Shown piece after piece: positions 1 through 64,000 of a stretch of DNA of 64,000 nt; position 1 is the stretch's first letter; each line of letters begins with the position of its first letter. This DNA is from Nitrosopumilus sp. GTDB taxonomy: Archaea > Thermoproteota > Nitrososphaeria > Nitrososphaerales > Nitrosopumilaceae. The stretch lies in NCBI GenBank assembly GCA_013215285.1, contig JABSRD010000001.1, positions 418,919 to 482,918 on the forward strand, given 5' to 3'. The position numbers and the translations under genes were made by a program. The notes beneath the pieces are model-generated. The model saw only the letters and a list, made by a program, of their open reading frames with translations, searched no databases and had not been told where the DNA came from.

Positions 1-280
1 TATCAATACCCAAAGATTTACCTAATTCTTGTTTACTTGGAACAAATACAAATGCTGCACCTTGTTCTTCACATAGAATTGGAAGATGTGCAACAACCTC
101 TGGAGGTTCAACATCTTCAGCAATAATAATTAATTTACTAGTACCACGCTCAATTGCCTTGGTTGCTTCGTTAGTTCCTTTCTTGACTTTACCACTGGTA
201 GATGCAACTCTAACAGCTTCTAAGATTGGACTTACGAGGTCTTCTGGCGTTTCAAATTTAACATAATATGGTTTTCCCAT
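1..280 (-). CDS. rpl7ae: 50S ribosomal protein L7Ae (3' end truncated by window edge)
   Basis: Manual translation from ATG at 280: [72 protein letters not shown]..., with the L7Ae signature [14 protein letters not shown] / [15 protein letters not shown]. Confidence 0.97.
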
Positions 281-285
281 ACTTC

Positions 286-305
286 GTCACCCTAGGGGTT
301 CATTC
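286..305 (-). promoter_or_regulatory. Kink-turn in the rpl7ae 5' UTR overlapping the Shine-Dalgarno sequence (putative L7Ae autoregulatory element)
   Basis: Minus strand G-AAT-GA-A-CCC-CTA-GGG-T-GA-C: 3-nt bulge, tandem sheared G.A pairs, A-T plus CCC/GGG stem. It contains the SD GGTGA, ending 6 nt upstream of the ATG. A TTTTAATA box lies at about 333-340. Confidence 0.7.
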
Positions 306-342
306 TCCATTCTCTAAAACGAATCGTTTGGTATTAAAAGTG

Positions 343-1689
343 TTATCTGGAAATAATTGACTTTACTTTTGTCAGATATTCAGACATCAAAATATCTAAT
401 TTCTCTTGACTTTCAGATTCTGCATAAACTCTTACAATTGGTTCTGTTCCACTAGGTCTTATCATAACCCAATTTTTAAAATCAATTGTAATTTTGATAC
501 CATCAGTTGTGTCAGAACTTGGAAATTCTTCTTTTAATGAAGAGATTAGTTTTGAAACTTTTTCAGCAGAACATGAAACCTTGTCCTTAGTGGTAAAAGA
601 AGAAGGTAATTTTTCAATCTCTTCAGATAAGGTTTCTGAAGTTGCTAAAAGATCAAGCATTAATGCCAAGGTCATACAACCATCCCTTACTTGATTATGT
701 TTTCCATACATGAATCCACCATTTTCCTCAAATCCTATCAAAGCATCAGTTGGAACCATTTTTCTTGAAACCTCAACACTCCCAACTTTTGTACGAATAA
801 CTTTTGAATTAAATTTTTCAGCTATAATTTCAATGTTAGAACCAGAATTCAAACAAGTAATTATCAAAGAGTTTGGATTTTTCTTTAGAATATGCTGAAT
901 TAATACTAGTGCAGATTTATCACCGGTTAGAATAACACCTTTGTTATCACAAAAAATACTTCTATCACCATCTCCATCAAACGCAATTCCTACATCAGCA
1001 TTATTTTCAATAACAGTTCTTGAAAGTTCTGAAAGATTTTGTGGTGTTGGTTCTGATCCACGACCTGGAAAATTTCCATCAATATTTTGATTAATCAAAA
1101 ATGTTTTACATTGCATTGTTTTACAAAAATCAGGTGCAGATACTGCTTGTGCACCATTTCCCAAATCCAAAACAACTTTAAAATTTTTTGATTTTATTAA
1201 TTCAGAATCAACATGTGAAATAATTCCTTTAAGATATGTTTCAATTGTTCGTTCTTCTTTTCCAGTAATTCCCCAAATTTTAGAAATTTTTATCCAATTT
1301 TTTTGTAGATAAATATCTTCAATAATTAATTCATCTTCTCGTGAAATTTCAACTCCATCTTTTGCAGCAGGTTTGATTCCATTATACTGAGGAGGGTTAT
1401 GAGAAGCAGTAATCATGATTCCACCAGAATATCCCAAAGTCTTTACTGCAAATTCAAGACATGGTGTTGGAACAATTCCTGCAACGTTGCAGTCAATTCC
1501 TATTGAATTTAAAGCAGAACTTACAACTTTACAAATTACCGGACTAGAATCTCGTCCGTCAAAACCAATTAACACAGGTCCTTTTTCAAAATAAGTTCCA
1601 ATAGCTAAAGTCATATCATGAACAAATTCTAAAGTAAAATCTTCAGAAAATATTCCACGAATTCCATTGGTTCCAAAAAATTTTGCCAT
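343..1689 (-). CDS. glmM: Phosphoglucosamine mutase / phosphomannomutase
   Basis: FGTNGIRG, ITASHNP (phosphoserine loop), FDGDGDR metal loop, RPSGTEP. Start taken at MAKFF. Confidence 0.9.
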   Translation of the reverse strand: MAKFFGTNGIRGIFSEDFTLEFVHDMTLAIGTYFEKGPVLIGFDGRDSSPVICKVVSSALNSIGIDCNVAGIVPTPCLEFAVKTLGYSGGIMITASHNPPQYNGIKPAAKDGVEISREDELIIEDIYLQKNWIKISKIWGITGKEERTIETYLKGIISHVDSELIKSKNFKVVLDLGNGAQAVSAPDFCKTMQCKTFLINQNIDGNFPGRGSEPTPQNLSELSRTVIENNADVGIAFDGDGDRSIFCDNKGVILTGDKSALVLIQHILKKNPNSLIITCLNSGSNIEIIAEKFNSKVIRTKVGSVEVSRKMVPTDALIGFEENGGFMYGKHNQVRDGCMTLALMLDLLATSETLSEEIEKLPSSFTTKDKVSCSAEKVSKLISSLKEEFPSSDTTDGIKITIDFKNWVMIRPSGTEPIVRVYAESESQEKLDILMSEYLTKVKSIISR

Positions 1690-1736
1690 GATATTGTTCA
1701 ATAATAGATAAATTTGTGTTTAATGGCAAATTCGTT

Positions 1737-1824
1737 GCGGGAGTCGCCCAGCCTGGTCAAAGGCGTAGGGCTTAGGACCCTATCTCTTAGGAGTTCGTGG
1801 GTTCGAATCCCACCTCCCGCACCA
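1737..1824 (+). tRNA. tRNA-Leu(TAG), CCA encoded
   Basis: GCGGGAG acceptor, anticodon arm GTAGGG-CT TAG GA-CCCTAT, long variable arm, GGTTCGAATCC, ends CTCCCGC-A-CCA. Confidence 0.97.
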
Positions 1825-1849
1825 TTTTGATTTCTATGAATGATTAATA

Positions 1850-2719
1850 ATGAGAAAACACTCATCAAACAAAGTTATGAGAAAAATGGTAGTTGGTATT
1901 ACAGTAGTAGGTAAAGACAGAGAAGGAATTGTAGCTGCATTTACTAATTTTGTATTTTCAGAAGGAGGAAATATTGAGAAAGTTAATCAAAATATCATCA
2001 AAGGTCTTTTTGGCATGTATCTAGAAATATCTTTTCTAAAAATACCTAACAAAAAAGAATTAGATTCAAAAATTAGAAAATTAGCTAGAAAAGAAAAGAT
2101 GGATGTTAGTACACACTATGAAACAAATTCAGAAAAAAATATTGCAATATTTGTTTCAAAAGAACCACTTTGTCTACAAGAGATTTTAAAAAATGGAAAA
2201 AAATTGAAAGGAAAAATTTCAGTAATTGTGGGTACAGAAAATACACTAGCACCAATGGCAAAACAAGCAAAAATACCATTTGTAGTAGTTACTGAAAAGA
2301 ATCAAGAAAAAGCTGAAGCAAAAATTATTGGTATTTGTAAAAAATACAATGTTGATTTGATTTCACTTGCAAGATATATGAGAATTCTTAGTCCTAACTT
2401 TGTTTGGAGATATCCAAATAGAATTATTAACATTCATCCATCAGTGTTACCAGCATTTCCAGGAGCATTAGCATATGCACAAGCTTTTGAAAGAGGTACA
2501 AAAATAGTTGGTGTAACTTCTCATTATGTAACAGAAAACTTAGATCAAGGACCAATTATTTTCCAAGATTCATTCAAAGTAGATCCAAACGATACACTAG
2601 AAAAAATAAAAAACAAAGGACAAAGACTAGAAGCGGTTACATTATTCAAAGCAATGAAGATGCATTTAGAAAATAAACTTGATGTTCGTTGGAGAAAGGT
2701 TCACATCAAATCAAAGTGA
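1850..2719 (+). CDS. purU: Formyltetrahydrofolate deformylase
   Basis: N-terminal ACT domain (GKDREGIVAAF), LARYMRILS, INIHPSVLPAFPGA, HYVTENLDQGPII. Confidence 0.92.
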   Translation: MRKHSSNKVMRKMVVGITVVGKDREGIVAAFTNFVFSEGGNIEKVNQNIIKGLFGMYLEISFLKIPNKKELDSKIRKLARKEKMDVSTHYETNSEKNIAIFVSKEPLCLQEILKNGKKLKGKISVIVGTENTLAPMAKQAKIPFVVVTEKNQEKAEAKIIGICKKYNVDLISLARYMRILSPNFVWRYPNRIINIHPSVLPAFPGALAYAQAFERGTKIVGVTSHYVTENLDQGPIIFQDSFKVDPNDTLEKIKNKGQRLEAVTLFKAMKMHLENKLDVRWRKVHIKSK

Positions 2720-2724
2720 ATCAA

Positions 2725-3447
2725 ATGACAGATATCAAGACACAATTTGATCCAAATCTAAGAAAATTAATTAAAAAGAAAAATCAAATAGCAATAATTC
2801 CAGTTGGATCAATTGAACAACATGGTCCACATTTACCGATATCAACAGATTCAGATATTGTAACAGTCATTGCAAAGAAAATATCTGAAATGAATAGATA
2901 TATTTTACTTCCAACAATTACTTTTGGAGTTTCATTTGAACATGCACCATTTTTTAATTTGAGTATTAAAGAATCAACTTTACGTAAAATTCTAAATGAT
3001 TTGTGTTTATCACTTTTAGAAAATAACATCAAGACAATTTTTATTATTAACGGACATCATGGAAATTTAAAATCAATCAAAAATATAGATGTAAAACTTA
3101 AAAAAATTTCAAAAAATAAACTCAAAGTGTATCCACTATCTTATTGGCATTTTATGGAAAGAGAGTTTGATCATGCAGGATTTGTTGAAACATCACTAAT
3201 GTTAGCAATTTCAAAAAATGTCAAAATGAAATTTGCTAAAAAGGGGTTAATCACAGATGGAATGACAAAGCAAGAAATCAAAAAACTGGGAAAATTAGCT
3301 AATCAATCATTTCCCAAAGCCACTAAAAATGGAATTTGGGGGGATCCTACACAGGCCACAAAGAAAGATGGGCAGGTAATTTTAGATGAAATCGTTAAAA
3401 ATCTGGGAAAAAAGTGTCAAACTTGCCTCACAGAAAATAGATTATAG
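2725..3447 (+). CDS. Creatininase-family amidohydrolase (possibly ArfB-type FAPy deformylase)
   Basis: PVGSIEQHGPHLP..TD, GVSFEH, NGHHGN, DHAGFVETS motifs. Start taken at MTDIK (2725). Confidence 0.85.
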   Translation: MTDIKTQFDPNLRKLIKKKNQIAIIPVGSIEQHGPHLPISTDSDIVTVIAKKISEMNRYILLPTITFGVSFEHAPFFNLSIKESTLRKILNDLCLSLLENNIKTIFIINGHHGNLKSIKNIDVKLKKISKNKLKVYPLSYWHFMEREFDHAGFVETSLMLAISKNVKMKFAKKGLITDGMTKQEIKKLGKLANQSFPKATKNGIWGDPTQATKKDGQVILDEIVKNLGKKCQTCLTENRL

Positions 3448-3503
3448 TTACACAATGAAATTTTAATATAATCCCTCAACATCAAAGTCAATGAGTGATA
3501 TGA

Positions 3504-3740
3504 ATGTCCGTTGATATGGCAGTAAAAGTATTGGATGAGAGTATCAATCAAGTTGTATTGATAAAACTCAAAGGTAACAAAACCATTAGAGGTAATTTAC
3601 TAGGTTTTGACCAACACATGAATCTGCTACTCGAATCTTCAGAGGAAATTCCCGCTGAAGGCGATTCAAAGAGTCTTGGAAGCATCGTAGTGAGAGGAGA
3701 TAATGTAGTTATGATATCCCCTCCCCCACCACAAAAATAG
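3504..3740 (+). CDS. lsm: Sm-like archaeal protein (LSm/SmAP)
   Basis: Sm1 motif [14 protein letters not shown], Sm2 motif [13 protein letters not shown]. Lies upstream of rpl37e. Confidence 0.95.
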
Positions 3741-3750
3741 GTGATTTGAG

Positions 3751-3918
3751 ATGGTAAAAGGCACAACTTCTATGGGTGGTTTTACAAAGAAGAAAGTTCA
3801 CATTAGATGTAGACGATGTGGTAAAAACTCACTTCACAAACGTCACCACCAATGTGCAAGCTGTGGATTTCCAGAGGCTAAACGCAGAAAGTATTCCTGG
3901 ATTAAATGGTATACATAG
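3751..3918 (+). CDS. rpl37e: 50S ribosomal protein L37e
   Basis: Below the ORF-track cutoff. [41 protein letters not shown], with two CxxC motifs. Confidence 0.96.
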
Positions 3919-4899
3919 ATGCAAGAAATTGTTTTAATTCTTAGTTCATTAGCTGGTGTAGCTGCAGCTGCTGCAGTTAGAAAAATGCCAAGAGACAAAA
4001 ATCAATTACTTAGTCTTGGTGCTAGTTCACATATTAAAAGTCAAATTAGTACATTAAAAATTGAAAAAGATATTCTTACTAAAACAATTTCAAGATTATA
4101 TCAAACAGAATCTGAATTTTCTAAAATTCAAAAAGATAAACTATTACTAAAATATCAACATCAACTAGGAATTGTTTTAGCTAAACTAGAAAAACTAGAA
4201 CAAGCAAGTAAACATCCAGATTTGGGTCCAGTAGGAGATGGTTTGATTGCTTTAATGGATCAAAAATTATCAAAGTTGGATGATAGATTGTATGAATTAT
4301 CATCAAAGATATCAAATGTTAAAATTAAAACGCCAGAAATTAAAGAAACCGAAGTAAAGAAACAAGAAACAAAACAAAATACTTCAAAATCATTCACAGA
4401 TATATTCAACTTTGAAAAAAGAAAAGAAGCAAAGATTGAACCAATTATAGTTCCTCCAACTAAATCAAGACAATCATTTGAATTAACTACATTAACTAAC
4501 ATTTCAAAAACAGAACCAAAATTCCAACTATTTGAAAAAGAGGAATTAAAAAAGGAAATGATAAAACCTATGCCACAACCAAAAATAATTCAAACTGAAT
4601 TAATCAAACCAAAAGAAGAAATTATCAAAGAAATTGTTCAACCAAAACCAAAAGTTGAAGATAAAATGGAAATTATTCACTCAGTAATCCCAAAACCTGA
4701 ACCAGCAATAGAGATTAGACCTGATATTAACAAAGAAGTTGCAAAAATTACAGAACACAAGGCATTACCAGAGCCTGAACAAAAAACAAAATCAATAACA
4801 CTAGATGATGATTTTGATGATGATGTAGATGATTTGGATAAAATCAAAGGTGATATTATGAAAGTTTTATCAAAGCTTGATCAAGCAGAGGTAGAGTAA
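3919..4899 (+). CDS. Hypothetical membrane-anchored coiled-coil protein with acidic C-terminus
   Basis: 326-aa ORF abutting rpl37e and rpiA. N-terminal hydrophobic segment, coiled-coil, Pro/Lys/Glu-rich linker, DDDFDDDVDDLDKIK tail. Confidence 0.8.
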   Translation: MQEIVLILSSLAGVAAAAAVRKMPRDKNQLLSLGASSHIKSQISTLKIEKDILTKTISRLYQTESEFSKIQKDKLLLKYQHQLGIVLAKLEKLEQASKHPDLGPVGDGLIALMDQKLSKLDDRLYELSSKISNVKIKTPEIKETEVKKQETKQNTSKSFTDIFNFEKRKEAKIEPIIVPPTKSRQSFELTTLTNISKTEPKFQLFEKEELKKEMIKPMPQPKIIQTELIKPKEEIIKEIVQPKPKVEDKMEIIHSVIPKPEPAIEIRPDINKEVAKITEHKALPEPEQKTKSITLDDDFDDDVDDLDKIKGDIMKVLSKLDQAEVE

Positions 4900-5574
4900 T
4901 TGTCTTACGATGATGCCATCTCGGCATTATCAAGTAATGCATTAAAATTTGTTAAAGATGATTATATAATTGGATTAGGGAGTGGACGAGCAGCTACTAC
5001 ACTAGTAAAATCACTTGGAAAATTAATCAAAGTAAAAAAATACAACATTAAAGGAATTCCAACATCACTACAGATAAAATTAATTGCAGAAAAAGCAGGT
5101 ATACCGTTAGTAGAGACTGATCAAGTAGATTACATTGATGTTGTATTTGATGGTGCAGATCAAATTGATTCTCAAAAATTTGTGATAAAAGGTGGAGGTG
5201 GAGCTCTACTACGAGAAAATATTTTGTTTAGTCTTGCAAAAAAAATTGTAATTATGGCAGATAAAACAAAATTTGTAAAAAATTTCACAAGAACAGTTCC
5301 AATAGAAATTCACCCATTGGCTAGAAATTCAGTAATAAAATCTATCAAAAAATTAGGAGGTATAGCACAATTACGTTCACTTGATAGAGGTTATCCATTC
5401 TTTACAGAAAATGGTAATATTATTTTAGATTGTGATTTTGGAACAATAAAAAATCCAAAAGTACTTAGTCAAAAAATTAAACAAACAACAGGAGTTTTAG
5501 AATCTGGAATTTTTCTTAGAAAACCTGATGTGATTTACAGAGCTAAGACTGGCGGTAAATTTGATATTCTCTAA
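4900..5574 (+). CDS. rpiA: Ribose-5-phosphate isomerase A
   Basis: IGLGSGRAA, DGADQID, IKGGGGALLRE, TENGNIILD. Confidence 0.95.
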   Translation: MSYDDAISALSSNALKFVKDDYIIGLGSGRAATTLVKSLGKLIKVKKYNIKGIPTSLQIKLIAEKAGIPLVETDQVDYIDVVFDGADQIDSQKFVIKGGGGALLRENILFSLAKKIVIMADKTKFVKNFTRTVPIEIHPLARNSVIKSIKKLGGIAQLRSLDRGYPFFTENGNIILDCDFGTIKNPKVLSQKIKQTTGVLESGIFLRKPDVIYRAKTGGKFDIL

Positions 5575-5585
5575 AATTCATCAAT

Positions 5586-6245
5586 TCAATTTTTCTTTCC
5601 AAATTTTCCCAATAAGGGAACAAAAACATAGTTTGATTCATTTTTAATTTCAATAATTCCTTTTGAGGTCTTTTTTAGTAAAACTAATGATTGAGATGTG
5701 TCACCTACAGGTGCAAGTAGGAGTCCATCATAAGCTAATTGATCAAGTAAAGGTAAAGGAATCTCCATACATGCTGCAGTAATAATTATTCTATCATAAG
5801 GTGATGCTTTAGGATATCCCACACTACCATCGCCTAAAATGACATTAACATTATCTAAACAAAATTTCTCTAAATTTTTTCTTGCAAATTTTTCTAATTT
5901 CGGATGAATTTCAATAGAATGTACAATTCCAGTTCCTACTAAACAAGAAAGAATTGCAGTCTGCCAACCAGAACCAGTACCAATTTCAAGAATATTTTGT
6001 CCATCCTTAACATCTAGCCATTCACTCATTCTTGATACAACACCAGGTTGAGAGATGGTTTGATTTTTCATAATTGGGAGAGGTTCATTGTAATACGCTC
6101 TATCTAATTCAGATGATAGAATAAATTCATGTCTTGGAAAATTTCTAAACGCAGATTCTACATTATTATCAGTTAAATATTTCATATTTTTTAAAAAATT
6201 AATTAGATCATCGAGTAAGGACTGATATTTTTTCTCAATTTGCAT
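5586..6245 (-). CDS. pcm: Protein-L-isoaspartate O-methyltransferase
   Basis: QTISQP, ILEIGTGSGWQTA, PYDRIIITAA, FVPLLG. Confidence 0.93.
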   Translation of the reverse strand: MQIEKKYQSLLDDLINFLKNMKYLTDNNVESAFRNFPRHEFILSSELDRAYYNEPLPIMKNQTISQPGVVSRMSEWLDVKDGQNILEIGTGSGWQTAILSCLVGTGIVHSIEIHPKLEKFARKNLEKFCLDNVNVILGDGSVGYPKASPYDRIIITAACMEIPLPLLDQLAYDGLLLAPVGDTSQSLVLLKKTSKGIIEIKNESNYVFVPLLGKFGKKN

Positions 6246-6330
6246 TTTTGATCAATATAATTTGTATTTTTTACCATTAAAACAGTTCAGATATTTTCTA
6301 AAATAATTTCACATATTTTAAAAAATAATA

Positions 6331-7221
6331 CTATTTTGAAGAATTGTTATGTCGTATTGTATTCATAAAATCAAAATGTTCTAACATTAAATCAATCATT
6401 TGTTGACGGAGAATTACATCATCCATTATTGCATTAAGCATAGGCTCCATCATATGCTCAGACATTTGTGCCATATGAGAAGGGTTTTTCATCATCATCA
6501 TATGCATGTCTTGAATCATTTCAGGATTTATCCACATATGATGAATTACATCCATCATTCTATCAGGATTTGTAAATTCTCCAGAATGTACGTGATTAGA
6601 ATTCATTTGATAGTCAGGACACCAAACACATTCAGAATTATGCATTCCCTGCCCCATGCCAGAATCAGTCATCATGTGATGAACTGAATCCATCCAGATA
6701 GCATTCTGTTTTAGGGAATTTTCCATTTGAGGGTGATTTTTCATTGTTTCAATCATTTTTTCACGTAATTTAGGATCACTAGTCATTGGGGCCAACATGT
6801 TTTTCAATAATTCAGGATTATCTTTATTTTGAGAAACTAAATCACCAAGTGTTTGAATCATCATTGATGGATTTTTTTGTAACATCTCATGCCAATGATA
6901 CATTAGTTGGTCATTTGATGCCATATTTTCCATTAATTGATTCATCATTTCAGGACGTTTACTCATTATTGATGAATCATATTCACCATACCCTCTATCA
7001 ATTAATTTCAAAAAAGTAGACGGGGTGACACATGAAGGATTTCCATTATTTTTTTGTAATAATAAATGCCCCTCATTACATATTATAGTATCAAGATCTG
7101 TAAATTGTTTCCATTGATAGTGTGGAGATGTTTTTTGTTGTGCAAAAGAGTTTTCAAAAAATACAGGATTAACAGAAAAACTAAGAATGATTACAAGAAA
7201 GAAAATAAATTTAAAATACAC
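6331..7221 (-). CDS. Secreted Met/His-rich hypothetical protein
   Basis: Signal-peptide-like N-terminus, C..G.LL.K.NGNPSCV..ST..KL..RG module, then many Met/His clusters. Confidence 0.8.
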   Translation of the reverse strand: MYFKFIFFLVIILSFSVNPVFFENSFAQQKTSPHYQWKQFTDLDTIICNEGHLLLQKNNGNPSCVTPSTFLKLIDRGYGEYDSSIMSKRPEMMNQLMENMASNDQLMYHWHEMLQKNPSMMIQTLGDLVSQNKDNPELLKNMLAPMTSDPKLREKMIETMKNHPQMENSLKQNAIWMDSVHHMMTDSGMGQGMHNSECVWCPDYQMNSNHVHSGEFTNPDRMMDVIHHMWINPEMIQDMHMMMMKNPSHMAQMSEHMMEPMLNAIMDDVILRQQMIDLMLEHFDFMNTIRHNNSSK

Positions 7222-7308
7222 TAATAATAATTTGAATTTTAATCATAAAAAGTAATCGTAAAAAATTAAATATTAACACGTAAAAATTCCGAGGAATTAT
7301 TTTGAAAT

Positions 7309-8700
7309 TCAATTAATTTTTCGTTCAACTAGTTTTCCATGACCAAGTTTACCAATCACTTCAAAATCATCAGTAATTATTTCTCCTCTAACAATTGTTT
7401 TAACAGGCCACCCCTTTAGATTTCGACCCTCATACACAATATAATCAGAAAATCCTCCAAACAAATCAGATGTCACTTTCTTTTCTTTTTTCAAATCAAT
7501 CATAGTAATATCTGCATCAGAGTTTTTCTCAAGTGACCCCTTTTGGGGATACATTCCAAAAATTTGAGCAGCATTTTGACTAGTAATTTTCACAAACTGT
7601 TCTAGTGTTATTCTATTTTGATTTACACCATCATTGAGTAATATTGGAATTCCAGTCCCAATTCCAGGAAAACCTGCAAGTGCACTCCAGACATTATCAC
7701 CATCTAACTTGAGTTTTAGCTTATTTGCAACATGATCTGTTCCTATAGTATCAATTTTATTTTGAGAAAGAGCATCCCAAATTGCTTTACGATCATTTTC
7801 AGTTCTAATTGGTGGCATAACTTTAGCAAGATATCCTTCTTGTTTTTCATAAGATAATGTAAGATAGTGAGGACAAGTTTCAACAAAAATTTTTGTTCCA
7901 AGTTTTTCTTCTTCTTCAATTTGTTCTAGTGCTCGCTTTGAACCAATATGAACAAAGTAAATCACACAACTATAATCTCGTCCAAACTTGGAGATAGTCT
8001 TTATTGCTTTTGCTTCAAATTCAGGGGAACGACTTTCAGACCAAGCATGCAGTCCATCTTGTTTTTTTTCTTTTGCAGTTTTAATTCCACATCCACATGA
8101 TTCATAGTCTTCTGCATGAACAAGTACAGGACAACCAAGAGATGCTGCAGTCTTTACGATTTGTTCAACTATTTCATCAGTAACATCTACTTGTGCTGCA
8201 TCAATCTTGGAAGAATTTGGGGGCATGTCCATGTAAACATGTCCAATTTCACCACCAAGATTCATGTAAATTTTAAAAGATGTAATTCCTTTTTCAATAC
8301 AAAAATTCATTTCGTTGATTTGCTGTGGAGTGAAAATAGAAGCATGTATTGCATAATCAATATAATGATTTTGAGATGATGCATCAAGCTGAGCTTGTAA
8401 TGAGCTAGAAAATGAATTTCCCAATCTAAGCATTCTCATCATAGTTGTGATTCCACCAATAGCTGCAGCGTGAGATTCAGTTTTTGCTGCTTCGTTTATT
8501 GGAGAATACACACCATAATGAACATGTGTATCAATTGCACCAGGAACAGAAATCAAACCATTCCCATTTATTTTATGATCACATGAAGGAATATCATTTG
8601 TAAATCCAACAATTTTTCCCTCATCAATTATGATGTTTTTATCCATCATTCCTTGAGGAAGTATAATGTGTGAATTAGTAATCACAGTGTCATACGTCAT
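7309..8700 (-). CDS. Cyclic amidohydrolase (dihydroorotase/hydantoinase/allantoinase family)
   Basis: PGAIDTHVH, ITSFKIYM (carboxy-Lys region), VHAED, ETCPHYL, IGTDH. Confidence 0.88.
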   Translation of the reverse strand: MTYDTVITNSHIILPQGMMDKNIIIDEGKIVGFTNDIPSCDHKINGNGLISVPGAIDTHVHYGVYSPINEAAKTESHAAAIGGITTMMRMLRLGNSFSSSLQAQLDASSQNHYIDYAIHASIFTPQQINEMNFCIEKGITSFKIYMNLGGEIGHVYMDMPPNSSKIDAAQVDVTDEIVEQIVKTAASLGCPVLVHAEDYESCGCGIKTAKEKKQDGLHAWSESRSPEFEAKAIKTISKFGRDYSCVIYFVHIGSKRALEQIEEEEKLGTKIFVETCPHYLTLSYEKQEGYLAKVMPPIRTENDRKAIWDALSQNKIDTIGTDHVANKLKLKLDGDNVWSALAGFPGIGTGIPILLNDGVNQNRITLEQFVKITSQNAAQIFGMYPQKGSLEKNSDADITMIDLKKEKKVTSDLFGGFSDYIVYEGRNLKGWPVKTIVRGEIITDDFEVIGKLGHGKLVERKIN

Positions 8701-8794
8701 CTAAAAATTTTATCTTTTACAGTCTATTATGCGTTAAGATACATGAATATCTTCAAATATATTGATTCAAAGATTATCTACAAGAGTTATAGAT

Positions 8795-9058
8795 ATGAAA
8801 GAAGACGTATGTGATTTTTGTAAAGGAATTGGTTCAGATTCTTCAAATATTTGCGTGTATTGTAATGGGACAGGGGAATGGAATAATGCTGCACAAGCAT
8901 ATGTAAAAAATCATATTTGTCAATGTATAGTATTAGATAGAAAATTTTGTCCAGTATGTAACAAACCATGTCATCATGATACAACATTAAATCCAAAACA
9001 AAAAATTGATCCAGGTTTTGGCGGTATGTCACAACCAGACATTACAGTTAGTGTGTGA
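8795..9058 (+). CDS. Small Cys-rich protein with DnaJ-type CxxCxGxG zinc knuckles
   Basis: CDFCKGIG and CVYCNGTG, then HICQC...CPVCNKPCHH. Start taken at MKEDV. Confidence 0.75.
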   Translation: MKEDVCDFCKGIGSDSSNICVYCNGTGEWNNAAQAYVKNHICQCIVLDRKFCPVCNKPCHHDTTLNPKQKIDPGFGGMSQPDITVSV

Positions 9059-9328
9059 TTCATAAAAATTTTAATTATTTTAAAATTCAAGAATTATTAT
9101 GAAAATAACAATAAAAGAAGGATAATGAAAAAAGTAAGATAGCAGTAATAGCAAGTGTAATAGCAGTTGTTGCGGTAATTATTCTAGATTAATCCAATTA
9201 AACATTCAAATTAATTCATCTGAGAATATATTCTAATTAAAAAATAAAAATATGCTTAACTAAGTTGTTGATTTTAACTAATTTTCTTGAGAAAATGAAT
9301 AAAAGAAGAACACTAAGAGATTATTCAA

Positions 9329-9400
9329 GGGCCGGTGGTTTAGGGGTATAATGCCTCGTTCGCAACGAGGATGTCGAGGGTTCGATTCCCTCCCGGTCCA
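9329..9400 (+). tRNA. tRNA-Ala(CGC)
   Basis: GGGCCGG/CCGGTCC acceptor with G3:U70, anticodon arm CCTCG-TT CGC AA-CGAGG, GGTTCGATTCC. Confidence 0.96.
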
Positions 9401-9429
9401 CCTTTATTTTTGATTAAATTTACTAAAAA

Positions 9430-9501
9430 TTACCATTCATCATCATCGTCGTCATCAGTAACATCTCTTCGTGATGGTCTGATTGGAACGAAAATTTTCA
9501 T
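9430..9501 (-). CDS. Putative 23-aa acidic micro-peptide MKIFVPIRPSRRDVTDDDDDDEW
   Basis: ATG to TAA open frame. The Asp run uses mixed GAT/GAC codons, consistent with a coding sequence. Confidence 0.4.
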   Translation of the reverse strand: MKIFVPIRPSRRDVTDDDDDDEW

Positions 9502-9613
9502 ATTGATTTTAGAGTATAGACGTACTTAGAATTGTGTTTGTGCGATTTGAAAAACTAGGCAGGTATTGAGATGGCTGGAAACTATTATACATTAATGAAA
9601 AATACTTAATGGC

Positions 9614-9976
9614 ATGGAAGTTTTTGATGGCAAAAAGGCTGCACAAGACTATATGTCAAAACATACTCTAGCATTTTCTACTCCAGAATTAACTTTAATG
9701 AGATTTGCATTTTGGTTAGGAGATTCAGTTCCAGATCCTAAAAATGAAAAGTCTGAAGGAATTCCAAGAATGATGACATTTTTGACAGAACAAGACTTTG
9801 TACCTGTTTTAATTGATGATGAAAAATACGAACCATCTGGTGCAGTTAAAAATTCTGCATTTATGGGTAATGCATACAAAGAAGAACACAATGACGGAAA
9901 GTTTTGTTCTGAATGTGGTACAAGTCTTTCAGCAACAGCAAAGTTTTGTCCTGAATGTGGTACAACACAAGAATAA
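9614..9976 (+). CDS. Zinc-ribbon domain protein
   Basis: C-terminal double zinc ribbon FCSECG...FCPECG. Confidence 0.85.
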   Translation: MEVFDGKKAAQDYMSKHTLAFSTPELTLMRFAFWLGDSVPDPKNEKSEGIPRMMTFLTEQDFVPVLIDDEKYEPSGAVKNSAFMGNAYKEEHNDGKFCSECGTSLSATAKFCPECGTTQE

Positions 9977-9994
9977 AAAAAATAATTTTTAATT

Positions 9995-10522
9995 TTATGC
10001 TCTAGATCCACACTTTGTGCAAAATTTAGAATTGGGTCTTAGTTCAGCGCCACATGAAGAACATCCATTTTCACTAGATGGTGCAGCAGTTTGTCTAGGC
10101 ATCAAACGTGGATCTGGTGATGGCAAAGTTCCAGGATCACCAAATGTTTCTTGTGCAGATACAATTCCAGGTGGACCACCCCCAACTGGATTTTCTGCAG
10201 TTCCGGCTCTTGGTGGCGTTCCACCGGGCGTCATTCCAGCAGTTCCCATTCCTGGCATTAAACCTGGAGATTGTGTATTTCCAGAACCTGAATCCATTGA
10301 TTTTTTCATTTCAAATAGTACTTTAATTGCTAAAAATTCTAATGCAGAATATGCTACTGTGTAATCACCTAGTTTTTGGAAAAATTCTTTGTCACTCAAT
10401 TGACCTTTTTTGTACATGTTGTTAGTATCTAGAAAGGTTTCATAGTATCCTTGAGATTCATCAAACAAACTTTCTAGTTTTTCATATAGCATTCCAAGTG
10501 TATCTACTTCACCAAATGACAT
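9995..10522 (-). CDS. Zinc-ribbon domain protein
   Basis: Helical N-terminus, Pro/Gly-rich linker, CSSCG...FCTKCG. Start taken at MSFGEV. Confidence 0.85.
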   Translation of the reverse strand: MSFGEVDTLGMLYEKLESLFDESQGYYETFLDTNNMYKKGQLSDKEFFQKLGDYTVAYSALEFLAIKVLFEMKKSMDSGSGNTQSPGLMPGMGTAGMTPGGTPPRAGTAENPVGGGPPGIVSAQETFGDPGTLPSPDPRLMPRQTAAPSSENGCSSCGAELRPNSKFCTKCGSRA

Positions 10523-10588
10523 AATCTGTCTCAATTTTTGGAATATTAATTACTTTAGGATCAAAAAAGAAGAAAAACGTGTTGTGAT

Positions 10589-10915
10589 TTATGCTAATGC
10601 TCTTTCAATCATATTTTTGTATGATTCTTTAGAAGCAGCACCTACTTGCTGGCTGGCTATTTCACCTTTGTTAAAGAGAATCAAGGTTGGAATGCTAAAG
10701 ACATTGTATTTTGATGCCAATTCATTAGCCTCATCAACATTAACTTTGACAAATTTTACTTTACCGTCATAGTCATTTGCTAATTCTTCAACTACTGGGC
10801 CCACCATTCTACATGGACCACACCATTCTGCCCAAAAGTCTACAAATACTGGAATATCTGAATTTATCACATCTACTTCCCAAGTTTTTGCATCTGAAAT
10901 TTGTGTAATTCCCAT
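10589..10915 (-). CDS. trxA: Thioredoxin
   Basis: FWAEWCGPC active site, SIPTL. Confidence 0.97.
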   Translation of the reverse strand: MGITQISDAKTWEVDVINSDIPVFVDFWAEWCGPCRMVGPVVEELANDYDGKVKFVKVNVDEANELASKYNVFSIPTLILFNKGEIASQQVGAASKESYKNMIERALA

Positions 10916-11030
10916 TGTACAGTTATTTTATTGACCGTACCTAAAAATGTTCACCAGAATTAACACCATATTTTTTGTAGGGAAATTAATTTTGATATAT
11001 ACTTAAATGACGTTTTGCTAAAACTCAGAC

Positions 11031-11753
11031 ATGAGTGAGGAGGTTAGATTAAAAAAATTAAGAGGTTCTGGCGGTTATGTAATGGCCAGAGTAACTGATG
11101 AACAACAGGTAAAGGGAAATTTAGGCGGTCCTGACTTATTTTTAGCACCAATGGGTAGATTGGATGCTGAATTGATTTCTAAATATTTTTGCAATACTTG
11201 TGAAAAAGAATTTGAAGGTCCTCCAAAAATAGAATTTGAGAATCCTAATGAAGAAGTTGCAGAGAATCTGATTCTTGCAGAAAGAGGACAATACATTTGT
11301 AATTCCTGTAATTCTTCAATCGCAGAATATAGGGAATTCAAAAAACCTGATGAAGCAAGTGAAATAGGAAACGCAAAACCAATAGAACCTGCAATTGAAA
11401 GTGTACCTCAGCAAGTTACAGAACCTGCAATACAAACTTCACAAGAAACAGTCACACAAGCAGGACCAGTGACTTCAATTAGTTCAATTGAAGGAAAAGT
11501 AGTATATGATGAAAAGGCTAACAAGATTGGAATTGCAAAACAAGTAGGTATTGACTCTACACAATCAATGGTTCTAGTTATAACTAAAAATGATAACACA
11601 GAAGGTAGCATACAATGGAATAGTATCAAAAAAGTAGGTGAAGTAATTCTTTTAGGAAATCCAGAATCTAGTCAGCCAGGAAAATGTTCTAATTGTGGAT
11701 TTGTAAACAAAGAAGGTTCTAAATTCTGTGAAGATTGTGGAACCAAGATCTAG
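11031..11753 (+). CDS. Zinc-ribbon plus PRC-barrel domain protein
   Basis: CNTC/CNSC pair, PRC-barrel-like IEGKVVYDEKANKIG...IQWNSIKKVGEVILL, terminal CSNCG..FCEDCG. Confidence 0.8.
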   Translation: MSEEVRLKKLRGSGGYVMARVTDEQQVKGNLGGPDLFLAPMGRLDAELISKYFCNTCEKEFEGPPKIEFENPNEEVAENLILAERGQYICNSCNSSIAEYREFKKPDEASEIGNAKPIEPAIESVPQQVTEPAIQTSQETVTQAGPVTSISSIEGKVVYDEKANKIGIAKQVGIDSTQSMVLVITKNDNTEGSIQWNSIKKVGEVILLGNPESSQPGKCSNCGFVNKEGSKFCEDCGTKI

Positions 11754-11789
11754 TAAATTTAATCAATGGTACAATAGGCGATAATACAA

Positions 11790-12491
11790 TTGGCAAAAAA
11801 GTCTATTTCAAAAGGAGTTATCAAAGATATCATAATTGTAGGTGTCGGAGTTTTAGTAATTTGGATTGGTCTTCAAGTAGCATTTGGAACACAAAATCCA
11901 TTTTATGTTGTTGCCAGTGGAAGTATGGTTCCAGAATTATTGGTATATGATGTATTAGTAGTTCAAGGCCATGAACCATTTGAGGATATTGAAATTGGTG
12001 ACATTATTGTTTTTAATCGACCATCAGACCACAACAGAGTAATTGTTCACAGAGTGGTATCAATAATTAATGATGATCCTAAAACAATTAGAACACAGGG
12101 GGACTCAAATCCTGCATCAATTCCTGGAACTGACTTTCCAATTACGGAGGAAGAATACATCGGAAAAGTAGTACATGTACTTCCACAAGTTGGATATGTA
12201 ACACAGTTACTAAAACCACCAGTAAACTATGTCATAATTGCAATTGTAATAGGAATTATGGTGATAAAACAGATAACAAAAAAGAAAAAGGAAAAGATGA
12301 ATAAAATATCAGATTTAGATGATTCAGAAAATCAAGATACAATTGAGGAATTATCAGACATTAACAAGATGGAAAAAGATTCAGAATATTCTGAACATGT
12401 AGAAAAATCAGATGTTTTAGAAGATAAAAAAGATGAATCTGTAAAGGAGACTAAAACAGATGATATTTCTGAGAAAGATAATAAAAAGTAA
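11790..12491 (+). CDS. sec11: Signal peptidase I (Sec11 type)
   Basis: VVASGSMVP (Ser nucleophile), GDIIVF, IVHRVV (His), TQGDSN, flanking TM segments. Confidence 0.93.
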   Translation: MAKKSISKGVIKDIIIVGVGVLVIWIGLQVAFGTQNPFYVVASGSMVPELLVYDVLVVQGHEPFEDIEIGDIIVFNRPSDHNRVIVHRVVSIINDDPKTIRTQGDSNPASIPGTDFPITEEEYIGKVVHVLPQVGYVTQLLKPPVNYVIIAIVIGIMVIKQITKKKKEKMNKISDLDDSENQDTIEELSDINKMEKDSEYSEHVEKSDVLEDKKDESVKETKTDDISEKDNKK

Positions 12492-12512
12492 ATAAAATCT
12501 GCTAAAATTCAG

Positions 12513-12564
12513 GCAAACAGGTTCACATTATACCAAAACAAAAGTATTAGATCGTCCTGTTTGC
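12513..12564. repeat. 9-bp perfect inverted repeat GCAAACAGG / CCTGTTTGC with 34-nt spacer
   Basis: Arms at 12513-12521 and 12556-12564, in the intergenic region between convergent sec11 and hcd. Confidence 0.6.
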
Positions 12565-12663
12565 GTGGTGGCATAATTACGTCAAAATTACTAAAAAAGG
12601 ATCCTGATGAATCATTAGTTTCAAAAGTAGAATCATTTATGAATTAGATATGATTTTTGTCAA

Positions 12664-12686
12664 TTTCACAAATAGAATTTGTGAAA
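12664..12686 (-). terminator. Perfect 10-bp hairpin just downstream of the hcd stop (putative terminator/stability element)
   Basis: TTTCACAAAT-AGA-ATTTGTGAAA, 11 nt after the stop codon of the dehydratase gene. Confidence 0.45.
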
Positions 12687-12697
12687 ATTATTTCTAA

Positions 12698-14224
12698 CTA
12701 TAAAACAGAATCTTTTGTTTGGAATATTCGTTGGAAATATTCAGAATGTTCTGATGGTTCTTCAATATCATTAGTTATTCCTGCAAGATGTTTTGCAAGA
12801 TTCTTTTTGTATCCAATTTGCATTTGTCTTTGAATTTGTATTCTTTGAGCTTGTGGAGAACCTGCACCATGCATAGATTCTGTAAGATATCCAACAGAAT
12901 TTCTACCAAGAGTCATGTTTTCAATTAATCTTAAAATCCTCATTCTATTTTCAACGTCAACTCCTTTTCTTCCTACAAGGAATTTTTTGAGCATTGGACC
13001 AGCTATTGGATGTCTAAAGTCTTTTTCAGAAGGAAGAGTAACTACTAATCCACCTGCAATATCTTGTGCAAGTCTACTAATTTCATATGGGAATCTAGTG
13101 ACATTATGTTTACAAACTTGTGCAAGCATATCTTCATTTAGATAAACACCAGATTTCAGTTTATGTCCTAGATGAGAAGATGCAATACCTACAGCAAATA
13201 TGGATTCATTAAGATGCGTCATCTCAATTAATTTATCTTTAATGTGAGATACCTTTGGCACTCCATTGTAATCAGCAATTGTAGCTGCTGCACCAATTAA
13301 TACATCACCAAGTCCTGTTTTGCATACATAACTGCGTCTATGATAACAAGTAAAACGTTCAATTAGCATAGCTGCAAATTCATGTTCTCCATTCATGAAC
13401 ACTTTATCCCATGGAATAAACACTCTTTCTAAAATCATCAAAGCTTCTTGGCCAGCATATTTTGCATTACCATCATCAATGTCACCATCCTCCATACTTC
13501 GTGTGTCGCAAGACTGTCTACCGTAAATGTAAGTAACTCCTTTGGCATCTGCAGGAATCACACCAACAAATGCCCATTCTTTATCTTTTTCAGTTAATCT
13601 AACTGTTGGCATTAAAATTATCCAATGTGAATTAATGCAACCAGTTTGATGTGCTTTAGCACCTGATACATAGATTCCTTTATCATCGCTATCTATTATT
13701 CTAGTAAACATATCAGGATCATCTTGTTCTGATGGTCCCTTACTTCTATCCCCTTTAGGATCAGTCATTGCACCACCAATTACAAGATTTTCTTGTTGAA
13801 CCATTTTTACAAATTCTAAGAATCGTTTATGATAATCTGTTCCATGTTTTTCATCAATTTCAAAAGTTACAGAATGTAAAGAATTCAATGCATCCATTCC
13901 AACACATCTCTGGAAACATGTTCCAGTGTTTTGTCCCAACGTTCTTTGCATTTTATTTTGTAAAACCAAATCTTCTGCACTTTCTGCAATGTGTAAAAAT
14001 CGATTAACTTGCAATCCAGTAATAGATGAATTAGCAGTAGCTAATGCTGCTTCACGTACAGCAAGATCATAAGTTTCTGCAACTGCATTAATTGATGGTC
14101 TAATCATTGGATGATCTACTGGTTCTTTAATTAATTCTCCAAATAGGTAAATTACAAGATCGCGTCCTCTAAGACTTTCGATATAATCTTCGCCAGTTCT
14201 AATTGTCTTTAAGACATTGGCCAT
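12698..14224 (-). CDS. abfD: 4-hydroxybutyryl-CoA dehydratase (3HP/4HB cycle)
   Basis: CFQRCVGMD (Fe-S Cys), AMTDPKGDRS, GAKAHQTG, CYHRRSY, MHGAGSPQAQ. Confidence 0.95.
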   Translation of the reverse strand: MANVLKTIRTGEDYIESLRGRDLVIYLFGELIKEPVDHPMIRPSINAVAETYDLAVREAALATANSSITGLQVNRFLHIAESAEDLVLQNKMQRTLGQNTGTCFQRCVGMDALNSLHSVTFEIDEKHGTDYHKRFLEFVKMVQQENLVIGGAMTDPKGDRSKGPSEQDDPDMFTRIIDSDDKGIYVSGAKAHQTGCINSHWIILMPTVRLTEKDKEWAFVGVIPADAKGVTYIYGRQSCDTRSMEDGDIDDGNAKYAGQEALMILERVFIPWDKVFMNGEHEFAAMLIERFTCYHRRSYVCKTGLGDVLIGAAATIADYNGVPKVSHIKDKLIEMTHLNESIFAVGIASSHLGHKLKSGVYLNEDMLAQVCKHNVTRFPYEISRLAQDIAGGLVVTLPSEKDFRHPIAGPMLKKFLVGRKGVDVENRMRILRLIENMTLGRNSVGYLTESMHGAGSPQAQRIQIQRQMQIGYKKNLAKHLAGITNDIEEPSEHSEYFQRIFQTKDSVL

Positions 14225-14248
14225 GTAACAATATTTGTTCTCATCTTG

Positions 14249-14254
14249 TATAAA
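14249..14254 (-). promoter_or_regulatory. TATA box for the dehydratase gene (probably leaderless mRNA)
   Basis: Minus-strand TTTATA about 25 nt upstream of the ATG at 14224. Confidence 0.5.
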
Positions 14255-14297
14255 TATTCTAAATTAGTGTAAGCTAAATTTTAGGAATGAATTTCAA

Positions 14298-16394
14298 TTA
14301 TAGTCCTATTCGGACATCAAGAATACGACATCCTTTACCTTTCTCCATTACAAGAACCGGATTCATGTCTAATTCTTTGATTTCTTTAAAGTCAGAAACC
14401 AGTTGAGATAATCTCTGAATACATTCAGAGAGTTTAGGTATATCTGAAGGCTTTTCACCTCTTACTCCTTGTAGTATCTTTTGAGTTTTAATTGAGGCAA
14501 TCATATCATCAGCTTCTTTATCAGTCACTGGTGCAATCTTGAATGTAACGTCTTTGAAAACCTCAACGTAGATTCCTCCCATTCCAAGCATAATTACTGG
14601 ACCAAATCCAGGCTCTTGTTTTGAACCAATGATTAATTCTTTACCTCCTTTTACCATCTCAACAATCAAGACACCTTTGATCTCAGCTTTCTTGTTGTAA
14701 TTTTTAGCATTTTTAATAATTGTTTTAAAAGCATCTTTAATTTCAGAATCATTAGTCAAGTTTACTTTAACACCACCTGCATCAGATTTGTGAATAATTT
14801 GAGGGGATGCAATCTTCATTACTACTGGATAACCAATTTTCTTTGCAATTTTAACTGCTTCTGATTCATTTGCTGCAAGTGCACTTGAAGGTAATGGTAA
14901 ACCATATGCTTTGAGAACATCTTGTCCTTCTTCTTCTAGAAGATTTGGTCGTTTTTCTTTTTTTACTTTATCAAAGATTTTTTTTGCTTTAGCTTTGTTT
15001 ACTTTGAATTTAGTAATTTTTCCAGGTGACGACATTGTCCAGTTATAAAATCTAGTCATTGCTGCAAGAGTTCTGATTGCACCTTCTGCATAAGTATAGT
15101 ATGGCACACCTCCATCAGCTAAAATTTCTCTGTTTGTAATTCCTTCATCTAATCCCATCAAACTTGCAAGCATTGTTTTTTTATATTTCTTGGACATTGT
15201 AACAATCACTTCAGCAAGTTTATCATAGTTTAGAATACCAGAAGGAGTACACATTGTAATAACAGAACCAACTTTTGGATGTTTTAGTACACGATCTAAT
15301 ACATTATGAAATCGATTAAAATCAGCATCACCAACAATATCAACGGGGTTTCTAGAGCTTCCCCAAGGTGGAATTACCTCATCAATCTTTTTTCTAATGC
15401 TTGTAATATCTGCCATTTTTAATTTCAATTTAGAGCATGCATCAGTTGAAATGATTGCAGGACCTCCTGCATTTGAAACAATTACAAGTTCACCACCTGA
15501 TGGTAACGGTTGTTTAGAAAATGCAGTTGCATAATCAAATAATTCTTCCATAGTATCAACCCTAATTGCTCCTGATTGTTTCAATAAAGCATCATAGATT
15601 TCATCTGAACCCATCAAAGCTCCAGTATGAGACATTGCAGCCTTTGCACCTTCTGGACTACGCCCTGATTTTAGAACAAGAACAGGTTTTTTGAGTTTTT
15701 TAGTAATATTTTTACAAACTTTAAGGAATTCTTGGCCATCACCCATATCTTCAAGATACATCACAATAACTTCAGTTTGCTTATGATTTGCCAATATCTT
15801 TAGAACATCAACTTCACTCATTGTAGCTTTATTCCCTAAACTGATTACTGCAGAGAATCCAATGCCCTGAGCACTAGCATCTTCAACTAATGCAGCACAT
15901 ATTGCACCACTCTGTGATACAAGTGCAATTTTTCCAGACTTTGGAGTGATTTTAAGAAATGTTGAATTCATCATTGTCTTTGGATCAAGATTCATGATGC
16001 CAAGACAATTGGGTCCAATAATTTGGATTTTGTATTTTTTTGCAATGTCTTTAAGTTGTTGTTCTCGTTTTGCACCTTCTTCATCTACTTCTTTAAAACC
16101 AGCTGTAATGATAATGACGCCTTTGATTTTTTTCTTACCACATTCTTCTAAGACATCTGCAACAAGTGTATTTTTAATGACAACTACTGCAAGATCAATT
16201 GGTTTTGGAACATCTAAAACACTCTTGTATGCTTTTTTGTAAAAGACAGTGTCCCTTGAAGGACTAATTGGATAAACAATACCAGTAAAACCATTCATAA
16301 TGTTTGAAGTAATTGTAGCTCCAACACTTCCCCTCTTGTCAGATGCACCAATTACTGCAATTGATTTTGGTGACAAAAAAACAGATTCTGCCAT
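14298..16394 (-). CDS. ADP-forming acyl-CoA synthetase, probable 4-hydroxybutyrate-CoA ligase
   Basis: CoA-binding IAVIGAS, IIGPNCLG, SQSGA, SHTGAL (phospho-His), NPVDIVGDA, ATP-grasp HKSDAGGV. Adjacent to abfD, as described for Nitrosopumilus. Confidence 0.85.
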   Translation of the reverse strand: MAESVFLSPKSIAVIGASDKRGSVGATITSNIMNGFTGIVYPISPSRDTVFYKKAYKSVLDVPKPIDLAVVVIKNTLVADVLEECGKKKIKGVIIITAGFKEVDEEGAKREQQLKDIAKKYKIQIIGPNCLGIMNLDPKTMMNSTFLKITPKSGKIALVSQSGAICAALVEDASAQGIGFSAVISLGNKATMSEVDVLKILANHKQTEVIVMYLEDMGDGQEFLKVCKNITKKLKKPVLVLKSGRSPEGAKAAMSHTGALMGSDEIYDALLKQSGAIRVDTMEELFDYATAFSKQPLPSGGELVIVSNAGGPAIISTDACSKLKLKMADITSIRKKIDEVIPPWGSSRNPVDIVGDADFNRFHNVLDRVLKHPKVGSVITMCTPSGILNYDKLAEVIVTMSKKYKKTMLASLMGLDEGITNREILADGGVPYYTYAEGAIRTLAAMTRFYNWTMSSPGKITKFKVNKAKAKKIFDKVKKEKRPNLLEEEGQDVLKAYGLPLPSSALAANESEAVKIAKKIGYPVVMKIASPQIIHKSDAGGVKVNLTNDSEIKDAFKTIIKNAKNYNKKAEIKGVLIVEMVKGGKELIIGSKQEPGFGPVIMLGMGGIYVEVFKDVTFKIAPVTDKEADDMIASIKTQKILQGVRGEKPSDIPKLSECIQRLSQLVSDFKEIKELDMNPVLVMEKGKGCRILDVRIGL

Positions 16395-16456
16395 TATGTT
16401 GGATCTCAAGATTTTATATAATAAAGTTATTCATGGAAATTTCTGATCTATGGTTT

Positions 16457-16813
16457 TTAGCTTCCCAGCATTTTTCCAGCTAAATTTTCTTTTCTAGGAA
16501 TCCACATTATTGTAAGATTAGAAAATTTTCCAATAACACCCCAAGCTTCTCGTGCTAAATTTCTGAGTTTTTCATTATTTATTGCAAATTCATGATTTAG
16601 TTGATTTACAGTGTTTCTAGAATCACTGTAAATTGTAATCTCAACATTTGAATCAGCATACTTGTTTAATGCAGAAATTATTGCCAAATATTCAGCCTGA
16701 TTATTAGTTAAATCAGATTTTTTTCCATAAAATGACTCTCCTGTTTCTTTTACAAAATATCCATATCCACTATTAGTACCACCAGAACCATCAACATACA
16801 CACTAATTCCCAT
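16457..16813 (-). CDS. rnhA: Ribonuclease HI-like protein
   Basis: YVDGS, TNNQAEYLA, YSDSRNTVNQL, W..RKEN. Confidence 0.85.
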   Translation of the reverse strand: MGISVYVDGSGGTNSGYGYFVKETGESFYGKKSDLTNNQAEYLAIISALNKYADSNVEITIYSDSRNTVNQLNHEFAINNEKLRNLAREAWGVIGKFSNLTIMWIPRKENLAGKMLGS

Positions 16814-17246
16814 CTTTATACAACCTCGTAATTTTTACACTCAAATTAACTACTAACATGTAAATGATTGTGGATATACCTTGCGATGCAATAGATGCCA
16901 TATATGGATCATAATGTACTGAAAGGAAATAATATTGTAAGAACCACCTAACAATAGTATAAACAATTTCAGCAATCCCAAGTGATGTAATTAATTTTTT
17001 GAGATCATGTTTTAGTTTTACAGTGTCAGTATCACCAGATTTTAATTGATATTTTTTTCTATTATCTAAATAAAATAATCCACTAAAAACAGAAAAATAA
17101 ATTACATAATCTGCAATTGTAGTATATGTTGTATTTAGATAATCTATTTGATCAGATAAACTTTGAGCAATTATTGCAGAAACAATTATTGATGCTGCAA
17201 ATGCAATTAGAATATTTTTATTAAGTTTTAGATATTCTTGTAACAC
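16803..17246 (-). CDS. Hypothetical membrane protein (GtrA-like topology)
   Basis: About 4 hydrophobic segments. Overlaps the rnhA start. Confidence 0.7.
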   Translation of the reverse strand: MLQEYLKLNKNILIAFAASIIVSAIIAQSLSDQIDYLNTTYTTIADYVIYFSVFSGLFYLDNRKKYQLKSGDTDTVKLKHDLKKLITSLGIAEIVYTIVRWFLQYYFLSVHYDPYMASIASQGISTIIYMLVVNLSVKITRLYKDGN

Positions 17247-17277
17247 ACTATTTGATTATTTTTTGTTACAATTAAAC

Positions 17278-17562
17278 TCAATCTAAAGTAATCTTTAGGA
17301 AAATTATCAATCCTGCAAGTTCTGCAATTCCTACTCCTAACATGTATGGAAATATCTCATTAGAGAAAAGCATCTCCATTGAAAAATAAGCAACGCCACC
17401 AATTACATTATGCAAAAATAGCATACCTGCAACAACAATCATACCTAATGGAAGTTGTGCTCTAGTCTTACTATACATCCTTCCAAATATAGCAATTATA
17501 ATTCCAAGTATTATCATATTTGCGATTGAAACAATAGATAAGATTAGAGATGTTGATTCCAT
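17278..17562 (-). CDS. Small 3-TM membrane protein
   Basis: Three hydrophobic helices. Lies directly downstream of the wHTH gene. Confidence 0.75.
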   Translation of the reverse strand: MESTSLILSIVSIANMIILGIIIAIFGRMYSKTRAQLPLGMIVVAGMLFLHNVIGGVAYFSMEMLFSNEIFPYMLGVGIAELAGLIIFLKITLD

Positions 17563-17587
17563 TTAGTAAAAAACACCTCTTGAGCTT

Positions 17588-17890
17588 TTATTTACTTTTA
17601 TCCAATTTTTGTTCAATCTCTTCAAAAGACTCCATATTTGCTTCAAGAAAAGAGGAAATAAAGAAGGAAACAGCATACTTTTCTCCAATTCTAGTTATCA
17701 TGTTATTTTTTTCAAGAACCTTAATGTGATGTTGAATAGCCTTGTAATCAAGACCCATTTTATTTGCCAGTTGGTTAGTGTTAAATTGATTTTCCTTTAA
17801 TTTTGAAATAATTTTTAATCGATTTAGTCCCCCTCGTGAACCTGCAAATACAAACCAAAGTAGTCTTTTTGCATCAGGATCATTTGCCAT
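17588..17890 (-). CDS. ArsR-like winged-helix transcriptional regulator
   Basis: GSRGGLNRLKII, NTNQLANKMGLDYKAIQHHIKVL. Confidence 0.88.
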   Translation of the reverse strand: MANDPDAKRLLWFVFAGSRGGLNRLKIISKLKENQFNTNQLANKMGLDYKAIQHHIKVLEKNNMITRIGEKYAVSFFISSFLEANMESFEEIEQKLDKSK

Positions 17891-17992
17891 GGGTAATGAA
17901 ATTATTCTAATTTGCCACTAAAAGGTATTTTGGGTTTGAACTTGAATAGAAAGTATAAAAAACATAATCAAGCAAATTCTTTTGAAATACAT

Positions 17993-18874
17993 ATGATGTT
18001 AAATTATGATGCTCCATTATACAGACCTCCTTCAGAAGCAAAATCATTAATTTTTCAAGTGACTCTAGGTTGTTCATTTAACGAATGTTCTTTTTGTGAT
18101 ATGTATAGATCAAAAGAATATTCTGAAAGAACATGGGATGAAATTAAAACAGAAATTGATATGATGGCAAATTATTTGCCTGACACCAAAAGAGTATTTC
18201 TTGCAGATGGAGATGCATTAAATCTTGATTCAGAGTTTATGATAAAAATTGTAAAATACATTAGAGAAAAATTTGCAAATATTGAAAGAATTGCTTGTTA
18301 TGCAATGCCTATGAATATTTTAAAGAAAACACCTGAAGAATTAAAGAAAATGAATGAAGCTGGACTAGACATGTTCTATCTAGGAATTGAAAGTGGTTCA
18401 GATATTGTTCTAAAAAAAGTAACAAAAGGTGCTATTGCAAAAACAATCATCAAATCTGTAAACAAAGCAAAAGATGCAGGTTACATAATGTCTTGTATGA
18501 TAATTTTAGGATTGGGAGGAAAAAAATATTCTAAAGAACATATCAAAGGTACAGCTGAAGTAATTAGTGCATGTTCACCACAATATGTGGGAACCCTAAC
18601 TCTCTATTTGGAAAACGGAATTAAACAAGAATTTATTGATAAATTCGAAGGTGAATTCATCAGAATTAATGATGACGAATCATTAAAAGAGCTGCATGAC
18701 TTGATCAATCAAATAGAGACTAAAGATGAAATTATTTTTAGAGCAAATCATGGTTCAAATGCATATACAATCAAAGGTACTTTTCCGCAAGACAAACAAG
18801 ATATGATAGATAAAATGGACTGGATGAAACAACATCCAGAAATTATACGTCCACAAGGGTTACGAGGATTCTAA
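17993..18874 (+). CDS. Radical SAM protein
   Basis: YRPPSEA, GCSFNECSFCDMY (Cx4Cx2C), VFLADGDAL, YLGIESG, FRANHGSN. Start taken at MMLNY. Confidence 0.88.
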   Translation: MMLNYDAPLYRPPSEAKSLIFQVTLGCSFNECSFCDMYRSKEYSERTWDEIKTEIDMMANYLPDTKRVFLADGDALNLDSEFMIKIVKYIREKFANIERIACYAMPMNILKKTPEELKKMNEAGLDMFYLGIESGSDIVLKKVTKGAIAKTIIKSVNKAKDAGYIMSCMIILGLGGKKYSKEHIKGTAEVISACSPQYVGTLTLYLENGIKQEFIDKFEGEFIRINDDESLKELHDLINQIETKDEIIFRANHGSNAYTIKGTFPQDKQDMIDKMDWMKQHPEIIRPQGLRGF

Positions 18875-19323
18875 ATTAAATTAACTTGGTTTAGATATAC
18901 AACTTTGAATATTTTAACTGAATAATCACCATCAAAGATTTTAGTTGTAAAGCCATTATCAGAATTAAGTACTCTAAACTTGTATTCATAATCACCATCA
19001 TTTTCTACATTTGTTTGAGCAAAATGAATTGCGCCATCATTTTTAAAAATTTGAATGATTACCGGATATCCTTCAACATGATTTACAACATTTCCTTCAA
19101 CAAATGCCCATGGCAATGTATTTGATTCAGGAGAATGGAAGAAAATAGTTGTTTTTTCAAGACCCATCATTGAGTTTAGAGGAATAATTTCAGTCTGAGC
19201 TTCATGAGTATGACCATTTATCAAAATTTGACCAGGATGAGGATGAGCAAATGCAAAAGAGGTTGTTAATGAAAATACCAATACTAGTAAAACACTTGTA
19301 AGGAAAAGTCCTTTCAAATTCAT
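18871..19323 (-). CDS. Secreted protein with His-rich mature N-terminus
   Basis: Signal peptide ending AFA, followed by HPHPGQILINGHTHE. Confidence 0.75.
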   Translation of the reverse strand: MNLKGLFLTSVLLVLVFSLTTSFAFAHPHPGQILINGHTHEAQTEIIPLNSMMGLEKTTIFFHSPESNTLPWAFVEGNVVNHVEGYPVIIQIFKNDGAIHFAQTNVENDGDYEYKFRVLNSDNGFTTKIFDGDYSVKIFKVVYLNQVNLI

Positions 19324-19357
19324 ATTTTTGATCTAATATAGTTCCATAAAAAATTTG

Positions 19358-19609
19358 TCAAATTGTATCAATTATAGATTTTAGATTATCAGGTAAATCT
19401 GGAAGTTCGGTATGACTTTCATTATTTTGAATCACCTCAGGGCCAATTCTTCTAACCTTTTGTGTGCCAATTAGTGTATCAATACTTCTTTGAATATCCT
19501 TTTCAGAAAATACTGACTTTAATTTTTCAATAATTATATCTTCATTTTCATATTTTTTGATGGCATATTGAACAATAATCATTTTTTCATTCATAGAGTA
19601 ATCTGTCAT
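19358..19609 (-). CDS. Hypothetical protein (possible winged-helix fold)
   Basis: 83-aa ORF in the co-oriented run 21009 to 18871. Confidence 0.7.
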   Translation of the reverse strand: MTDYSMNEKMIIVQYAIKKYENEDIIIEKLKSVFSEKDIQRSIDTLIGTQKVRRIGPEVIQNNESHTELPDLPDNLKSIIDTI

Positions 19610-19649
19610 TTGAAAATATCAATATGTGCAGAGTAAAAAACATTGCCTG

Positions 19650-19874
19650 TTATTGAAAAAGTTTCTTTTCAAGTTCATCGAGTTTTGGAATTCCTGTAAA
19701 TTCTAATTTCTCATTAATTACCAATCCAGGAGCAGTAAAAATTGGATATTTTTGTAGATATTCTGGTTTTTCTGTAACATCAATTAAATCATATTTTACT
19801 CCCAGTTCTTCTAACATTTTTTCTAAAACATTACAATTTGAGCATCCAGGAGTGGTTAGAACTTGTATCTTCAT
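19650..19874 (-). CDS. Small glutaredoxin/thioredoxin-like protein
   Basis: TPGCSNC motif and TAPGLVIN cis-Pro loop. Confidence 0.88.
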   Translation of the reverse strand: MKIQVLTTPGCSNCNVLEKMLEELGVKYDLIDVTEKPEYLQKYPIFTAPGLVINEKLEFTGIPKLDELEKKLFQ

Positions 19875-20008
19875 GATTCTGTGAATTGTTTTGGATTTTG
19901 TTCAAATGCCCATCTACATGTTGCACAACAAAATCGATATTCTTCTCCATTATGAGTAAGAGATTCGCCTTTTTCTCCCACTTCCATTCCACATACAGGA
20001 TCTTTCAT
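19871..20008 (-). CDS. YHS/TRASH metal-binding domain protein (45 aa)
   Basis: Missed by the ORF track. MKDPVCGMEVGEKGESLTHNGEEYRFCCATCRWAFEQNPKQFTES, with ATGA overlaps to both neighbours. Confidence 0.9.
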   Translation of the reverse strand: MKDPVCGMEVGEKGESLTHNGEEYRFCCATCRWAFEQNPKQFTES

Positions 20009-21009
20009 ATTTTCGTCTCTCTTAATCTACGAATTGATAGTACAAAAATTGGACTGAGTATTAACACAACTAACAAAATAGTGTAAAATGATTTGAAATT
20101 TTCCATATCTGCATGTCCATGATCATGTTCATCCATCTCAAATTCTGCTGGAATTGGTGTTAATTCAATTAACTGATTCCATCCTTGATGAATGAATGTC
20201 TCCTCATACCACTCATGGCCTTCTGGAAGACCATTAATAATTAAGAATGCACCAATGATTATCAACATCCATCCTGATGCTCTCTCTATTGATTCTCTTT
20301 TTACTGTAAGACTTTTTGTTGCATTAATTCCAATTACTGCCAAAACTGACATTAGAATTAGTGGAATTGCACGTCCAACGCCATGAACTAGCCCTACTGA
20401 TGCCCCAATCTCAAGACTTCCAGTACCTGCAATGTAAATTAAAAGCCAATAAAATAATGGATTGGGACATCCAACTCCTGCATTTCCTAATAGTAATCCC
20501 ATGAAAAATGATTTTGCATACTCTCCACGTTTTTGTATAAATTTTGGTGTTCCAGAATAAGAAGGCATTTTCAAAGAAATTATTTTTAATTGTGATAATC
20601 CAAAAACAAAAGCAGCAATACCTGCAATCAAAAACATTACAGTTGATATTTGATCAAGGGATGCACTTTGACCTAGTAGTGCAATAGCTACCCCGTAAGA
20701 TGTGATAGTAATTACTAGACCTAAACTAAATAGTAAGGCCATGGATAATCCTTTCTTGTATCCTTTTCCCATACTAAGTGGAACAATGATGAAAACAAGT
20801 GGGAGAGTGCAGGGTAACACAATCATGGATAAGCCTGCAACGTATGCAATTATTAACCATGAAAGATAACTCGTATGTTCTTGATTATTCAGTGTTGAAG
20901 ATGTTTCAAGAGCAAATACTGCACCAATAAAGATTAGAGAAAATAGTACAAAAGAAGTCAATACCATTGATTTTTTTGCAAGTGCTTGAACAGGCATGAT
21001 AATACTCAT
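20005..21009 (-). CDS. CcdA/DsbD-type transmembrane electron transporter (cytochrome c biogenesis family)
   Basis: Multi-TM protein with the paired Cys motifs LPCTLP and GVGCPNP, plus a His-rich DEHDHGHADM segment near the C-terminus. Confidence 0.8.
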   Translation of the reverse strand: MSIIMPVQALAKKSMVLTSFVLFSLIFIGAVFALETSSTLNNQEHTSYLSWLIIAYVAGLSMIVLPCTLPLVFIIVPLSMGKGYKKGLSMALLFSLGLVITITSYGVAIALLGQSASLDQISTVMFLIAGIAAFVFGLSQLKIISLKMPSYSGTPKFIQKRGEYAKSFFMGLLLGNAGVGCPNPLFYWLLIYIAGTGSLEIGASVGLVHGVGRAIPLILMSVLAVIGINATKSLTVKRESIERASGWMLIIIGAFLIINGLPEGHEWYEETFIHQGWNQLIELTPIPAEFEMDEHDHGHADMENFKSFYTILLVVLILSPIFVLSIRRLRETKI

Positions 21010-21213
21010 TTTAACAGATATTTAATCAAAGATATGAATTTAGAGACTGCTGATTTGATTATAATCATTCAAGTTTTCAAAAAAAATACATGGAAATAAG
21101 TAATGATCAGTATGATCTAAATACTATCATATAATACTAAAAATGATTGGAACTCTCACCAAATAACTAATCGTTGTTGGTCTTAAGATCCAATTATTTT
21201 ATAATTATAACAC

Positions 21214-21576
21214 TTAGTTTTGGTTTTTATAATAAAGTTTGATGACTTCATCTACAACAACATTGGTATCATGATCTTTTTCAGCACTTACAAGAAGTAA
21301 ATAATCATCACCAAGATAAAATGAAAAACGTTTAATCTTGTCATATTCAGACATGGTGTATTTTGTTTTGCCAAGAATTTTTGCAGTGTTTTTACGTGCT
21401 TTCCAATGAATAATGGAAAGATTAACCAATTCATTTTGCATATGTTCTGAAAGTGGATTGTCTAATCCATCTCTCATTCCACCTCCAACACGAACAGCCC
21501 ATTCATCATAAACAGAAGCAAATCTAATTTTAGGATCTTTATCTAAAATTTCTGAACAAAATTTTTCATAATCCAA
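21214..21576 (-). CDS. Hypothetical protein (roadblock/profilin-like thaumarchaeal family)
   Basis: MDYEKFCSEILDKDPKIRFASVYD...EYDKIKRFSF..GDDYLLLVS pattern. Confidence 0.7.
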   Translation of the reverse strand: MDYEKFCSEILDKDPKIRFASVYDEWAVRVGGGMRDGLDNPLSEHMQNELVNLSIIHWKARKNTAKILGKTKYTMSEYDKIKRFSFYLGDDYLLLVSAEKDHDTNVVVDEVIKLYYKNQN

Positions 21577-21659
21577 TGATTATTCTAAGAATTCTAAATT
21601 ATTAAAGTAAAAAAATCATGATAAACTTAGGCTCGAAAAGTAATGTTTGAGTGTAAAAA

Positions 21660-21734
21660 TGGGCCCGCGGGGATTTGAACCCCGGATTTTCGCCGTGTAA
21701 GGGCGACGTCATAACCGACCTGGACCACGAGCCC
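21660..21734 (-). tRNA. tRNA-Val(TAC)
   Basis: GGGCTCG/CGGGCCC acceptor, TCGCC-CT TAC AC-GGCGA, GGTTCAAATCC. Confidence 0.97.
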
Positions 21735-21814
21735 AGAAACCTACTTTGTTAAAATCCATTTAAACTTTGAGACATATGAAAATCTAAAAATGAAGATAAA
21801 ATATTAAAAGAATC

Positions 21815-22831
21815 ATGAATTGTTTTAATTTTTTTTCTAGTCCAATTGGATTAGGTCATGTAACTAGAGATATTGCAATTGCAGAAAATCTCAAAAACAT
21901 TAGAATAAATTTTGTAACAGGAAGTGGAGCTGCTGAAATTCTAAAAAAAATGGATTACCAAGTGAAAAATGTTTACAATCCACCATCATTTATTGTGAAA
22001 GATGGTACACTAAAGAATCAAGCAAAGTGGTTATGGAATTATTACCAATATTATAAAAATTGTAAAAATATTTCACAAAAAATTATTCAAACTGATAATC
22101 CAAATTTAGTAATCAGTGATGAAGATTTTGCAGCATTAAGTATTGCACAAGAGATGAAAATCCCCACAGTATTAATCACAGATGTACTTGAAACTCATTT
22201 TACTAGAGGTATAGTATCACTTATTGAAAAAAAGATGAACAAATCAATGCAGGAAATTGTTGAAAAATGTGATGTAGTAATTATTCCTGAACATGGAGAC
22301 AATCAAGGTAATATTCAAAGAGTAGGACCAATAATTAGACAAACAAATAATTCAAGAGAAGAATTAAGGAAAAAGTTTTCATTTGAGAAACAGACAATAA
22401 TAATTTCAATAGGTGGAACTGATGTAGGAATATTTCTTGTTGAAAAAGCATTAGAAGTAATTTCAAAAATCAATCAAGATGTAGATATAGTTATAGTGTC
22501 AGGTCCTGCAGTGAATAAAAAATTTGAGAATGTTACAAATTTAGGATTTGTGGATAATTTACATGAATTAATTTTTGCCTCAGATTTGTTAATTTCCATG
22601 GCTGGAAAATCAACAATAGATGAGGCTAATTTCTATGGAACACCATCCATATTCATTCCTATAAAAGGTCATTTTGAACAAGAAGATAATGCAAAACAAG
22701 AAGGATTTGTTTTTGAAGATATCAATAGACTAGATGTGTTAATTTTAGAAAGACTTGAACACAAAAGAAGCCAAGCAAACAATAATGGTGCAAAAAATGC
22801 AGCAGATATTATTAGAAAATTTATCCAATAA
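21815..22831 (+). CDS. GT-B glycosyltransferase (family 28 C-terminal / MurG-like)
   Basis: IGLGHVTRD, ISIGGT, DLLISMAGKSTIDEA, FEQEDNA. Confidence 0.82.
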   Translation: MNCFNFFSSPIGLGHVTRDIAIAENLKNIRINFVTGSGAAEILKKMDYQVKNVYNPPSFIVKDGTLKNQAKWLWNYYQYYKNCKNISQKIIQTDNPNLVISDEDFAALSIAQEMKIPTVLITDVLETHFTRGIVSLIEKKMNKSMQEIVEKCDVVIIPEHGDNQGNIQRVGPIIRQTNNSREELRKKFSFEKQTIIISIGGTDVGIFLVEKALEVISKINQDVDIVIVSGPAVNKKFENVTNLGFVDNLHELIFASDLLISMAGKSTIDEANFYGTPSIFIPIKGHFEQEDNAKQEGFVFEDINRLDVLILERLEHKRSQANNNGAKNAADIIRKFIQ

Positions 22832-22873
22832 TCAAATGCTTAATAGATGGCCAGTGGGTTTTGACAAGTTACC

Positions 22874-24289
22874 ATGACAAAGTTAGTAGTAGCAAAGTTT
22901 GGTGGAAGTGTAATAGGTGCAGATGGTGTATTTATTCCCGAAATTATTAAACGAATTAATGATTTGAAAAAAGATTCTAAAGTAATTGCTGTTTTTTCTG
23001 CTCCACAAACAATGGACAATGGAAAAAAACGTTCACTTACGGATGTAGTTTTAGAACAAGGAAAAAATGCAGAAAATGGGATCATTCCAAATTTAGATAT
23101 TATAAAATCAACTTATCAAAAAATTTTAGAAATGGTTAATTCAGAAAATAAGGAAAATTGTAAAAATATTGTTAATGTACATTTAGAAAAAGCACAAAAA
23201 GCACTGGATGAAGCATTTGAAAATAAAGAATTCATAGATGAAATACGCTCAAGAGCACTAGCATTTTCAGGAGAAATTTTGATGTCTCATGTAATGAATT
23301 ACATTCTGAGAAGTAATAGCGTCAAAGTAGATGCTGTAAAATTTGAAGATTGGCCAATTATTACAGATAACAACATAGAATCTACAAATTTTCTTACTGC
23401 AGAATCAAGGAATAAGATGGGTAAAATTTCAGAATTAGTAGAAAAAAATCAAGTAGTTACTATTGGTGGATTTATTGGAAAGACAGAAGAAAACATTACA
23501 ACCACGTATGAAAGAGGTGGATCAGATAGAACTGCAGCTGATCTAGGTATTTTATTTCATAAGAAATATGAAACTAGTATAGATTTTGAAAAAGACAGTG
23601 CTGTAGTTTCTGCGGATCCAAAAATTGTTGATTCTGGATTAAGAGAAGTGAATCAATTATCATACAATGAAGCTAGATTAGCTGGAATGTTTGGAATGAA
23701 AATTTTGGATCCAATTGCAATTAAAGAAATTGTGGAAAATGGAGTAGATATGCCAATAATAGTTACAAATATGAGAAATCCAGAAAAAATAACTACAATT
23801 AAGAGAGTATTAGGAGAACAAAAAGGACACCCAATAAAAATAGTCACAGGAAAAGAAAATTGTGCAATTTTTAGAATTGAAACAAATTCTATTCAAAAAT
23901 TACTTACATCATTAGAAAAGGACAAACGTTACAGTGAATTTATAATTTTATCACCGTTTACAAAGGATGGAATTGGATTTTCTAGAATATTATTTTTAGA
24001 TGGAGATTATGTAAAAAGAAATGAAAAATACTTGTTAGGATTTGATTCTCTTGCTACAATTACATACAACAGAGGAGTAATCACATTGATCGGAGATGAA
24101 ATGTGGAGAGTTCAACAAGTTGCTTCAAGAACTAGTGCAAAAATTGGTGAATCTGGATTAAACATTTTGAATATGGATGCACAAGAAGAAACTTCACGAA
24201 TAATTATTGTTGTAGAAGATGCAGAAGATAACATAAGAAAAGCAATTAATGCGATTCACCAAGAAATTACAAAAATTAATTTTATTTAA
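22874..24289 (+). CDS. lysC: Aspartate kinase
   Basis: VAKFGGS, AFSGEILMS, ERGGSDRTA, SADPKIV, LSYNEA, C-terminal ACT-like region. Confidence 0.88.
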   Translation: MTKLVVAKFGGSVIGADGVFIPEIIKRINDLKKDSKVIAVFSAPQTMDNGKKRSLTDVVLEQGKNAENGIIPNLDIIKSTYQKILEMVNSENKENCKNIVNVHLEKAQKALDEAFENKEFIDEIRSRALAFSGEILMSHVMNYILRSNSVKVDAVKFEDWPIITDNNIESTNFLTAESRNKMGKISELVEKNQVVTIGGFIGKTEENITTTYERGGSDRTAADLGILFHKKYETSIDFEKDSAVVSADPKIVDSGLREVNQLSYNEARLAGMFGMKILDPIAIKEIVENGVDMPIIVTNMRNPEKITTIKRVLGEQKGHPIKIVTGKENCAIFRIETNSIQKLLTSLEKDKRYSEFIILSPFTKDGIGFSRILFLDGDYVKRNEKYLLGFDSLATITYNRGVITLIGDEMWRVQQVASRTSAKIGESGLNILNMDAQEETSRIIIVVEDAEDNIRKAINAIHQEITKINFI

Positions 24290-24295
24290 TGAAAA

Positions 24296-24390
24296 GTGTG
24301 GCGTTCCGGTTTTTACACCAGTACCGCCATTATGGGTTTATTCTTGGACCATTATCTAGATTCAGTCCGGCGTTACCCAAAACACGCAAC
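24296..24390 (-). ncRNA. Putative structured small RNA (two-hairpin, possibly H/ACA-like)
   Basis: Locally GC-rich intergenic stretch with helices TGGGT/ACCCA, GGAC/GTCC, GGCG/CGCC and CTGGT/ACCGG. TAAATA box about 25 nt upstream and TTTT tract downstream. Confidence 0.55.
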
Positions 24391-24439
24391 AATATAATTT
24401 ACATTTTCTAGTATTTAGAGCTGATCTATATAGAAATGA

Positions 24440-24652
24440 TCAAACACGCTCAGCTGCATACCAAAGAACTATTCCAATTCCAATTACAGCATACCACTTG
24501 AAATTTTTCTTATTTGTGAAAATATTTGCTGAAGCCAATTCATCATCTTTAGTTGTAATCAAGCGAATCTTTCGCATTTCAAATGCCTGTCCAACTAATC
24601 CAATTACAAGTAATGCAATTGCAATAAAGCCAAAAGTCCACTCCATGCTCAA
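24440..24652 (-). CDS. Small two-helix membrane protein
   Basis: Two hydrophobic segments flanking a charged loop. Confidence 0.75.
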   Translation of the reverse strand: MSMEWTFGFIAIALLVIGLVGQAFEMRKIRLITTKDDELASANIFTNKKNFKWYAVIGIGIVLWYAAERV

Positions 24653-24742
24653 ATGGATAGTTTGTATGATATGTATTTTTCAATTTAGGAAAAATGAATA
24701 AAAAAATAATTCTTTAAATTAGTAGAGTTTTTTCCCTCTCCT

Positions 24743-25657
24743 ATGAAAGAGGTTGGCAAAATATGGATGAATGGGAAACTAGTACCATTCAAAGATGCCA
24801 AAGTTCATGTACTGACTCATGCATTACATTATTCCACATCAATCTTTGAAGGAATTAGATGTTATAACACATCAAATGGTCCTGCAATATTTAGACTGCC
24901 AGAACATGTTGATAGATTTTTCAAATCTGCAAAATTGTATTCGATGAAAATGCAATTCTCAAAAAAAGAAATTACAAATGCCATTGTAAAAACCGTAAAT
25001 TCTAGTAATCTCAAAGAATGTTACATTAGGCCATTAGCATACTATGGTTATGGAACAATGGGATTAACTCCTACTCAAAATAAAGTAGACGTTTCAATTG
25101 CATGTTGGGAATGGAAAATGGGGGAGTCAAAAGCTGGTAAATTTTCGGGTGCAAAATGTAAAGTATCAAGTTGGATAAAGATTGATTCAAGATCCCAACC
25201 AATGCAAGCAAAAGCAGCATCAAACTATGCAAATGCAGCACTTGCAAGAATGGAAGCATTAGAAAATGGTTATGATGAAGCAATAATGTTAAATTTTCAT
25301 GGAAAAATTGCAGAAGGAAGTGCTGAAAATATTTTTGTTGTCAAAGATGATATTATTCAAACACCTCCACTTTCTGCAGGTGGATTGGAAGGGATTACAA
25401 GAGATGCAATAATCCAAATTATTGAGGCAAATGGTGGTTTTGTAATTGAACGAGATTTGGAAAGAGATGATCTCTATACAGCTAATGAAATTTTTATGAC
25501 AGGTACTGCTGCAGAAGTAAAATCAGTAACACAAATCGATAAAGTAAAGATTGGAAATGGAAAAATGGGCAGCATCACAAAGGCATTACAAAAATCATTT
25601 ACAGATGTAGTCATGGGCAAAGATGAAAGATTCATGCCTTGGTTGACATTTATCTAA
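24743..25657 (+). CDS. ilvE: Branched-chain amino acid aminotransferase
   Basis: HALHYSTSIFEGIR, YIRP, AKAASNY (PLP Lys), EGSAENIF, LEGITR, TGTAAEV. Confidence 0.96.
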   Translation: MKEVGKIWMNGKLVPFKDAKVHVLTHALHYSTSIFEGIRCYNTSNGPAIFRLPEHVDRFFKSAKLYSMKMQFSKKEITNAIVKTVNSSNLKECYIRPLAYYGYGTMGLTPTQNKVDVSIACWEWKMGESKAGKFSGAKCKVSSWIKIDSRSQPMQAKAASNYANAALARMEALENGYDEAIMLNFHGKIAEGSAENIFVVKDDIIQTPPLSAGGLEGITRDAIIQIIEANGGFVIERDLERDDLYTANEIFMTGTAAEVKSVTQIDKVKIGNGKMGSITKALQKSFTDVVMGKDERFMPWLTFI

Positions 25658-25698
25658 TTTTCCACGAAGTTTTTTACCCACAAAAATGCTCAAAGATT

Positions 25699-25860
25699 AT
25701 GGATTCATGTGCTACAGGTGATACTCAGGAAATTTGCTGGTTTTGTAGAAAAGGACGTCATGAAGACTGTATGAAGGAAATTCCAACACAAGGTAAATCA
25801 GATGGACCACATGATTGTACATTTGATACAAAACTTATTCCGTGTAAATGTCAGCACTAA
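25699..25860 (+). CDS. Small Cys/His-rich protein (53 aa)
   Basis: MDSCATGDTQEICWFCRKGRHEDC...HDC...CKCQH. ATG at 25699 preferred over the track start. Confidence 0.7.
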   Translation: MDSCATGDTQEICWFCRKGRHEDCMKEIPTQGKSDGPHDCTFDTKLIPCKCQH

Positions 25861-25898
25861 ACAATTAGTATCAAATAGAGTAATGTGTTAAAAACTCT

Positions 25899-26456
25899 AT
25901 GAGTTACAATAAAGAATTTTGGGATAAATATACAGATGAAAATGAAGCCAGATATAATGAAGAATTTGCAAAATTTACAAGAGATTTGGCTACATCATTA
26001 CGCTGTACAAGCGTTCTAGAAATGGGATGTGGAACAGGTATTGATTTAAGACTATTTCCTGAAACATTCCAGATTCATGGGATTGATCTTAATGAGAATG
26101 CATTGAAAATAGCAAAAGAAAAACATCCGATTGTAAATTTTAGAAAGGGATCCATTACAAATTTACCATTTGAAGATTCATCAATTGATTTTGTTTTTAC
26201 ACATCAACTTTTGAATTATTTGGATGATGACACAGTTGAGAAAGGAATTGCTGAAATGTATAGAGTGTCTGGAAAATACATAATGAATTGTGAAAAATTT
26301 GAAGAAAATGAAAAAGAAATTGATGAAAATCATAAATTTCGTAATATGCATAAAAAATGGATTAACTATAAAGTAAAAATTGTAAGTGATGTGGATATGC
26401 ATGAAGATATAGAACCAGATAAACCTAGATTCACTTTACTGAAAAAAATTATTTAA
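25899..26456 (+). CDS. Class I SAM-dependent methyltransferase
   Basis: VLEMGCGTG, GIDLN, LPFEDSSIDFV. Confidence 0.9.
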   Translation: MSYNKEFWDKYTDENEARYNEEFAKFTRDLATSLRCTSVLEMGCGTGIDLRLFPETFQIHGIDLNENALKIAKEKHPIVNFRKGSITNLPFEDSSIDFVFTHQLLNYLDDDTVEKGIAEMYRVSGKYIMNCEKFEENEKEIDENHKFRNMHKKWINYKVKIVSDVDMHEDIEPDKPRFTLLKKII

Positions 26457-26479
26457 ATCTAAATTTTAAAATTAGAAAG

Positions 26480-26553
26480 CGGGTCTAGAGGGATTCGGAC
26501 CCTCGACAACCGGATTAAAAGTCCGGTGCGCTACCTGGCTGCGCCATAGACCC
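26480..26553 (-). tRNA. tRNA-Lys(TTT)
   Basis: GGGTCTA/TAGACCC acceptor, CCGGA-CT TTT AA-TCCGG. The T-loop reads TCCGAAT. Confidence 0.95.
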
Positions 26554-26649
26554 TCACAAAAAATGTTTTACGCGTATAATTTAGTCTTTTACAAAACTTT
26601 TTGTTGTGACAGAAACTTTTAATCTGGGAATTTGATTCACACTACTTGT

Positions 26650-26727
26650 GCCCTTGTAGTATAGCCCGGTCTAGAATTCGGCCCTGTCACGGCTGAGACG
26701 CGTGTTCAAATCCCGCCGAGGGCGCCA
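26650..26727 (+). tRNA. tRNA-Asp(GTC), CCA encoded
   Basis: GCCCTTG/CGAGGGC acceptor, CGGCC-CT GTC AC-GGCTG, GTTCAAATC. Confidence 0.95.
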
Positions 26728-26862
26728 TTATTTCTTTTATTTGTAACTGAGAATTATCTTTAGACCGATCAGAATTGAATTTCTTGACTATAGTAATAAA
26801 AAATGAAATGACGAACTTTCTATCTTACAATAATATTAAAATTCAGGCAATTTTAGTAAGTT

Positions 26863-27573
26863 TTGATGTCTGAAGATAAAATAGAATCTAATGTGGAAGA
26901 AAAATCTACAGACAATTCAGAATCAAAAAAACCATCTGCAGAGGAAACAGCAAAAGTAGAATCTGCTAAAGCAGTAAAGGACGCAAAAACTGCATCTGAT
27001 GCAGCAGCAAAAGCAGAATCCGCAGCTAAAGCCGCAGAAGTTGCAGCAAAAGAAGCTATTGCAAAAGCAGCAGCAGCAAAAATAAACGCAGAGAAAGCAG
27101 CAGAAGAAGAATACAAAGCAATTGCTGATGAGGTAAAAGCAGATGTTGCCAAAAAAACTGATTATACCTTTAAGAGAACAGGCGAAGAAATTTTCAGACG
27201 AGAAATGGATGAGCCAGAATTCTTTTTAGATAAAAAAGACCGATTCCCACGACCAATTCTTTCAGCAGAAGAACAAGAGTCTCTTACAAGAAAAGCTGAA
27301 ACTCCACAAGATCAAACCCCTTCTTATATTCCTGAACATGTTCTTAGTCCAGAATATGGCGGTGTTTCAAATTATGAACGTGAAGTCAGTAAATTATTGA
27401 AAGATGCAAAAGAAAGACTTGAAAAATTAAAAAATAATTCAGAAACCACTAAACAACAAATTCAAGCATCTCAGAATGAAATTACTTATTTAGAATCAAT
27501 ACATGAAAACTTTTTCATCGGAATGAATGTTTTCAGGACAGCTAAAGGCGGACGGAATAAAATCAAAGCATAA
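26863..27573 (+). CDS. Hypothetical protein with Ala/Lys/Glu-rich N-terminal helix
   Basis: 236-aa ORF. Its stop overlaps the start of the hemA-like gene (TAATG). Confidence 0.75.
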   Translation: MMSEDKIESNVEEKSTDNSESKKPSAEETAKVESAKAVKDAKTASDAAAKAESAAKAAEVAAKEAIAKAAAAKINAEKAAEEEYKAIADEVKADVAKKTDYTFKRTGEEIFRREMDEPEFFLDKKDRFPRPILSAEEQESLTRKAETPQDQTPSYIPEHVLSPEYGGVSNYEREVSKLLKDAKERLEKLKNNSETTKQQIQASQNEITYLESIHENFFIGMNVFRTAKGGRNKIKA

Positions 27574-28661
27574 TGGGTGATGGTTTGAGTCAAGTAAGTT
27601 TTGATGTAATAAATGCACGAGTAACTTTCAAAAACGTTCCTATACATGCATTATCAAAATTTACTTTCAAAGATATTCCAGCAGCTTGTAAGGAATTCAA
27701 AAAAATTCCTGGTGTAGATGAATGTATAATTATACAAACATCCAGTAGAGTTGAAATATTTACCGTAAGTAATGTGGAAACTGGTGATTCTCCTGATGCA
27801 AGAAGAGCTGAAGGAAAAACTTTGATCTTAAATAAAATCAAAGACACATGGGTATCTTTGTCTACATTAAAGCAAATTGATATTGATCATTTTGATCAAA
27901 CACTTGAAGTGTATAGAGGCGATGATGTTTATCTTCCTTTGTTACGTTTAGCAACTGGATTAGATTCAGTTGTAGTTGGAAAACAAGAAATATTTGATGA
28001 GCTTATCCAATCATTAACTGTTGCAAAAGAAGCAGGTGACTCTGGAAAAATTCTTAATAAATTATTTGAAAGTGTGATTAGATTATCTACTAGAATGAGG
28101 GATACTACTGGAATCTCAAAAGATGTACTTTCTCTTGGTGATGTTGCAGTAAAACTAGTAGATGAAAAAGCAGGGCTTGATGATAAGAAGAAAGTATTAC
28201 TGATTGGTACTGGTGAATCAGCTGCTATGCTTGCAAAAACTTTGAACAAAAGAAAAATTAAATTTGATGTTACGAGCAGAGTACTTGAACGAGCTACAGG
28301 TTTTACAAATATTTTGGGTGGAACACCTATTGACTTTAATGATGTTTTATCTAGTTTTGATAAATATGATATTATTTTTGTTGCAACCACTTCTGATTAT
28401 TTCGTAATTACATATGATCGAATAAAATTAGTAATGGAAGACAAGAAAAAAGGAACATTGATTTTAGATTTATCTGATCCTAGAACTGTTGATGAAGGAA
28501 TCACTGCTATTCCTGGAATGAAATTACTATTTAGAGATCAGATTTATGAAATCTATGAAGAAAGTGTTAAAGCTAGATCTGGAATTGTTCCTGCAGTCGA
28601 AAAAATTATTGCAAAAGAAATTCCTATTTTATCTGCAACAATGAAAAGATTAGACGCTTAA
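27573..28661 (+). CDS. Glutamyl-tRNA reductase-like protein lacking the catalytic Cys
   Basis: GLDSVVVGKQEIFD, SLGDVAV, NAD(P) fold LIGTGESA, ILDLSDPR. The TCNR motif reads TSSR and the C-terminus is short. Confidence 0.8.
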   Translation: MGDGLSQVSFDVINARVTFKNVPIHALSKFTFKDIPAACKEFKKIPGVDECIIIQTSSRVEIFTVSNVETGDSPDARRAEGKTLILNKIKDTWVSLSTLKQIDIDHFDQTLEVYRGDDVYLPLLRLATGLDSVVVGKQEIFDELIQSLTVAKEAGDSGKILNKLFESVIRLSTRMRDTTGISKDVLSLGDVAVKLVDEKAGLDDKKKVLLIGTGESAAMLAKTLNKRKIKFDVTSRVLERATGFTNILGGTPIDFNDVLSSFDKYDIIFVATTSDYFVITYDRIKLVMEDKKKGTLILDLSDPRTVDEGITAIPGMKLLFRDQIYEIYEESVKARSGIVPAVEKIIAKEIPILSATMKRLDA

Positions 28662-28665
28662 TTTT

Positions 28666-28833
28666 CTATAATCCTTGTTTTCTTAAGAGAAATTGCATTA
28701 TGGCCTCTTTTGAATAATCTATTCCGTGTTCTTCATCAGTATGATTTCTAAAATCTTCTATAACTTGTTTCATTTCACCTTCGGCTACATAATCACATTC
28801 AAAACCATAATCATTACACTTTAGTTTTGCCAT
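28666..28833 (-). CDS. DUF1059-like small metal-binding protein (55 aa)
   Basis: Missed by the ORF track. MAKLKCNDYGFECDYVAEGE...HTDEEHGI, matching the C..G..C / H...H pattern. Confidence 0.82.
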   Translation of the reverse strand: MAKLKCNDYGFECDYVAEGEMKQVIEDFRNHTDEEHGIDYSKEAIMQFLLRKQGL

Positions 28834-28944
28834 ACTTTTAAAAAAATACTTTGAATATAAAAATCCACAGGTATGTTTTTTTGAATGAAATCTATTTTTT
28901 TTGATCCCCTAAATGAAAATTAATTATGTCTTTAAAAATTATTT

Positions 28945-29781
28945 TTATCCATAGGATTCAAATTTAATTCCAAAACTACCATCTGGTTTCTTTTCATGTT
29001 CAGTAACAAAACCTCTTGAATCCAAAGATTCGATTACCCCGTCAATAGTACCTTGATATCCACAAATGTATACAATTGTATTATCTGGAGTAATTTCTTC
29101 ACCTACCATTTCATCTATTGGTGATAATCCAGTTTTTTTATCTGCCTTGAAGAATGATTCTACTCTACCTACGTGTCCATTCCAACTTCTGTTAAAGAAT
29201 TCTTTTGGCCTGCTAATAGCTGCTCTATATCTAAAATTCCACTTATCTCTTCCTCTACTTTCAATTTCTAAGTCTGTTAATAGTCGTTTGTAGCTTAATT
29301 CATCGACGTAACTTGCTCCATGTAAAATAACTACTTCTCTTTTATCATTAATATCATGGAAATGTTTTGCAAATGCAATAAATGGTGCTAATCCTGTTCC
29401 ACCGCCAACACAAACTACTCGTCTATTATCTTTTTGACCGTTAGGTAATTTATCACTAATTTGTAATGCAGCTCCTGTGGGTTCACCAAGAGATACCTCA
29501 TCTCCAACACTTAGATAAAATAATTCAGTTGTAACTCTACCTGGAAGTGGCTTTCTTACCCATCTAATTACAAATTCAAAATAATCACTATTTTCTGGAT
29601 GGGATGCAATTGAGTACGCTCGTCTAACTATTTTTTTTTCTGATGGAATTGGAAGACCAATTGTTAAAAATTGACCAGTTTTGTATTGAGGCATTCCTTT
29701 TTCTGGAACCAATCGTATGATTACAAGATCTACTTTTAACATCTCTCTATAGACAACTTTTGCCTTCATCTCAGTTACCAT
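28945..29781 (-). CDS. fpr: Ferredoxin/flavodoxin-NADP+ reductase
   Basis: RRAYSIAS FAD motif, GGGTGLAPF, YICGY, FESYG C-terminus. Confidence 0.88.
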   Translation of the reverse strand: MVTEMKAKVVYREMLKVDLVIIRLVPEKGMPQYKTGQFLTIGLPIPSEKKIVRRAYSIASHPENSDYFEFVIRWVRKPLPGRVTTELFYLSVGDEVSLGEPTGAALQISDKLPNGQKDNRRVVCVGGGTGLAPFIAFAKHFHDINDKREVVILHGASYVDELSYKRLLTDLEIESRGRDKWNFRYRAAISRPKEFFNRSWNGHVGRVESFFKADKKTGLSPIDEMVGEEITPDNTIVYICGYQGTIDGVIESLDSRGFVTEHEKKPDGSFGIKFESYG

Positions 29782-29911
29782 ACAAAAGACTTTTTCGTGA
29801 CTTTGGATAAATGTATTTCTCTTGTGATCTGCTTCAAAAAATTTGATTATTGTTCTAAATATTAGAAAAATTGCACAATTACTTTAAAATTTAATTTTTT
29901 ACTGTATTCAG

Positions 29912-30712
29912 TCATTTATTAATCTGAGACATTATTTCATCAAGAATTTTCTGATTTACTGCAGCAATAAAAGAAACTCTTGTTTCATAACTCAGATCAG
30001 CATCTAATGGATTCAAGTTTGCATCTAACAATAAACCGCCAGCTTCTTTTACAATTATGTATCCTGCAGCAATATCTTGAATTCTAATTTTATCTCTTAA
30101 ATCAATAAAAATATCCATTAACCCTCTTGCAAATAATGCCATTTCTAGGGCATTAGCACCAAAATGTCTTGTATGATTATGATTTTCAAATATTGGATGT
30201 AATCGTTTCATCAAGTCTGTTGATGCACCTGATATGTTAATGCCAACTATTTTGTAGATTGGTTCCTTATTCTGAACTTTAATTTGTTTATCATTAAAAA
30301 ATGAACCCTTATTTTTTGAAGCCCAATACATTTCACCATTTGATAGATTTGTAATTACTCCATCTGTAATGGAACTAAGTTTATTTTCAGTTGCAAATGC
30401 CAATGAACTACAAAAAAAAGGAACGCCACGTACTGCATTTGCAGAACCATCAATTGCATCCATAATTACATACCCTTTAGAATTATTAGACAATTCCACT
30501 CTTCCACATTCTTCACCTAAAACAATACATTCAAAATTAATTTCTTTAAGATAATCTAAAACTGTTTTTTCAGCAACAATGTCTATGTTTCGTGAAATAT
30601 CTCCACCATCTCCTATTCCAAAATCACCAGCTGCCTGTTCAGTACCTGCAAGATCTTTTACATTTTCATAAATCCTATTTGATGCTTCACGCAGAATTTC
30701 TATTACTTCCAT
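29912..30712 (-). CDS. suhB: Inositol monophosphatase / fructose-1,6-bisphosphatase family
   Basis: GEECG, DAIDGSANA, RIQDIAAG. Confidence 0.85.
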   Translation of the reverse strand: MEVIEILREASNRIYENVKDLAGTEQAAGDFGIGDGGDISRNIDIVAEKTVLDYLKEINFECIVLGEECGRVELSNNSKGYVIMDAIDGSANAVRGVPFFCSSLAFATENKLSSITDGVITNLSNGEMYWASKNKGSFFNDKQIKVQNKEPIYKIVGINISGASTDLMKRLHPIFENHNHTRHFGANALEMALFARGLMDIFIDLRDKIRIQDIAAGYIIVKEAGGLLLDANLNPLDADLSYETRVSFIAAVNQKILDEIMSQINK

Positions 30713-30795
30713 AATGCTAATTTAGATAATTCGTAATTTAAGTGACGTAAACATTTGTTTTGAAAGCATAAATAACAATAAAGAAATTTACGTTT

Positions 30796-31911
30796 GTGAG
30801 TGGCAAAGATCAATCTGTTGTAAGTAAAGAAGCTTTGATGAGTACAAAACCTGGAAAACAAATATTGAAACAAGCTTTATTCAAATCAAAAGGTTTCAAA
30901 TTATTTAACAAGTATAAAGAAGAAACAGAAAAGGAATTTCCAAATTTTGCAGAAAGATTTACGCAAGGTCTTCTTAATGAAATAAAATCTGACACTAATC
31001 CAAATTCTACTCAACAAGCATTTGGTGATGAAGTTGGTTCAACTGAAATAATTCTAAATGCCTCGGAAATCGAGCCTATCAAATCAAAATTAGAAAATCT
31101 GGATGTACTAAAAGATAGAGTACTTCGAATTTTGAATTCAAATTTTGTGAAAATGACTTTTCCTGTTTTTAACGCATTATTTGATGGAGCAGCAGAATAT
31201 TCTGGTAGAAATGATCCTCAATTAAAACAAGATATTGTTGAGGGACATATTTTAGCAATTGATCTTAGTGAACCCATGGATAGAATTGTAGATAAAGATG
31301 AAGATTTGGAATTTCTTGATGACTATAAATTAATGAACCCTTACATTTTGAAATTAGCTAGAAGTAAAATTTCAAAAGGTGGTGAACATGTTCTAAAATC
31401 ATTTGAAGAGGGATTCAAGGATGCAAGAATAGGACAATACCTTGATGAGAAATTAAAATCAAAACCAACTACAATTACTGAAGAAGAAATGATATTGTCC
31501 TATAAAAAATATCGTGCAGTAATGGGAACTGCTGGTAGAAACATGGCTTTAGCAGAACAGCCCTTGGGGGAAATTTTCTATTTAGGTATGGCAGGAGCTT
31601 CTGAAGGTGTTGGTTGTGGAAATGAAATTGAAGACTCTATCAAAAATGGATTTGTAAAAATACCTTCTTGGCCACTTTACTATTCATTATTAGCAAATGA
31701 TGTAAAAAAAGGATTTGCCATTACTTTAGAAAAAAGTAATTTGTATTTGCAAGATGCTAGACTTACTTTGGAATTATTACCTGAAGGATTTTCTCATAAA
31801 GAATTTTTAGAATTTTTGTTTTTGACTGTGGAGCATTACAATCATTATTGGTACAATAAATTACAAAAAGCCAATAAATGGTCTGAGTTTGAATCCAAAC
31901 TTCCAAAGTGA
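30796..31911 (+). CDS. Conserved hypothetical protein
   Basis: 371-aa ORF overlapping the RFC large subunit start. No recognised motif. Confidence 0.8.
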   Translation: MSGKDQSVVSKEALMSTKPGKQILKQALFKSKGFKLFNKYKEETEKEFPNFAERFTQGLLNEIKSDTNPNSTQQAFGDEVGSTEIILNASEIEPIKSKLENLDVLKDRVLRILNSNFVKMTFPVFNALFDGAAEYSGRNDPQLKQDIVEGHILAIDLSEPMDRIVDKDEDLEFLDDYKLMNPYILKLARSKISKGGEHVLKSFEEGFKDARIGQYLDEKLKSKPTTITEEEMILSYKKYRAVMGTAGRNMALAEQPLGEIFYLGMAGASEGVGCGNEIEDSIKNGFVKIPSWPLYYSLLANDVKKGFAITLEKSNLYLQDARLTLELLPEGFSHKEFLEFLFLTVEHYNHYWYNKLQKANKWSEFESKLPK

Positions 31912-33077
31912 TAAAATTGATGTGGTCTGAAAAATATCGACCTCAGATAATTTCTGACATGATAGGAAATGAAGAACCTCGTGCTGCTATCTTGGAATGG
32001 TTTGCAAAATGGAAAAAAGGAACAAAACCTCTTTTACTAGTTGGATCTCCAGGTATTGGAAAAACCACTATAGCTTATCTTGTTGCTAAACAATTTGGTT
32101 ATGACATGATTGGGTTAAATGCCAGTGATGTTAGAAGCAAATCTAGAATTAATGAAATTCTTACGCCTATTTTAGGAAATGTTAGTGTTCTAGGAACTCC
32201 TATGATTTTTGTAGATGAGGTAGATGGAATTCATGGTCGTGGTGATTATGGTGGAGCAGCAGCTCTTGTTGATATTTTAAAAGAACCTACAGTACCAATT
32301 ATTCTTGCTGCAAATAATGACACATTAGATAAAATGAAAAATATAAAAAAAGCAGTTAAAACAATTTCATTCAAAAAAATTCCTCCACGTTTACTGAGAG
32401 TTTATCTTGAAAATATTTTAAAAAAAGAAGATGCAAAACTAAGTCCTGGATCTTTAATCAAAGTAATTGATAAATCTCGTGGAGATATTCGCTCAATGAT
32501 TAATCTTACACAATCTTTTGTAACTGGATTTAATCCACAAACTGAAACATCTTTTGAAAGTATTAATGTTGAAGATGGAGTTAATGCATTCTTTAAAGCA
32601 AATTCTATTGAAGAGGCAAGAAGTGTTTTGTATTCAATACAAATTGATCCTAGACAAAAAATCAATGCATTTTATTCTAGTATTATTACAAGCGAATTAG
32701 ATAATTCCACACTTGCAAAATATTTGGAAATTATTTCTGATGCTGATATGCTTTATGGAAAAATAATGAAAACCCAAAATTGGAGACTTTTACGATATCT
32801 TAATGATATTTTAGTTAAATTATATCAAAATGATGATCGAATAAGATATAGTAAATACAATCTTTCATGGCCTTTACTAAATAGAATACGTTGGGATGGT
32901 GCAAAAATTAAATCAATGTCTTCTGTAATGGCAAAAAAATTACATTTATCTTCTAGTGCATTTGTAACATTTTGTTTATCATATGTTTTATTTTGTATAA
33001 AAAATAAAACTCTTGAATTAGAAATAGAAGAAACTTTTGGTGATATTATTGAAAAGGAGATTGAACTAATACAATGA
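31908..33077 (+). CDS. rfcL: Replication factor C large subunit
   Basis: WSEKYRP, GSPGIGKTT, LNASDVR, DEVDG, GDIRSMIN. Confidence 0.9.
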   Translation: MIKLMWSEKYRPQIISDMIGNEEPRAAILEWFAKWKKGTKPLLLVGSPGIGKTTIAYLVAKQFGYDMIGLNASDVRSKSRINEILTPILGNVSVLGTPMIFVDEVDGIHGRGDYGGAAALVDILKEPTVPIILAANNDTLDKMKNIKKAVKTISFKKIPPRLLRVYLENILKKEDAKLSPGSLIKVIDKSRGDIRSMINLTQSFVTGFNPQTETSFESINVEDGVNAFFKANSIEEARSVLYSIQIDPRQKINAFYSSIITSELDNSTLAKYLEIISDADMLYGKIMKTQNWRLLRYLNDILVKLYQNDDRIRYSKYNLSWPLLNRIRWDGAKIKSMSSVMAKKLHLSSSAFVTFCLSYVLFCIKNKTLELEIEETFGDIIEKEIELIQ

Positions 33078-33385
33078 GTTGGAGAAAAATCCCTATGAAA
33101 TTTCCTGGTACCTGTATAATTTGTAATGAAAAAATTGAAGTTAATGAAATTGGATTATGGGCAAAAGGACTGGGTGTAAAACATGAAAAATGTGCTCAAA
33201 TAAGTGAATTACAATGTGTTGTGTGTAAAGGCCCTGCTGGTTGTCCTCAATGCGAGTTTCAGGATATCTGTGATATTTCAAATGTTTCTCAATTATGTAT
33301 GTGTAAAAAATGCAGTGAGGCAAAAGATGCTTTTAGTTCTTATCTAAAATCAACAAAAAAGCAATTTACAATACTAAACTCATGA
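33074..33385 (+). CDS. Cys-rich zinc-binding protein
   Basis: CIIC, HEKC, CVVC, CPQC, C..C repeats. Confidence 0.75.
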   Translation: MSWRKIPMKFPGTCIICNEKIEVNEIGLWAKGLGVKHEKCAQISELQCVVCKGPAGCPQCEFQDICDISNVSQLCMCKKCSEAKDAFSSYLKSTKKQFTILNS

Positions 33386-33488
33386 ATTAAAAAAAAACAA
33401 TAATCCTTTAGCTTCTATAAAATTTTTACAATATCCTTATCAACAAATTAAATTAATATATGAAACCCCCTTGCTTTAGATCATTATT

Positions 33489-35036
33489 ATGCATTCTGAA
33501 AAGATTGAAGGATATACTAAAAAAATTAATATCGCATTACAAGGAGGGGGCCAAGATAGAATTAAGGCTCAACATGGCAAAGGGAAATTAACTGCTCGTG
33601 AACGAATTGATCTTTTACTTGATGAAGGTACTTTTACTGAAATAGATCCATTAGCCACACATCATTACCACGAATATGATATGCAGAAAAAAAAATTCTT
33701 TACAGATGGTGTAATCGGTGGATATGGAAATGTAAATGGAAGACAAATCTTCCTCTTTGCTTATGATTTCACTATACTTGGTGGTACACTAAGTCAGATG
33801 GGCGCAAAAAAAATCTGTAAACTAATGGATCATGCAGTTAAAACTGGATGCCCAATTATTGGAATTATGGATTCTGGCGGTGCTAGAATTCAAGAAGGAA
33901 TTGTGAGTCTTGATGGATTTGCAGATATTTTTTATCATAACCAATTGGCTTCTGGAGTAATTCCACAAATTACTGCAAGTGTTGGCCCTTCTGCAGGTGG
34001 TTCTGTGTATTCACCTGCAATGACTGATTTTGTTATTATGGTTGAAAAGGTGGGAACGATGTTTGTTACAGGACCTGATGTTGTCAAGACTGTATTGGGT
34101 GAAGAAGTTTCATTTGATGATCTTGGTGGAGCAATGACACATAGTTCAAAAAGTGGTGTTTCACATTTTATTGCAAAAAATGAATACGAATGTATGGATT
34201 ATATCAAAAAATTAATTTCATATTTACCACAAAATAATACTGAAGCACCACCAAAAATTACAACTGATGATGATCCAAATAGAATGGATCATAATCTAAT
34301 TAACATAATTCCAGAAAATCCTTTACAACCATATGACATGAAAGATATCATTAACTCAATTGTTGATAATCATGAATTTTTTGAAGTACATGAATTATTC
34401 GCGCCAAACGTTGTGGTAGGTTTTGGAAGAATGAATGGTAGATCTGTAGGATTTGTAGCAAATAATCCAATGCATCTTGCAGGAGCATTAGATATTGATT
34501 CCTCAAATAAGGCTGCACGTTTTATCCGATTTTGTGATGCGTTTAACATATCTTTAATCACTTTAGTGGATACTCCTGGATACATGCCTGGTTCTAATCA
34601 AGAACATAACGGTATCATTAGACATGGTAGTAAACTACTTTATGCATTTTGTGAAGCAACTGTTCCAAGAATCACTTTAGTTATTGGTAAAGCATATGGT
34701 GGGGCATACATTGCAATGGGAAGTAAAAATCTTGGAACTGACATTAATTATGCATGGCCAACTGCTAGATGTGCTGTTTTAGGTGGTGAAGCTGCTGTAA
34801 AAATTATGTATAGAAAAGATCTTAGTGAAGCTAAAGATGCTGAAGCATTAAAAAAACAATTAATCGATGAATTTGCAGAAAAATTTGAAAATCCTTACGT
34901 TGCTGCATCGTATGGAACTGTTGATAACGTAATTGATCCTGCTGAAACAAGACCTATGATAATTAAAGCACTTGACATGCTTGAAAACAAAAGAGCAAAA
35001 CTACTACCTAGAAAACATGGAAATATCAATTTGTGA
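33489..35036 (+). CDS. pccB: Acetyl/propionyl-CoA carboxylase, carboxyltransferase subunit
   Basis: GKLTARER, DSGGARIQEG, DTPGYMPG, GKAYGGAY, KHGNINL. Confidence 0.95.
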   Translation: MHSEKIEGYTKKINIALQGGGQDRIKAQHGKGKLTARERIDLLLDEGTFTEIDPLATHHYHEYDMQKKKFFTDGVIGGYGNVNGRQIFLFAYDFTILGGTLSQMGAKKICKLMDHAVKTGCPIIGIMDSGGARIQEGIVSLDGFADIFYHNQLASGVIPQITASVGPSAGGSVYSPAMTDFVIMVEKVGTMFVTGPDVVKTVLGEEVSFDDLGGAMTHSSKSGVSHFIAKNEYECMDYIKKLISYLPQNNTEAPPKITTDDDPNRMDHNLINIIPENPLQPYDMKDIINSIVDNHEFFEVHELFAPNVVVGFGRMNGRSVGFVANNPMHLAGALDIDSSNKAARFIRFCDAFNISLITLVDTPGYMPGSNQEHNGIIRHGSKLLYAFCEATVPRITLVIGKAYGGAYIAMGSKNLGTDINYAWPTARCAVLGGEAAVKIMYRKDLSEAKDAEALKKQLIDEFAEKFENPYVAASYGTVDNVIDPAETRPMIIKALDMLENKRAKLLPRKHGNINL

Positions 35037-35042
35037 TTTAAA

Positions 35043-36530
35043 ATGATTGAAAAAGTACTTATCGCAAACAGAGGAGAAATTGCTTTACGTGTAATTAAGA
35101 CATGTAAAGCACTTGGAATTAAAACAGTTGCTGTTTATTCTGATGAAGATTACAATTCAATGCATGTGAAACAAGCTACTGAAGCATATTACATTGGGGA
35201 GGCAACTCCTACAAAATCATATCTTAATCAGGAAAAAATTCTAGAAGTCATGCTATCATCTGGTGCAGATGCTGTTCATCCAGGTTATGGTTTCCTTTCT
35301 GAAAACGATGACTTTGTACGACTGTGTGAAAAAAATAAAATTAATTTCATTGGCCCTTCTGCAGATTCAATGGATCTTTGTGGTGACAAAATGAAATGTA
35401 AAGCTGCAATGTTAAAAGCTAATGTTCCAACTGTTCCTGGAAGTCCTGGCCTAGTAAAAGATGCTGATGATGCAGAAAAAATTGCAAATAAAATTGGTTA
35501 TCCTGTAATGTTAAAATCAGTTTATGGTGGTGGTGGTCGTGGAATTAGAATAGTAACTAGTGATAAAGAATTACGTGAAGGCTATGAATCTGTTACGGGA
35601 GAATCTATGGCATCAGTAGGGAAATCCGCTATTATTGTAGAAAAATTTCTTGAAAAGACACGACACATTGAATTTCAGATGTGTAGAGATAAACATGGTA
35701 ATGCAGTTCACATCTTTGAGAGAGAATGCTCAATTCAAAGACGTAATCAAAAATTAATTGAGCAAACACCATCCCCTGTAGTAGATAAAGAAAAAAGAGA
35801 AGAAATTGGTGAAATAGTTGTTAATGCAACAGAAGCAGTTGATTATACTAACCTAGGAACTGCAGAATTTCTAAGGGCTGATAATGGTGAATTCTATTTC
35901 ATTGAAATTAATGCTAGATTACAAGTAGAACATCCAATTTCTGAATTGGTTTCTGGATTAGACTTTGTAAAACTTCAGATAGATATTGCAAATGGTGAAC
36001 CATTACCATTCAAACAAAAAGATCTCAAAATGAATGGTTATGCAATAGAATGTAGAATCAATGCAGAAGACACATTCTTAGACTTTGCTCCTTCTACTGG
36101 CCCGATTCCAGATGTAATAATTCCAGCAGGACCAAGCGTTCGGTGTGATACTTATCTATATCCTGGGTGTGCTGTTTCTCCATTTTATGACTCACTTATG
36201 GCAAAACTCTGTACATGGGGTCAAACATTTGAAGAATCTAGAACTAGAATGCTTGCGGCATTAAATGACTTTTACATTCAAGGAGTAGAAACTTCGATTC
36301 CGTTATACAAAACAATTCTAAATTCAGATGAATACAAAAATGGAGAACTATCCACTGATTTTCTCAAGCGTCATGGAATGATAGATAGATTGACTGAAGA
36401 TCTTAAGAAAGAAAAAGAAGATAAAAGTGAAGCAGCTTTAGCAGCTGCGATAATTCATTCTGAATATTTTAAGAGTAGAGCACAAAATAATACTACTACT
36501 AACGGAAATTGGAAATACAAATTGGATTGA
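35043..36530 (+). CDS. accC: Acetyl/propionyl-CoA carboxylase, biotin carboxylase subunit
   Basis: LIANRGEIA, HPGYGFLSEN, GGGGRG, RECSIQRRNQK, EINARLQVEHP. Confidence 0.96.
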   Translation: MIEKVLIANRGEIALRVIKTCKALGIKTVAVYSDEDYNSMHVKQATEAYYIGEATPTKSYLNQEKILEVMLSSGADAVHPGYGFLSENDDFVRLCEKNKINFIGPSADSMDLCGDKMKCKAAMLKANVPTVPGSPGLVKDADDAEKIANKIGYPVMLKSVYGGGGRGIRIVTSDKELREGYESVTGESMASVGKSAIIVEKFLEKTRHIEFQMCRDKHGNAVHIFERECSIQRRNQKLIEQTPSPVVDKEKREEIGEIVVNATEAVDYTNLGTAEFLRADNGEFYFIEINARLQVEHPISELVSGLDFVKLQIDIANGEPLPFKQKDLKMNGYAIECRINAEDTFLDFAPSTGPIPDVIIPAGPSVRCDTYLYPGCAVSPFYDSLMAKLCTWGQTFEESRTRMLAALNDFYIQGVETSIPLYKTILNSDEYKNGELSTDFLKRHGMIDRLTEDLKKEKEDKSEAALAAAIIHSEYFKSRAQNNTTTNGNWKYKLD

Positions 36531-36536
36531 TGAAAA

Positions 36537-37049
36537 ATGAATTATAAAATACAAGATATTGAAAAATCCTTTGATGGAAAGATAATAGAAAATCTTGGAA
36601 ACAATGATTATGTAATCAAAATTAATGATAATGAACATAAATTAAAAATTCTAACTATGAATTCTAAAGGAATTGAATTTATTTTAGATCAAAAATATCA
36701 CAGAGCAAAGTATCTTGAACAATCTACAAATGAAATGAATATTATAATTGACAATGTTCCTATCACTCTTAATTTACATACTCACTTTGATGAAGTTGTT
36801 TACAAAAATTCTGGTGGATCTGGGACTGGTAATGCACAGATAGATTTGAAAAGCCAAATTCCTGGAAAGGTTGTTTCTATATCTGTTTCAGAAGGTGATT
36901 CTGTACAAAAAGGTGATGTTGTTTGTACTTTAGAATCCATGAAAATGCAAGTTGCAATTAAATCTCACAAAGATGGAATTATAAAATCAATTAAAGTTAA
37001 AGAAACTGGAACTGTTGCCAAAGGTGACGTTGTTGCAGAAATAGAATAA
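36537..37049 (+). CDS. accB: Biotin carboxyl carrier protein
   Basis: ESMKM biotinyl-Lys motif. Confidence 0.93.
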   Translation: MNYKIQDIEKSFDGKIIENLGNNDYVIKINDNEHKLKILTMNSKGIEFILDQKYHRAKYLEQSTNEMNIIIDNVPITLNLHTHFDEVVYKNSGGSGTGNAQIDLKSQIPGKVVSISVSEGDSVQKGDVVCTLESMKMQVAIKSHKDGIIKSIKVKETGTVAKGDVVAEIE

Positions 37050-37057
37050 AAAAACTT

Positions 37058-37525
37058 TTACTGTTTTAAGAAATTTTTAATTTCTTCATAATTTGGTTCT
37101 TTAAGTGGATCTTCTGAAACCCATTTGTAACCAATTTTTCCATCTTCCATAATTATGAAAACAGAACGCTTTGCAGCATTGTAATCTTTAATGTGAGCTA
37201 AATCTGGCATCAAAATGTCATAATCTCTAATTGTTTTACTGTTATAATCTGCCAATAATGGAAAATTGAAGTTATGTTTTTCTACAAATGCCTTATTTGC
37301 AAATGGACCATCATTACTGATTGCAACAATGTGTGCACCAAGATCTGAAATCTCTTTCCAAGAATCTCTTAATACACATAATTCTGTTTCACAAACTGGT
37401 GAACTTGCAGCAACGATGAATGTCAATATGATCTTTTTTCCTTTAAATTCATCCAAAGTCCTCATTTTCAGTTCAATATCTGGAAGTTCAAAGCCCGGAG
37501 CTGTATCTCCAATATTTAACGACAT
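37058..37525 (-). CDS. Peroxiredoxin (AhpC/TSA family)
   Basis: GDTAPGFEL, SPVCETELC, AKRSVFII. Confidence 0.88.
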   Translation of the reverse strand: MSLNIGDTAPGFELPDIELKMRTLDEFKGKKIILTFIVAASSPVCETELCVLRDSWKEISDLGAHIVAISNDGPFANKAFVEKHNFNFPLLADYNSKTIRDYDILMPDLAHIKDYNAAKRSVFIIMEDGKIGYKWVSEDPLKEPNYEEIKNFLKQ

Positions 37526-37638
37526 GATGAATTTTTTATTATTAACCTATAAAGTACTTTACAAAAATTACTTTTTAAAAATTTGATCCAAAAAATGAAA
37601 CATACCTTTTTATACAAAAATTGGAGTAAAAAGCTAAA

Positions 37639-38010
37639 TTGGTCGGGGAATTAGCGGGCAATTATAGTACCGTTGTATTGATGTTTGGCTTTGCGGTAGT
37701 GGCAATGGCACCTGCATTACTTATTTCTAGAATGATTTCTCCACGAAAACGAAGTAATCCTGTTAAATTTTTACCAATGGAATGTGGTCAAGTCCCAACT
37801 GGTGAAGGACGAACTCACTTTATGATGCAGTATTACCCGTTCATTCTGATGTTTGTTGTTTTTGATGTTGTAGCAATTTTTTTGTATGCTTGGGGAAGTT
37901 CTCTTTTAGAACTTCCAAAGAGTGCAACTTTACCTATGATGGGCTTTTTAGCTATTATATTTGGAGCAATGGCATTTGCATTATATCAATCAGGGAGAAG
38001 AATATGGTAG
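37639..38010 (+). CDS. nuoA: NADH-quinone oxidoreductase subunit A
   Basis: PMECG, YYPFILMFVVFDV. Confidence 0.93.
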   Translation: MVGELAGNYSTVVLMFGFAVVAMAPALLISRMISPRKRSNPVKFLPMECGQVPTGEGRTHFMMQYYPFILMFVVFDVVAIFLYAWGSSLLELPKSATLPMMGFLAIIFGAMAFALYQSGRRIW

Positions 38011-38050
38011 TTTTTTATGTAAACAATATTTACGAGGTTAGGGGATAAGA

Positions 38051-38575
38051 TTGCTTAAAGATTTACTTACACCAGAAAATGCTAATGTCTTCATAGGAAA
38101 GTTGGGAGATGTTTTAGAAAAAGCAATTGACAAACCATTAGGTTATGCAATTAACTGGGGTAGAATTTGGTCACTATGGCCTGTACACATTGAAACAGCT
38201 TGTTGCAGTGTTGAGTTTGGTGCAGCATCAAGTCCAAGATATGATGTTGAAAGATTTGGAATCATTGAAGCATTTGGATCACTAAGACAATGTGATCTAA
38301 TTGTTGTGCAAGGAACCATTACGCGAAAAATGGCACCACGATTAAGATTAGTTTATGATCAAATGCCTGAACCAAAATATGTTATTGCAATGGGTGCTTG
38401 TGCAATTACTGGTGGATTATACTTTGATTCATACAATGTACTACCAGGAATTGATGGAGTAATTCCAGTTGATGTTTATGTTCCAGGTTGTCCACCAAGA
38501 CCTGAAACTCTAATTCAAGGATGTATTTTACTTCAAGAGAAAATTAAGAGAATGAAGGCTAGGAAGTTTGTATAA
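38051..38575 (+). CDS. nuoB: NADH-quinone oxidoreductase subunit B
   Basis: TACCSVE, AMGACAITGG, PGCPPRP. Confidence 0.96.
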   Translation: MLKDLLTPENANVFIGKLGDVLEKAIDKPLGYAINWGRIWSLWPVHIETACCSVEFGAASSPRYDVERFGIIEAFGSLRQCDLIVVQGTITRKMAPRLRLVYDQMPEPKYVIAMGACAITGGLYFDSYNVLPGIDGVIPVDVYVPGCPPRPETLIQGCILLQEKIKRMKARKFV

Positions 38576-39230
38576 TGAGTTCTGATTCTGAAAAACCTGT
38601 AACAGAGGTTAAATCTACAACTGAAACTAAACCTGAAACTAAACCTGAAACTAAACCTGAAACTAAACCTGAAACTAAACCTCTAAACCTACTACAAAGC
38701 CTGTAGTCAAAAAGCCTGAAGAAAAACCTGTAGAATTACCCGCATTTGAAAAAAATATTTCTGAAAAAATTGTTGAAAAATTTGGTGATAAAGTAGAAGT
38801 TGCATTTGTAAAAGAAGATAGAGTTCGAATTAATGTTAGTAAAGAAAATGTTCACGATGTTGCAGAATTCATTCGTGATGGATTAAACTATGATCACGTT
38901 GAGTCTGTTTCAGGCGTAGATTATCCACAAGATAAAGAAATTGAAGTTGTTTACCATATTGGTTCTTACACAGACTCATCATTGGCAAGACAAGTTCTTG
39001 TTTTAGCTACTAGAGCACAAAGAGAAGAAAATCCAATACCTGGACACGATGCAACAAAACTCCCAACTCTTAGAGACATCTTCTATAGTGTAGAGTTTCA
39101 TGAAAGAGAAATTTTTGAAATGTTAGGTGTTTATTTTGATGGCCATCCTGATAATAGACGATTACTTTTGCCAGAAGATTGGGCAGATTTACCTCCACTT
39201 AGAAAGGACTTTGCAATAAAGGGACGATAG
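38575..39230 (+). pseudogene. nuoC: NADH-quinone oxidoreductase subunit C, frameshifted in this sequence (possible assembly error)
   Basis: The ATG 38575 frame stops at TAG 38704-38706. A second frame from about 38685 encodes ...VSGVDYP...VVYH...EREIFEMLGVYFDGHP...PPLRKDF. Confidence 0.85.
38623..38690 (+). repeat. Tandem repeat (GAAACTAAACCT)x5 plus an 8-nt partial unit, encoding ETKP repeats
   Basis: Five exact 12-mers at 38623-38682, then CTAAACCT at 38683-38690. Confidence 0.97.
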
Positions 39231-39232
39231 AT

Positions 39233-40426
39233 ATGGCAACAGAATTACCTTCAAATATTAAATCTTCAGATGTATTGACTGATCAAACATCATCAAAATG
39301 GTTACCCCCAGGTTTAGCACTTCAAAAAGTTGATGAGAGAATTATGACACTTAATGTTGGACCACAACATCCTGGTTCTGGTCACATGAGATTGATTGTA
39401 CAAATTGATGGTGATTATATTGTTGCATGTGATCCTGATCCTGGATATGTTCATCGTGGAGAAGAAAAAATGGCAGAATATAGAAATTATATCACAAACA
39501 TTCCTCACTTAGAGAGACCAGTAATTCATGATTCATGCAATGTACTTTATCCTTATGTTTTGGGTGTTGAAGAACTTCTTGGTATTGAAGTTCCTGAACG
39601 TGCAAAATATGTTCGAGTTATTGCATCTGAGCTAAACCGATGTATCTACATAATGTACTGGCTTGCAATTTATGGAATATTTTTAGGACACTCTACAATG
39701 TTCATGTGGCCTGCAGGAGATCGTGAACTCTTAATTGATCTTATGGAAAAAATGACTGGTGCAAGAGTTACACACGCACATTTTGTTCCAGGTGGAGTTA
39801 GAAATGATTTACCACCAAACTTTGAAGAGGTTTGTTTGCGTCAGGTTGCATATTTTGAAAAACGTATCAAAGAATACGCTGCAGTATTTTATGATAACCC
39901 AATTCTAATTGCAAGAACTCAAGATACTGGAGTATTATCTCGTCAAGATGCAATTAGACTTGGAACAACTGGTTCTGTACTTCGTGCAAGTGGTGTTGAT
40001 TATGATCTTAGACAGAAAGAACCATACGATGTCTATGAAGAATTAGACATTCACTCCAATGTGATGAAAGAAGGCGATTCTTATGCTAGATCTAAAATTC
40101 CATGGCTTGATATGATGGAAAGCTGTAACATAATTAGACAAGCATTACAGAAAATGCCAAAGTCTGGTTCTGTTAGAGTTAAACTAAAACCAAATCCTAA
40201 AGGAAAAGGACTTAACACTGTTTACAAACGTGTAGAATCTGGTAGAGGTTCTTTAGGTTGTTACATTGTTTCTGATGGTAAACCTGAACCATACAGAGTA
40301 AAACTAAGTGTTCCTTCATTTAGAAATTTGATTGCATTACCATACCTCCTCAAAGGTGAGAAACTTGGTAACATGCCATCAGTTTATTGGAGTCTTAATT
40401 ATTGGCCAGTGGAGGCAGATCGATAA
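39233..40426 (+). CDS. nuoD: NADH-quinone oxidoreductase subunit D
   Basis: LNVGPQHP, GYVHRGEEK, ESGRG, EADR C-terminus. Confidence 0.95.
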   Translation: MATELPSNIKSSDVLTDQTSSKWLPPGLALQKVDERIMTLNVGPQHPGSGHMRLIVQIDGDYIVACDPDPGYVHRGEEKMAEYRNYITNIPHLERPVIHDSCNVLYPYVLGVEELLGIEVPERAKYVRVIASELNRCIYIMYWLAIYGIFLGHSTMFMWPAGDRELLIDLMEKMTGARVTHAHFVPGGVRNDLPPNFEEVCLRQVAYFEKRIKEYAAVFYDNPILIARTQDTGVLSRQDAIRLGTTGSVLRASGVDYDLRQKEPYDVYEELDIHSNVMKEGDSYARSKIPWLDMMESCNIIRQALQKMPKSGSVRVKLKPNPKGKGLNTVYKRVESGRGSLGCYIVSDGKPEPYRVKLSVPSFRNLIALPYLLKGEKLGNMPSVYWSLNYWPVEADR

Positions 40427-41725
40427 ATGTCAGTTATTGCACCAAATTTCAAACTAAGTAAATTCATCGTAGCCATTCTTGGTGATGTATTTTGGATTTT
40501 ACTCCTAGTTGTATTAGTTGGTATTCCTGCAATTTTTATAATTTTATTCTATATTCCACTGCCTGTAATTAATGGTGATTTACTTACACCATTTCTTGCA
40601 TTATCATGGTTAGTGAATCCTACACTTACTATTCCTATAGTTAAAGCATTCATGACTACTGATATCTTTAGAGTAATGGCATTTCCTGGATTTGGTTTTG
40701 CCGTATTGTTAGCAGCTTCTGTAATTTTTATTGAAAGAAAGATGATGGCAAAATTACAATTAAGAGTTGGCCCTTTCTATTGTGGAAAAGTAGAAGGGAT
40801 TTTACAATTGATGGGTGATGGTCTGAAATTAATTTCTAAAGAAATTATTATTCCTGCTAAAGCTGATAAGCCACTTTTCTGGGCGGCACCAGTACTTTTT
40901 GTTGCAACTGCAGCAGCATTTGTTGCATTAATTCCTGTAGCTCCTGGTTGGGTAGTTGCAGATGTGGATTTAGGATTACTTGCAGTATTTGCAGTAATTG
41001 GATTCTTTCCAATCATTACTATTCTTTCTGCATGGTCTGCAAATAGTAAATATCCATTCATTGGAGGAATTAGAGCTTTATTCCAAATGGTTTCATTTGA
41101 AATTCCATTAATCTTATCTTTGTTGGGAGTTGTAATGGTAACTGGAACTCTAAACTTATCTGAAATTGCAGCAAGTCAATCTAGCTTCCCATGGATTATC
41201 TTTTTACCAATTGGTGCGATTGTTTTCTTTATTACAATGCTTGCAGAATTAGAACGAATTCCATTTGATTTACCTGAGGCAGAAAGTGAGATTGTAGCTG
41301 GATGGTTAACAGAACTTTCTGGAATGATGTATGGCCTTGTTCAACTAGGAACTTACCTGAAACTTTACGCATTTGCAGGATTATTTACAGTATTATTCCT
41401 TGCTGGTTGGCATGGTCCAATGGTAATACCACCATTCCCATCTGAACTACTTGCTAATGGACTTGAAATGGGCCCAATTACATTAACTATTGATGGGTTT
41501 CCATTGTTTACACAAGAAATGCTTAATGGAACCCTTTGGTTTGTTATTAAAACAATGGCAGTAATTTTCTTTATAATATTGCCACGAGGTGTATTTCCAA
41601 GAGTTAGAGTTGATATGTTATTGAATCTTGGTTGGACCAAACTCATTGGATTATGTTTCGTTAACATCTTTATTGCTCTAGGTTTGATTTACGCTGGAGT
41701 GCTGGGGCCAGGAGGATTACAATGA
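40427..41725 (+). CDS. nuoH: NADH-quinone oxidoreductase subunit H
   Basis: ERKMMAKLQLRVGP, DGLKLISKE, RIPFDLPEAESE, PRVRVD. Confidence 0.95.
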   Translation: MSVIAPNFKLSKFIVAILGDVFWILLLVVLVGIPAIFIILFYIPLPVINGDLLTPFLALSWLVNPTLTIPIVKAFMTTDIFRVMAFPGFGFAVLLAASVIFIERKMMAKLQLRVGPFYCGKVEGILQLMGDGLKLISKEIIIPAKADKPLFWAAPVLFVATAAAFVALIPVAPGWVVADVDLGLLAVFAVIGFFPIITILSAWSANSKYPFIGGIRALFQMVSFEIPLILSLLGVVMVTGTLNLSEIAASQSSFPWIIFLPIGAIVFFITMLAELERIPFDLPEAESEIVAGWLTELSGMMYGLVQLGTYLKLYAFAGLFTVLFLAGWHGPMVIPPFPSELLANGLEMGPITLTIDGFPLFTQEMLNGTLWFVIKTMAVIFFIILPRGVFPRVRVDMLLNLGWTKLIGLCFVNIFIALGLIYAGVLGPGGLQ

Positions 41726-42222
41726 TAGGAACTGCTACAGGTATTATTCGTGCATTAAATTCTGGAATCAAACATCTCGCAATTAAGCGATTCACACTTC
41801 GTTATCCAGAAGAAAAACTAAAGTTTGTAGGTGATGGATATCAATTTGATCCTTCAACTGGTGTTGGAATTGCTGGACTAAAAGGACGTCATTTGTTATT
41901 TCATGATCATTGTACTGGTTGTCAATTATGTTCTATTGCATGTGAAGGTGTTGCTGAAGCAATTGCAATGGTTAAAGTTCCAGAAGAACATAAACAAAAC
42001 AAGAAAGCAATAATGCCACAAATTGATTATGGCAAATGTGTTTTCTGTGGACTTTGTGTTGATGCATGTCCATTTTATGCACTATACATGACTAATGATT
42101 ATGAACTTTCTTCATTTTCCAAAGAAGGTTTAATCTATACTCCTGCTCAACTTCAGGTAAAACCATATGTTGCACAAGATAGTGAAATCATAATTACATC
42201 TAGGGGCGCAACACATGGCTGA
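41722..42222 (+). CDS. nuoI: NADH-quinone oxidoreductase subunit I
   Basis: Two 4Fe-4S motifs, CTGCQLCSIAC and CVFCGLCVDACP. Confidence 0.95.
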   Translation: MIGTATGIIRALNSGIKHLAIKRFTLRYPEEKLKFVGDGYQFDPSTGVGIAGLKGRHLLFHDHCTGCQLCSIACEGVAEAIAMVKVPEEHKQNKKAIMPQIDYGKCVFCGLCVDACPFYALYMTNDYELSSFSKEGLIYTPAQLQVKPYVAQDSEIIITSRGATHG

Positions 42223-42727
42223 TGTTGCTTTTCTTGCATTAACTGTAATTACAATTGGTTCTGCAATTGCTGCACTTGAAATGAGATCATTAATTTATGG
42301 TTCCATTGCATTGATGGGAACTCTTGGTGGCATTGCTGGATTTTTCTTGTTGTTAGATGCACCTTTTGTTGCATTATTCCAATTAGCAGTTTATGTTGGT
42401 TCTATTGCTGTTTTGATTTTGTTTACTGTAATGTTGGTAAAAAGAGAACTTATCTTCAAAAAAATTGAAGACAAGAGAAGAAAATTTGCAGGCATTGGAT
42501 TAATGCTTGTGTTGATGGTTGCATTGGGTGCAGTGTTTGTAGATTCTGGAATTAAAACAATGACTACTGATGAACCTTCAGTTAATTTTAGAGATATTGG
42601 TGCTGATTTTGTAACATATTATTGGCCTGCATTGATTTTGATGGGTCTAATTTTAGCAGGTTCTGTAACTGGTGCATTGGTATTAGCAAGACGAGTAGAT
42701 GAGGAAAATGACCAGCGAATTAATTGA
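42215..42727 (+). CDS. nuoJ: NADH-quinone oxidoreductase subunit J
   Basis: QLAVYVGSIAVLILF. Confidence 0.92.
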   Translation: MADVAFLALTVITIGSAIAALEMRSLIYGSIALMGTLGGIAGFFLLLDAPFVALFQLAVYVGSIAVLILFTVMLVKRELIFKKIEDKRRKFAGIGLMLVLMVALGAVFVDSGIKTMTTDEPSVNFRDIGADFVTYYWPALILMGLILAGSVTGALVLARRVDEENDQRIN

Positions 42728-43013
42728 TTTTACATTAGTATCTGTTGCTCTATTGGGTATAGGAATTTACGGTCTTGCCGTAAAACGTAATTTTATTCGA
42801 ATGTTATTTGCAATTGAAATAATCATCAATGCTGCAAATCTTAATCTTGTTGCATTTGGTAGATTCTTGCCACATAGTGGTGGTCAGACTTTGGCATTAT
42901 TTTCAATTGCAATTGCAGCTGCAGAGGTAGCAGTAGGATTATCATTAATTATCGTGGCATATCGTATGTACCAAAATGTAGATATCGCAGACTTTAGGAG
43001 TTTGAAAGGATAA
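42708..43013 (+). CDS. nuoK: NADH-quinone oxidoreductase subunit K
   Basis: IEIIINAANLN, AAAEVAVGL. Start taken at MTSEL. Confidence 0.93.
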   Translation: MTSELIDFTLVSVALLGIGIYGLAVKRNFIRMLFAIEIIINAANLNLVAFGRFLPHSGGQTLALFSIAIAAAEVAVGLSLIIVAYRMYQNVDIADFRSLKG

Positions 43014-44566
43014 TGGAATACGCCTTATTACAGGCAGTTTTCCTGCCCTTGCTATTATCTCCCGTAGTATACATTGTTGGAAGAAAAATGGGTCCTGCTC
43101 CAGCAATGTGGTTTACCTTTGCAATTCTACTTTATGCAACAATTCTGATAATTAATGCAGCACTTTCTGGAACTGTAGAAGAACATTATCCATGGACATC
43201 AATGTTTGGAGAGTTTGGTTTCTTGTTAGATGGTTTATCATCACCATTTGCAATAATGATCTATGTATTATCTACAATCTTGGCACTTTATTCAAAACCA
43301 TACATGCTTCACAAATTCCATCAACAGTTTGAAGAAGAACAAAAAATCATTACAACTACAAGTGGCCAAACTTCAATCATTGAATCATCTGCTCTTTCAA
43401 ATTATGTAAATGCAAAATCTGGACTTTACTTTGCACTTTATCTTCTATTTGCAATGGGAATGCTTGGAACAGTCCTTTCAACTAATCTGATCGAGTTCTT
43501 TGTCTTCTTTGAAATAATGTTGATTCCTGGTTTCTTTTTAGTTGCTCTTTGGGGTGATGGTCCAAGAAGAAAGATTGGTTTAATGTTCCTGTTTTGGACT
43601 CATGCTGGTGCGGTAGTTTTACTATTAGGATTTTTGATGATTGGTCTTACGATTGGCAGTTTTGATTTTGCAAATATTCGTGAATCTGAAATTCCTCCAG
43701 ATATTGCAATGTTTTCTGCAGTTGCTATTGCGTTAGGTCTCGGTGTTAAACTTGCAGTCTTTATGTTCCATATTTGGCTTCCATATGTTCACGGTTCTGC
43801 ACCAACACCAATCAGTGCATTATTGTCACCAGCTATGATTGGAATTGGAGCTTATGGTATTTTCAGATTAATTGTTGAATTACTACCTGCAGCGTATGCA
43901 GACCTTGCAATATGGTTCTACATTTGGGGACTTGTTACAATGATTTATGGTGGTGCAATGGCACTGATGCAAGATGACTTGAAACGTCTTCTTGCTTATT
44001 CTAGTATTAGTCAGATGGGTTATCTTTTGTTTGGTATTGGTACAATTTCTGTACTTGGTCTTGCAGGTGCAGAAATGATGTACATAACACATGCAATTGG
44101 AAAAGGAATTCTTTTCATGATGGCTGGAATTATTATCGTTAAAGTTGGAACTAGAAGTATCTCTAAACTTGGAGGATTAGCTGGAAAGATGCCAATTACA
44201 GCAGTATGTGCAGTTATTGGCGCATTAACAATCATGGGAATTCCACCAACTGCTGGTTTCATGGGAGAATGGATTCTCTTTGCAGGTGCATTGCAAACTG
44301 CAATTGAAGAAGGTTCTACACTTAGAGCCGTAGGATTTGGTTTAGGTCTTATTGCAACTGTCCTTACAATGTCTTATCTTCTTTGGATGCTAAAACGTGT
44401 ATTCTTTGGCAAAACTCCTAAACATCTTGAAAATGTGAAAGAAGGAAGTTGGTACATGACTGTACCTATGATGGTTTTAGCAGGATTTTCTATTGTACTG
44501 GGAATCTATCCAGACATCTTCTATAGATCAATTCTTCCGTACATGAATGGAGTTTTGGGGGTTTAG
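43013..44566 (+). CDS. nuoM: NADH-quinone oxidoreductase subunit M
   Basis: FFEIMLIP, HIWLPYVHGSAPTP, KRLLAYSSISQMG. Confidence 0.92.
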   Translation: MEYALLQAVFLPLLLSPVVYIVGRKMGPAPAMWFTFAILLYATILIINAALSGTVEEHYPWTSMFGEFGFLLDGLSSPFAIMIYVLSTILALYSKPYMLHKFHQQFEEEQKIITTTSGQTSIIESSALSNYVNAKSGLYFALYLLFAMGMLGTVLSTNLIEFFVFFEIMLIPGFFLVALWGDGPRRKIGLMFLFWTHAGAVVLLLGFLMIGLTIGSFDFANIRESEIPPDIAMFSAVAIALGLGVKLAVFMFHIWLPYVHGSAPTPISALLSPAMIGIGAYGIFRLIVELLPAAYADLAIWFYIWGLVTMIYGGAMALMQDDLKRLLAYSSISQMGYLLFGIGTISVLGLAGAEMMYITHAIGKGILFMMAGIIIVKVGTRSISKLGGLAGKMPITAVCAVIGALTIMGIPPTAGFMGEWILFAGALQTAIEEGSTLRAVGFGLGLIATVLTMSYLLWMLKRVFFGKTPKHLENVKEGSWYMTVPMMVLAGFSIVLGIYPDIFYRSILPYMNGVLGV

Positions 44567-44569
44567 AAT

Positions 44570-46666
44570 ATGGCAACTGAATTAATGGGATTTGAAATTG
44601 GAGCAACTAGTGCTTGGTTGGTTTGGATTCTTCCATTTGCAGCAGCTTTAATCATACCTGGAATTGCTAAATTATCCAAAAATGGAACTGGCCACTTATC
44701 AAAACACGCAACTGGTTACATTGCAGTAGCATTTGCTTTGATGAGTACATTATCTGCAGCATCACTGATTCCAATTGCTTTAGAGGCTGGTGAAATACAT
44801 CATCAAATTCCATGGATAGAGTCACTTGGTCTCAAAGCTGGTGTCTTGGCAGATCCACTTTCCATTATAATGTCAAACGTTGTAGGTTGGATTTCATTCC
44901 TCATTATGATTTACAGTACAGGATACATGAAAGGTGACAAAGACATTACCAGATTTTGGTTCTGGATGTTATTCTTCATTGGTTCAATGCAATTAATTGT
45001 AATGTCTGATAATTTACTTCAAGTATTCTTTGGTTGGGAAGGTGTAGGTCTTGCATCGTATGCGTTGATCAGCTTTTGGTATCGTGATAAGAAGAAAGAT
45101 CATGTTGGTGTCGAAGGACGAACTGTTCTTGGAATGTTGGATTACTATTCACCAACTCATGCTGGTATGAAGGCATTCATCATGACCAAAGTTGGTGATG
45201 TAATGATGATTGCAGGTATGCTTTTGATATTTATATTTGCAGGTACTTTTGGATTTAAAGAATTATTGGAAGACACTTCGTGGGCAACTGCAATGTCTGC
45301 TCAAGGACTTTTAGTTCCTGCATTTGTTTTACTCTTTGGAGGTGCAATGGGTAAATCTGCACAATTCCCATTAAATGAATGGTTGTTAGAAGCAATGACT
45401 GGACCAACTGCTGTATCTGCATTGATTCATGCAGCAACTATGGTAAAGGCTGGTGTATTTTTAGTTGCAAGATTAGGCCCTCTTGTATTTGCATTAGGAG
45501 CAGCAGGAATTCTTGCAGACCAATTCTTTGAAGTAATTGCTTGGGTTGGTGCAATCACTGCATTACTATTAGCAACACAAGCAATGGTTAATCCTGAAAT
45601 CAAGAAAGTTCTTGCGTATTCTACTGGTTCTCAAATAGGTTATATGATGATGGCATTAGGAGTTGCAGGATTATCTTATCAATATGTTGATGGTTATACT
45701 GCAGGATTCTTCCATTTGATTTCTCATGCAATGTTCAAAGCTTCATTATTCATGGCAGCGGGTGCTATACTGCATACTGTTGGCTCTCGATTTATGACTG
45801 ATATGGGTGGTCTGAGAAAGAAGATGAAGAAAACTTATGCATTCATGTGGGCTGCAGGTCTTGGTCTAATGGGTGCTCCATTTATCACGACAGGTTTCTG
45901 GAGTAAGGATGCTATCTTTGCTACTATCTATGAATCTGGAAATGAATGGGCATTGCCACTATTTTTAATTGCTGTCATAACTGCAGTAATCACTGCTTTT
46001 TACACTATGAGAATGATGGGATTAGTCTTCTTTGGAAATAAGAGTAAACACATTGAAAAAATGGAAGAAGAAGGACATCATATTCATGAAGCACCTTTAT
46101 CCATGTGGATCCCATATGGTATTCTTGCAGTTCTTACTATTGGAATTGGACTAGTTGGGTTATCTGCAGAAGAAGGACTTCATCATACGTTTGTAGATTT
46201 TCTTGAAAATTCTTATGGAATTCACACTGTACATCTTGTAGCAGAACCTTCAATTTTACCTGAATTCTTACAAGGGCTTAATCCTGTTGCACTTGGATCA
46301 TCCTTAGCAGCATTTGCTATAGGTGCGGGATTAGGATACATCTTCTATATTGGCAGATGGGTTGATCCTGCAAAAGTTGTAAACTCTAACATTCTCTTTT
46401 ACTCAATTCATAAACTTCTCTTAAACAGATGGTACCTTAATGCTATGGTGTATTGGTGCTTTGTTGTAGCACCATTATGGTTGGCAAGAGGTGTATACCG
46501 ATACTTTGAAAAGACAGCTATCGATTATGGAATGAACGATGGAATGCAGAAAGCAGTTGGATGGAGTGCCAAAGTCATACAAGGAACTCAAACTGGTGTT
46601 TCACAATCATATCTATTCGTATTTGGAGCAGGACTATTATTCGTAGTTTTGATATTGTTGATATAG
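44570..46666 (+). CDS. nuoL: NADH-quinone oxidoreductase subunit L
   Basis: GWEGVG, KSAQFPL..WL..AM.GPT.VSALIHAATMV, HAMFKA. Confidence 0.94.
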   Translation: MATELMGFEIGATSAWLVWILPFAAALIIPGIAKLSKNGTGHLSKHATGYIAVAFALMSTLSAASLIPIALEAGEIHHQIPWIESLGLKAGVLADPLSIIMSNVVGWISFLIMIYSTGYMKGDKDITRFWFWMLFFIGSMQLIVMSDNLLQVFFGWEGVGLASYALISFWYRDKKKDHVGVEGRTVLGMLDYYSPTHAGMKAFIMTKVGDVMMIAGMLLIFIFAGTFGFKELLEDTSWATAMSAQGLLVPAFVLLFGGAMGKSAQFPLNEWLLEAMTGPTAVSALIHAATMVKAGVFLVARLGPLVFALGAAGILADQFFEVIAWVGAITALLLATQAMVNPEIKKVLAYSTGSQIGYMMMALGVAGLSYQYVDGYTAGFFHLISHAMFKASLFMAAGAILHTVGSRFMTDMGGLRKKMKKTYAFMWAAGLGLMGAPFITTGFWSKDAIFATIYESGNEWALPLFLIAVITAVITAFYTMRMMGLVFFGNKSKHIEKMEEEGHHIHEAPLSMWIPYGILAVLTIGIGLVGLSAEEGLHHTFVDFLENSYGIHTVHLVAEPSILPEFLQGLNPVALGSSLAAFAIGAGLGYIFYIGRWVDPAKVVNSNILFYSIHKLLLNRWYLNAMVYWCFVVAPLWLARGVYRYFEKTAIDYGMNDGMQKAVGWSAKVIQGTQTGVSQSYLFVFGAGLLFVVLILLI

Positions 46667-46676
46667 GTGATATGAA

Positions 46677-48161
46677 ATGTTAGAAATTACTTCCACTCCA
46701 TTGGTAATAATGGCAATTTTGGGAACTGTTGGTATCCTTCTTCCAATAATTAGTATTATAAGAAAAGAAAAAGGTTCTAATTCATTTTATGCTGTAATTG
46801 CATTTGCGGCATTAATTGTATCTGTGGGTTATGTTGGATATCAATTCATTAATGATAACGTGGCTGCATCTGCACTTTTCTCTGAAGATGTAATAGTCAA
46901 TGATGCATTTGGTGGATTCTTTGCAATAGCAATGTTAATTGTTGCTTTGTTCACCACTGTTGGCTCTTTTAATTATATGAGAAAACATAATTCTCCAGCT
47001 GTTTACTATTCTCTAATTTTACTTGCTACCATTGGTATGGTGTTAGTGGCATATTCTACTGATTTGGTAATGCTATTTGTTGCATGGGAATTAATGAGTA
47101 TTCCAACATATGTTTTGGTTGGATTTATGAAAAAGAATCCAAGCTCAAATGAGGCAGCTTTAAAGTATTTCTTGTTTGGTGCATTATCTTCTGCAATCAT
47201 AGTTTATGGAATTTCAATTGCATACGGATTAACTGGTTCTACAAATATTGGAGAAGTCATTCAAGGTTATGTTACGCTTGATCCTTCTATGATACCACTT
47301 GCTTTACTTTCAGTTGGAATGTTTATTGCAGGATTTGGATTCAAGATGGGACTTGTACCTTTCCATCAATGGCTTCCAGATACTTATGAAGGTGCACCTA
47401 CACCAATCACTGCTCTTCTTGCAGCAGCAACAAAAAAGGCAGGATTTGCCGCAACAATAAGGGTTATTGTTCTTGGAATGGTTGTACTTAATCTTGATTG
47501 GACCTTAGCTCTTGGTATTCTTGCTGTAATGACTATGACTATTGGTAACGTTGCTGCAATCATGCAAAAGAATCTCACTAGAATGTTAGCATATTCTAGT
47601 ATAGCACATGCTGGATACATTTTGATTGGACTTGCAGTTGCACCACATACTCCTCTTGGTTTACAAGGTTCTTTGTATCATATAATGAATCATGCTGTAA
47701 TGAAAGGTGCAGCCTTTATTGCAATTGCAGGAATTGTTACAACTCTTGCAGTAACTAATTTGGATAAACTACAAGGACTTGGACGACGAATGCCAATTAC
47801 TGCTTTAGGTTTAGTTATCGCATTATTCGCATTAGCCGGCATTCCTCCACTTTCAGGTTTCTGGAGTAAAATAATGTTATTTGGTAGTGCATTAGATGCA
47901 GGTTCTGTTGTATGGTGGGCACCATGGCTTGCAATTGCTGGTGTTCTTAACAGTGCGTTATCCCTTGCTTACTATGGTTGGATTACTAAAAAGATGTACT
48001 TTGAAGGTGAAACAGAAAAGAGAGTCAAAGAACCAAAATCAATTATTGCTGTAATGATATTCTCTATAGTCTTCTTAATTGGATTTGGTGTATATCCAGA
48101 ACCACTAATTCAATTTGTAGAATTTGCGACACCCACAATTAGTTCAAGTCTTATGCCTTAA
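46677..48161 (+). CDS. nuoN: NADH-quinone oxidoreductase subunit N
   Basis: EAALKYF, FKMGLVPFHQWLPD.YEGAP, RMLAYSSIAH, GIPPLSGF. Confidence 0.94.
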   Translation: MLEITSTPLVIMAILGTVGILLPIISIIRKEKGSNSFYAVIAFAALIVSVGYVGYQFINDNVAASALFSEDVIVNDAFGGFFAIAMLIVALFTTVGSFNYMRKHNSPAVYYSLILLATIGMVLVAYSTDLVMLFVAWELMSIPTYVLVGFMKKNPSSNEAALKYFLFGALSSAIIVYGISIAYGLTGSTNIGEVIQGYVTLDPSMIPLALLSVGMFIAGFGFKMGLVPFHQWLPDTYEGAPTPITALLAAATKKAGFAATIRVIVLGMVVLNLDWTLALGILAVMTMTIGNVAAIMQKNLTRMLAYSSIAHAGYILIGLAVAPHTPLGLQGSLYHIMNHAVMKGAAFIAIAGIVTTLAVTNLDKLQGLGRRMPITALGLVIALFALAGIPPLSGFWSKIMLFGSALDAGSVVWWAPWLAIAGVLNSALSLAYYGWITKKMYFEGETEKRVKEPKSIIAVMIFSIVFLIGFGVYPEPLIQFVEFATPTISSSLMP

Positions 48162-49002
48162 ACGAAGTAAATTTAATTAAATTTTCTAGATTTATTTTTG
48201 CATCACTATCTGGAATTTTTCTCAAACTATATCTTGCTTTTTCTGAATATTCTTTTAACATATCTTCCATTTTGTTAAAAATATCTCTTGGATCTGAACT
48301 TTTCTTTATTAGTAAATTAAATAATTTATCTTCATTTTTCCAATCTAACAAATCATCTCGAATTTGATATGCAATTCCAAGATTTATTCCATATTCAGAT
48401 AATGCCTCAATTTGTTCTTCTGTTCCGTTTGCAATAATTGCACCAGTTCTTGCTGCAACTTGAAATGCTGTAGCAGTTTTGAATTCGATTACTTTGAGAT
48501 AATCATCAAATGTAACATCTTCACTAGTTTCTAATCTTGCTTCAATCATTTCGCCTTCACTCATTAACATAGCAGTGGTGGCCAAATCTTTTGTAATTCT
48601 GACATTATCCAATCTGGAAGATATTGCAAGAATTAATCCTAAAACAAAATCTCCTGTTAAAACACTGGTATTGTATCCAAATTTAATATGGAATGGATCC
48701 TTTTGCCTTCTCATAGTTTCATTATCAATAATATCATCGTGAATAATTGATTCCATGTGTAGAAATTCAACAGCACATGATGCCGATAGTACATTCTCAT
48801 CAATTTTACCTACACTCTCAGCGGCCAAATTCAAGATTATTGGTCTAATTCGTTTGCCCCCCTCTAGAGAATATTTTAATGGTTCAATAAATTCAGATTC
48901 AGAATATATGGAAAGCTCATCTTCTAAGGCTTGATCTATTCTTTCAATATATTTTCCATATGTTTCAAGTAGCGGATTTATTTCAATATTTTTTCTGTCC
49001 AA
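48151..49002 (-). CDS. Polyprenyl diphosphate synthase (GGPP synthase family)
   Basis: GGKRIRP, HDDIID (FARM), KTA, QIRDD (SARM). Confidence 0.9.
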   Translation of the reverse strand: MDRKNIEINPLLETYGKYIERIDQALEDELSIYSESEFIEPLKYSLEGGKRIRPIILNLAAESVGKIDENVLSASCAVEFLHMESIIHDDIIDNETMRRQKDPFHIKFGYNTSVLTGDFVLGLILAISSRLDNVRITKDLATTAMLMSEGEMIEARLETSEDVTFDDYLKVIEFKTATAFQVAARTGAIIANGTEEQIEALSEYGINLGIAYQIRDDLLDWKNEDKLFNLLIKKSSDPRDIFNKMEDMLKEYSEKARYSLRKIPDSDAKINLENLIKFTSFKA

Positions 49003-49042
49003 GATACCTAATCAAAAAATTTCCTCATAAGTAAATAAATCA

Positions 49043-49136
49043 TGGTGCTCCAGCCGGGATTTTCATCGTTTGATTTTGAACCCGGGATCTCTGCCTTGAA
49101 AGGGCAGAATGCTTGACCGGTCTACACCACTGGAAC
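49043..49136 (-). tRNA. tRNA-Glu(TTC) with a 15-nt BHB intron at position 59/60 (49060-49074), CCA encoded
   Basis: TCTGCC-CT TTC AA-GGCAGA anticodon arm. The T-loop is interrupted as TTCAAA^ATCAAACGATGAAAA^T, and removing the insert restores TTCAAAT. Confidence 0.93.
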
Positions 49137-49215
49137 CCAAGAAATTTCAGTATTTTGACCATAAAATCTTTTGTAAACCACAAAGATTTTTTATTGGGAA
49201 ATTTTGAGATGAATT

Positions 49216-49848
49216 ATGAATATAATTAAAAAAATAGATGACATGATTGAGGAAAGAAGCTTACTAAAACATCCATTTTATCAGATGTGGTCTGATGGTA
49301 AACTCACACAAGAATCCTTAGCAGGTTATTCTAAAGAATATTTTCAACTTGTTAAAGCAGTTCCATTGTTCATAACTCCAATTATTGAAAAAGCACAAGA
49401 TACAGTGGTTAGTGAATTAATTTCAAATCAGCAAGAAGAATCTGATCATATTAAACCTTGGATTAATTTTGCAGGCGAACTTGGTATATCTGAAGATGAA
49501 CTAATTTCATATTCTGGAACATCTAAAACCCGTGAAGCTGTTTCTGATTTGAATGAGTTAATGAATACCTATGAAGGTGGAGCATGTGCAATGTATGCTT
49601 TTGAAAAAGAGATTCCAAAAATTAGCCAAACAAAACTTGATGGATTAAAAGAATTCTATGGATTAACAAATGATGAAGCAACAGAATATTTTAAACTTCA
49701 TACTGAAGCTGATATTAGACATACTGCATCATGGAGACATATTCTTGAAACTTCTTCAACTGATCAAAGTGATTTAATTGAAATTGCAAACAAATCAATT
49801 TCTGCACAAAACTTGTTACTTGATAGTTGTTATGAAGAATATTGCTAA
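49216..49848 (+). CDS. CADD/PqqC/TenA heme-oxygenase-like dimetal protein
   Basis: HPFYQMWSDGKL, EESDH, YAFEKEIPKISQTKLDGL, YFKLHTEADIRH. Confidence 0.85.
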   Translation: MNIIKKIDDMIEERSLLKHPFYQMWSDGKLTQESLAGYSKEYFQLVKAVPLFITPIIEKAQDTVVSELISNQQEESDHIKPWINFAGELGISEDELISYSGTSKTREAVSDLNELMNTYEGGACAMYAFEKEIPKISQTKLDGLKEFYGLTNDEATEYFKLHTEADIRHTASWRHILETSSTDQSDLIEIANKSISAQNLLLDSCYEEYC

Positions 49849-49889
49849 TCTCATAACATTTTATATCTGAGCAAAAATCCATTTGCTTA

Positions 49890-49963
49890 GGGCCCGTAAC
49901 TCAGCTTGGTAGAGTAACCGGCTCATAACCGGTGAGCCAAGGGATCGAAGCCCTTCGGGCCCA
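49890..49963 (+). tRNA. tRNA with CAT anticodon, probably tRNA-Ile2 (elongator Met not excluded)
   Basis: GGGCCCG/CGGGCCC acceptor, ACCGG-CT CAT AA-CCGGT. It lacks the initiator A1:U72 pair, and the GGGCCC acceptor resembles archaeal Ile2. Confidence 0.9.
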
Positions 49964-49964
49964 T
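49947..49964 (+). repeat. attL: GAAGCCCTTCGGGCCCAT
   Basis: 3' end of the CAT tRNA, identical to 51894-51911. Confidence 0.92.
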
Positions 49965-50007
49965 ACCCTTTTTCATCTTTATTTAGTCCCAAAACTATTA
50001 TCATAAC

Positions 50008-50967
50008 ATGGAATTAAACATAATTTCAGAAGAAGGAGAGGCATATCAAAACTTTGTAGACTCTGTACGAGATTCTGAAATATTAAGAAAATACAATGGC
50101 TATCTGAAATATTTTCTTGAACTAATTCCAAATCCAATGTATAAAGAATATCTTGGATACGAACCAAAATCCAGAGATGTAGAGGATCTTGCAAATGCTT
50201 TTGTTGGAATTGCATTGAAAAATGTAAAAAACGCTAAAGGGATTGTACGTGCATATGTTAGAGAACTAAAAACACTCTATGAGAAAAATGAATTGAAACC
50301 AGCTACCCTCAAAAATAGAATTAAACCCATCAAGAAATTATGTAAAGCAAATGATGTTGAGATATCGTGGCATCTTGTAGACCAATCATTGCCTTTGCCT
50401 GGAAAGAGTAAAGATAGGGCATATACAAGAGATGAACTTCAAAACATGGTTAATTCTTCAGTAAAGCTTGTCGACAAAGTGATAATCACAATGTCTGCCT
50501 CTGGAGGATTTAGAGTAGAATCATGGAATTATTTTTGTTGGAAAGACTTGATATTTTTCAAAAACAATGATGGCACATACAAAGGAGCTGCATTGTTGAT
50601 TTATCGTGGGGATATTGAAGAATATGTCACATGTATTACTCCTGAGGCTTGTAATTATTTGCAATTGTATAGAGAAGAATGGAAAAAACGATTTTTGAGA
50701 TATCCTGAACCTGATGATCCAATACTTGTCAATGTACGAAATTCAAGAATAACTAGACTTGGAATGAATGGTGTTAGACGGAGAATGATAACAATTGCAG
50801 AGACAATTGGTATGAGACCACCATTAACTAGAGAGAAAAATAGACATGATGTAATGATTACTCATGGATTTAGAAAATCATGGAGTACTAATATGCGACG
50901 TGCAAAAGTTGATTTTGCCGACAAGGAGGAGATGATGGGTCACACCATAGCTCAAGAAAAATCATAG
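50008..50967 (+). pseudogene. Tyrosine recombinase/integrase, truncated before the catalytic Tyr
   Basis: SGGFR (Arg I), HGFRK (HxxR), MGH. The frame then runs into IS-derived sequence and stops with no Tyr. Confidence 0.8.
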
Positions 50968-51374
50968 CAAGTGGTAAAAAATTAGTATCTAAAAATCCAA
51001 ACTATGTATTAACTGACTGTCTTAACTCATATCAAGAAGCAATAAGAGAGGAATTTGAAAACAGAACCGCACATGTAAAAACTAAGTCTCTAAAGGAAGG
51101 ATTCGTAAACAGACCTATCGAGAGGTATCACAATGAAATTAGAGAAAGACTCAAAGCTAGACGTGGATTAGGTAATGATAAATCTGCACAAACATTTTCC
51201 GAACTGTTAAAGATTAATCATAACTTTGTGAAACCACATCAAGGATTAGATGGACAAACATCAGCTCAAGCTGCAAATATTGAATTGAATCTTGGTAGTA
51301 ACAAGTATTTTGATTTGATTAAACAATCTACAACAAAACCCAACTTTGTAAATAATTTAGGAAAGAGAATCTAG
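50950..51374 (+). pseudogene. C-terminal fragment of a DDE transposase (IS6/IS240-like)
   Basis: No start codon. Frame reads ...PNYVLTDCLNSYQEA...NRPIERYHNEIRERLKARRGL...HNFVKPHQGLDGQTSAQAA. Confidence 0.75.
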
Positions 51375-51555
51375 AATCTGCCCTTGGTTCTATAAATGAA
51401 TTGATTGATAATCTTGGAAAGAATTAATCAAACCTGTTCGAATCCAAAATAATCACTAAAAATGTTCAAATTCCGTGGACCATTTTTTCAAATGCTCTTT
51501 AAAATAACATACAGATGGTAATATATGAAAATATACAAACTAATTTGATTTGTAT

Positions 51556-51690
51556 ATGATTGAATTTTTAATTCCAGTTATATTTCTGGCTTTGATTATA
51601 TTTTGGAAAAGAGATCTGTTTACTATACCAAATAATTCTACAGATGAATTTTCAGATGGGTCCATACCAATTAAGAATAAAACTACGTAA
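51556..51690 (+). CDS. Putative 44-aa single-pass membrane peptide within the element
   Basis: MIEFLIPVIFLALIIFWKRD... ATG to TAA. Confidence 0.4.
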   Translation: MIEFLIPVIFLALIIFWKRDLFTIPNNSTDEFSDGSIPIKNKTT

Positions 51691-51893
51691 TATGAAATAT
51701 TAGGAAAAATATCGTCAGAGGTTGATGGCAGTAATGATGCAATGAAGATTTATGGTGTGGTGGAGATAGTGGACATGGTGGAAATACTTTGTGGTTTTGT
51801 GGATAAATTTTTAATTAATATGGATATGTGTATGATGTAGGATTTTTACAAAATCAACTCATTCTGGGACTTGAATTGTCATAAAAATCATTA

Positions 51894-51911
51894 GAAGCCC
51901 TTCGGGCCCAT
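51894..51911 (+). repeat. attR: GAAGCCCTTCGGGCCCAT
   Basis: Identical to the tRNA 3' end at 49947-49964. Confidence 0.92.
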
Positions 51912-51953
51912 TTTCTTTCCATTAGTTTTAAAATGAGCAAACTCAAAACCTGT

Positions 51954-52018
51954 TGGCTGCAATGAAGAATCAGAGTTATATCTGAATGATGATTGGAAGG
52001 CATTTGTCTGAGCTGCCA
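51954..52018 (+). ncRNA. Box C/D guide sRNA (dual guide)
   Basis: C box ATGAAGA 51962-68, D' CTGA 51982-85, C' ATGATGA 51986-92, D CTGA 52008-11. Terminal stem TGGCTGC/GCTGCCA, and a TTTTAAAA box about 25 nt upstream. Confidence 0.85.
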
Positions 52019-52022
52019 GAAC

Positions 52023-52628
52023 TCATTTACTAATTTGGTTTTTCACTTTTTCTAAAACACTTTCATCTAAAAGATTTTGATCGTACAATGATTCTGTAAT
52101 TTGTAAAATATTTAGAATTGAATGCATCTTTACACCTAATTCAGATAATGCTTTATCTGCCCCTTCCATCCTGTTGACAATTACATATGCATCTTTAACT
52201 ATCACATTAACTTCTTTTAGAGATTTTATTGCATTTACAACAGAACCTCCAGTAGTTGCTACGTCATCAATCATAACTACTTTCATTCCATCATGAATTT
52301 TTCCTTCAACTGATTTTGAAGTACCATAATCTTTTGGTTTGCTTCTTACGTAGATTAGCGGTTTTACTGTTTCAATAGCTAGTGCTGATGCAATAATTAA
52401 GCCTCCTGTTGGTACTGACACAATTGAGTCAAATTTATCGAATCCTATGTTTTGTGCAATATCATTTTCAAGATATTTTACCATTTTTCGAAATTCTTGA
52501 GGATAACTTGGAACTAGTCTTAAATCTACATAGTATGAACTCTTTTTTCCACTAGCAAGTGTAAATTCTCCAAATTTTATAATTTCATTTTGATGCAAAA
52601 ATGTTGCAAATTCTTTTACAAACTCCAT
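52023..52628 (-). CDS. pyrE: Orotate phosphoribosyltransferase
   Basis: FTLASGKKSSYYVDLR, KDYGT, IDDVATTGGS. Confidence 0.96.
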   Translation of the reverse strand: MEFVKEFATFLHQNEIIKFGEFTLASGKKSSYYVDLRLVPSYPQEFRKMVKYLENDIAQNIGFDKFDSIVSVPTGGLIIASALAIETVKPLIYVRSKPKDYGTSKSVEGKIHDGMKVVMIDDVATTGGSVVNAIKSLKEVNVIVKDAYVIVNRMEGADKALSELGVKMHSILNILQITESLYDQNLLDESVLEKVKNQISK

Positions 52629-52678
52629 ACCAAAATTAACTACACTGGATTTATTTTGGTTTGTATTGAGTATGAATT

Positions 52679-53761
52679 ATGCCTGAAATTTGGTTAAATT
52701 ATGGGATCACAGACGTTGTTTTAGATATAAAGGCAGAAAATTTAGAGCAAAAAATTGATTCTGATGGAAAAATTTTGGAAGATTCAGAAATCAATGAAAA
52801 ACTTGAGAATATTGATTTATCCAAACCAATGGAACTTGTAGTTTTACACAATTCAAAATCAATTCAAAAAATTATTTCATCATTATTTACTTTATGTGAG
52901 CAAAAATCAAAACCATTCCCAAAAATTTTAGCTGAGAAAAAAATCCTAAATTTAGTCAAAGCAGGATTACCTGAGGGAATCTCAATTAATGAATTTGATG
53001 ATGTTGAAATCTCAAATTCAAATCTTGTATTTATGGGCGAAATGGAATTTGATGGATTATTTGGATATGAAACAATTTCAACACGTCTCATCAAAAAATT
53101 TGGTTTAGAATCTATGCTTACAGCATATGCAAAAAGACAGGGAAATCTTCCAACACCTGGACAGTATACTGAAAGTTTTACAGAAGCAAAAAAATTCTCT
53201 GACAATTTTGAAATTCAAGGAATTGAAATTATTGCAAATTCGCAAGGCATACTTGATTTTTCTATAGGTCACCCCTCAAAAACTCTCTCTACAACAAAAA
53301 TTTTAGAGTCCAATTCAATCAAAGATATGGGTCAACATAAAACAATGATAATCAGTACTGGTAAGGATGCAAGTAATGATAACCTTGGAAATTCTTTTTC
53401 TTCACTTTGGAATTGCTCAAATGCAATTAAAAAAGATGGCCTGGCAATTTTAGTAGCTGAATGTAAGGGTGGTTTAGGCTCAGATGCACTTCAACAATTC
53501 ATTGAAGATAGATTAACTTTGGAACAATTACGAAATCCTACAAAATACATTAACGGAATGGAAGATTTATTATTTCTATCAGAAATACAAAAGAATTTTC
53601 AAATTGCTTTGGTTTCAATTCTTCCAGAATTTTATGCAAAAAAACTTAACATGATTTCTCTACCTGGTATGAAATATTCTATGGATTATATTTTAAAAAC
53701 ACAAGGCGTAAAGCAAAAAGTTGCAGTAGTTGCAGATGGCGCTCGACTTTTATTAAGATAA
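52679..53761 (+). CDS. Hypothetical protein resembling the LarA/DUF2088 family
   Basis: N-terminal EIWLNYG and C-terminal GLAILVAECKGGLG...VVADG, reminiscent of the lactate racemase fold. Confidence 0.55.
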   Translation: MPEIWLNYGITDVVLDIKAENLEQKIDSDGKILEDSEINEKLENIDLSKPMELVVLHNSKSIQKIISSLFTLCEQKSKPFPKILAEKKILNLVKAGLPEGISINEFDDVEISNSNLVFMGEMEFDGLFGYETISTRLIKKFGLESMLTAYAKRQGNLPTPGQYTESFTEAKKFSDNFEIQGIEIIANSQGILDFSIGHPSKTLSTTKILESNSIKDMGQHKTMIISTGKDASNDNLGNSFSSLWNCSNAIKKDGLAILVAECKGGLGSDALQQFIEDRLTLEQLRNPTKYINGMEDLLFLSEIQKNFQIALVSILPEFYAKKLNMISLPGMKYSMDYILKTQGVKQKVAVVADGARLLLR

Positions 53762-54859
53762 AAGATTAGACCAAAAACCTGATGGTAACGGTGCACACAA
53801 AACTGCTAATCCTATAATTCCTATGTATGCAAGTTTCCTATTTCTTGAAAGTGGTGTTATGTCATCCAATGGAGTAGCTCCAGTATTTTTTGAACTCATA
53901 ACAAGAATTAACAATGCCATTAACCAATAATTTAACAAAACAAGAATTGCCATACTTCCAAAAGTTGCATATCTATGTAACTTTGCACCAAATAGTGTTC
54001 TTGCCATATGTCCACCATCTAATTGCCATGCTGGAAGCAAATTCAAAAATGTAATTAAAAATCCAATCCACGCTGCAAATAAAATTGGCGTCATGAGAAC
54101 TTCATGTCCTTCTCCACCTTTGCCAAACATTGCTAAACTAGCATGCATTAGCAATGGTTCTCCCATACTCCATTCTATCAATTTAGATTCAGCAAACAAC
54201 CCTGCAGCAATCTCTTGATCTAAAATTGGCGCAGTATATGCCCCATAAATTGAAACTATTATTGCTATCACTAATCCTGCGATGGGCCCTGCAATGGCAA
54301 CATCAAATAAAATTTCTCTATTAATTGTCAATCCCTTCGATTGAATAAATGCCCCAAATGTTGGAATTCCAATTACAGGTAATCCTGGAATAAAATATGG
54401 CCAGCTTGTTTTTAGTTTGTGTGCTTTTGCAGCAGCAATGTGTCCAAGTTCATGTATTCCTAAAATTCCTAACAATGACAGTGTGTATATTGCTGCCATC
54501 TCTAGTGGGTCTCCAATATCCACAATTGAATTTGTTCCTGATGTTCTGTAGTAACCATCAATCATTACAAATGAAATTACAATTGCAAACAAAATTCTAG
54601 GAGTCCATGCTGTATTGAGCCACTTTCTCTGTTTTTTTGGAGTGAATTTTTGAATAATTATGTATTTGCCATCATCCATCTGTTCTAATTTACACACATA
54701 TCTCATATTCTCTAATTTTCTTGCTAATTCCTCAAATTTTGTTTTTAACTTAAAATCTTTAATTTGAAACTCTAATGAAAATTCAGTTTTTGTGAAATCA
54801 TTTACCTCAAATATTGTATTGACCATAGAGATAATGTCTTCTTGCGAGGCCTCATCCAT
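53753..54859 (-). CDS. Site-2 protease family (M50) membrane metalloprotease
   Basis: HELGH, IAGPIAG, NLLPAWQLDGGH. Confidence 0.92.
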   Translation of the reverse strand: MDEASQEDIISMVNTIFEVNDFTKTEFSLEFQIKDFKLKTKFEELARKLENMRYVCKLEQMDDGKYIIIQKFTPKKQRKWLNTAWTPRILFAIVISFVMIDGYYRTSGTNSIVDIGDPLEMAAIYTLSLLGILGIHELGHIAAAKAHKLKTSWPYFIPGLPVIGIPTFGAFIQSKGLTINREILFDVAIAGPIAGLVIAIIVSIYGAYTAPILDQEIAAGLFAESKLIEWSMGEPLLMHASLAMFGKGGEGHEVLMTPILFAAWIGFLITFLNLLPAWQLDGGHMARTLFGAKLHRYATFGSMAILVLLNYWLMALLILVMSSKNTGATPLDDITPLSRNRKLAYIGIIGLAVLCAPLPSGFWSNLLS

Positions 54860-54933
54860 GTGATTAAGACCATTCTCTCCATTAAATGGTCTTTTGGTTT
54901 AAAATTAAATATTGATACAAGTTCTCTATTTAC

Positions 54934-55431
54934 ATGCAAGTAATTCTTAGACAATTAGGGGATTGTAATATTAGAAGAGCAGAACCCAGCGATCTGATTT
55001 CTGTTATGGAAATTAATTTGAAAACTCTTCCTGAACATTATTCTGATTATTTTTACGAAAGTTTGCTTGTAGAAATTCCTGAGGCATTTATCATTGCAGA
55101 AATTGGTGGAAAACATGTTGGTTATATTATGTGTAAAACTGAATTTGGTTTTTCAAATTTTAAAAAGTTAGGATTTGTCAAAAAAGGCCATGTAGTTTCT
55201 ATTGCAGTGCTTGATGAACATCGAAAGAAAGGAATTGGACGAATACTTGTTGAAGAATCCGTTAAGGGTGTAAAATTACAAAAGTGTGATGAATTCTATT
55301 TGGAGGTTAGATGTAGTAATAATGAAGCAGTTAGATTATATGAAAAATATGGATTTGTAATTAGACAACAGCTAAACGCGTATTATCGAGATGGTGAAGA
55401 TGCATATCTAATGGCAATTGAATTAGATTAG
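54934..55431 (+). CDS. rimI: N-terminal acetyltransferase (RimI/Ard1 family)
   Basis: TLPEHYS, GHVVSIAV, RKKGIG, LEVRCSN, YYRDGEDAYLM. Confidence 0.9.
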   Translation: MQVILRQLGDCNIRRAEPSDLISVMEINLKTLPEHYSDYFYESLLVEIPEAFIIAEIGGKHVGYIMCKTEFGFSNFKKLGFVKKGHVVSIAVLDEHRKKGIGRILVEESVKGVKLQKCDEFYLEVRCSNNEAVRLYEKYGFVIRQQLNAYYRDGEDAYLMAIELD

Positions 55432-55468
55432 TTCAAACCAATAAATAACTCACAAAAAATTTCTCGAC

Positions 55469-55687
55469 ATGGATAAACGTAAAGGAACCGGCATTACAAT
55501 TTTCATTTTTTGTATTGCTGGTTTTTTCCTTTATGCATATTTGTTGATGCTATCTGAATGGAGTCCTATAGTATTACAGTTATCCATATTGATGATTGCA
55601 GGGGGAATACTTGCAGCAATTGCATGGATTGGTTATGTTATGGCAACAACAAAACCATCATCTGCAACAATTACTTCTGACGATTAA
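55469..55687 (+). CDS. Small two-TM membrane protein
   Basis: Two hydrophobic helices ending AWIGYVMATT. Confidence 0.75.
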   Translation: MDKRKGTGITIFIFCIAGFFLYAYLLMLSEWSPIVLQLSILMIAGGILAAIAWIGYVMATTKPSSATITSDD

Positions 55688-55688
55688 T

Positions 55689-56525
55689 CTATTTTGAAAT
55701 TTTTACATCTACTACTGTTTGATAATATCTGGGACCTACTGCTCTGACAATTTTTGAAAATAAAATTTCTGATTTTACTGGTGTAACTTGAAGATAATGT
55801 TCTTCTGAAAGTTTTCCTGCTTCTGATTTTTTGTCAGCATGAATGTGTGAATAATAATGAATTATACCTCCATCTTTAGTTGTATTAATTGCAGCATCTA
55901 AAAATTCATCTGATCTTTCAGGCAACAACATCAATGTTCTATCTGATTTATCCGTTAATTCTTCTTCAATAATTTTTGATGCATCATCATTAATTGAAAT
56001 CACTTTTCCTGCAAGCTTATTCATCTCAATATTTTTTTCACATAATTTTGATGCAATGGGGTTAATGTCAATACTATACACTGTACATTTTTTCTTTTTT
56101 GCAGCCATAATAGAAAACATTCCAATACCTGCAAACATGTTAGTCATTATTTCTCCATCTTGAACCAAATTTGCGATTCGTTCCCTTTCAGTAGATAACC
56201 TAGGTGAAAAAAAAGCATTTTCAACATCAACTAAAAATCTACAACCAAATTCTTTGTATTCTGTTTCAGTACTGTCTTCACCTGCAAGAATCTCCAAGTT
56301 CCTTGTACGAAAATCTCCCTCTATTGCAGATGTCTGGTAAAAAACACTTTTTGCTATTTTTACCTCATTTAGTAAAGTTTCTCCAATAATTTTTTTTTTT
56401 GATAGAATGGATTCTGGAATTCTTACAATAATTATGTCTCCAATTTGATCAAAAGCTGATATCAATTCCTCATTTTCATTTGTACTTAGAATACTTTCTA
56501 ATGCTTTTTTTAGCATTCGAGTCAT
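55689..56525 (-). CDS. Trm5/Tyw2-family tRNA methyltransferase
   Basis: FDQIGDIII, FFSPRLSTER, NMFAGIGMF, DINP. Confidence 0.88.
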   Translation of the reverse strand: MTRMLKKALESILSTNENEELISAFDQIGDIIIVRIPESILSKKKIIGETLLNEVKIAKSVFYQTSAIEGDFRTRNLEILAGEDSTETEYKEFGCRFLVDVENAFFSPRLSTERERIANLVQDGEIMTNMFAGIGMFSIMAAKKKKCTVYSIDINPIASKLCEKNIEMNKLAGKVISINDDASKIIEEELTDKSDRTLMLLPERSDEFLDAAINTTKDGGIIHYYSHIHADKKSEAGKLSEEHYLQVTPVKSEILFSKIVRAVGPRYYQTVVDVKISK

Positions 56526-58309
56526 TTTTTATAATAGAAATTTCCAGATGCCTTTTGATTTTTATCTAATCTGCTTTCTAACTTATTTACACGAGGTCTG
56601 AGACTTCTCTCATCTCTTCTAAATGTCATGTCAAGAGATTTTAGGAATCTATTCATAGCATCAGATTTAGACATTGGAGATGTAGCTGTACCTACTGTTC
56701 CTGATTCCCCTTCAAATATTACCATAGAATCTGAAACTAGATCCATTAATTGTAAATCATGATCAATAACTATTGCTGATTTTCCATATGAACGAACAAA
56801 TTTTTGTAAAAATTTGGCAACTGCAATTCTATCCTCCACATCCAAAAATGCTGAAGGCTCATCTAGTGCATATAGATCTACTTTTTGTAGTAAACATGAT
56901 ACTACTGCAACTTTTTGCAATTCCCCACCTGAAAGATTTTTGACAGATTTGTTATAGAGTTTTTTAATTTTTAGCGGTTCAAGTATTTGTTCTTCTTCAA
57001 GACTTCCTTCAACTGGACTTCCATTTGATTTATCTAATAATGATATTACTTCTACATCAATATCATTTTGAAGATATTGTGGTTTGTATGCTATCTTTAT
57101 TTTTTTATCAATTTTTCCAGAATCTGGTTTTATGACTCCTGCAATCATTTTCATCATTGTAGTTTTTCCAAGAGCATTTGCACCCATTATGCCTAAAACT
57201 TCCCCTTTTCTTACTCTCCCAGGCTCAATTGTTAATGAAAATGAATCAAATTTTTTCTCAAGTTTTGGATAAGTAACAACATCACTTCCTTCTTGAAAAA
57301 TATCTGTGGATGAAGAAGATACATCAAAAGAAAATTTCTTGTCTCTAAATCTAACATTTTCTGTAGGTAAATATCCATCAAGAAAAACATTGATTCCAAT
57401 TTTGGTAGATAGAACCCTTGAAACAATTCCATATGCTGTTGGTTCACCGTATAATACTTCGATGTAATCACTAAGAAAGTCTAGTAATGTTAGATCATGT
57501 TCTACTACCATTACACTTTTTCCAATCTTTGCTAAATTTTGTATCACTCTAGCAACACCTATTCTTTGAAAAACATCATTGTATGATGATGGTTCATCAA
57601 AAAAGTAAAACTCTGTATCTTTTGATGCTGCAACTGCTACTGCAATTCTTTGTAGTTCACCTCCACTTAATTCCTTTAAATCCTGTTCCATGGAATTTTC
57701 TAATCCTAATTCTTTGATTAGTTTTCTTGATACTCCTCTTTCATCATATTTGTCAAGAAGATCTTTTCCTGTTCCCTCAAATGCTTGTGCGACTTGATAT
57801 ACTTGTTGAGGTTTTATTGATGCACGAATTTGTTTGTGTTCAATTTTTTCAAAATGTTGTTTAAGTTCTGTTCCGCTATAATATTTTAAAATCTCATCCC
57901 ATTCTGGTGGATTTTCATATCTTCCAAGATTTGGTTTAAGATTTCCTGATAGTATGTTAACTACAGTACTTTTCCCCATTCCGTTTCGTCCCAATAGTCC
58001 AACAACTTCCCCTTTTCTTGGAGTAGGTAATCTGAATAAACGAAATGAATTTGGTCCATATTGATGAATTTTTTCTGTTGCTAATTCACTTGCAAGATTA
58101 ACAATTGTTATTGCATCAAATGGACATACTTTGACACATATTCCACAGCCATTACAGATGTCTTCATCGATTTGAGCTTTTTTTGATTCTTCATTAATTA
58201 CGATGCATTCTGCACCTGATTTGTTGACTGGACAGTATTTTATGCACTCTAAACCACATTTTTTTGGTTGGCATAGATCTTGATCTAAAACGGCAACTCT
58301 ATGTGTCAT
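56522..58309 (-). CDS. ABCE1/RLI ribosome recycling ATPase
   Basis: N-terminal Fe-S CQPKKCGLECIKYCP / CNGCGICVKVCP and two ABC domains (GRNGMGKS, GANALGKT, LSGGELQ). Confidence 0.97.
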   Translation of the reverse strand: MTHRVAVLDQDLCQPKKCGLECIKYCPVNKSGAECIVINEESKKAQIDEDICNGCGICVKVCPFDAITIVNLASELATEKIHQYGPNSFRLFRLPTPRKGEVVGLLGRNGMGKSTVVNILSGNLKPNLGRYENPPEWDEILKYYSGTELKQHFEKIEHKQIRASIKPQQVYQVAQAFEGTGKDLLDKYDERGVSRKLIKELGLENSMEQDLKELSGGELQRIAVAVAASKDTEFYFFDEPSSYNDVFQRIGVARVIQNLAKIGKSVMVVEHDLTLLDFLSDYIEVLYGEPTAYGIVSRVLSTKIGINVFLDGYLPTENVRFRDKKFSFDVSSSSTDIFQEGSDVVTYPKLEKKFDSFSLTIEPGRVRKGEVLGIMGANALGKTTMMKMIAGVIKPDSGKIDKKIKIAYKPQYLQNDIDVEVISLLDKSNGSPVEGSLEEEQILEPLKIKKLYNKSVKNLSGGELQKVAVVSCLLQKVDLYALDEPSAFLDVEDRIAVAKFLQKFVRSYGKSAIVIDHDLQLMDLVSDSMVIFEGESGTVGTATSPMSKSDAMNRFLKSLDMTFRRDERSLRPRVNKLESRLDKNQKASGNFYYKK

Positions 58310-58403
58310 GTCGTAATTTGGTATTTTCTTTGCTTTATACCTATTTTGAGCACGTTTTCAATTGGCGTTACGTTAATAGATGAGAATCTGACACCATTAT
58401 TCA

Positions 58404-58519
58404 AGCCGGCCATAGCGTTAGGGTGCGACCCAATCCCATTCCGAACTTGGAAGTCAAACCTAATGTCGCTGTTGTGCTACTAAGATGCGAGAGCTCTTGG
58501 GAAGCAACAGTGCTGGCAT
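58404..58519 (+). rRNA. rrf: 5S rRNA (unlinked from 16S/23S)
   Basis: GCCGGCCATAGC...CCCATTCCGAAC..GGAAGTCAAAC...TGCTGGCA, with helix I closing GCCGGC/GCTGGC. Confidence 0.93.
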
Positions 58520-58566
58520 TTTCTAATTTACAATCTTTTAATATTGAATTGATTGATTTGATTTTG

Positions 58567-58695
58567 ATGGCAAATTGTACTGTATGTGGAGAATCATTTA
58601 CTGATGATATTCGATTTCTAAATCACATGATGGAAAAACATGGTTTTAGAAATCCAAATGTTGGTACGCCTGATAGAAATAGTAGAGGATACTAA
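58567..58695 (+). CDS. C2H2 zinc-finger micro-protein (42 aa)
   Basis: MANCTVCGESFTDDIRFLNHMMEKHG = C-x2-C-x3-F-x5-F-x2-H-x4-H. ATG at 58567. Confidence 0.8.
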   Translation: MANCTVCGESFTDDIRFLNHMMEKHGFRNPNVGTPDRNSRGY

Positions 58696-58697
58696 TT

Positions 58698-60170
58698 CTA
58701 TAGATTTTGTAAATAGTCTAAAATTAATCTGACGCCAAAACCTGTAGCACCTTTTGGATTGTATGATTTTTCTTTTGTAGCCGCTTGTGTCCATGCAACT
58801 CCTGCAATATCGATATGTGTCCATGGTGTATCTTCAATAGCATTTCTCAAAAATGCAGCAGCGGTTATTGTTCCTGCAGCTCTACCTATTCCAACATTTT
58901 TCATATCTGCAACATCTGATTTTATCATATCCATAAAGTCCTGAGTTAATGGAAGCTCCCAAACTTCTTCTGTAGTCCTTTTAGATGATTCGTTAATTTT
59001 CTTTGTTAGTTTTTCATTATTTGATACAATTCCTGCTACATTGTTACCTAATGCTACAATACATGCACCAGTGAGTGTTGCAAAATCAATTATTACTTTA
59101 GGTGAATAATGTTTTTCTCCATATGATAATGCATCAGATAAAATTAATCTCCCTTCAGCATCTGTATTTAGAATTTCAGCAGTTTTTCCATTATACAACT
59201 TTATGATATCGCCTGGTCTAAATGATTCACCACTAGGCATATTTTCAACTGATGGAACAATTCCAACAACATTAATTGGAAGTTTTAATTCTGAAACTGC
59301 TTTCATTATTCCAATAACTGTACAACCGCCACATTTGTCAAACTTCATCTCATCCATTTTATCACCTGGTTTTAATGAAATTCCACCTGTGTCAAATGTA
59401 ACTGCTTTTCCAACTAGAACTATCGGTTTTTCATTTTTTGGTCCATGATTATGTTCCAATATGATTAATTTTGATTCATTTTTACTTCCTTGCCCAACTG
59501 CTGAAATTCCACCAAAACCTTTCTTTTTTAATTCAGATTCAGATATTATACTGCATTTCATCTTATTTTTTTTAGAAATTATTTTTGCAAAATTTGCTAA
59601 TGTAGTTGGAGTACATTCGTTTGGAGGTAAGTTAGCAATACTTTTTGTAAATATCACACCGTTTGCAATAATTTCAGCTGTTTTGATAGCTTGTGAAATT
59701 TTATTTGATTTTGAAACTATGATTGTTAGATTTGGTGAATTGTTTACTTTTTTGGTCTTAAATTTATCAAATTTATAGAGAGCAATCTTGGAACCTTCTA
59801 TAATTTGAGAAACTGATAAAACTTGATCAGCAACAAAACTTGGTGGCGTAATAACTGAAAATTCTTTTAGTTTTAACTCTCTTGCTTTTTGTGCAATTTT
59901 ACCTGACACAAGTCTGATAGTATCATTTGTTAAATTCTCTTTTTTTCCTAGTCCTGCAAGTAAAATTCTCTGAGCAGGATTTTTTCCAGGTACTGGAATT
60001 ATGTTTATTTCCCCCAATTTACCCTCCATATCTTTTAGAGATTGATTGACTGCTGCAGATATTTTAGTATCAAATTTATTTATTCCTAGAACTTTGTTTG
60101 TATTTTCTAATACAAATCCACAAATAATTTCTGTCTTCTTTTTTGTAGAATTTTCAATTTTTATCTTCAT
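58698..60170 (-). CDS. pepA: Leucyl aminopeptidase (M17)
   Basis: VGKAVTFDTGG, MKFDKCG, NTDAEGRL, ATLTGA, HIDIAG. Confidence 0.95.
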   Translation of the reverse strand: MKIKIENSTKKKTEIICGFVLENTNKVLGINKFDTKISAAVNQSLKDMEGKLGEINIIPVPGKNPAQRILLAGLGKKENLTNDTIRLVSGKIAQKARELKLKEFSVITPPSFVADQVLSVSQIIEGSKIALYKFDKFKTKKVNNSPNLTIIVSKSNKISQAIKTAEIIANGVIFTKSIANLPPNECTPTTLANFAKIISKKNKMKCSIISESELKKKGFGGISAVGQGSKNESKLIILEHNHGPKNEKPIVLVGKAVTFDTGGISLKPGDKMDEMKFDKCGGCTVIGIMKAVSELKLPINVVGIVPSVENMPSGESFRPGDIIKLYNGKTAEILNTDAEGRLILSDALSYGEKHYSPKVIIDFATLTGACIVALGNNVAGIVSNNEKLTKKINESSKRTTEEVWELPLTQDFMDMIKSDVADMKNVGIGRAAGTITAAAFLRNAIEDTPWTHIDIAGVAWTQAATKEKSYNPKGATGFGVRLILDYLQNL

Positions 60171-60208
60171 TATGAAAGTACATTTTCAAGTCTTATTTAG
60201 ATTTATGA

Positions 60209-60355
60209 TTATACTTTGATGCATTCTCTAAGCATCTCATTAATTATGGAAGAAAAGCTAACTGAACTAGCAGTCTCTCTGATTTTCTTTGCTTGTTTGA
60301 CTCTAATTTTTTTTACTATGTCTTCATCAATCATTATGGTTTTTCTTTCAGCCAT
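60209..60355 (-). CDS. Ribbon-helix-helix-like micro-protein (48 aa)
   Basis: Missed by the ORF track. MAERKTIMIDEDIVKKIRVKQAKKIRETASSVSFSSIINEMLRECIKV. Confidence 0.75.
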   Translation of the reverse strand: MAERKTIMIDEDIVKKIRVKQAKKIRETASSVSFSSIINEMLRECIKV

Positions 60356-60399
60356 TTGAAAAATGAAATTTTTATTACATTAAAACCTATTTTTGTTAT

Positions 60400-60810
60400 T
60401 CATTTATGATCTTCATCATCAATAATAATTGTTTTACTGTTAGTTAGTAAACTTGAAGATCTTAGAAAAACTGCTTTGACTGTTTTACAGTCTTGGTTAC
60501 ACTTCTCATCAATTTTCATTGTTGATGATTTTTTTGTTTTTTTTGTAAATATTGATTTTATTAATGGAAATAACGCTGCCCTTCCACCATATGCTCTTGT
60601 TTTATCAATAAACCAAAACATATCCAAAGCAGATTCATCTAAAATTTCATTTCTTATCTTTATTCCAAAATCTGAATAATGTCCAACCATTGTTATTTTA
60701 TTTCTTGTAATGAAATCAACAAATTTTGCAAATTTTACACATGAATAACATTGATCATCAAAAACCACAATTGGGATTACTTCTTTTATTTCCATGATAA
60801 TGTATAACAT
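60400..60810 (-). CDS. DCC/DUF393-like thiol-disulfide oxidoreductase
   Basis: VVFDDQCYSC (DxxCxxC) near the N-terminus. Confidence 0.75.
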   Translation of the reverse strand: MLYIIMEIKEVIPIVVFDDQCYSCVKFAKFVDFITRNKITMVGHYSDFGIKIRNEILDESALDMFWFIDKTRAYGGRAALFPLIKSIFTKKTKKSSTMKIDEKCNQDCKTVKAVFLRSSSLLTNSKTIIIDDEDHK

Positions 60811-60862
60811 CGATCAAATTAAAATTTTACAGAAGTAGATTTTTATTAAATTTATAGTAATA

Positions 60863-62539
60863 ATGGATACGATGGGGCTTAATTATTATCAAATTAAGAA
60901 GAATATTCTTAGAGCTCGTAAATTAGTGATTAAGGGAACTAATACTGCAGGTTCTGGTCATCCTGGAGGATCTTTCTCAATGGCTGAAATTTTAGGTTGT
61001 TTATTTAACAAATATCTCAAATTTGATCCTAAAAATCCTCAATGGGAAGAACGGGATCGTCTAGTTTTATCAAAAGGACACGCTGCACCTGGTTTATTTT
61101 CAAACATGGCAGTTGCAGGATATTTCCCAGAATCTGAAATTGAAACTCTACGAAAATTTGGTAGTAAATTACAAGGTCATCCTGATCTAAAATGCCCTGG
61201 TGTGGAATTTTGTGGGGGATCTTTAGGTACTGGATTGTCTTATTCAATTGGAATTGCTCTTGCAGCAAAAATTAATTCTAAGGATTTTCATGTTTATACA
61301 ATCATTGGAGATGGTGAGTCAAACGAGGGACAAATTTGGGAAGCTGCAATGACTGCCGCAAAATACAAAATTGATAATCTAACTGTATTCCTTGATAGAA
61401 ATTTTATTCAACAAGATTCCTACACTGAAAAAATAATGCCATTAGATGAAAAATTGGAAGGTGATAATCTTTCTGAAATGTGGAAAGATGCATCTCGTTG
61501 GAAAACTGGTGATAAATGGAGATCATTTGGTTGGAATGTAATTGAAATTGATGGTCATAGAATTGAACAAATTAATGCAGCTATAGAAAAAGCAAATGCA
61601 ACAAAAGGAATACCTGCAATGATTATATCCCGAACAATAAAGGGCAAATCTGTAGAACATATGGAAGATAATCCACAATGGCATGGAAAAGCTCCTGATT
61701 CTGATGTAGTTCCAATAATTAATCTTGAATTAGATTCACAATTTATGATTGCGCCATCTATCATTGCAGGTGATATGACAAATTTGGGGAATGAGATTAA
61801 ACGATGTGTTTCTGGCAGGGCTGATTATATTCATCTTGATGTTATGGATGGTCAGTTTGTTCCAACAAAAACTTTTGACCATACTAAAATCAAAGAATTA
61901 AGATCTTTAACTATACTTCCATTTGATTCTCATTTAATGATCAATGAACCTGAAAAACATGTTCAAGATTACATTGATGCTGGAAGTGACATAATTACAG
62001 TTCATGCTGAAGTAACTGATGAATCTAGTTTTGGTGAAATTCATGACTTGCTAAAACAAAATCAAGTTGGTGTAGGTTTTGCAATAAATCCTGATACTGA
62101 TTTACCTGAATGGTCTTACAAATTCTTGCCCTCACTTGATCAAATAATTGTAATGTCGGTAGTACCTGGAAAGTCTGGTCAAAAATACATTGAAGAAACT
62201 CATTCAAAGATGACTAAATTAAATTCTATTCTAAAAGAACACAATTTTTCAGGTTACATTGAGGCTGATGGGGGAGTAAATCTTGAAAATATAGGTTCTA
62301 TATTTGCAGATGGCGCTCGTGCTTTTGTTGGTGGTGGTGCTATTATTGGACAACAAGATGTTAGAATGGCAATTAAGGACTTTAGAAATGAGGTTTTAAA
62401 ATCTAGAAGACACACTTTACTTGATAAAGCCAATGAATTGGGTGGTTCTGACTTAGTAAACAAATGGATTGGTTTGCATGTTGTAGGGGAAAAACAAGAA
62501 CAGATTAAAAAAATCGCACAGGAGGCTGGATACATTTGA
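60863..62539 (+). CDS. Fusion of transketolase N-terminal subunit and ribulose-phosphate 3-epimerase
   Basis: SGHPGG, LSKGHA, GDGE..EG (TPP binding), WHGKAP, then IAPSI, HLDVMDG.FVP, DSHLMI, MSVVPG..GQ, EADGG. Confidence 0.92.
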   Translation: MDTMGLNYYQIKKNILRARKLVIKGTNTAGSGHPGGSFSMAEILGCLFNKYLKFDPKNPQWEERDRLVLSKGHAAPGLFSNMAVAGYFPESEIETLRKFGSKLQGHPDLKCPGVEFCGGSLGTGLSYSIGIALAAKINSKDFHVYTIIGDGESNEGQIWEAAMTAAKYKIDNLTVFLDRNFIQQDSYTEKIMPLDEKLEGDNLSEMWKDASRWKTGDKWRSFGWNVIEIDGHRIEQINAAIEKANATKGIPAMIISRTIKGKSVEHMEDNPQWHGKAPDSDVVPIINLELDSQFMIAPSIIAGDMTNLGNEIKRCVSGRADYIHLDVMDGQFVPTKTFDHTKIKELRSLTILPFDSHLMINEPEKHVQDYIDAGSDIITVHAEVTDESSFGEIHDLLKQNQVGVGFAINPDTDLPEWSYKFLPSLDQIIVMSVVPGKSGQKYIEETHSKMTKLNSILKEHNFSGYIEADGGVNLENIGSIFADGARAFVGGGAIIGQQDVRMAIKDFRNEVLKSRRHTLLDKANELGGSDLVNKWIGLHVVGEKQEQIKKIAQEAGYI

Positions 62540-63510
62540 ATGATCCTGTAATGACTGACATGCGTTCAGAATATTCCAAAGCTTTGATTCAAGTTGGACG
62601 AGATAATCCTAATGTTGTAGTTTTAGGTGCAGACACAACTGATTCATTAAAGACATCTAATTTTGGAAAAGAATTCCCAAATAGATTTTTCAATGTTGGA
62701 ATTGCTGAAGCAAATCTTGTAACTATTTCTGCTGGATTAGCCGTATCTGGAAAAATTCCATTTGCTAGTACTTATGCAATATTTTTACCTGGAAGAGCAG
62801 TTGATCAAATTCGAAATAATATTGCATATCCTTCTCCTTTGGGAAAAAAAGGTCTTAATGTAAAATTAGTTGTATCTCATGGTGGATTGTCTGTTGGACC
62901 TGATGGTGGTTCACATCAACAACTTGAAGATATTGCAATAATGAGAGTAATTCCTAATTTTCGAGTTTTCATTCCATCTGACACTGTTACTGTTTCTAAA
63001 TTAACTCATTTAATGGCAAATGAGTATGGTCCATTTTACATGAGAATGACAAGATCAAAAACACCTTTAATTCATTCAGAGTCTCAGGATTTTCAAATTG
63101 GAAAAGCAATTACTCTAAGAGATGGGTCTGATTGTACAATTGCTGCATGTGGAATCACTGTAAGGATGGCTTTGGAGGCTGCAGAGTCATTACAACAAGA
63201 AGGTATCTCCTGTAGAGTTTTAGATATGTTTTCTATAAAACCAATTGACAATGAAATTTTAGAAAAAACAGCACGAGACACAGGATGTATTGTTACTACT
63301 GAGGAACATAATATTTTTGGTGGAATGGGCTCAGCTGTTACTGAATCTGTTTCAGAATCATATCCTGTACCTGTAAAACGAATTGGAGTTCAAGATATGT
63401 TTGGAGAATCAGCTAGAGATAACGAAATTCATTTACTATTTGAAAAACATGGAATAACATCTTTTAATATAGCAAAACAAGTCAAAGAAATTAGGAGTAA
63501 AAAATTATGA
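62536..63510 (+). CDS. Transketolase C-terminal subunit
   Basis: FNVGIAEAN, GPDGGSHQ, EEHNIFGGMGS. Confidence 0.93.
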   Translation: MNDPVMTDMRSEYSKALIQVGRDNPNVVVLGADTTDSLKTSNFGKEFPNRFFNVGIAEANLVTISAGLAVSGKIPFASTYAIFLPGRAVDQIRNNIAYPSPLGKKGLNVKLVVSHGGLSVGPDGGSHQQLEDIAIMRVIPNFRVFIPSDTVTVSKLTHLMANEYGPFYMRMTRSKTPLIHSESQDFQIGKAITLRDGSDCTIAACGITVRMALEAAESLQQEGISCRVLDMFSIKPIDNEILEKTARDTGCIVTTEEHNIFGGMGSAVTESVSESYPVPVKRIGVQDMFGESARDNEIHLLFEKHGITSFNIAKQVKEIRSKKL

Positions 63511-64000
63511 AGATTTTTCTTGACACTGCTAATCTTGAATCTATTAAAAAATTTAATGATATGGGATTGCTAGATGGAATTACTACTAACCCTTCTTTAT
63601 TATCAAAAGAAGGCGGTAACCCAAAAAATGCAATGGAAGAAATTACAAAAATTATCAAGGGAGATGTTAGTCTTGAAGTTGTTAGTACTGAATATTCTGG
63701 AATGATCGAAGAAGGTAAACGTCTTCGTGAATATGGTGATAATGTTGTAGTGAAAGTTCCTATGACTCCTGACGGTCTAAAAGCTTGTAAGTCACTTTCT
63801 TCAGAAGGAATTCCTGTTAATGTCACATTGATATTTTCCTCAAATCAAGCTTTACTTGCTGCAAAATCTGGCGCAAAATATGTTAGTCCATTTATTGGAA
63901 GACTAGATGATATTGGCCAAAATGGAATGCATTTGATTAAAGAAATCAAAGAAATATTTTCTAATTATAATTTTGGAACCCAAATACTTGTTGCAAGTAT
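63507..64000 (+). CDS. tal: Transaldolase (FSA/TalC type), truncated by window edge
   Basis: MKIFLDTAN, GITTNPSL, VVKVPMT, NVTLIFS.NQALLAA..GA.YVSPFIGRLDD. Confidence 0.93.
   Translation, partial: MKIFLDTANLESIKKFNDMGLLDGITTNPSLLSKEGGNPKNAMEEITKIIKGDVSLEVVSTEYSGMIEEGKRLREYGDNVVVKVPMTPDGLKACKSLSSEGIPVNVTLIFSSNQALLAAKSGAKYVSPFIGRLDDIGQNGMHLIKEIKEIFSNYNFGTQILVAS

Follow-up and report, generated by a model that had tools for sequence, protein, structure and literature searches.

In the Nitrosopumilus genome analyzed here, ccdA-yhs-trx is a conserved three-gene cassette, apparently translationally coupled to judge from sequence and gene order, which encodes a CcdA/DsbD-like membrane protein, a YHS/TRASH protein, and a small thioredoxin-fold protein. 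The conserved unit comprises these first three genes only (the trio); the fourth and fifth genes, here named sm83 and sec150, are separate, lineage-specific neighbors. The trio may well constitute a copper-linked transmembrane thiol (reductant) relay, a reading that we favor tentatively.

All five of the co-oriented genes that the original prediction had placed at 18871-21009 of the window (the whole 64,000-nt stretch of DNA that was analyzed) were found as minus-strand ORFs (Table 1). The proposed ATGA coupling of the first three genes could be read at both junctions as 'tcat' on the plus strand, at 20005-20008 (CcdA/YHS) and 19871-19874 (YHS/Trx). The YHS/TRASH gene had been said to be missing from the ORF track, and at 45 aa it indeed falls under the default ORF threshold of 60 aa. 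With regard to the CcdA-like gene, the start is most likely the ATG at 20997 and not position 21009, because a database record exists for the 330-aa product alone (as an exact match), the homologues comprise 327-333 aa, and the box ATTAAATAT lies 21-29 nt upstream. At the equivalent position in related loci, gATTAAATATctg is kept, and the box could serve as the promoter of a leaderless ccdA-yhs-trx transcript. Among public RNA runs, none was found to contain this sequence or L059. No DsbA-like, cupredoxin, TRASH-regulator, or Cu P-type ATPase gene was found in the 64-kb window.

Table 1. Features of the cassette and its downstream neighbors (positions within the window)
Feature	Coordinates	Strand	Remarks
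TATA-like box ATTAAATAT	21018..21026	-	21-29 nt 5' of ATG 20997
CcdA/DsbD-superfamily membrane protein, 330 aa	20005..20997	-	ORF open to 21009
YHS/TRASH protein, 45 aa, cytoplasmic	19871..20008	-	start overlaps CcdA stop (ATGA)
Thioredoxin_3/glutaredoxin-like protein, 74 aa, cytoplasmic	19650..19874	-	start overlaps YHS stop (ATGA)
Spacer element aatgTTTTTTACTctg	19629..19644	-	20-35 nt 5' of sm83 ATG
sm83, 83-aa cytoplasmic protein	19358..19609	-	follows 40-nt spacer
Spacer element caaaTTTTTTATGg, T-tract/TATA-like	19344..19357	-	21-34 nt 5' of sec150 ATG
sec150, secreted 150-aa protein	18871..19323	-	follows 34-nt spacer

The trio is near-universal among 80 Nitrosopumilaceae loci. Where enough sequence is available downstream of ccdA (73 loci), 69 carry YHS, 69 carry Trx, and 66 carry both. 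The CcdA and YHS genes overlap by 4 nt in 73 of 78 loci; the YHS and Trx genes do so in 45 of 70, and Trx always lies at most 2 nt beyond YHS. Two paralogous copies of the trio often occur in one genome (L014 with L028, L005 with L063). An Lrp-TRASH regulator adjoins the trio in 35 of the 80 loci, and a cupredoxin and a DsbA-like gene are located directly upstream and co-directional with it in L003, L004, L009, and L082 (only the DsbA-like gene in L011, whose 5' end is cut). In L081, this position is occupied by a multicopper oxidase and a ZIP-like permease, a pair already suspected of copper uptake.

The membrane protein matches PF02683 (DsbD_TM) in Pfam with 42.9 bits against a cut-off of 27.1 (E = 4.4e-11), and PF13386 at 8.3e-8. 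In NCBIfam, the DsbD and TsoB transmembrane (TM) regions match it at 1e-11 to 1e-14, including the DsbD TM region of PRK00293 across residues 42-257 (3.9e-11), and its core (residues 42-264) aligns with the DsbD TM domain. It contains only two cysteines, Cys63 (LPCTLP) and Cys177 (GCPNP), which are flanked by conserved prolines in TM1 and TM4 as is characteristic of the superfamily; both motifs, together with GHxWYE...H, are invariant across 46 archaeal and bacterial homologues. Eight TM helices are predicted in an N-in/C-in topology, as read from positive-inside counts (K+R = 18 in the even loops vs 1 in the odd loops). TM7 and the last, eighth TM helix are joined by a loop of 49 aa (residues 255-303) that is acidic and rich in His, is predicted to lie outside, and carries GHEWYE..H..GWN and DEHDHGH; the latter had been taken for a tail, a placement that has to be corrected. 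The AF2 model is of moderate confidence (pLDDT 74), and a Foldseek search with it retrieved no CcdA and nothing at E <= 0.001, while a profile of the 46 sequences found no solved CcdA in the PDB and no match even at E <= 10. Because neither profile nor fold leads to a solved CcdA, membership in the DsbD/CcdA superfamily rests on the Pfam and NCBIfam HMMs and on the motifs.

The other two members of the trio were also assigned by Pfam. The 45-aa protein scores 50.6 bits against the YHS cut-off of 30.3 (PF04945, 2e-13) and matches PF24273 at 2.4e-10, so that both the CcdA-like and the YHS/TRASH assignments of the original prediction lie above curated cut-offs. Its cysteines (C6...C27, C28, x2, C31) follow the family pattern C-x(19-22)-C-x3-C, and metal binding is predicted. 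The third protein, named a glutaredoxin in the original prediction, scores 57.8 bits for Thioredoxin_3 (PF13192, cut-off 24.8, 1.1e-15) and matches PF00462 at 2.8e-8, and its active site is CSNC. Its NCBIfam scores for TIGR00412 (36.8, cut-off 62) and TIGR00411 (38.7, cut-off 92.75) suggest that it is a member of the fold family and not of a named subfamily.

Outside the ammonia-oxidizing archaea (AOA), a divergent branch of the trio with unchanged gene order extends to DPANN archaea, CPR bacteria, and Proteobacteria. Among 62 non-AOA metagenome loci, the DsbD-like gene is followed by YHS (25) or HMA (18) and then by Trx_3 (48), the HMA protein taking the YHS position in bacterial cassettes; one membrane protein, P0305, carries a fused YHS domain at its cytoplasmic N-terminus. 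A P-type ATPase is encoded within 4 kb of the cassette in 18 of 43 non-AOA loci, and thioredoxin-reductase-like genes adjoin the cassettes L088 and L090. Secreted TlpA-like or DsbA-like proteins and DUF411/CopG-like proteins are encoded at some non-AOA loci, and an obvious secreted thioredoxin-fold acceptor is absent from most of these cassettes (found in roughly 6 of 62). The recurrence in DPANN, CPR, and Proteobacteria suggests a widespread metal-homeostasis module. The gene-neighborhood comparison across AOA and bacteria that had been called for has two outcomes: the trio co-occurs widely, but sm83 and sec150 are patchy in AOA and missing from the non-AOA cassettes.

In the relay as we infer it, with its electron flow, its outer acceptor, and copper as its metal, the cytoplasmic Thioredoxin_3 protein would use its CSNC site to reduce the intramembrane Cys63/Cys177 pair of the 8-TM DsbD/CcdA-superfamily protein, which would pass reducing equivalents to the outer face. 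There, the invariant GHxWYE(x4)HxGxN motif and the acidic, His-rich DEHDHGH loop of Nitrosopumilaceae may serve as a copper site and/or as a docking site for membrane-anchored DsbA-like proteins, and the relay would maintain in reduced form either copper itself or the Cys ligands in extracytoplasmic cuproproteins. The YHS/TRASH protein could be the cytoplasmic Cu(I)-binding partner that, as chaperone or sensor, links the relay to copper status. The candidate electron donor is encoded beside the CcdA-like gene, and a DsbA-like candidate acceptor occurs only beside some paralogous copies. Precedents for the relay are ScsB/ScsC in copper tolerance and the DsbD-family genes of N. viennensis, which are strongly induced under Cu limitation (PMC7785015). 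Counting against it are the lack of DsbA-like, cupredoxin, and TRASH-regulator genes in the window, the rarity of an obvious secreted acceptor in non-AOA cassettes, the missing match to a solved CcdA, and the gene context of the induced N. viennensis DsbD gene, which differs from that of the cassette. A relay alone also leaves unexplained why a metallochaperone-like protein is coupled between redox partners, or fused to one of them in P0305.

This last feature is accommodated by a serious rival, which we nevertheless consider somewhat unlikely: a thiol-based soft-metal transporter built on the CcdA scaffold, mer-like or cop-like. In such a transporter, the Cys pair and an outer His/Glu site would pass Cu(I), possibly after reduction of Cu(II) outside; the cytoplasmic YHS or HMA protein would take or give the metal, and Thioredoxin_3 would only re-reduce the oxidized Cys pair. 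The interchangeability of YHS and HMA within a strictly conserved order (membrane protein, chaperone, Trx_3) is in its favor, as are the P0305 fusion, the nearby P-type ATPases with HMA or YHS N-termini, the outer acidic His-rich loop typical of metal transporters, and the lack of a secreted thioredoxin-fold partner in most cassettes. The AOA arrangement of Lrp-TRASH regulator, membrane protein, and TRASH chaperone also mirrors copR-copM-copA of Sulfolobus with the ATPase replaced, and Cys-dependent permeases of the ArsP type are likewise accompanied by small Trx_3 (ArsE-type) proteins. On the other hand, the hallmark P-C-x-x-P motifs are fully kept, and to our knowledge all experimentally characterized DsbD-superfamily proteins with both Cys motifs move electrons, not metals. 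The thioredoxin-reductase genes and the TlpA-like/DsbA-like neighbors at some loci suit an electron chain, and import beside CopA-type exporters would seem futile in bacterial resistance-like contexts. Like the relay, the transporter reading also draws on the induction of DsbD-family genes in N. viennensis when Cu is limiting (PMC7785015).

The two functions could also be combined, the cassette then serving thiol-driven reductive copper acquisition as cupric reductase and Cu(I) permease in one. The outer His/Glu site would capture Cu(II), the thioredoxin-regenerated Cys pair would reduce it, and Cu(I) would be handed to the cytoplasmic YHS or HMA protein; taken as a whole, this scheme is unlikely. 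If true, AOA and numerous lineages of DPANN, CPR, and Proteobacteria would have a hitherto unrecognized way of taking up copper, built on a CcdA scaffold.

The original prediction of a metal/redox operon holds for the trio, which has metal-related gene neighbors. Its wider claim, a five-gene operon in which the CcdA-like protein serves sec150 as a copper-binding partner outside the cytoplasm, is not supported, since the last two genes are patchy and separable, and we regard it as improbable. The five-gene order is kept in the window, in the cultured Nitrosopumilus sp. K4, and in about 12 other loci, and the spacers in the window are short (34-40 nt). Some read-through transcription is conceivable. 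Yet sm83 follows the trio in only 30 of 71 loci and sec150 in 9 of 64; in L016 and L022 the sm83-sec150 pair is inverted and diverges from the trio, L171 has the pair but no trio, and the paralogous trio copies and all non-AOA cassettes lack both genes. Both spacers are conserved in length (33-50 nt before sm83 in 31 of 32 loci, 32-39 nt before sec150 in 9 of 9), and both contain conserved T-tract/TATA-like boxes, which also count against a single operon. Within an otherwise variable spacer, aatgTTTTTTACTctg is conserved across genera and may end the trio as its oligo-T terminator and/or act as a TATA box of sm83; upstream of sec150, T-rich or TTAAA boxes lie at an equal distance in 11 loci, and caaaTTTTTTATGg is presumably functional as well. 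In addition, sm83 always adjoins a convergent radical-SAM block, and the stop of sec150 overlaps that of a convergent radical-SAM gene. We read sm83 and sec150 as probable separate transcription units that merely neighbor the cassette in some Nitrosopumilus lineages.

The product of sm83 is highly conserved (84% mean column identity in 16 orthologues), with the invariant motif DTLIGTQ.VRRIGP..QNNESHTE, and has no match in Pfam, NCBIfam, or PDB. In sec150, the predicted signal peptide (residues 1-26) ends in AFA and would leave the mature N-terminus HPHPGQILINGHTHE, in line with the HPHP...HTH tip anticipated for the last gene; all of 18 homologues keep A26, H27, P28, H29, H38, and H40. This AHPH directly after the signal peptide speaks for the copper-binding partner, since a conserved His at the N-terminus is reminiscent of the copper sites in CopC-type or histidine-brace proteins. 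Mature sec150 contains no Cys, however, and therefore cannot be a thiol-disulfide acceptor. The AHPH tip occurs in only a subset of its family (124 clusters at 50% identity), many relatives lacking it, and in the all-beta AF2 model (pLDDT 72) it lies in a low-confidence, probably flexible segment. No Pfam family and no CopC at E <= 0.1 was found for sec150, nor did a fold search with the model give a significant PDB match or a CopC among the top 50. The family profile also matches cadherin/fn3/Ig repeats, and the core is a generic Ig-like beta-sandwich.

A role as an ordinary CcdA in cytochrome c maturation, to which the Pfam name DsbD_TM and the automatic annotation 'cytochrome c-type biogenesis protein' would point, was already disfavored in the original prediction and is hardly credible: ResB/ResC, CcsBA, Ccm, and ResA/CcmG genes are absent from every annotated neighborhood examined (L081, L082, L084, L086, L088, L170, and L171), AOA are not known to make c-type cytochromes (Walker et al. 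2010), the two extra TM helices and the conserved outer His motif are absent from 6-TM CcdA, no solved CcdA is retrieved with the profile, and the partners are metal-binding proteins.

In AOA, copper proteins outside the cytoplasm drive both the oxidation of ammonia and respiration. The trio is a concrete candidate for copper acquisition in these archaea, or for keeping outside Cys ligands reduced, because it is near-universal, often duplicated, and found beside TRASH regulators, cupredoxin, DsbA-like, and multicopper oxidase/ZIP genes. Current annotations mislabel the module as 'cytochrome c biogenesis' or 'sulfite exporter TauE/SafE'. Whether the CcdA scaffold moves electrons, metal, or both, the answer would widen the known roles of the DsbD superfamily.

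Compared with CcdA of B. subtilis, R. capsulatus, and plastids and with DsbD of E. coli, the membrane protein shares PF02683, the TM1 and TM4 cysteines in Pro motifs, and a cytoplasmic thioredoxin-fold donor, here encoded alongside. It differs from CcdA in having eight TM helices instead of six, with one extra helix at each terminus. Further differences are the invariant outer GHxWYE...H and the His-rich loop, the translational coupling to a dedicated Trx_3 and a metallochaperone-like gene, and the absence of cytochrome c genes; unlike CcdA/DsbD systems, the cassette has no fused or consistently adjoining periplasmic thioredoxin-fold acceptor.

In the literature searched, the combination is undescribed, as had been supposed, with partial precedents in Castillo & Saier 2010 (PMC2963123) and Reyes et al. 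2020 (PMC7785015). The Scs (suppressor of copper sensitivity) system, in which ScsB of the DsbD family works with ScsC/ScsD (PMC3322552, PMC10907172), likewise ties a DsbD-family protein to copper, and DsbA-fold partners adjoin the cassette in L003, L004, L009, L011, and L082 but not in the window. In contrast to ScsB, the protein here has no periplasmic N-terminal domain (about 14 residues separate TM0 and TM1), and cytoplasmic YHS/HMA and Trx_3 proteins are added. In ars operons, a CcdA homologue accompanies a small TIGR00412-type thioredoxin in metal(loid) resistance, its function there being inferred too (PMC2963123); those eight instances have an arsenic context with ArsC, and no YHS/HMA middle gene was described. 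The Tso 'three selenoprotein operon' (PMC13188914) also combines a DsbD-like protein, a small redox protein, and an ArsR-type regulator, but the cassette has neither selenocysteine nor the rhodanese domain of the TsoB rhodanese/DsbD fusion. The best NCBIfam match of the membrane protein is TsoB (1.3e-14, far below the family cut-off), and the thioredoxin and a nearby ArsR weakly match TsoC and TsoR, also far below cut-offs.

As in CopC and histidine-brace proteins, sec150 would carry its predicted mature N-terminal His on a small secreted beta-sandwich, but neither its Pfam search nor the top 50 fold matches point to CopC. The Sulfolobus cop cluster is composed of CopR/CopT (Lrp-HTH plus TRASH), CopM (a TRASH chaperone), and CopA. 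A stand-alone TRASH/YHS protein beside a membrane protein is common to both, together with the Lrp-TRASH regulator that 35 of the 80 related AOA loci have and the window lacks, whereas a DsbD-family thiol protein and a thioredoxin replace the P-type ATPase in the cassette.

Five co-oriented ORFs are present on the minus strand at 18871-21009, as described in the original prediction, and the sequence 'tcat' occurs on the plus strand at 20005-20008 and 19871-19874, which confirms that the first three genes are joined by ATGA overlaps. Above curated Pfam cut-offs, the membrane protein matches DsbD_TM (4.4e-11) and DsbD_2, the 45-aa protein matches YHS (2e-13) and TRASH, and the 74-aa protein matches Thioredoxin_3 (Trx_3; 1.1e-15) and Glutaredoxin. 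The two genes downstream of this trio, for an 83-aa protein (sm83) and a secreted 150-aa protein (sec150), gave zero matches in Pfam and NCBIfam. Homologues of the window genes come from Nitrosopumilus and its relatives. The membrane protein most likely starts at ATG 20997 (330 aa) and not at 21009, because only the 330-aa product is on record (a database look-up of the 334-aa ORF product returned no match), homologues are 327-333 aa long, and this ATG is preceded, at a distance of 21-29 nt, by a conserved ATTAAATAT box. A sequence search of public runs found the window and the related locus L059 in no RNA run, the runs containing them being of unknown kind or DNA-like. A scan for sigma-70 promoters and intrinsic terminators, which is inapplicable to archaea, gave counts at or below shuffle expectation.

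Features of the window and of related loci (L handles; positions are those of the locus named)
Feature	Location	Strand	Remark
Membrane protein ORF, 334 aa	window 20005-21009	-	
45-aa ORF (YHS)	window 19871-20008	-	
74-aa ORF (Thioredoxin_3)	window 19650-19874	-	
83-aa ORF (sm83)	window 19358-19609	-	
150-aa ORF (sec150)	window 18871-19323	-	
Radical-SAM gene	window 17912-18874	+	convergent; stop overlaps sec150 stop
ArsR-family and DUF8036 genes	window 17278-17890	-	
4-Hydroxybutyryl-CoA dehydratase-type and CoA ligase genes	window 12698-16409	-	
Canonical thioredoxin gene	window 10589-10915	-	9 kb from trio
DUF6659-like gene, 120 aa	window 21214-21576	-	immediately upstream of trio
tRNA-Val(TAC)	window 21659-21735	-	immediately upstream of trio
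Mosaic stretch	window ~20000-20990		
163-aa membrane ORF	L171:5136-5627	-	opposite strand, in trio's slot
Lrp-TRASH regulator	L078:7504-7940	-	
Lrp-TRASH regulator	L082:10575-11015	-	
Two cassettes	L029:8001-13868		Nitrosotenuis contig
Multicopper oxidase and ZIP-like permease genes	L081:5717-7940	+	

A scan with one genome per species yielded 294 relatives, the best 80 loci of which were analysed; all 80 are from Nitrosopumilaceae or mis-binned contigs. Among loci with sufficient downstream sequence, the membrane protein gene is followed by YHS in 69/73, by thioredoxin in 69/73, and by both in 66/73. The distance from the CcdA-like gene to YHS is -4 nt in 73/78 cases, and that from YHS to Trx is -4 nt in 45/70 and at most +2 nt in all. 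As judged from this gene order, the conserved unit is comprised of three genes, encoding the membrane protein, YHS, and thioredoxin.

Several genomes carry two copies of the trio (L014 and L028; L005 and L063; L017 and L038), the second of which is without sm83 and sec150. Its neighbours include membrane-anchored DsbA-like Thioredoxin_4 proteins (CPNC, CPFC), a plastocyanin-like protein, an HtrA protease, a multicopper oxidase (MCO) overlapping a ZIP-like permease, and a regulator of the Lrp/AsnC type that carries a TRASH domain at its C-terminus. This regulator (HTH; CDLC...CCNTC) adjoins the trio in 35 of the 80 Nitrosopumilaceae loci and at both locus types; in Nitrosarchaeum-/Nitrosotalea-type loci it lies upstream and is divergent, and at the paralogous type it lies downstream and is convergent. 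A cupredoxin gene and a DsbA-like gene lie immediately upstream and co-directional in L003, L004, L009, and L082, and L011, whose 5′ end is cut, has the DsbA-like gene only. The 64-kb window contains no Lrp-TRASH regulator, DsbA-like, cupredoxin, or MCO/ZIP gene. In L081, the MCO gene overlaps the gene for a 392-aa permease (HNFGEG / HNTTEG) immediately upstream of the paralogous trio and co-directional with it; this is the pair proposed by others for copper uptake in ammonia-oxidising archaea (AOA).

The window locus itself is a mosaic. Compared with its closest relative, L055, the flanks are 88-98% identical and the CcdA ORF 38-85%, and over the same stretch the window shares 75-93% identity with the allele at the paralogous locus of L001. 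It appears from these identities that the CcdA gene was replaced by a paralogue-type allele through recombination, with putative breakpoints near the CcdA and YHS starts. The tRNA-Val(TAC) gene borders a site of trio presence or absence between genomes. In the trio's slot of the syntenic locus L171, the 163-aa membrane ORF carries a TPGCPAC motif and a C-terminal SCC; it has no Pfam match and may be another thiol-based membrane protein.

The wider setting in the window is of a housekeeping kind, with HP/HB-cycle enzymes, RNase H, and a canonical thioredoxin (PF00085, 6e-31). Beside the latter lie genes of the 4-hydroxybutyryl-CoA dehydratase type (HpaB_N/HpaB) and for an ADP-forming CoA ligase (ATP-grasp_5), both typical of the thaumarchaeal carbon-fixation cycle. 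The radical-SAM gene, a constant neighbour of sm83 across genera, has the cluster motif CSFNECSFC (CX4CX2C, versus the usual CX3CX2C), and its sole matches, partial and scoring far under the cut-offs, are to models of B12-binding radical-SAM methyltransferases. Further on, a conserved gene pair, with a conserved ACCTTTTAGT box upstream, encodes a Cys-free ArsR-family HTH protein of 100 aa and a membrane protein of 94 aa, the latter assigned to Pfam DUF8036 by the precomputed annotation. In many loci, some of them without sm83 and the radical-SAM gene, this pair lies downstream of the trio or is divergent from it.

The membrane protein contains only two Cys residues, Cys63 (LPCTLP) and Cys177 (GCPNP), which correspond to the Pro-flanked TM1 and TM4 cysteines of DsbD/CcdA. 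Eight TM helices were predicted (AF2 pLDDT 74 and hydropathy), and the distribution of Lys and Arg, 18 in even-numbered loops versus 1 in odd-numbered loops, predicts an N-in/C-in topology with a 49-aa loop outside (12 Asp/Glu, 5 His). The DEHDHGH stretch, previously regarded as a tail, sits inside this loop and is followed by one further TM helix. Among 46 archaeal and bacterial homologues (~40% identity), LPCTLP, GNAGVGCPNP, and an outer GHxWYE(x4)HxGxN are invariant, and only the Nitrosopumilaceae branch has the DEHDHGH/HEHEH stretch. The family profile retrieved zero solved structures from PDB sequences even at E <= 10, and an uninformative Foldseek search of the model gave no CcdA and nothing at E <= 0.001; HMMs and motifs are thus the basis for assigning the protein to a divergent 8-TM branch of the DsbD superfamily. 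Neither the YHS protein nor the thioredoxin has a signal peptide, and both should be cytoplasmic. There was no Pfam MerT, MerC, or MerF match, so resemblance to Mer-type transporters is by analogy only.

Beyond AOA, a divergent paralogue from Nitrosotenuis (L029b; 51% identity), followed by YHS and Trx, retrieves relatives labelled, as deposited for metagenome bins, DPANN archaea, CPR bacteria, Pseudomonadota, Actinobacteria, and Deltaproteobacteria. Its contig, L029, has two cassettes 3.5 kb apart, one an AOA-type CcdA-YHS pair without thioredoxin and the other this divergent CcdA-like, YHS, and Trx set, of a type seen elsewhere in DPANN, CPR, and Proteobacteria; lateral transfer of the cassette is suggested by this. 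Three long contigs share a common gene order: DsbD-like, HMA (73 aa), Trx_3, and an HMA-type P-type ATPase in L084; DsbD-like, YHS (46 aa), Trx_3, and a YHS-type P-type ATPase in L086, which also has a PadR regulator; and DsbD-like, HMA, Trx_3, and a thioredoxin-reductase-like gene in L088. In a further sample of 62 metagenome loci with sufficient downstream sequence, YHS (25) or HMA (18) occurs downstream in 43, Trx_3 in 48, and at least one of YHS/HMA and Trx_3 in 56; a P-type ATPase is located within 4 kb in 18 of the 43 loci with sufficient flank. Some loci also encode DUF411 (CopG-like), PCYCGC, DsbA-like, or membrane-anchored TlpA-like proteins, and in the related protein P0305 a YHS domain is fused to the membrane protein at its cytoplasmic N-terminus. 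That YHS and HMA replace each other at one constant position argues most strongly for the product of the middle gene being a metallochaperone-type partner.

The trio is tentatively read, with confidence somewhat short of even, as a copper-linked transmembrane thiol relay, the neighbour genes pointing to copper as the metal. Reducing equivalents would pass from Trx_3 via Cys63/Cys177 to the outer face, where the His/Glu motif and the His-rich loop would bind copper or dock DsbA-like proteins, and the YHS protein would serve as a cytoplasmic Cu(I) partner. This reading is based on the retained hallmark DsbD motifs, the dedicated thioredoxin, and sometimes thioredoxin reductase, encoded alongside, the DsbA-like or TlpA-like neighbours of some copies, and the precedents of ScsB/ScsC, CcdA-TlpA-ScoI, and the DsbD-family genes of N. 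viennensis. A serious rival, albeit one considered rather unlikely, is a thiol-based translocator of Cu(I) or a soft metal, possibly reductive. It accounts better for a chaperone that is coupled or fused, for the His-rich loop on the outer side, for the TRASH regulator in a cop-like layout, and for the fact that most cassettes have no secreted partner of the thioredoxin fold; however, all characterised members of the superfamily, to our knowledge, move electrons.

The proposal that all five genes constitute one operon is improbable and disfavoured by the data. The cultured Nitrosopumilus sp. K4 (CP067007, locus L170) has a five-gene order identical to that of the window, but sm83 follows the trio in only 30/71 loci and sec150 in 9/64. 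Moreover, in L016 and L022 sm83 and sec150 are together inverted and diverge from the trio, and L171 has sm83-sec150-rSAM-ArsR with the trio absent; sm83 and sec150 therefore belong to the radical-SAM/ArsR synteny block and not to the trio. Each of the two spacers (Trx to sm83, 33-50 nt in 31/32; sm83 to sec150, 32-39 nt in 9/9) holds an element that different genera have kept at a fixed distance: aatgTTTTTTACTctg ahead of sm83, and either TTTTTTATGG or CTTAAAC ahead of sec150. Judged by its conservation, each element may be an oligo-T terminator of the archaeal kind, the TATA box of a leaderless mRNA, or both. Ordinary cytochrome c maturation is also disfavoured by the data and highly improbable.

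The sm83 protein is cytoplasmic, with 84% column identity and an invariant DTLIGTQ.VRRIGP..QNNESHTE, and searches of Pfam and, by profile, of PDB sequences detected no relatives. For sec150, an all-beta structure was predicted (AF2 pLDDT 72); its fold search against PDB was uninformative, giving just generic beta-sandwiches at weak scores (E 0.018 at best, TM < 0.4), and its profile found nothing meaningful among PDB sequences. An exhaustive profile search gave 124 clusters at 50% identity, mostly small secreted proteins, with the shared core LPWGFVEG...YPVIIQ...VHFAQ...DG.YEY.FRV...IFKV. This search also matched, weakly, giant proteins with cadherin, fn3, and Ig repeats, which marks an Ig-like fold; these proteins (P0372 and others) are repeat proteins linked to sec150 by that generic fold, and were rejected as family members. 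The predicted secreted His tip exists, AHPH standing right after the signal peptide, but in some family members only, and copper binding by this N-terminal His is possible but unsupported. Since mature sec150 has no Cys, it cannot accept electrons by thiol-disulfide exchange. No CopC match was obtained by profile or fold.

With regard to known systems, CcdA-TlpA-ScoI functions in copper-centre assembly. ScsB/ScsC is involved in copper tolerance (PMC3322552, PMC10907172), and DsbD-family genes of N. viennensis are strongly induced under copper limitation (PMC7785015). One of these, NVIE_014160, was rejected as part of an orthologous operon, its neighbours being sialidase-like and hypothetical proteins and not YHS/Trx; because of this different gene context, it serves as a family-level lead only. 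As had been supposed, the combination appears to be undescribed, a literature search having found no description of a cassette of DsbD-like, YHS/HMA, and Trx_3 genes. Partial precedents are provided by the Scs system, the Sulfolobus cop cluster, and the Tso selenoprotein operon. The membrane protein's top NCBIfam match is TsoB of this operon, far below threshold. Beside these systems, the cassette would represent a divergent branch of the DsbD family that has 8 TM helices and its own metallochaperone and thioredoxin built in, and that is widely distributed and routinely mis-annotated.

What the first reader, a model, noticed from the sequence alone, without database searches (positions are those of the whole stretch)
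51954..52018. Dual-guide box C/D sRNA apparently targeting two neighbouring 23S rRNA sites (H69 and H71)
Seen: complete C-D'-C'-D architecture, a terminal stem and an upstream TATA box, directly after attR (so originally just downstream of the tRNA). The D' guide contains TCAGAGTTA (complement UAACUCUGA) and the D guide contains AAGGCATTTG (complement CAAAUGCCUU). From memory of conserved TACK-type 23S rRNA (...GGUAACUCUGACCCUCUUAAGGUAGCCAAAUGCCUUG...), both complements lie about 15 nt apart, near E. coli positions 1911-1919 and 1935-1944. By the N+5 rule the targets would be adenosines near 1912 and 1938. The 23S gene is not in the window, so the targets are unverified. AOA are thought to have few C/D guides, and these are often unannotated.
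Basis: partly seen in the sequence, partly recalled or inferred. Interest (0 to 1): 0.7.

Follow-up and report, generated by a model that had tools for sequence, protein, structure and literature searches.

The report
Conserved rRNA methylation guide RNA
This is a real, unannotated 65-base box C/D guide RNA of marine ammonia-oxidising archaea whose two guides match neighbouring sites of 23S rRNA; it belongs to a known kind and has close counterparts in Sulfolobus, Ignicoccus and eukaryotes.

Summary
Window 51954-52018 (+) holds a complete C-D'-C'-D architecture, which occurs once in the window against 0.00-0.01 in shuffles.

The 23S rRNA of 11 named ammonia-oxidising archaea (AOA) carries both guide complements, 15 nt apart, at E. 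coli 1911-1919 and 1935-1944. The N+5 rule predicts 2'-O-methylation of A1912 (helix 69 loop) and A1938 (H70/H71 junction).

The RNA is present in 79 of 80 related metagenome loci and in three named genomes. It is 97% conserved, against 66% at third-codon positions of the neighbouring gene. Every guide position paired with rRNA is invariant. Variation falls on unpaired positions, the D'-C' linker and the stem mismatch. A conserved TATA box lies about 26 nt upstream.

Two corrections. The conserved C' box is UGAUUG (51990-51995), which makes the D spacer exactly 12 nt. The second target lies 5' of H71 rather than in it.

It is not a new kind. Ignicoccus sR109 has the identical D guide and Sulfolobus sR125 matches 11/12; both were predicted to target the same adenosine. 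Eukaryotic SNORD15 shares the same guide register.

A discrete transcript and the methylations remain unproven.

The parts
51916..51934 (+). Conserved promoter core TTTCCATTAGTTTTAAAAT. The TATA box TTTTAAAA is at 51926-51933, about 26 nt upstream of the inferred RNA 5' end.
   Evidence: This is the only conserved block in the 43-nt spacer between tRNA-Met and the sRNA across 72 relatives. The consensus is nttnnTTTCnATTAGTTTTAAAATnAGc..., and the spacer as a whole is 76% identical. It lies downstream of attR, so the insertion did not remove it. Promoter function is inferred from archaeal promoter geometry.
51954..51960 (+). 5' strand of the terminal stem (TGGCTGC).
   Evidence: It pairs with 52012-52018. 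G2, G3, G6 and C7 are invariant in 31 variants. Position 5 is never paired. The MFE fold forms this stem.
51962..51968 (+). Box C, AUGAAGA (RUGAUGA with U5 changed to A).
   Evidence: UGAAGA is invariant in 31 variants; only R varies, A or G. The same UGAAGA variant occurs in the RNA-seq-identified sRNAs Sac-sR125, IHOsR109, MKAsR4, MKAsR9 and MKAsR16-18.
51969..51981 (+). D' guide, 13 nt (AUCAGAGUUAUAU). Positions 3-12 counted from D' pair with 23S E. coli 1910-1919 (9 Watson-Crick pairs plus 1 G-U). N+5 falls on A1912 in the helix 69 loop.
   Evidence: This is the best complementarity in the AOA rRNA operon L080 and it meets the N+5 criterion. E. coli numbering comes. It is invariant in 31 variants except position 1 in one sequence.
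51982..51985 (+). Box D' (CUGA).
   Evidence: Invariant in 31 variants.
51986..51989 (+). D'-C' linker (AUGA), the loop of the K-loop.
   Evidence: It varies in sequence and in length (4-6 nt, with indels) among relatives, while both sides are fixed.
51990..51995 (+). Box C' (UGAUUG; UGAUGG in some relatives), a degenerate form of UGAUGA.
   Evidence: UGAU is invariant. The alternative register ATGATGA (51986-51992) is broken to ATGGTGA or ACGATGA in more than 10 variants. MAFFT aligns this hexamer with the C' boxes of IHOsR109 and Sac-sR125.
51996..52007 (+). D guide, 12 nt (GAAGGCAUUUGU). Positions 2-11 form 10 Watson-Crick pairs with 23S E. coli 1935-1944. N+5 falls on A1938.
   Evidence: Positions 2-11 are invariant in 31 variants. 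Only the two unpaired end positions vary: position 12 is G or A, position 1 is U or A. It is 12/12 identical to the D guide of IHOsR109.
52008..52011 (+). Box D (CUGA).
   Evidence: Invariant.
52012..52018 (+). 3' strand of the terminal stem (GCTGCCA).
   Evidence: It ends 4 nt before the stop codon of the convergent gene. This gap is 3-6 nt in 78 relatives.
52023..52628 (-). Convergent neighbour, orotate phosphoribosyltransferase. It is the synteny anchor and not part of the RNA.
   Evidence: Pfam Pribosyltran, and the name given by the sources.
49890..49963 (+). tRNA-Met(CAT), the ancestral upstream neighbour of the sRNA. Its last 17 nt form attL.
   Evidence: In relatives the tRNA ends 43 nt upstream of the sRNA on the same strand.
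49964..51910 (+). Inserted element of 1,947 bp, carrying a tyrosine-integrase-like ORF (50008-50967) and ending in attR (51894-51910). It separates the tRNA from the sRNA in this genome only.
   Evidence: 17-nt exact direct repeat. Phage_integrase scores 27.0 bits against a cut-off of 27.1. The element is absent from the relatives, whose tRNA 3' end abuts the sRNA promoter.

Best explanation
Window 51954-52018 (+) encodes a double-guide archaeal box C/D sRNA of about 65 nt.

Inferred mechanism:
1. It is transcribed from its own TATA promoter.
2. Boxes C and D form a K-turn closed by the short terminal stem. Boxes D' and C' form a K-loop.
3. L7Ae, Nop5 and fibrillarin assemble on these motifs.
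4. The D' guide pairs with the 23S helix 69 loop strand (E. coli 1910-1919).
5. The D guide pairs with the H70/H71 junction (E. coli 1935-1944), 15 nt further on in the same pre-rRNA.
6. Fibrillarin methylates the 2'-OH of the nucleotide paired to the fifth guide base upstream of each D-type box, which is A1912 and A1938.
7. Simultaneous binding of both guides would also hold this subunit-interface region during folding.

Shown here: the architecture, the complementarity to real AOA 23S, purifying selection focused on the paired guide positions, the conserved promoter core, and near-identity of the D half to published crenarchaeal sRNAs.

Inferred only: a discrete transcript, protein binding, and methylation.
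For: - Architecture. The full pattern occurs once in the window, against 0.00-0.01 in shuffles. Many archaeal sR models align full length, the best being sR14 at 24.6 bits, E = 2e-4 locally and 0.02 window-wide.
- Targets. All 11 AOA 23S loci carry both complements. These are the best sites in the rRNA operon for each guide. Both have a Watson-Crick pair at N+5 inside a 10-bp duplex. This meets the criterion of at least 9 bp and the 100-nt double-guide criterion of Dennis et al. 2015.
- Chance. Random guides hit both sites within 100 nt in 2 of 3000 trials.
- Selection. The RNA is present in 79 of 80 syntenic metagenome loci and in named genomes. Identity to the window is 97.0% for the sRNA, 66.5% for third-codon positions of the neighbouring gene, and 76.3% for the upstream spacer.
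- Pattern of variation. Among 31 variants all rRNA-paired guide positions are invariant. The D guide varies only at its two unpaired ends, and the D'-C' linker takes indels.
- Spacers. They are 12 nt (D) and 13 nt (D').
- Known relatives. IHOsR109 has the identical D guide (12/12) and Sac-sR125 matches 11/12. Both have the same UGAAGA box C and layout, and a predicted target A2204, which equals E. coli A1938.
- Eukaryotic counterparts. The SNORD15 consensus and snoMe28S-Am2589 share AGGCAUUUGUCUGA, 14/14.
- Hotspot. Helices 68, 69 and 71, and the surroundings of A1912, are known archaeal methylation hotspots.
- RNA runs. The 65-mer occurs exactly in RNA-seq assemblies of a cultured organism and in metatranscriptomes.
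Against: - No discrete small RNA was seen. In every RNA-seq assembly the 65-mer sits inside a longer contig (340-7440 nt) without strand or end information, and DNA carry-over cannot be excluded.
- It reaches no Rfam gathering threshold.
- The terminal stem shows no covariation; it is simply invariant.
- The fold is no more stable than shuffles, z = -0.45. This is normal for C/D RNAs but gives no support.
- Box C (U5 to A) and box C' (UGAUUG) deviate from consensus.
- The D' spacer is 13 nt and its duplex starts at position 3, with an A-A mismatch at position 2.
- The cognate 23S of this very MAG was not available, and the read-laying check on the target region was blocked.
- Genes for L7Ae, Nop5 and fibrillarin were not found among the 16 window ORFs scanned against Pfam (6 neighbours of the locus, 10 ORFs of suitable size). 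Their presence in the genome rests on general knowledge.
Confidence: 0.85

Rival explanations
1. It is a genuine C/D sRNA, but only the D guide directs methylation (A1938). The D' guide acts as an accessory or chaperone pairing element, or methylates the neighbouring A1913 rather than A1912.
For: - The D' spacer is 13 nt rather than 12.
- Positions 1 and 2 next to D' are a G-U pair and an A-A mismatch, so the duplex occupies positions 3-12.
- The crenarchaeal helix 69 guides IHOsR91 and Sac-sR113, and yeast snR63, aim at the neighbouring nucleotide. That is A2179 in the pan-archaeal alignment, E. coli 1913, yeast Am2256.
- Dennis et al. describe double guides in which one arm only assists.
Against: - The D' guide is as invariant as the D guide across 31 variants.
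- N+5 is a Watson-Crick U-A pair inside a 10-bp duplex, which meets the published criterion.
- Sac-sR125 also has a 13-nt D' spacer.
- A1912 lies within the published hotspot.
Confidence: 0.2
2. It is an rRNA-folding chaperone only. The RNA binds both strands around helix 69 to helix 71 during assembly, and no methyl transfer matters.
For: Dennis et al. propose a chaperone role for double guides. Mesophiles have few 2'-O-methylations.
Against: All box elements needed for fibrillarin placement are invariant. Both guides keep the exact N+5 register. For the D guide this register is shared with eukaryotic SNORD15, snoMe28S-Am2589 and snR13, whose target adenosine is known to be methylated. A chaperone role is compatible with methylation rather than an alternative to it.
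Confidence: 0.07
3. It is not a trans-acting guide. Instead it is a cis element of the neighbouring genes: a bidirectional terminator, a 3'-UTR structure of the orotate phosphoribosyltransferase mRNA, or a tRNA-Met trailer.
For: It lies 4 nt past the stop codon of the convergent gene and originally lay 43 nt after tRNA-Met. RNA-seq contigs run through it into both neighbours.
Against: - The stem is weak and the fold is not better than shuffles.
- Conservation is highest in the unstructured guide segments and matches 23S, not the neighbouring genes.
- A conserved TATA box sits between the tRNA and the RNA.
- The element stayed intact and identical after a 1.95-kb insertion cut it off from the tRNA.
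Confidence: 0.03
4. It is a chance resemblance to C/D boxes in AT-rich intergenic DNA.
For: It falls below every Rfam gathering score. Single 10-bp hits to rRNA occur for about 8-10% of random guides.
Against: The pattern is expected 0.00-0.01 times per window. The joint two-guide hit occurs in about 7 of 10,000 trials. The sRNA is 97% conserved where synonymous sites are 66%. The D guide is identical to that of a published sRNA.
Confidence: 0.01

Closest known systems
Ignicoccus hospitalis sR109 and Sulfolobus acidocaldarius sR125 (RNA-seq-identified C/D box sRNAs, Dennis et al. 2015, PMC4644070, Additional file 1)
   Same: - D guide GAAGGCAUUUGU is identical in sR109 (12/12) and 11/12 in sR125.
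- The register to box D is the same, so the predicted target is the same: 23S A2204 in their alignment, which is E. coli A1938.
- All share the unusual box C UGAAGA, CUGA followed by A, a 4-nt D'-C' linker and a 12-nt D spacer.
- sR125 also has a 13-nt D' spacer.
- The second guide also aims at the helix 69 region.
   Different: - Their D' guides target G2172 (E. coli G1906, the base of helix 69), 6 nt upstream of the AOA target A1912, and the D' guide sequences are unrelated.
- Their C' boxes are closer to consensus (UGAGGA, UGAUGA) than the AOA UGAUUG.
- The terminal sequences differ.
- Common descent is plausible but not proven, because the rRNA target dictates the guide sequence.
Ignicoccus hospitalis sR91 and Sulfolobus acidocaldarius sR113 (helix 69 loop guides)
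   Same: They contain (A)UCAGAGUUA, pairing with the same 23S UAACUCUGA(U) segment. sR91 is also a double guide joining helix 69 with the start of H71 (A2179 and G2211, which are E. coli A1913 and G1945).
   Different: There the helix 69 guide is the D guide, not D'. It is one nucleotide closer to the box, so N+5 is E. coli A1913, not A1912. The partner guide targets G1945, not A1938.
Eukaryotic SNORD15 (U15), yeast snR13, Drosophila snoMe28S-Am2589 and plant SNOR75
   Same: The 3' guide plus box D, AGGCAUUUGUCUGA, is 14/14 identical to the SNORD15 consensus and to snoMe28S-Am2589. snR13 guides Am2280 and Am2281 in the H70/H71 methylation cluster. Am2281 corresponds to E. coli A1938 using the offset psi2258 = 1915 (this step is inference).
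   Different: The eukaryotic RNAs are longer (the SNORD15 model is 146 nt), and the rest of each model does not match. Scores are far below gathering (15.9 against 75 bits). This is a functional analogue, and possibly a distant relative, but not a family member.
Yeast snR63 (Am2256 in the helix 69 loop)
   Same: It places a 2'-O-methyl on an adenosine of the UAAC segment of the helix 69 loop, at the A-site tRNA and helix 44 contact.
   Different: Am2256 corresponds to E. coli A1913. The AOA guide predicts the adjacent A1912.
Rfam Pyrococcus sR families (sR14, sR20, sR11, sR1 and others)
   Same: They have the same size (52-57 nt models) and box layout, and several models align full length.
   Different: All scores are below gathering (best 24.6 against 38 bits). 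The guides are unrelated.

Membership tests
Archaeal box C/D sRNA (2'-O-methylation guide) | Box C (RUGAUGA) near the 5' end and box D (CUGA) near the 3' end, able to form the tandem sheared G-A pairs of a K-turn. | tested here: met
   AUGAAGA lies at 51962-51968 and CUGA at 52008-52011. The GA of box C and the GA of box D are invariant in 31 variants. The U5-to-A deviation also occurs in published sRNAs.
Archaeal box C/D sRNA (2'-O-methylation guide) | Internal D' and C' boxes forming a K-loop, joined by a short linker. | tested here: met
   D' is CUGA at 51982-51985. The linker is 4-6 nt and variable. C' is UGAU[U/G]G at 51990-51995 with UGAU invariant. C' is degenerate in its last two positions.
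Archaeal box C/D sRNA (2'-O-methylation guide) | Terminal stem that juxtaposes boxes C and D. | tested here: met
   GGC/GCC and GC/GC pairs are invariant, separated by one constant non-pair. 95% of cells are paired against 7-70% in slid controls, with no covariation.
Archaeal box C/D sRNA (2'-O-methylation guide) | Guide spacers of about 12 nt between C and D' and between C' and D; total length about 50-70 nt. | tested here: met
   The D spacer is 12 nt, the D' spacer is 13 nt, and the total is 65 nt. The constraint of 10-12 nt guides is described in PMC7994747.
Archaeal box C/D sRNA (2'-O-methylation guide) | At least 9 bp of guide complementarity to rRNA or tRNA, with a Watson-Crick pair at the fifth position upstream of D or D'. 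| tested here: met
   The D guide forms 10 Watson-Crick bp at positions 2-11. The D' guide forms 9 Watson-Crick bp plus 1 G-U at positions 3-12. N+5 is U-A in both. The test used the 23S of named AOA.
Archaeal box C/D sRNA (2'-O-methylation guide) | Expressed as a discrete, stable small RNA. | tested here: inconclusive
   The exact 65-mer is present in RNA-seq assemblies, but only inside longer contigs, with no strand or end information.
Archaeal box C/D sRNA (2'-O-methylation guide) | Assembles with L7Ae, Nop5 and fibrillarin. | not testable with these tools
   This needs co-immunoprecipitation or reconstitution. None of the three genes was found among the 16 window ORFs scanned against Pfam.
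Archaeal box C/D sRNA (2'-O-methylation guide) | The target nucleotide is 2'-O-methylated in vivo. | not testable with these tools
   This needs RiboMeth-seq or primer extension on AOA 23S.
Orthologous group of Iho sR109 and Sac sR125 | D guide aimed at 23S A2204 (E. coli A1938) in the same register. | tested here: met
   12/12 identical to sR109 and 11/12 to sR125, followed by box D.
Orthologous group of Iho sR109 and Sac sR125 | D' guide aimed at G2172 (E. coli G1906). | tested here: not met
   The AOA D' guide pairs 6 nt further 3' (A1912), and its sequence is unrelated to theirs.
Rfam SNORD15 (RF00067) and Rfam Pyrococcus sR families | Score at or above the family's gathering threshold. 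| tested here: not met
   SNORD15 scores 15.9 against 75 bits. sR14 scores 24.6 against 38 bits.

The most novel reading that the evidence does not exclude
The AOA RNA, Ignicoccus sR109, Sulfolobus sR125 and eukaryotic SNORD15/snR13 descend from one guide RNA that already targeted the A1938-equivalent adenosine before TACK archaea and eukaryotes diverged. In mesophilic AOA it survives as one of very few retained guides, recombined with a helix 69 loop guide. That would mark Am1938, and a helix 69 Am, as a minimal core of guide-dependent rRNA methylation at the subunit interface.
Probability: 0.25. Interest if true: 0.5.

Novelty: new member of a known kind. Interest (0 to 1): 0.35.

Why it matters
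Box C/D guides are rarely annotated in mesophilic archaea. The paper library held no paper that mentions C/D box sRNAs together with Nitrosopumilus. This locus gives a precise, testable prediction for one of the most abundant archaeal groups on Earth: two 2'-O-methyl adenosines at intersubunit bridge elements, the helix 69 loop and the H70/H71 junction. The second site coincides with a methylation conserved from yeast to human. The locus is also a clean example of the signature that separates real guides from look-alikes: paired guide positions are frozen, while unpaired ends and the K-loop linker drift. In practice it flags a gene that pipelines either miss or cover with spurious ORFs. If it is one of few guides kept by a mesophile, it points to the rRNA methylations that matter most irrespective of temperature.

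Tried and rejected
- Rfam at gathering thresholds finds nothing here. Only sub-threshold hits appear.
It is broken in more than 10 relatives, while TGAT[T/G]G is conserved and aligns with the C' boxes of known sRNAs.
- Covariation in the terminal stem: none. The stem is invariant.
- Thermodynamic support: none, z = -0.45.
- Discrete transcript: the RNA-seq and metatranscriptome runs laid on the locus are available only as assembled contigs, and the 65-mer always lies inside a longer contig.
I therefore relied on 11 named AOA 23S loci.
- More distant homologues: three scans of viral contigs gave either no hit (combined pattern) or only matches without any C/D context, judged random.
- Alternative targets inside the window: matches to the guide complements are no more frequent than chance.
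- C/D RNP protein genes in the window: none among the 10 ORFs of suitable size.
- Literature on AOA C/D sRNAs: none found in the searchable library.
- Two long assembled contigs carrying the locus carried no organism names.

Full report
**1. What is in the sequence**

Window 51954-52018 (+) reads TGGCTGC A ATGAAGA ATCAGAGTTATAT CTGA ATGA TGATTG GAAGGCATTTGT CTGA GCTGCCA.

- Box C is ATGAAGA, one deviation from RUGAUGA.
- Boxes D' and D are both CTGA.
- There is an internal C' box.
- The terminal stem pairs at 6 of 7 positions.
- TTTTAAAA lies at 51926-51933.
- A 17-nt exact copy of the 3' end of tRNA-Met (49947-49963) lies at 51894-51910.

A relaxed pattern for the whole C-D'-C'-D architecture matches once in the 64-kb window. 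It matches 0.00 and 0.01 times per shuffled window.

Rfam has no hit at gathering thresholds. With permissive thresholds a dozen archaeal C/D families align full length on the + strand. The best is sR14, at 24.6 bits against a cut-off of 38, with E = 2e-4 locally and 0.02 window-wide. This is the only such place in the window.

**2. The targets, checked on real AOA 23S rRNA**

The window has no 23S gene. I scanned species-representative genomes with a Marine-Group-I 16S primer sequence recalled from memory, so the choice was blind to the 23S target.

Eleven thaumarchaeal loci reached the relevant part of 23S. The eight whose record titles were listed are Nitrosarchaeum, Nitrosopelagicus, Marine Group I single cells, Thaumarchaeota CSP1-1 and a Nitrosopumilaceae MAG; the other three (L086, L111, L119) were beyond the listed rows. 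All eleven read GTTAACGCCGGGAGTAACTCTGACTCTCTTAAGGTAGCCAAATGCCTTGTCGGGTAAGTT. Both guide complements are there, 15 nt apart.

An annotated E. coli 23S aligns to this stretch without gaps:
- UAACUCUGA corresponds to E. coli 1911-1919.
- CAAAUGCCUU corresponds to E. coli 1935-1944.

The pairing in detail:
- The D guide forms 10 Watson-Crick pairs at guide positions 2-11, counted from box D.
- The D' guide forms 9 Watson-Crick pairs plus one G-U at positions 3-12.
- In both, position 5 is a U-A pair, so N+5 gives A1912 and A1938.

These are the best sites for each guide in the rRNA operon. They satisfy the published criteria of at least 9 bp, a Watson-Crick pair at N+5, and two targets within 100 nt for a double guide (PMC4644070).

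A single 10-bp hit is not rare. About 8-10% of random guides obtain one in 5 kb of rRNA. Both guides hitting within 100 nt of each other happened in only 2 of 3000 random trials.

The second site lies in the non-canonical H70/H71 junction, 5' of H71 (PMC4174444). "H71" is therefore only approximately right.

**3. Conservation**

Using the convergent neighbour gene (orotate phosphoribosyltransferase, 52023-52628, minus strand) as an anchor, I fetched 80 metagenome loci whose protein is 82-94% identical.

- The RNA is present in 79 of them. The eightieth contig ends before the site.
- It always lies 3-6 nt beyond the stop codon, on the opposite strand.
- It is also present in Marine Group I SCGC AAA799-E16. 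It is present too in contigs carrying proteins named for a Nitrosopumilales MAG and for Ca. Nitrosopumilus bin_32a.

Identity to the window over 72 loci:

| Region | Identity |
|---|---|
| sRNA | 97.0% |
| Neighbour gene, whole | 84.7% |
| Neighbour gene, third-codon positions | 66.5% |
| 43-nt upstream spacer | 76.3% |

The 31 distinct variants (alignment A1) differ only at these places:
- stem position 1 and the stem mismatch;
- the R of box C;
- position 1 of the D' guide, in one sequence;
- the D'-C' linker, which is 4-6 nt long and takes indels;
- C' position 5 (U or G);
- D-guide positions 12 and 1, which are exactly the two D-guide positions that do not pair with rRNA.

Every rRNA-paired guide nucleotide and every core box nucleotide is invariant. 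This is the expected signature of a functional guide and is the strongest evidence here.

The upstream spacer holds one conserved block, TTTCnATTAGTTTTAAAAT (51916-51934). Its TATA box is centred about 26 nt before the RNA start, which fits an independent archaeal promoter. That reading is an inference.

**4. Correction of the anatomy**

TGAT[T/G]G at 51990-51995 is conserved.

MAFFT aligns that hexamer with the C' boxes of two published sRNAs.

With this register the D spacer is exactly 12 nt and its 10-bp duplex occupies positions 2-11, which is the canonical geometry. The D' spacer is 13 nt.

**5. Genomic history**

In relatives, tRNA-Met(CAT) ends 43 nt upstream of the RNA on the same strand.

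In this window a 1,947-bp element separates the two. It has a tyrosine-integrase-like ORF at 50008-50967 (Phage_integrase, 27.0 bits against a cut-off of 27.1) and 17-nt att repeats.

The sRNA and its promoter lie just outside attR and are identical to the commonest variant.

**6. Expression**

The exact 65-mer occurs in assembled RNA-seq runs of a cultured organism (name coded by the tool) and in several sediment metatranscriptomes.

It always lies inside contigs of 340-7440 nt that continue into the neighbouring genes. No strand or end information is available. This shows the region is transcribed or carried over. It does not show a discrete small RNA.

**7. Comparison with what is known**

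The supplement of Dennis et al. 2015 lists two RNA-seq-identified sRNAs:
- IHOsR109: GAGGCCCAGTGAAGAGTACTCCCGGAGCTGAAGGGTGAGGAGAAGGCATTTGTCTGAGGGATGAG
- Sac-sR125: TAAAGATGAAGAATTACCCCCGAACCTGAAAAGTGATGAAAAGGCATTTGTCAGATT

Both have predicted targets 23S A2204 and G2172. The paper equates its A2178 with E. coli A1912. A2204 is therefore E. coli A1938 and G2172 is E. coli G1906.

The AOA D guide is 12/12 identical to that of sR109 and 11/12 to that of sR125. All three share the UGAAGA box C, CUGA followed by A, a 4-nt linker and a 12-nt D spacer. Their D' guides aim 6 nt upstream of the AOA D' target.

In those organisms the helix 69 loop guide sits in other sRNAs. IHOsR91 has ATCAGAGTTACG before CTGA and Sac-sR113 has CTCAGAGTTACT before CTGA. 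Their target is A2179, which is E. coli A1913, the equivalent of yeast Am2256. The AOA guide has one extra nucleotide before D', so it predicts A1912 instead. A one-nucleotide uncertainty should be kept in mind.

Among eukaryotes, the SNORD15 consensus and Drosophila snoMe28S-Am2589 share AGGCAUUUGUCUGA (14/14) with the AOA RNA. Yeast snR13 guides Am2280 and Am2281 in the same cluster. Am2281 corresponds to A1938 using the offset psi2258 = 1915 (this step is inference).

Helices 68, 69 and 71, and the surroundings of A1912, are described as archaeal methylation hotspots.

**8. Verdict**

This is a genuine, strongly conserved, unannotated double-guide box C/D sRNA of Nitrosopumilaceae-type AOA. 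Its predicted targets are 23S A1912 and A1938 in E. coli numbering.

It is a new member of a known kind. Its D half matches published crenarchaeal sRNAs and eukaryotic snoRNAs. What is specific to AOA is the pairing of that guide with a helix 69 loop guide, and the degenerate C' box.

I found no paper on C/D sRNAs of Nitrosopumilus in the searchable library.

A discrete transcript, RNP assembly and the two methylations remain to be shown.

Noticed in passing
window 49964-51910: A 1,947-bp insertion into the 3' end of tRNA-Met. It has 17-nt att repeats (49947-49963 and 51894-51910) and a 319-aa tyrosine-integrase-like ORF (50008-50967; Phage_integrase at 27.0 bits, just under the 27.1 cut-off), plus only small ORFs. 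In nearly all of the 79 metagenome relatives the tRNA 3' end lies directly upstream of the sRNA promoter, so they lack the insertion. It looks like a minimal or decayed integrative element.
   Followed up: partly
window 51958 and 52014 (stem position 5 and its partner): The single mismatch in the terminal stem varies freely among relatives (T/T, C/T, C/A, T/C, A/A, A/G). It never becomes a Watson-Crick or G-U pair in 31 variants. This may reflect selection for a non-pair next to the K-turn, or it may be chance.
   Followed up: partly
window 51969 and 51980: The unpaired positions of the D' guide (A at position 13 and the A-A mismatch at position 2) are invariant in all 31 variants. The unpaired end positions of the D guide, by contrast, vary. 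This is unexplained. There could be a second target or a structural constraint.
   Followed up: no
window 51970-51985: The 5' half of the D' guide (UCAGA) is complementary to UCUGA, which includes box D'. The MFE fold therefore masks box D' in a 5-bp hairpin. This follows from the rRNA target itself containing UCUGA. Any role is unknown.
   Followed up: no
window 51854-52003 (-); L208 1203-1499: Mechanical or pipeline ORFs cover the sRNA. In the window there is a 49-aa ORF on the opposite strand. In a public MAG a 98-aa gene is called across the sRNA and tRNA region. These are probably spurious calls caused by the unannotated RNA.
   Followed up: partly
L197 and L200 (upstream of the sRNA): Two relatives lack the tRNA-Met 3' end upstream of the conserved promoter core, and the sequence there is unrelated. 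ARAGORN finds no tRNA in L200. This points to another rearrangement or insertion at the same junction.
   Followed up: no
window 58402-58521: A stand-alone 5S rRNA gene (79.6 bits) with no 16S or 23S nearby. This fits the unlinked 5S arrangement; in the AOA loci the 16S and 23S genes lie together elsewhere.
   Followed up: no
window 52679-53761: A conserved 360-aa neighbour protein has only a weak LarA_C (lactate racemase C-terminal) match, 22.8 bits against a cut-off of 25. Its function is unclear.
   Followed up: no
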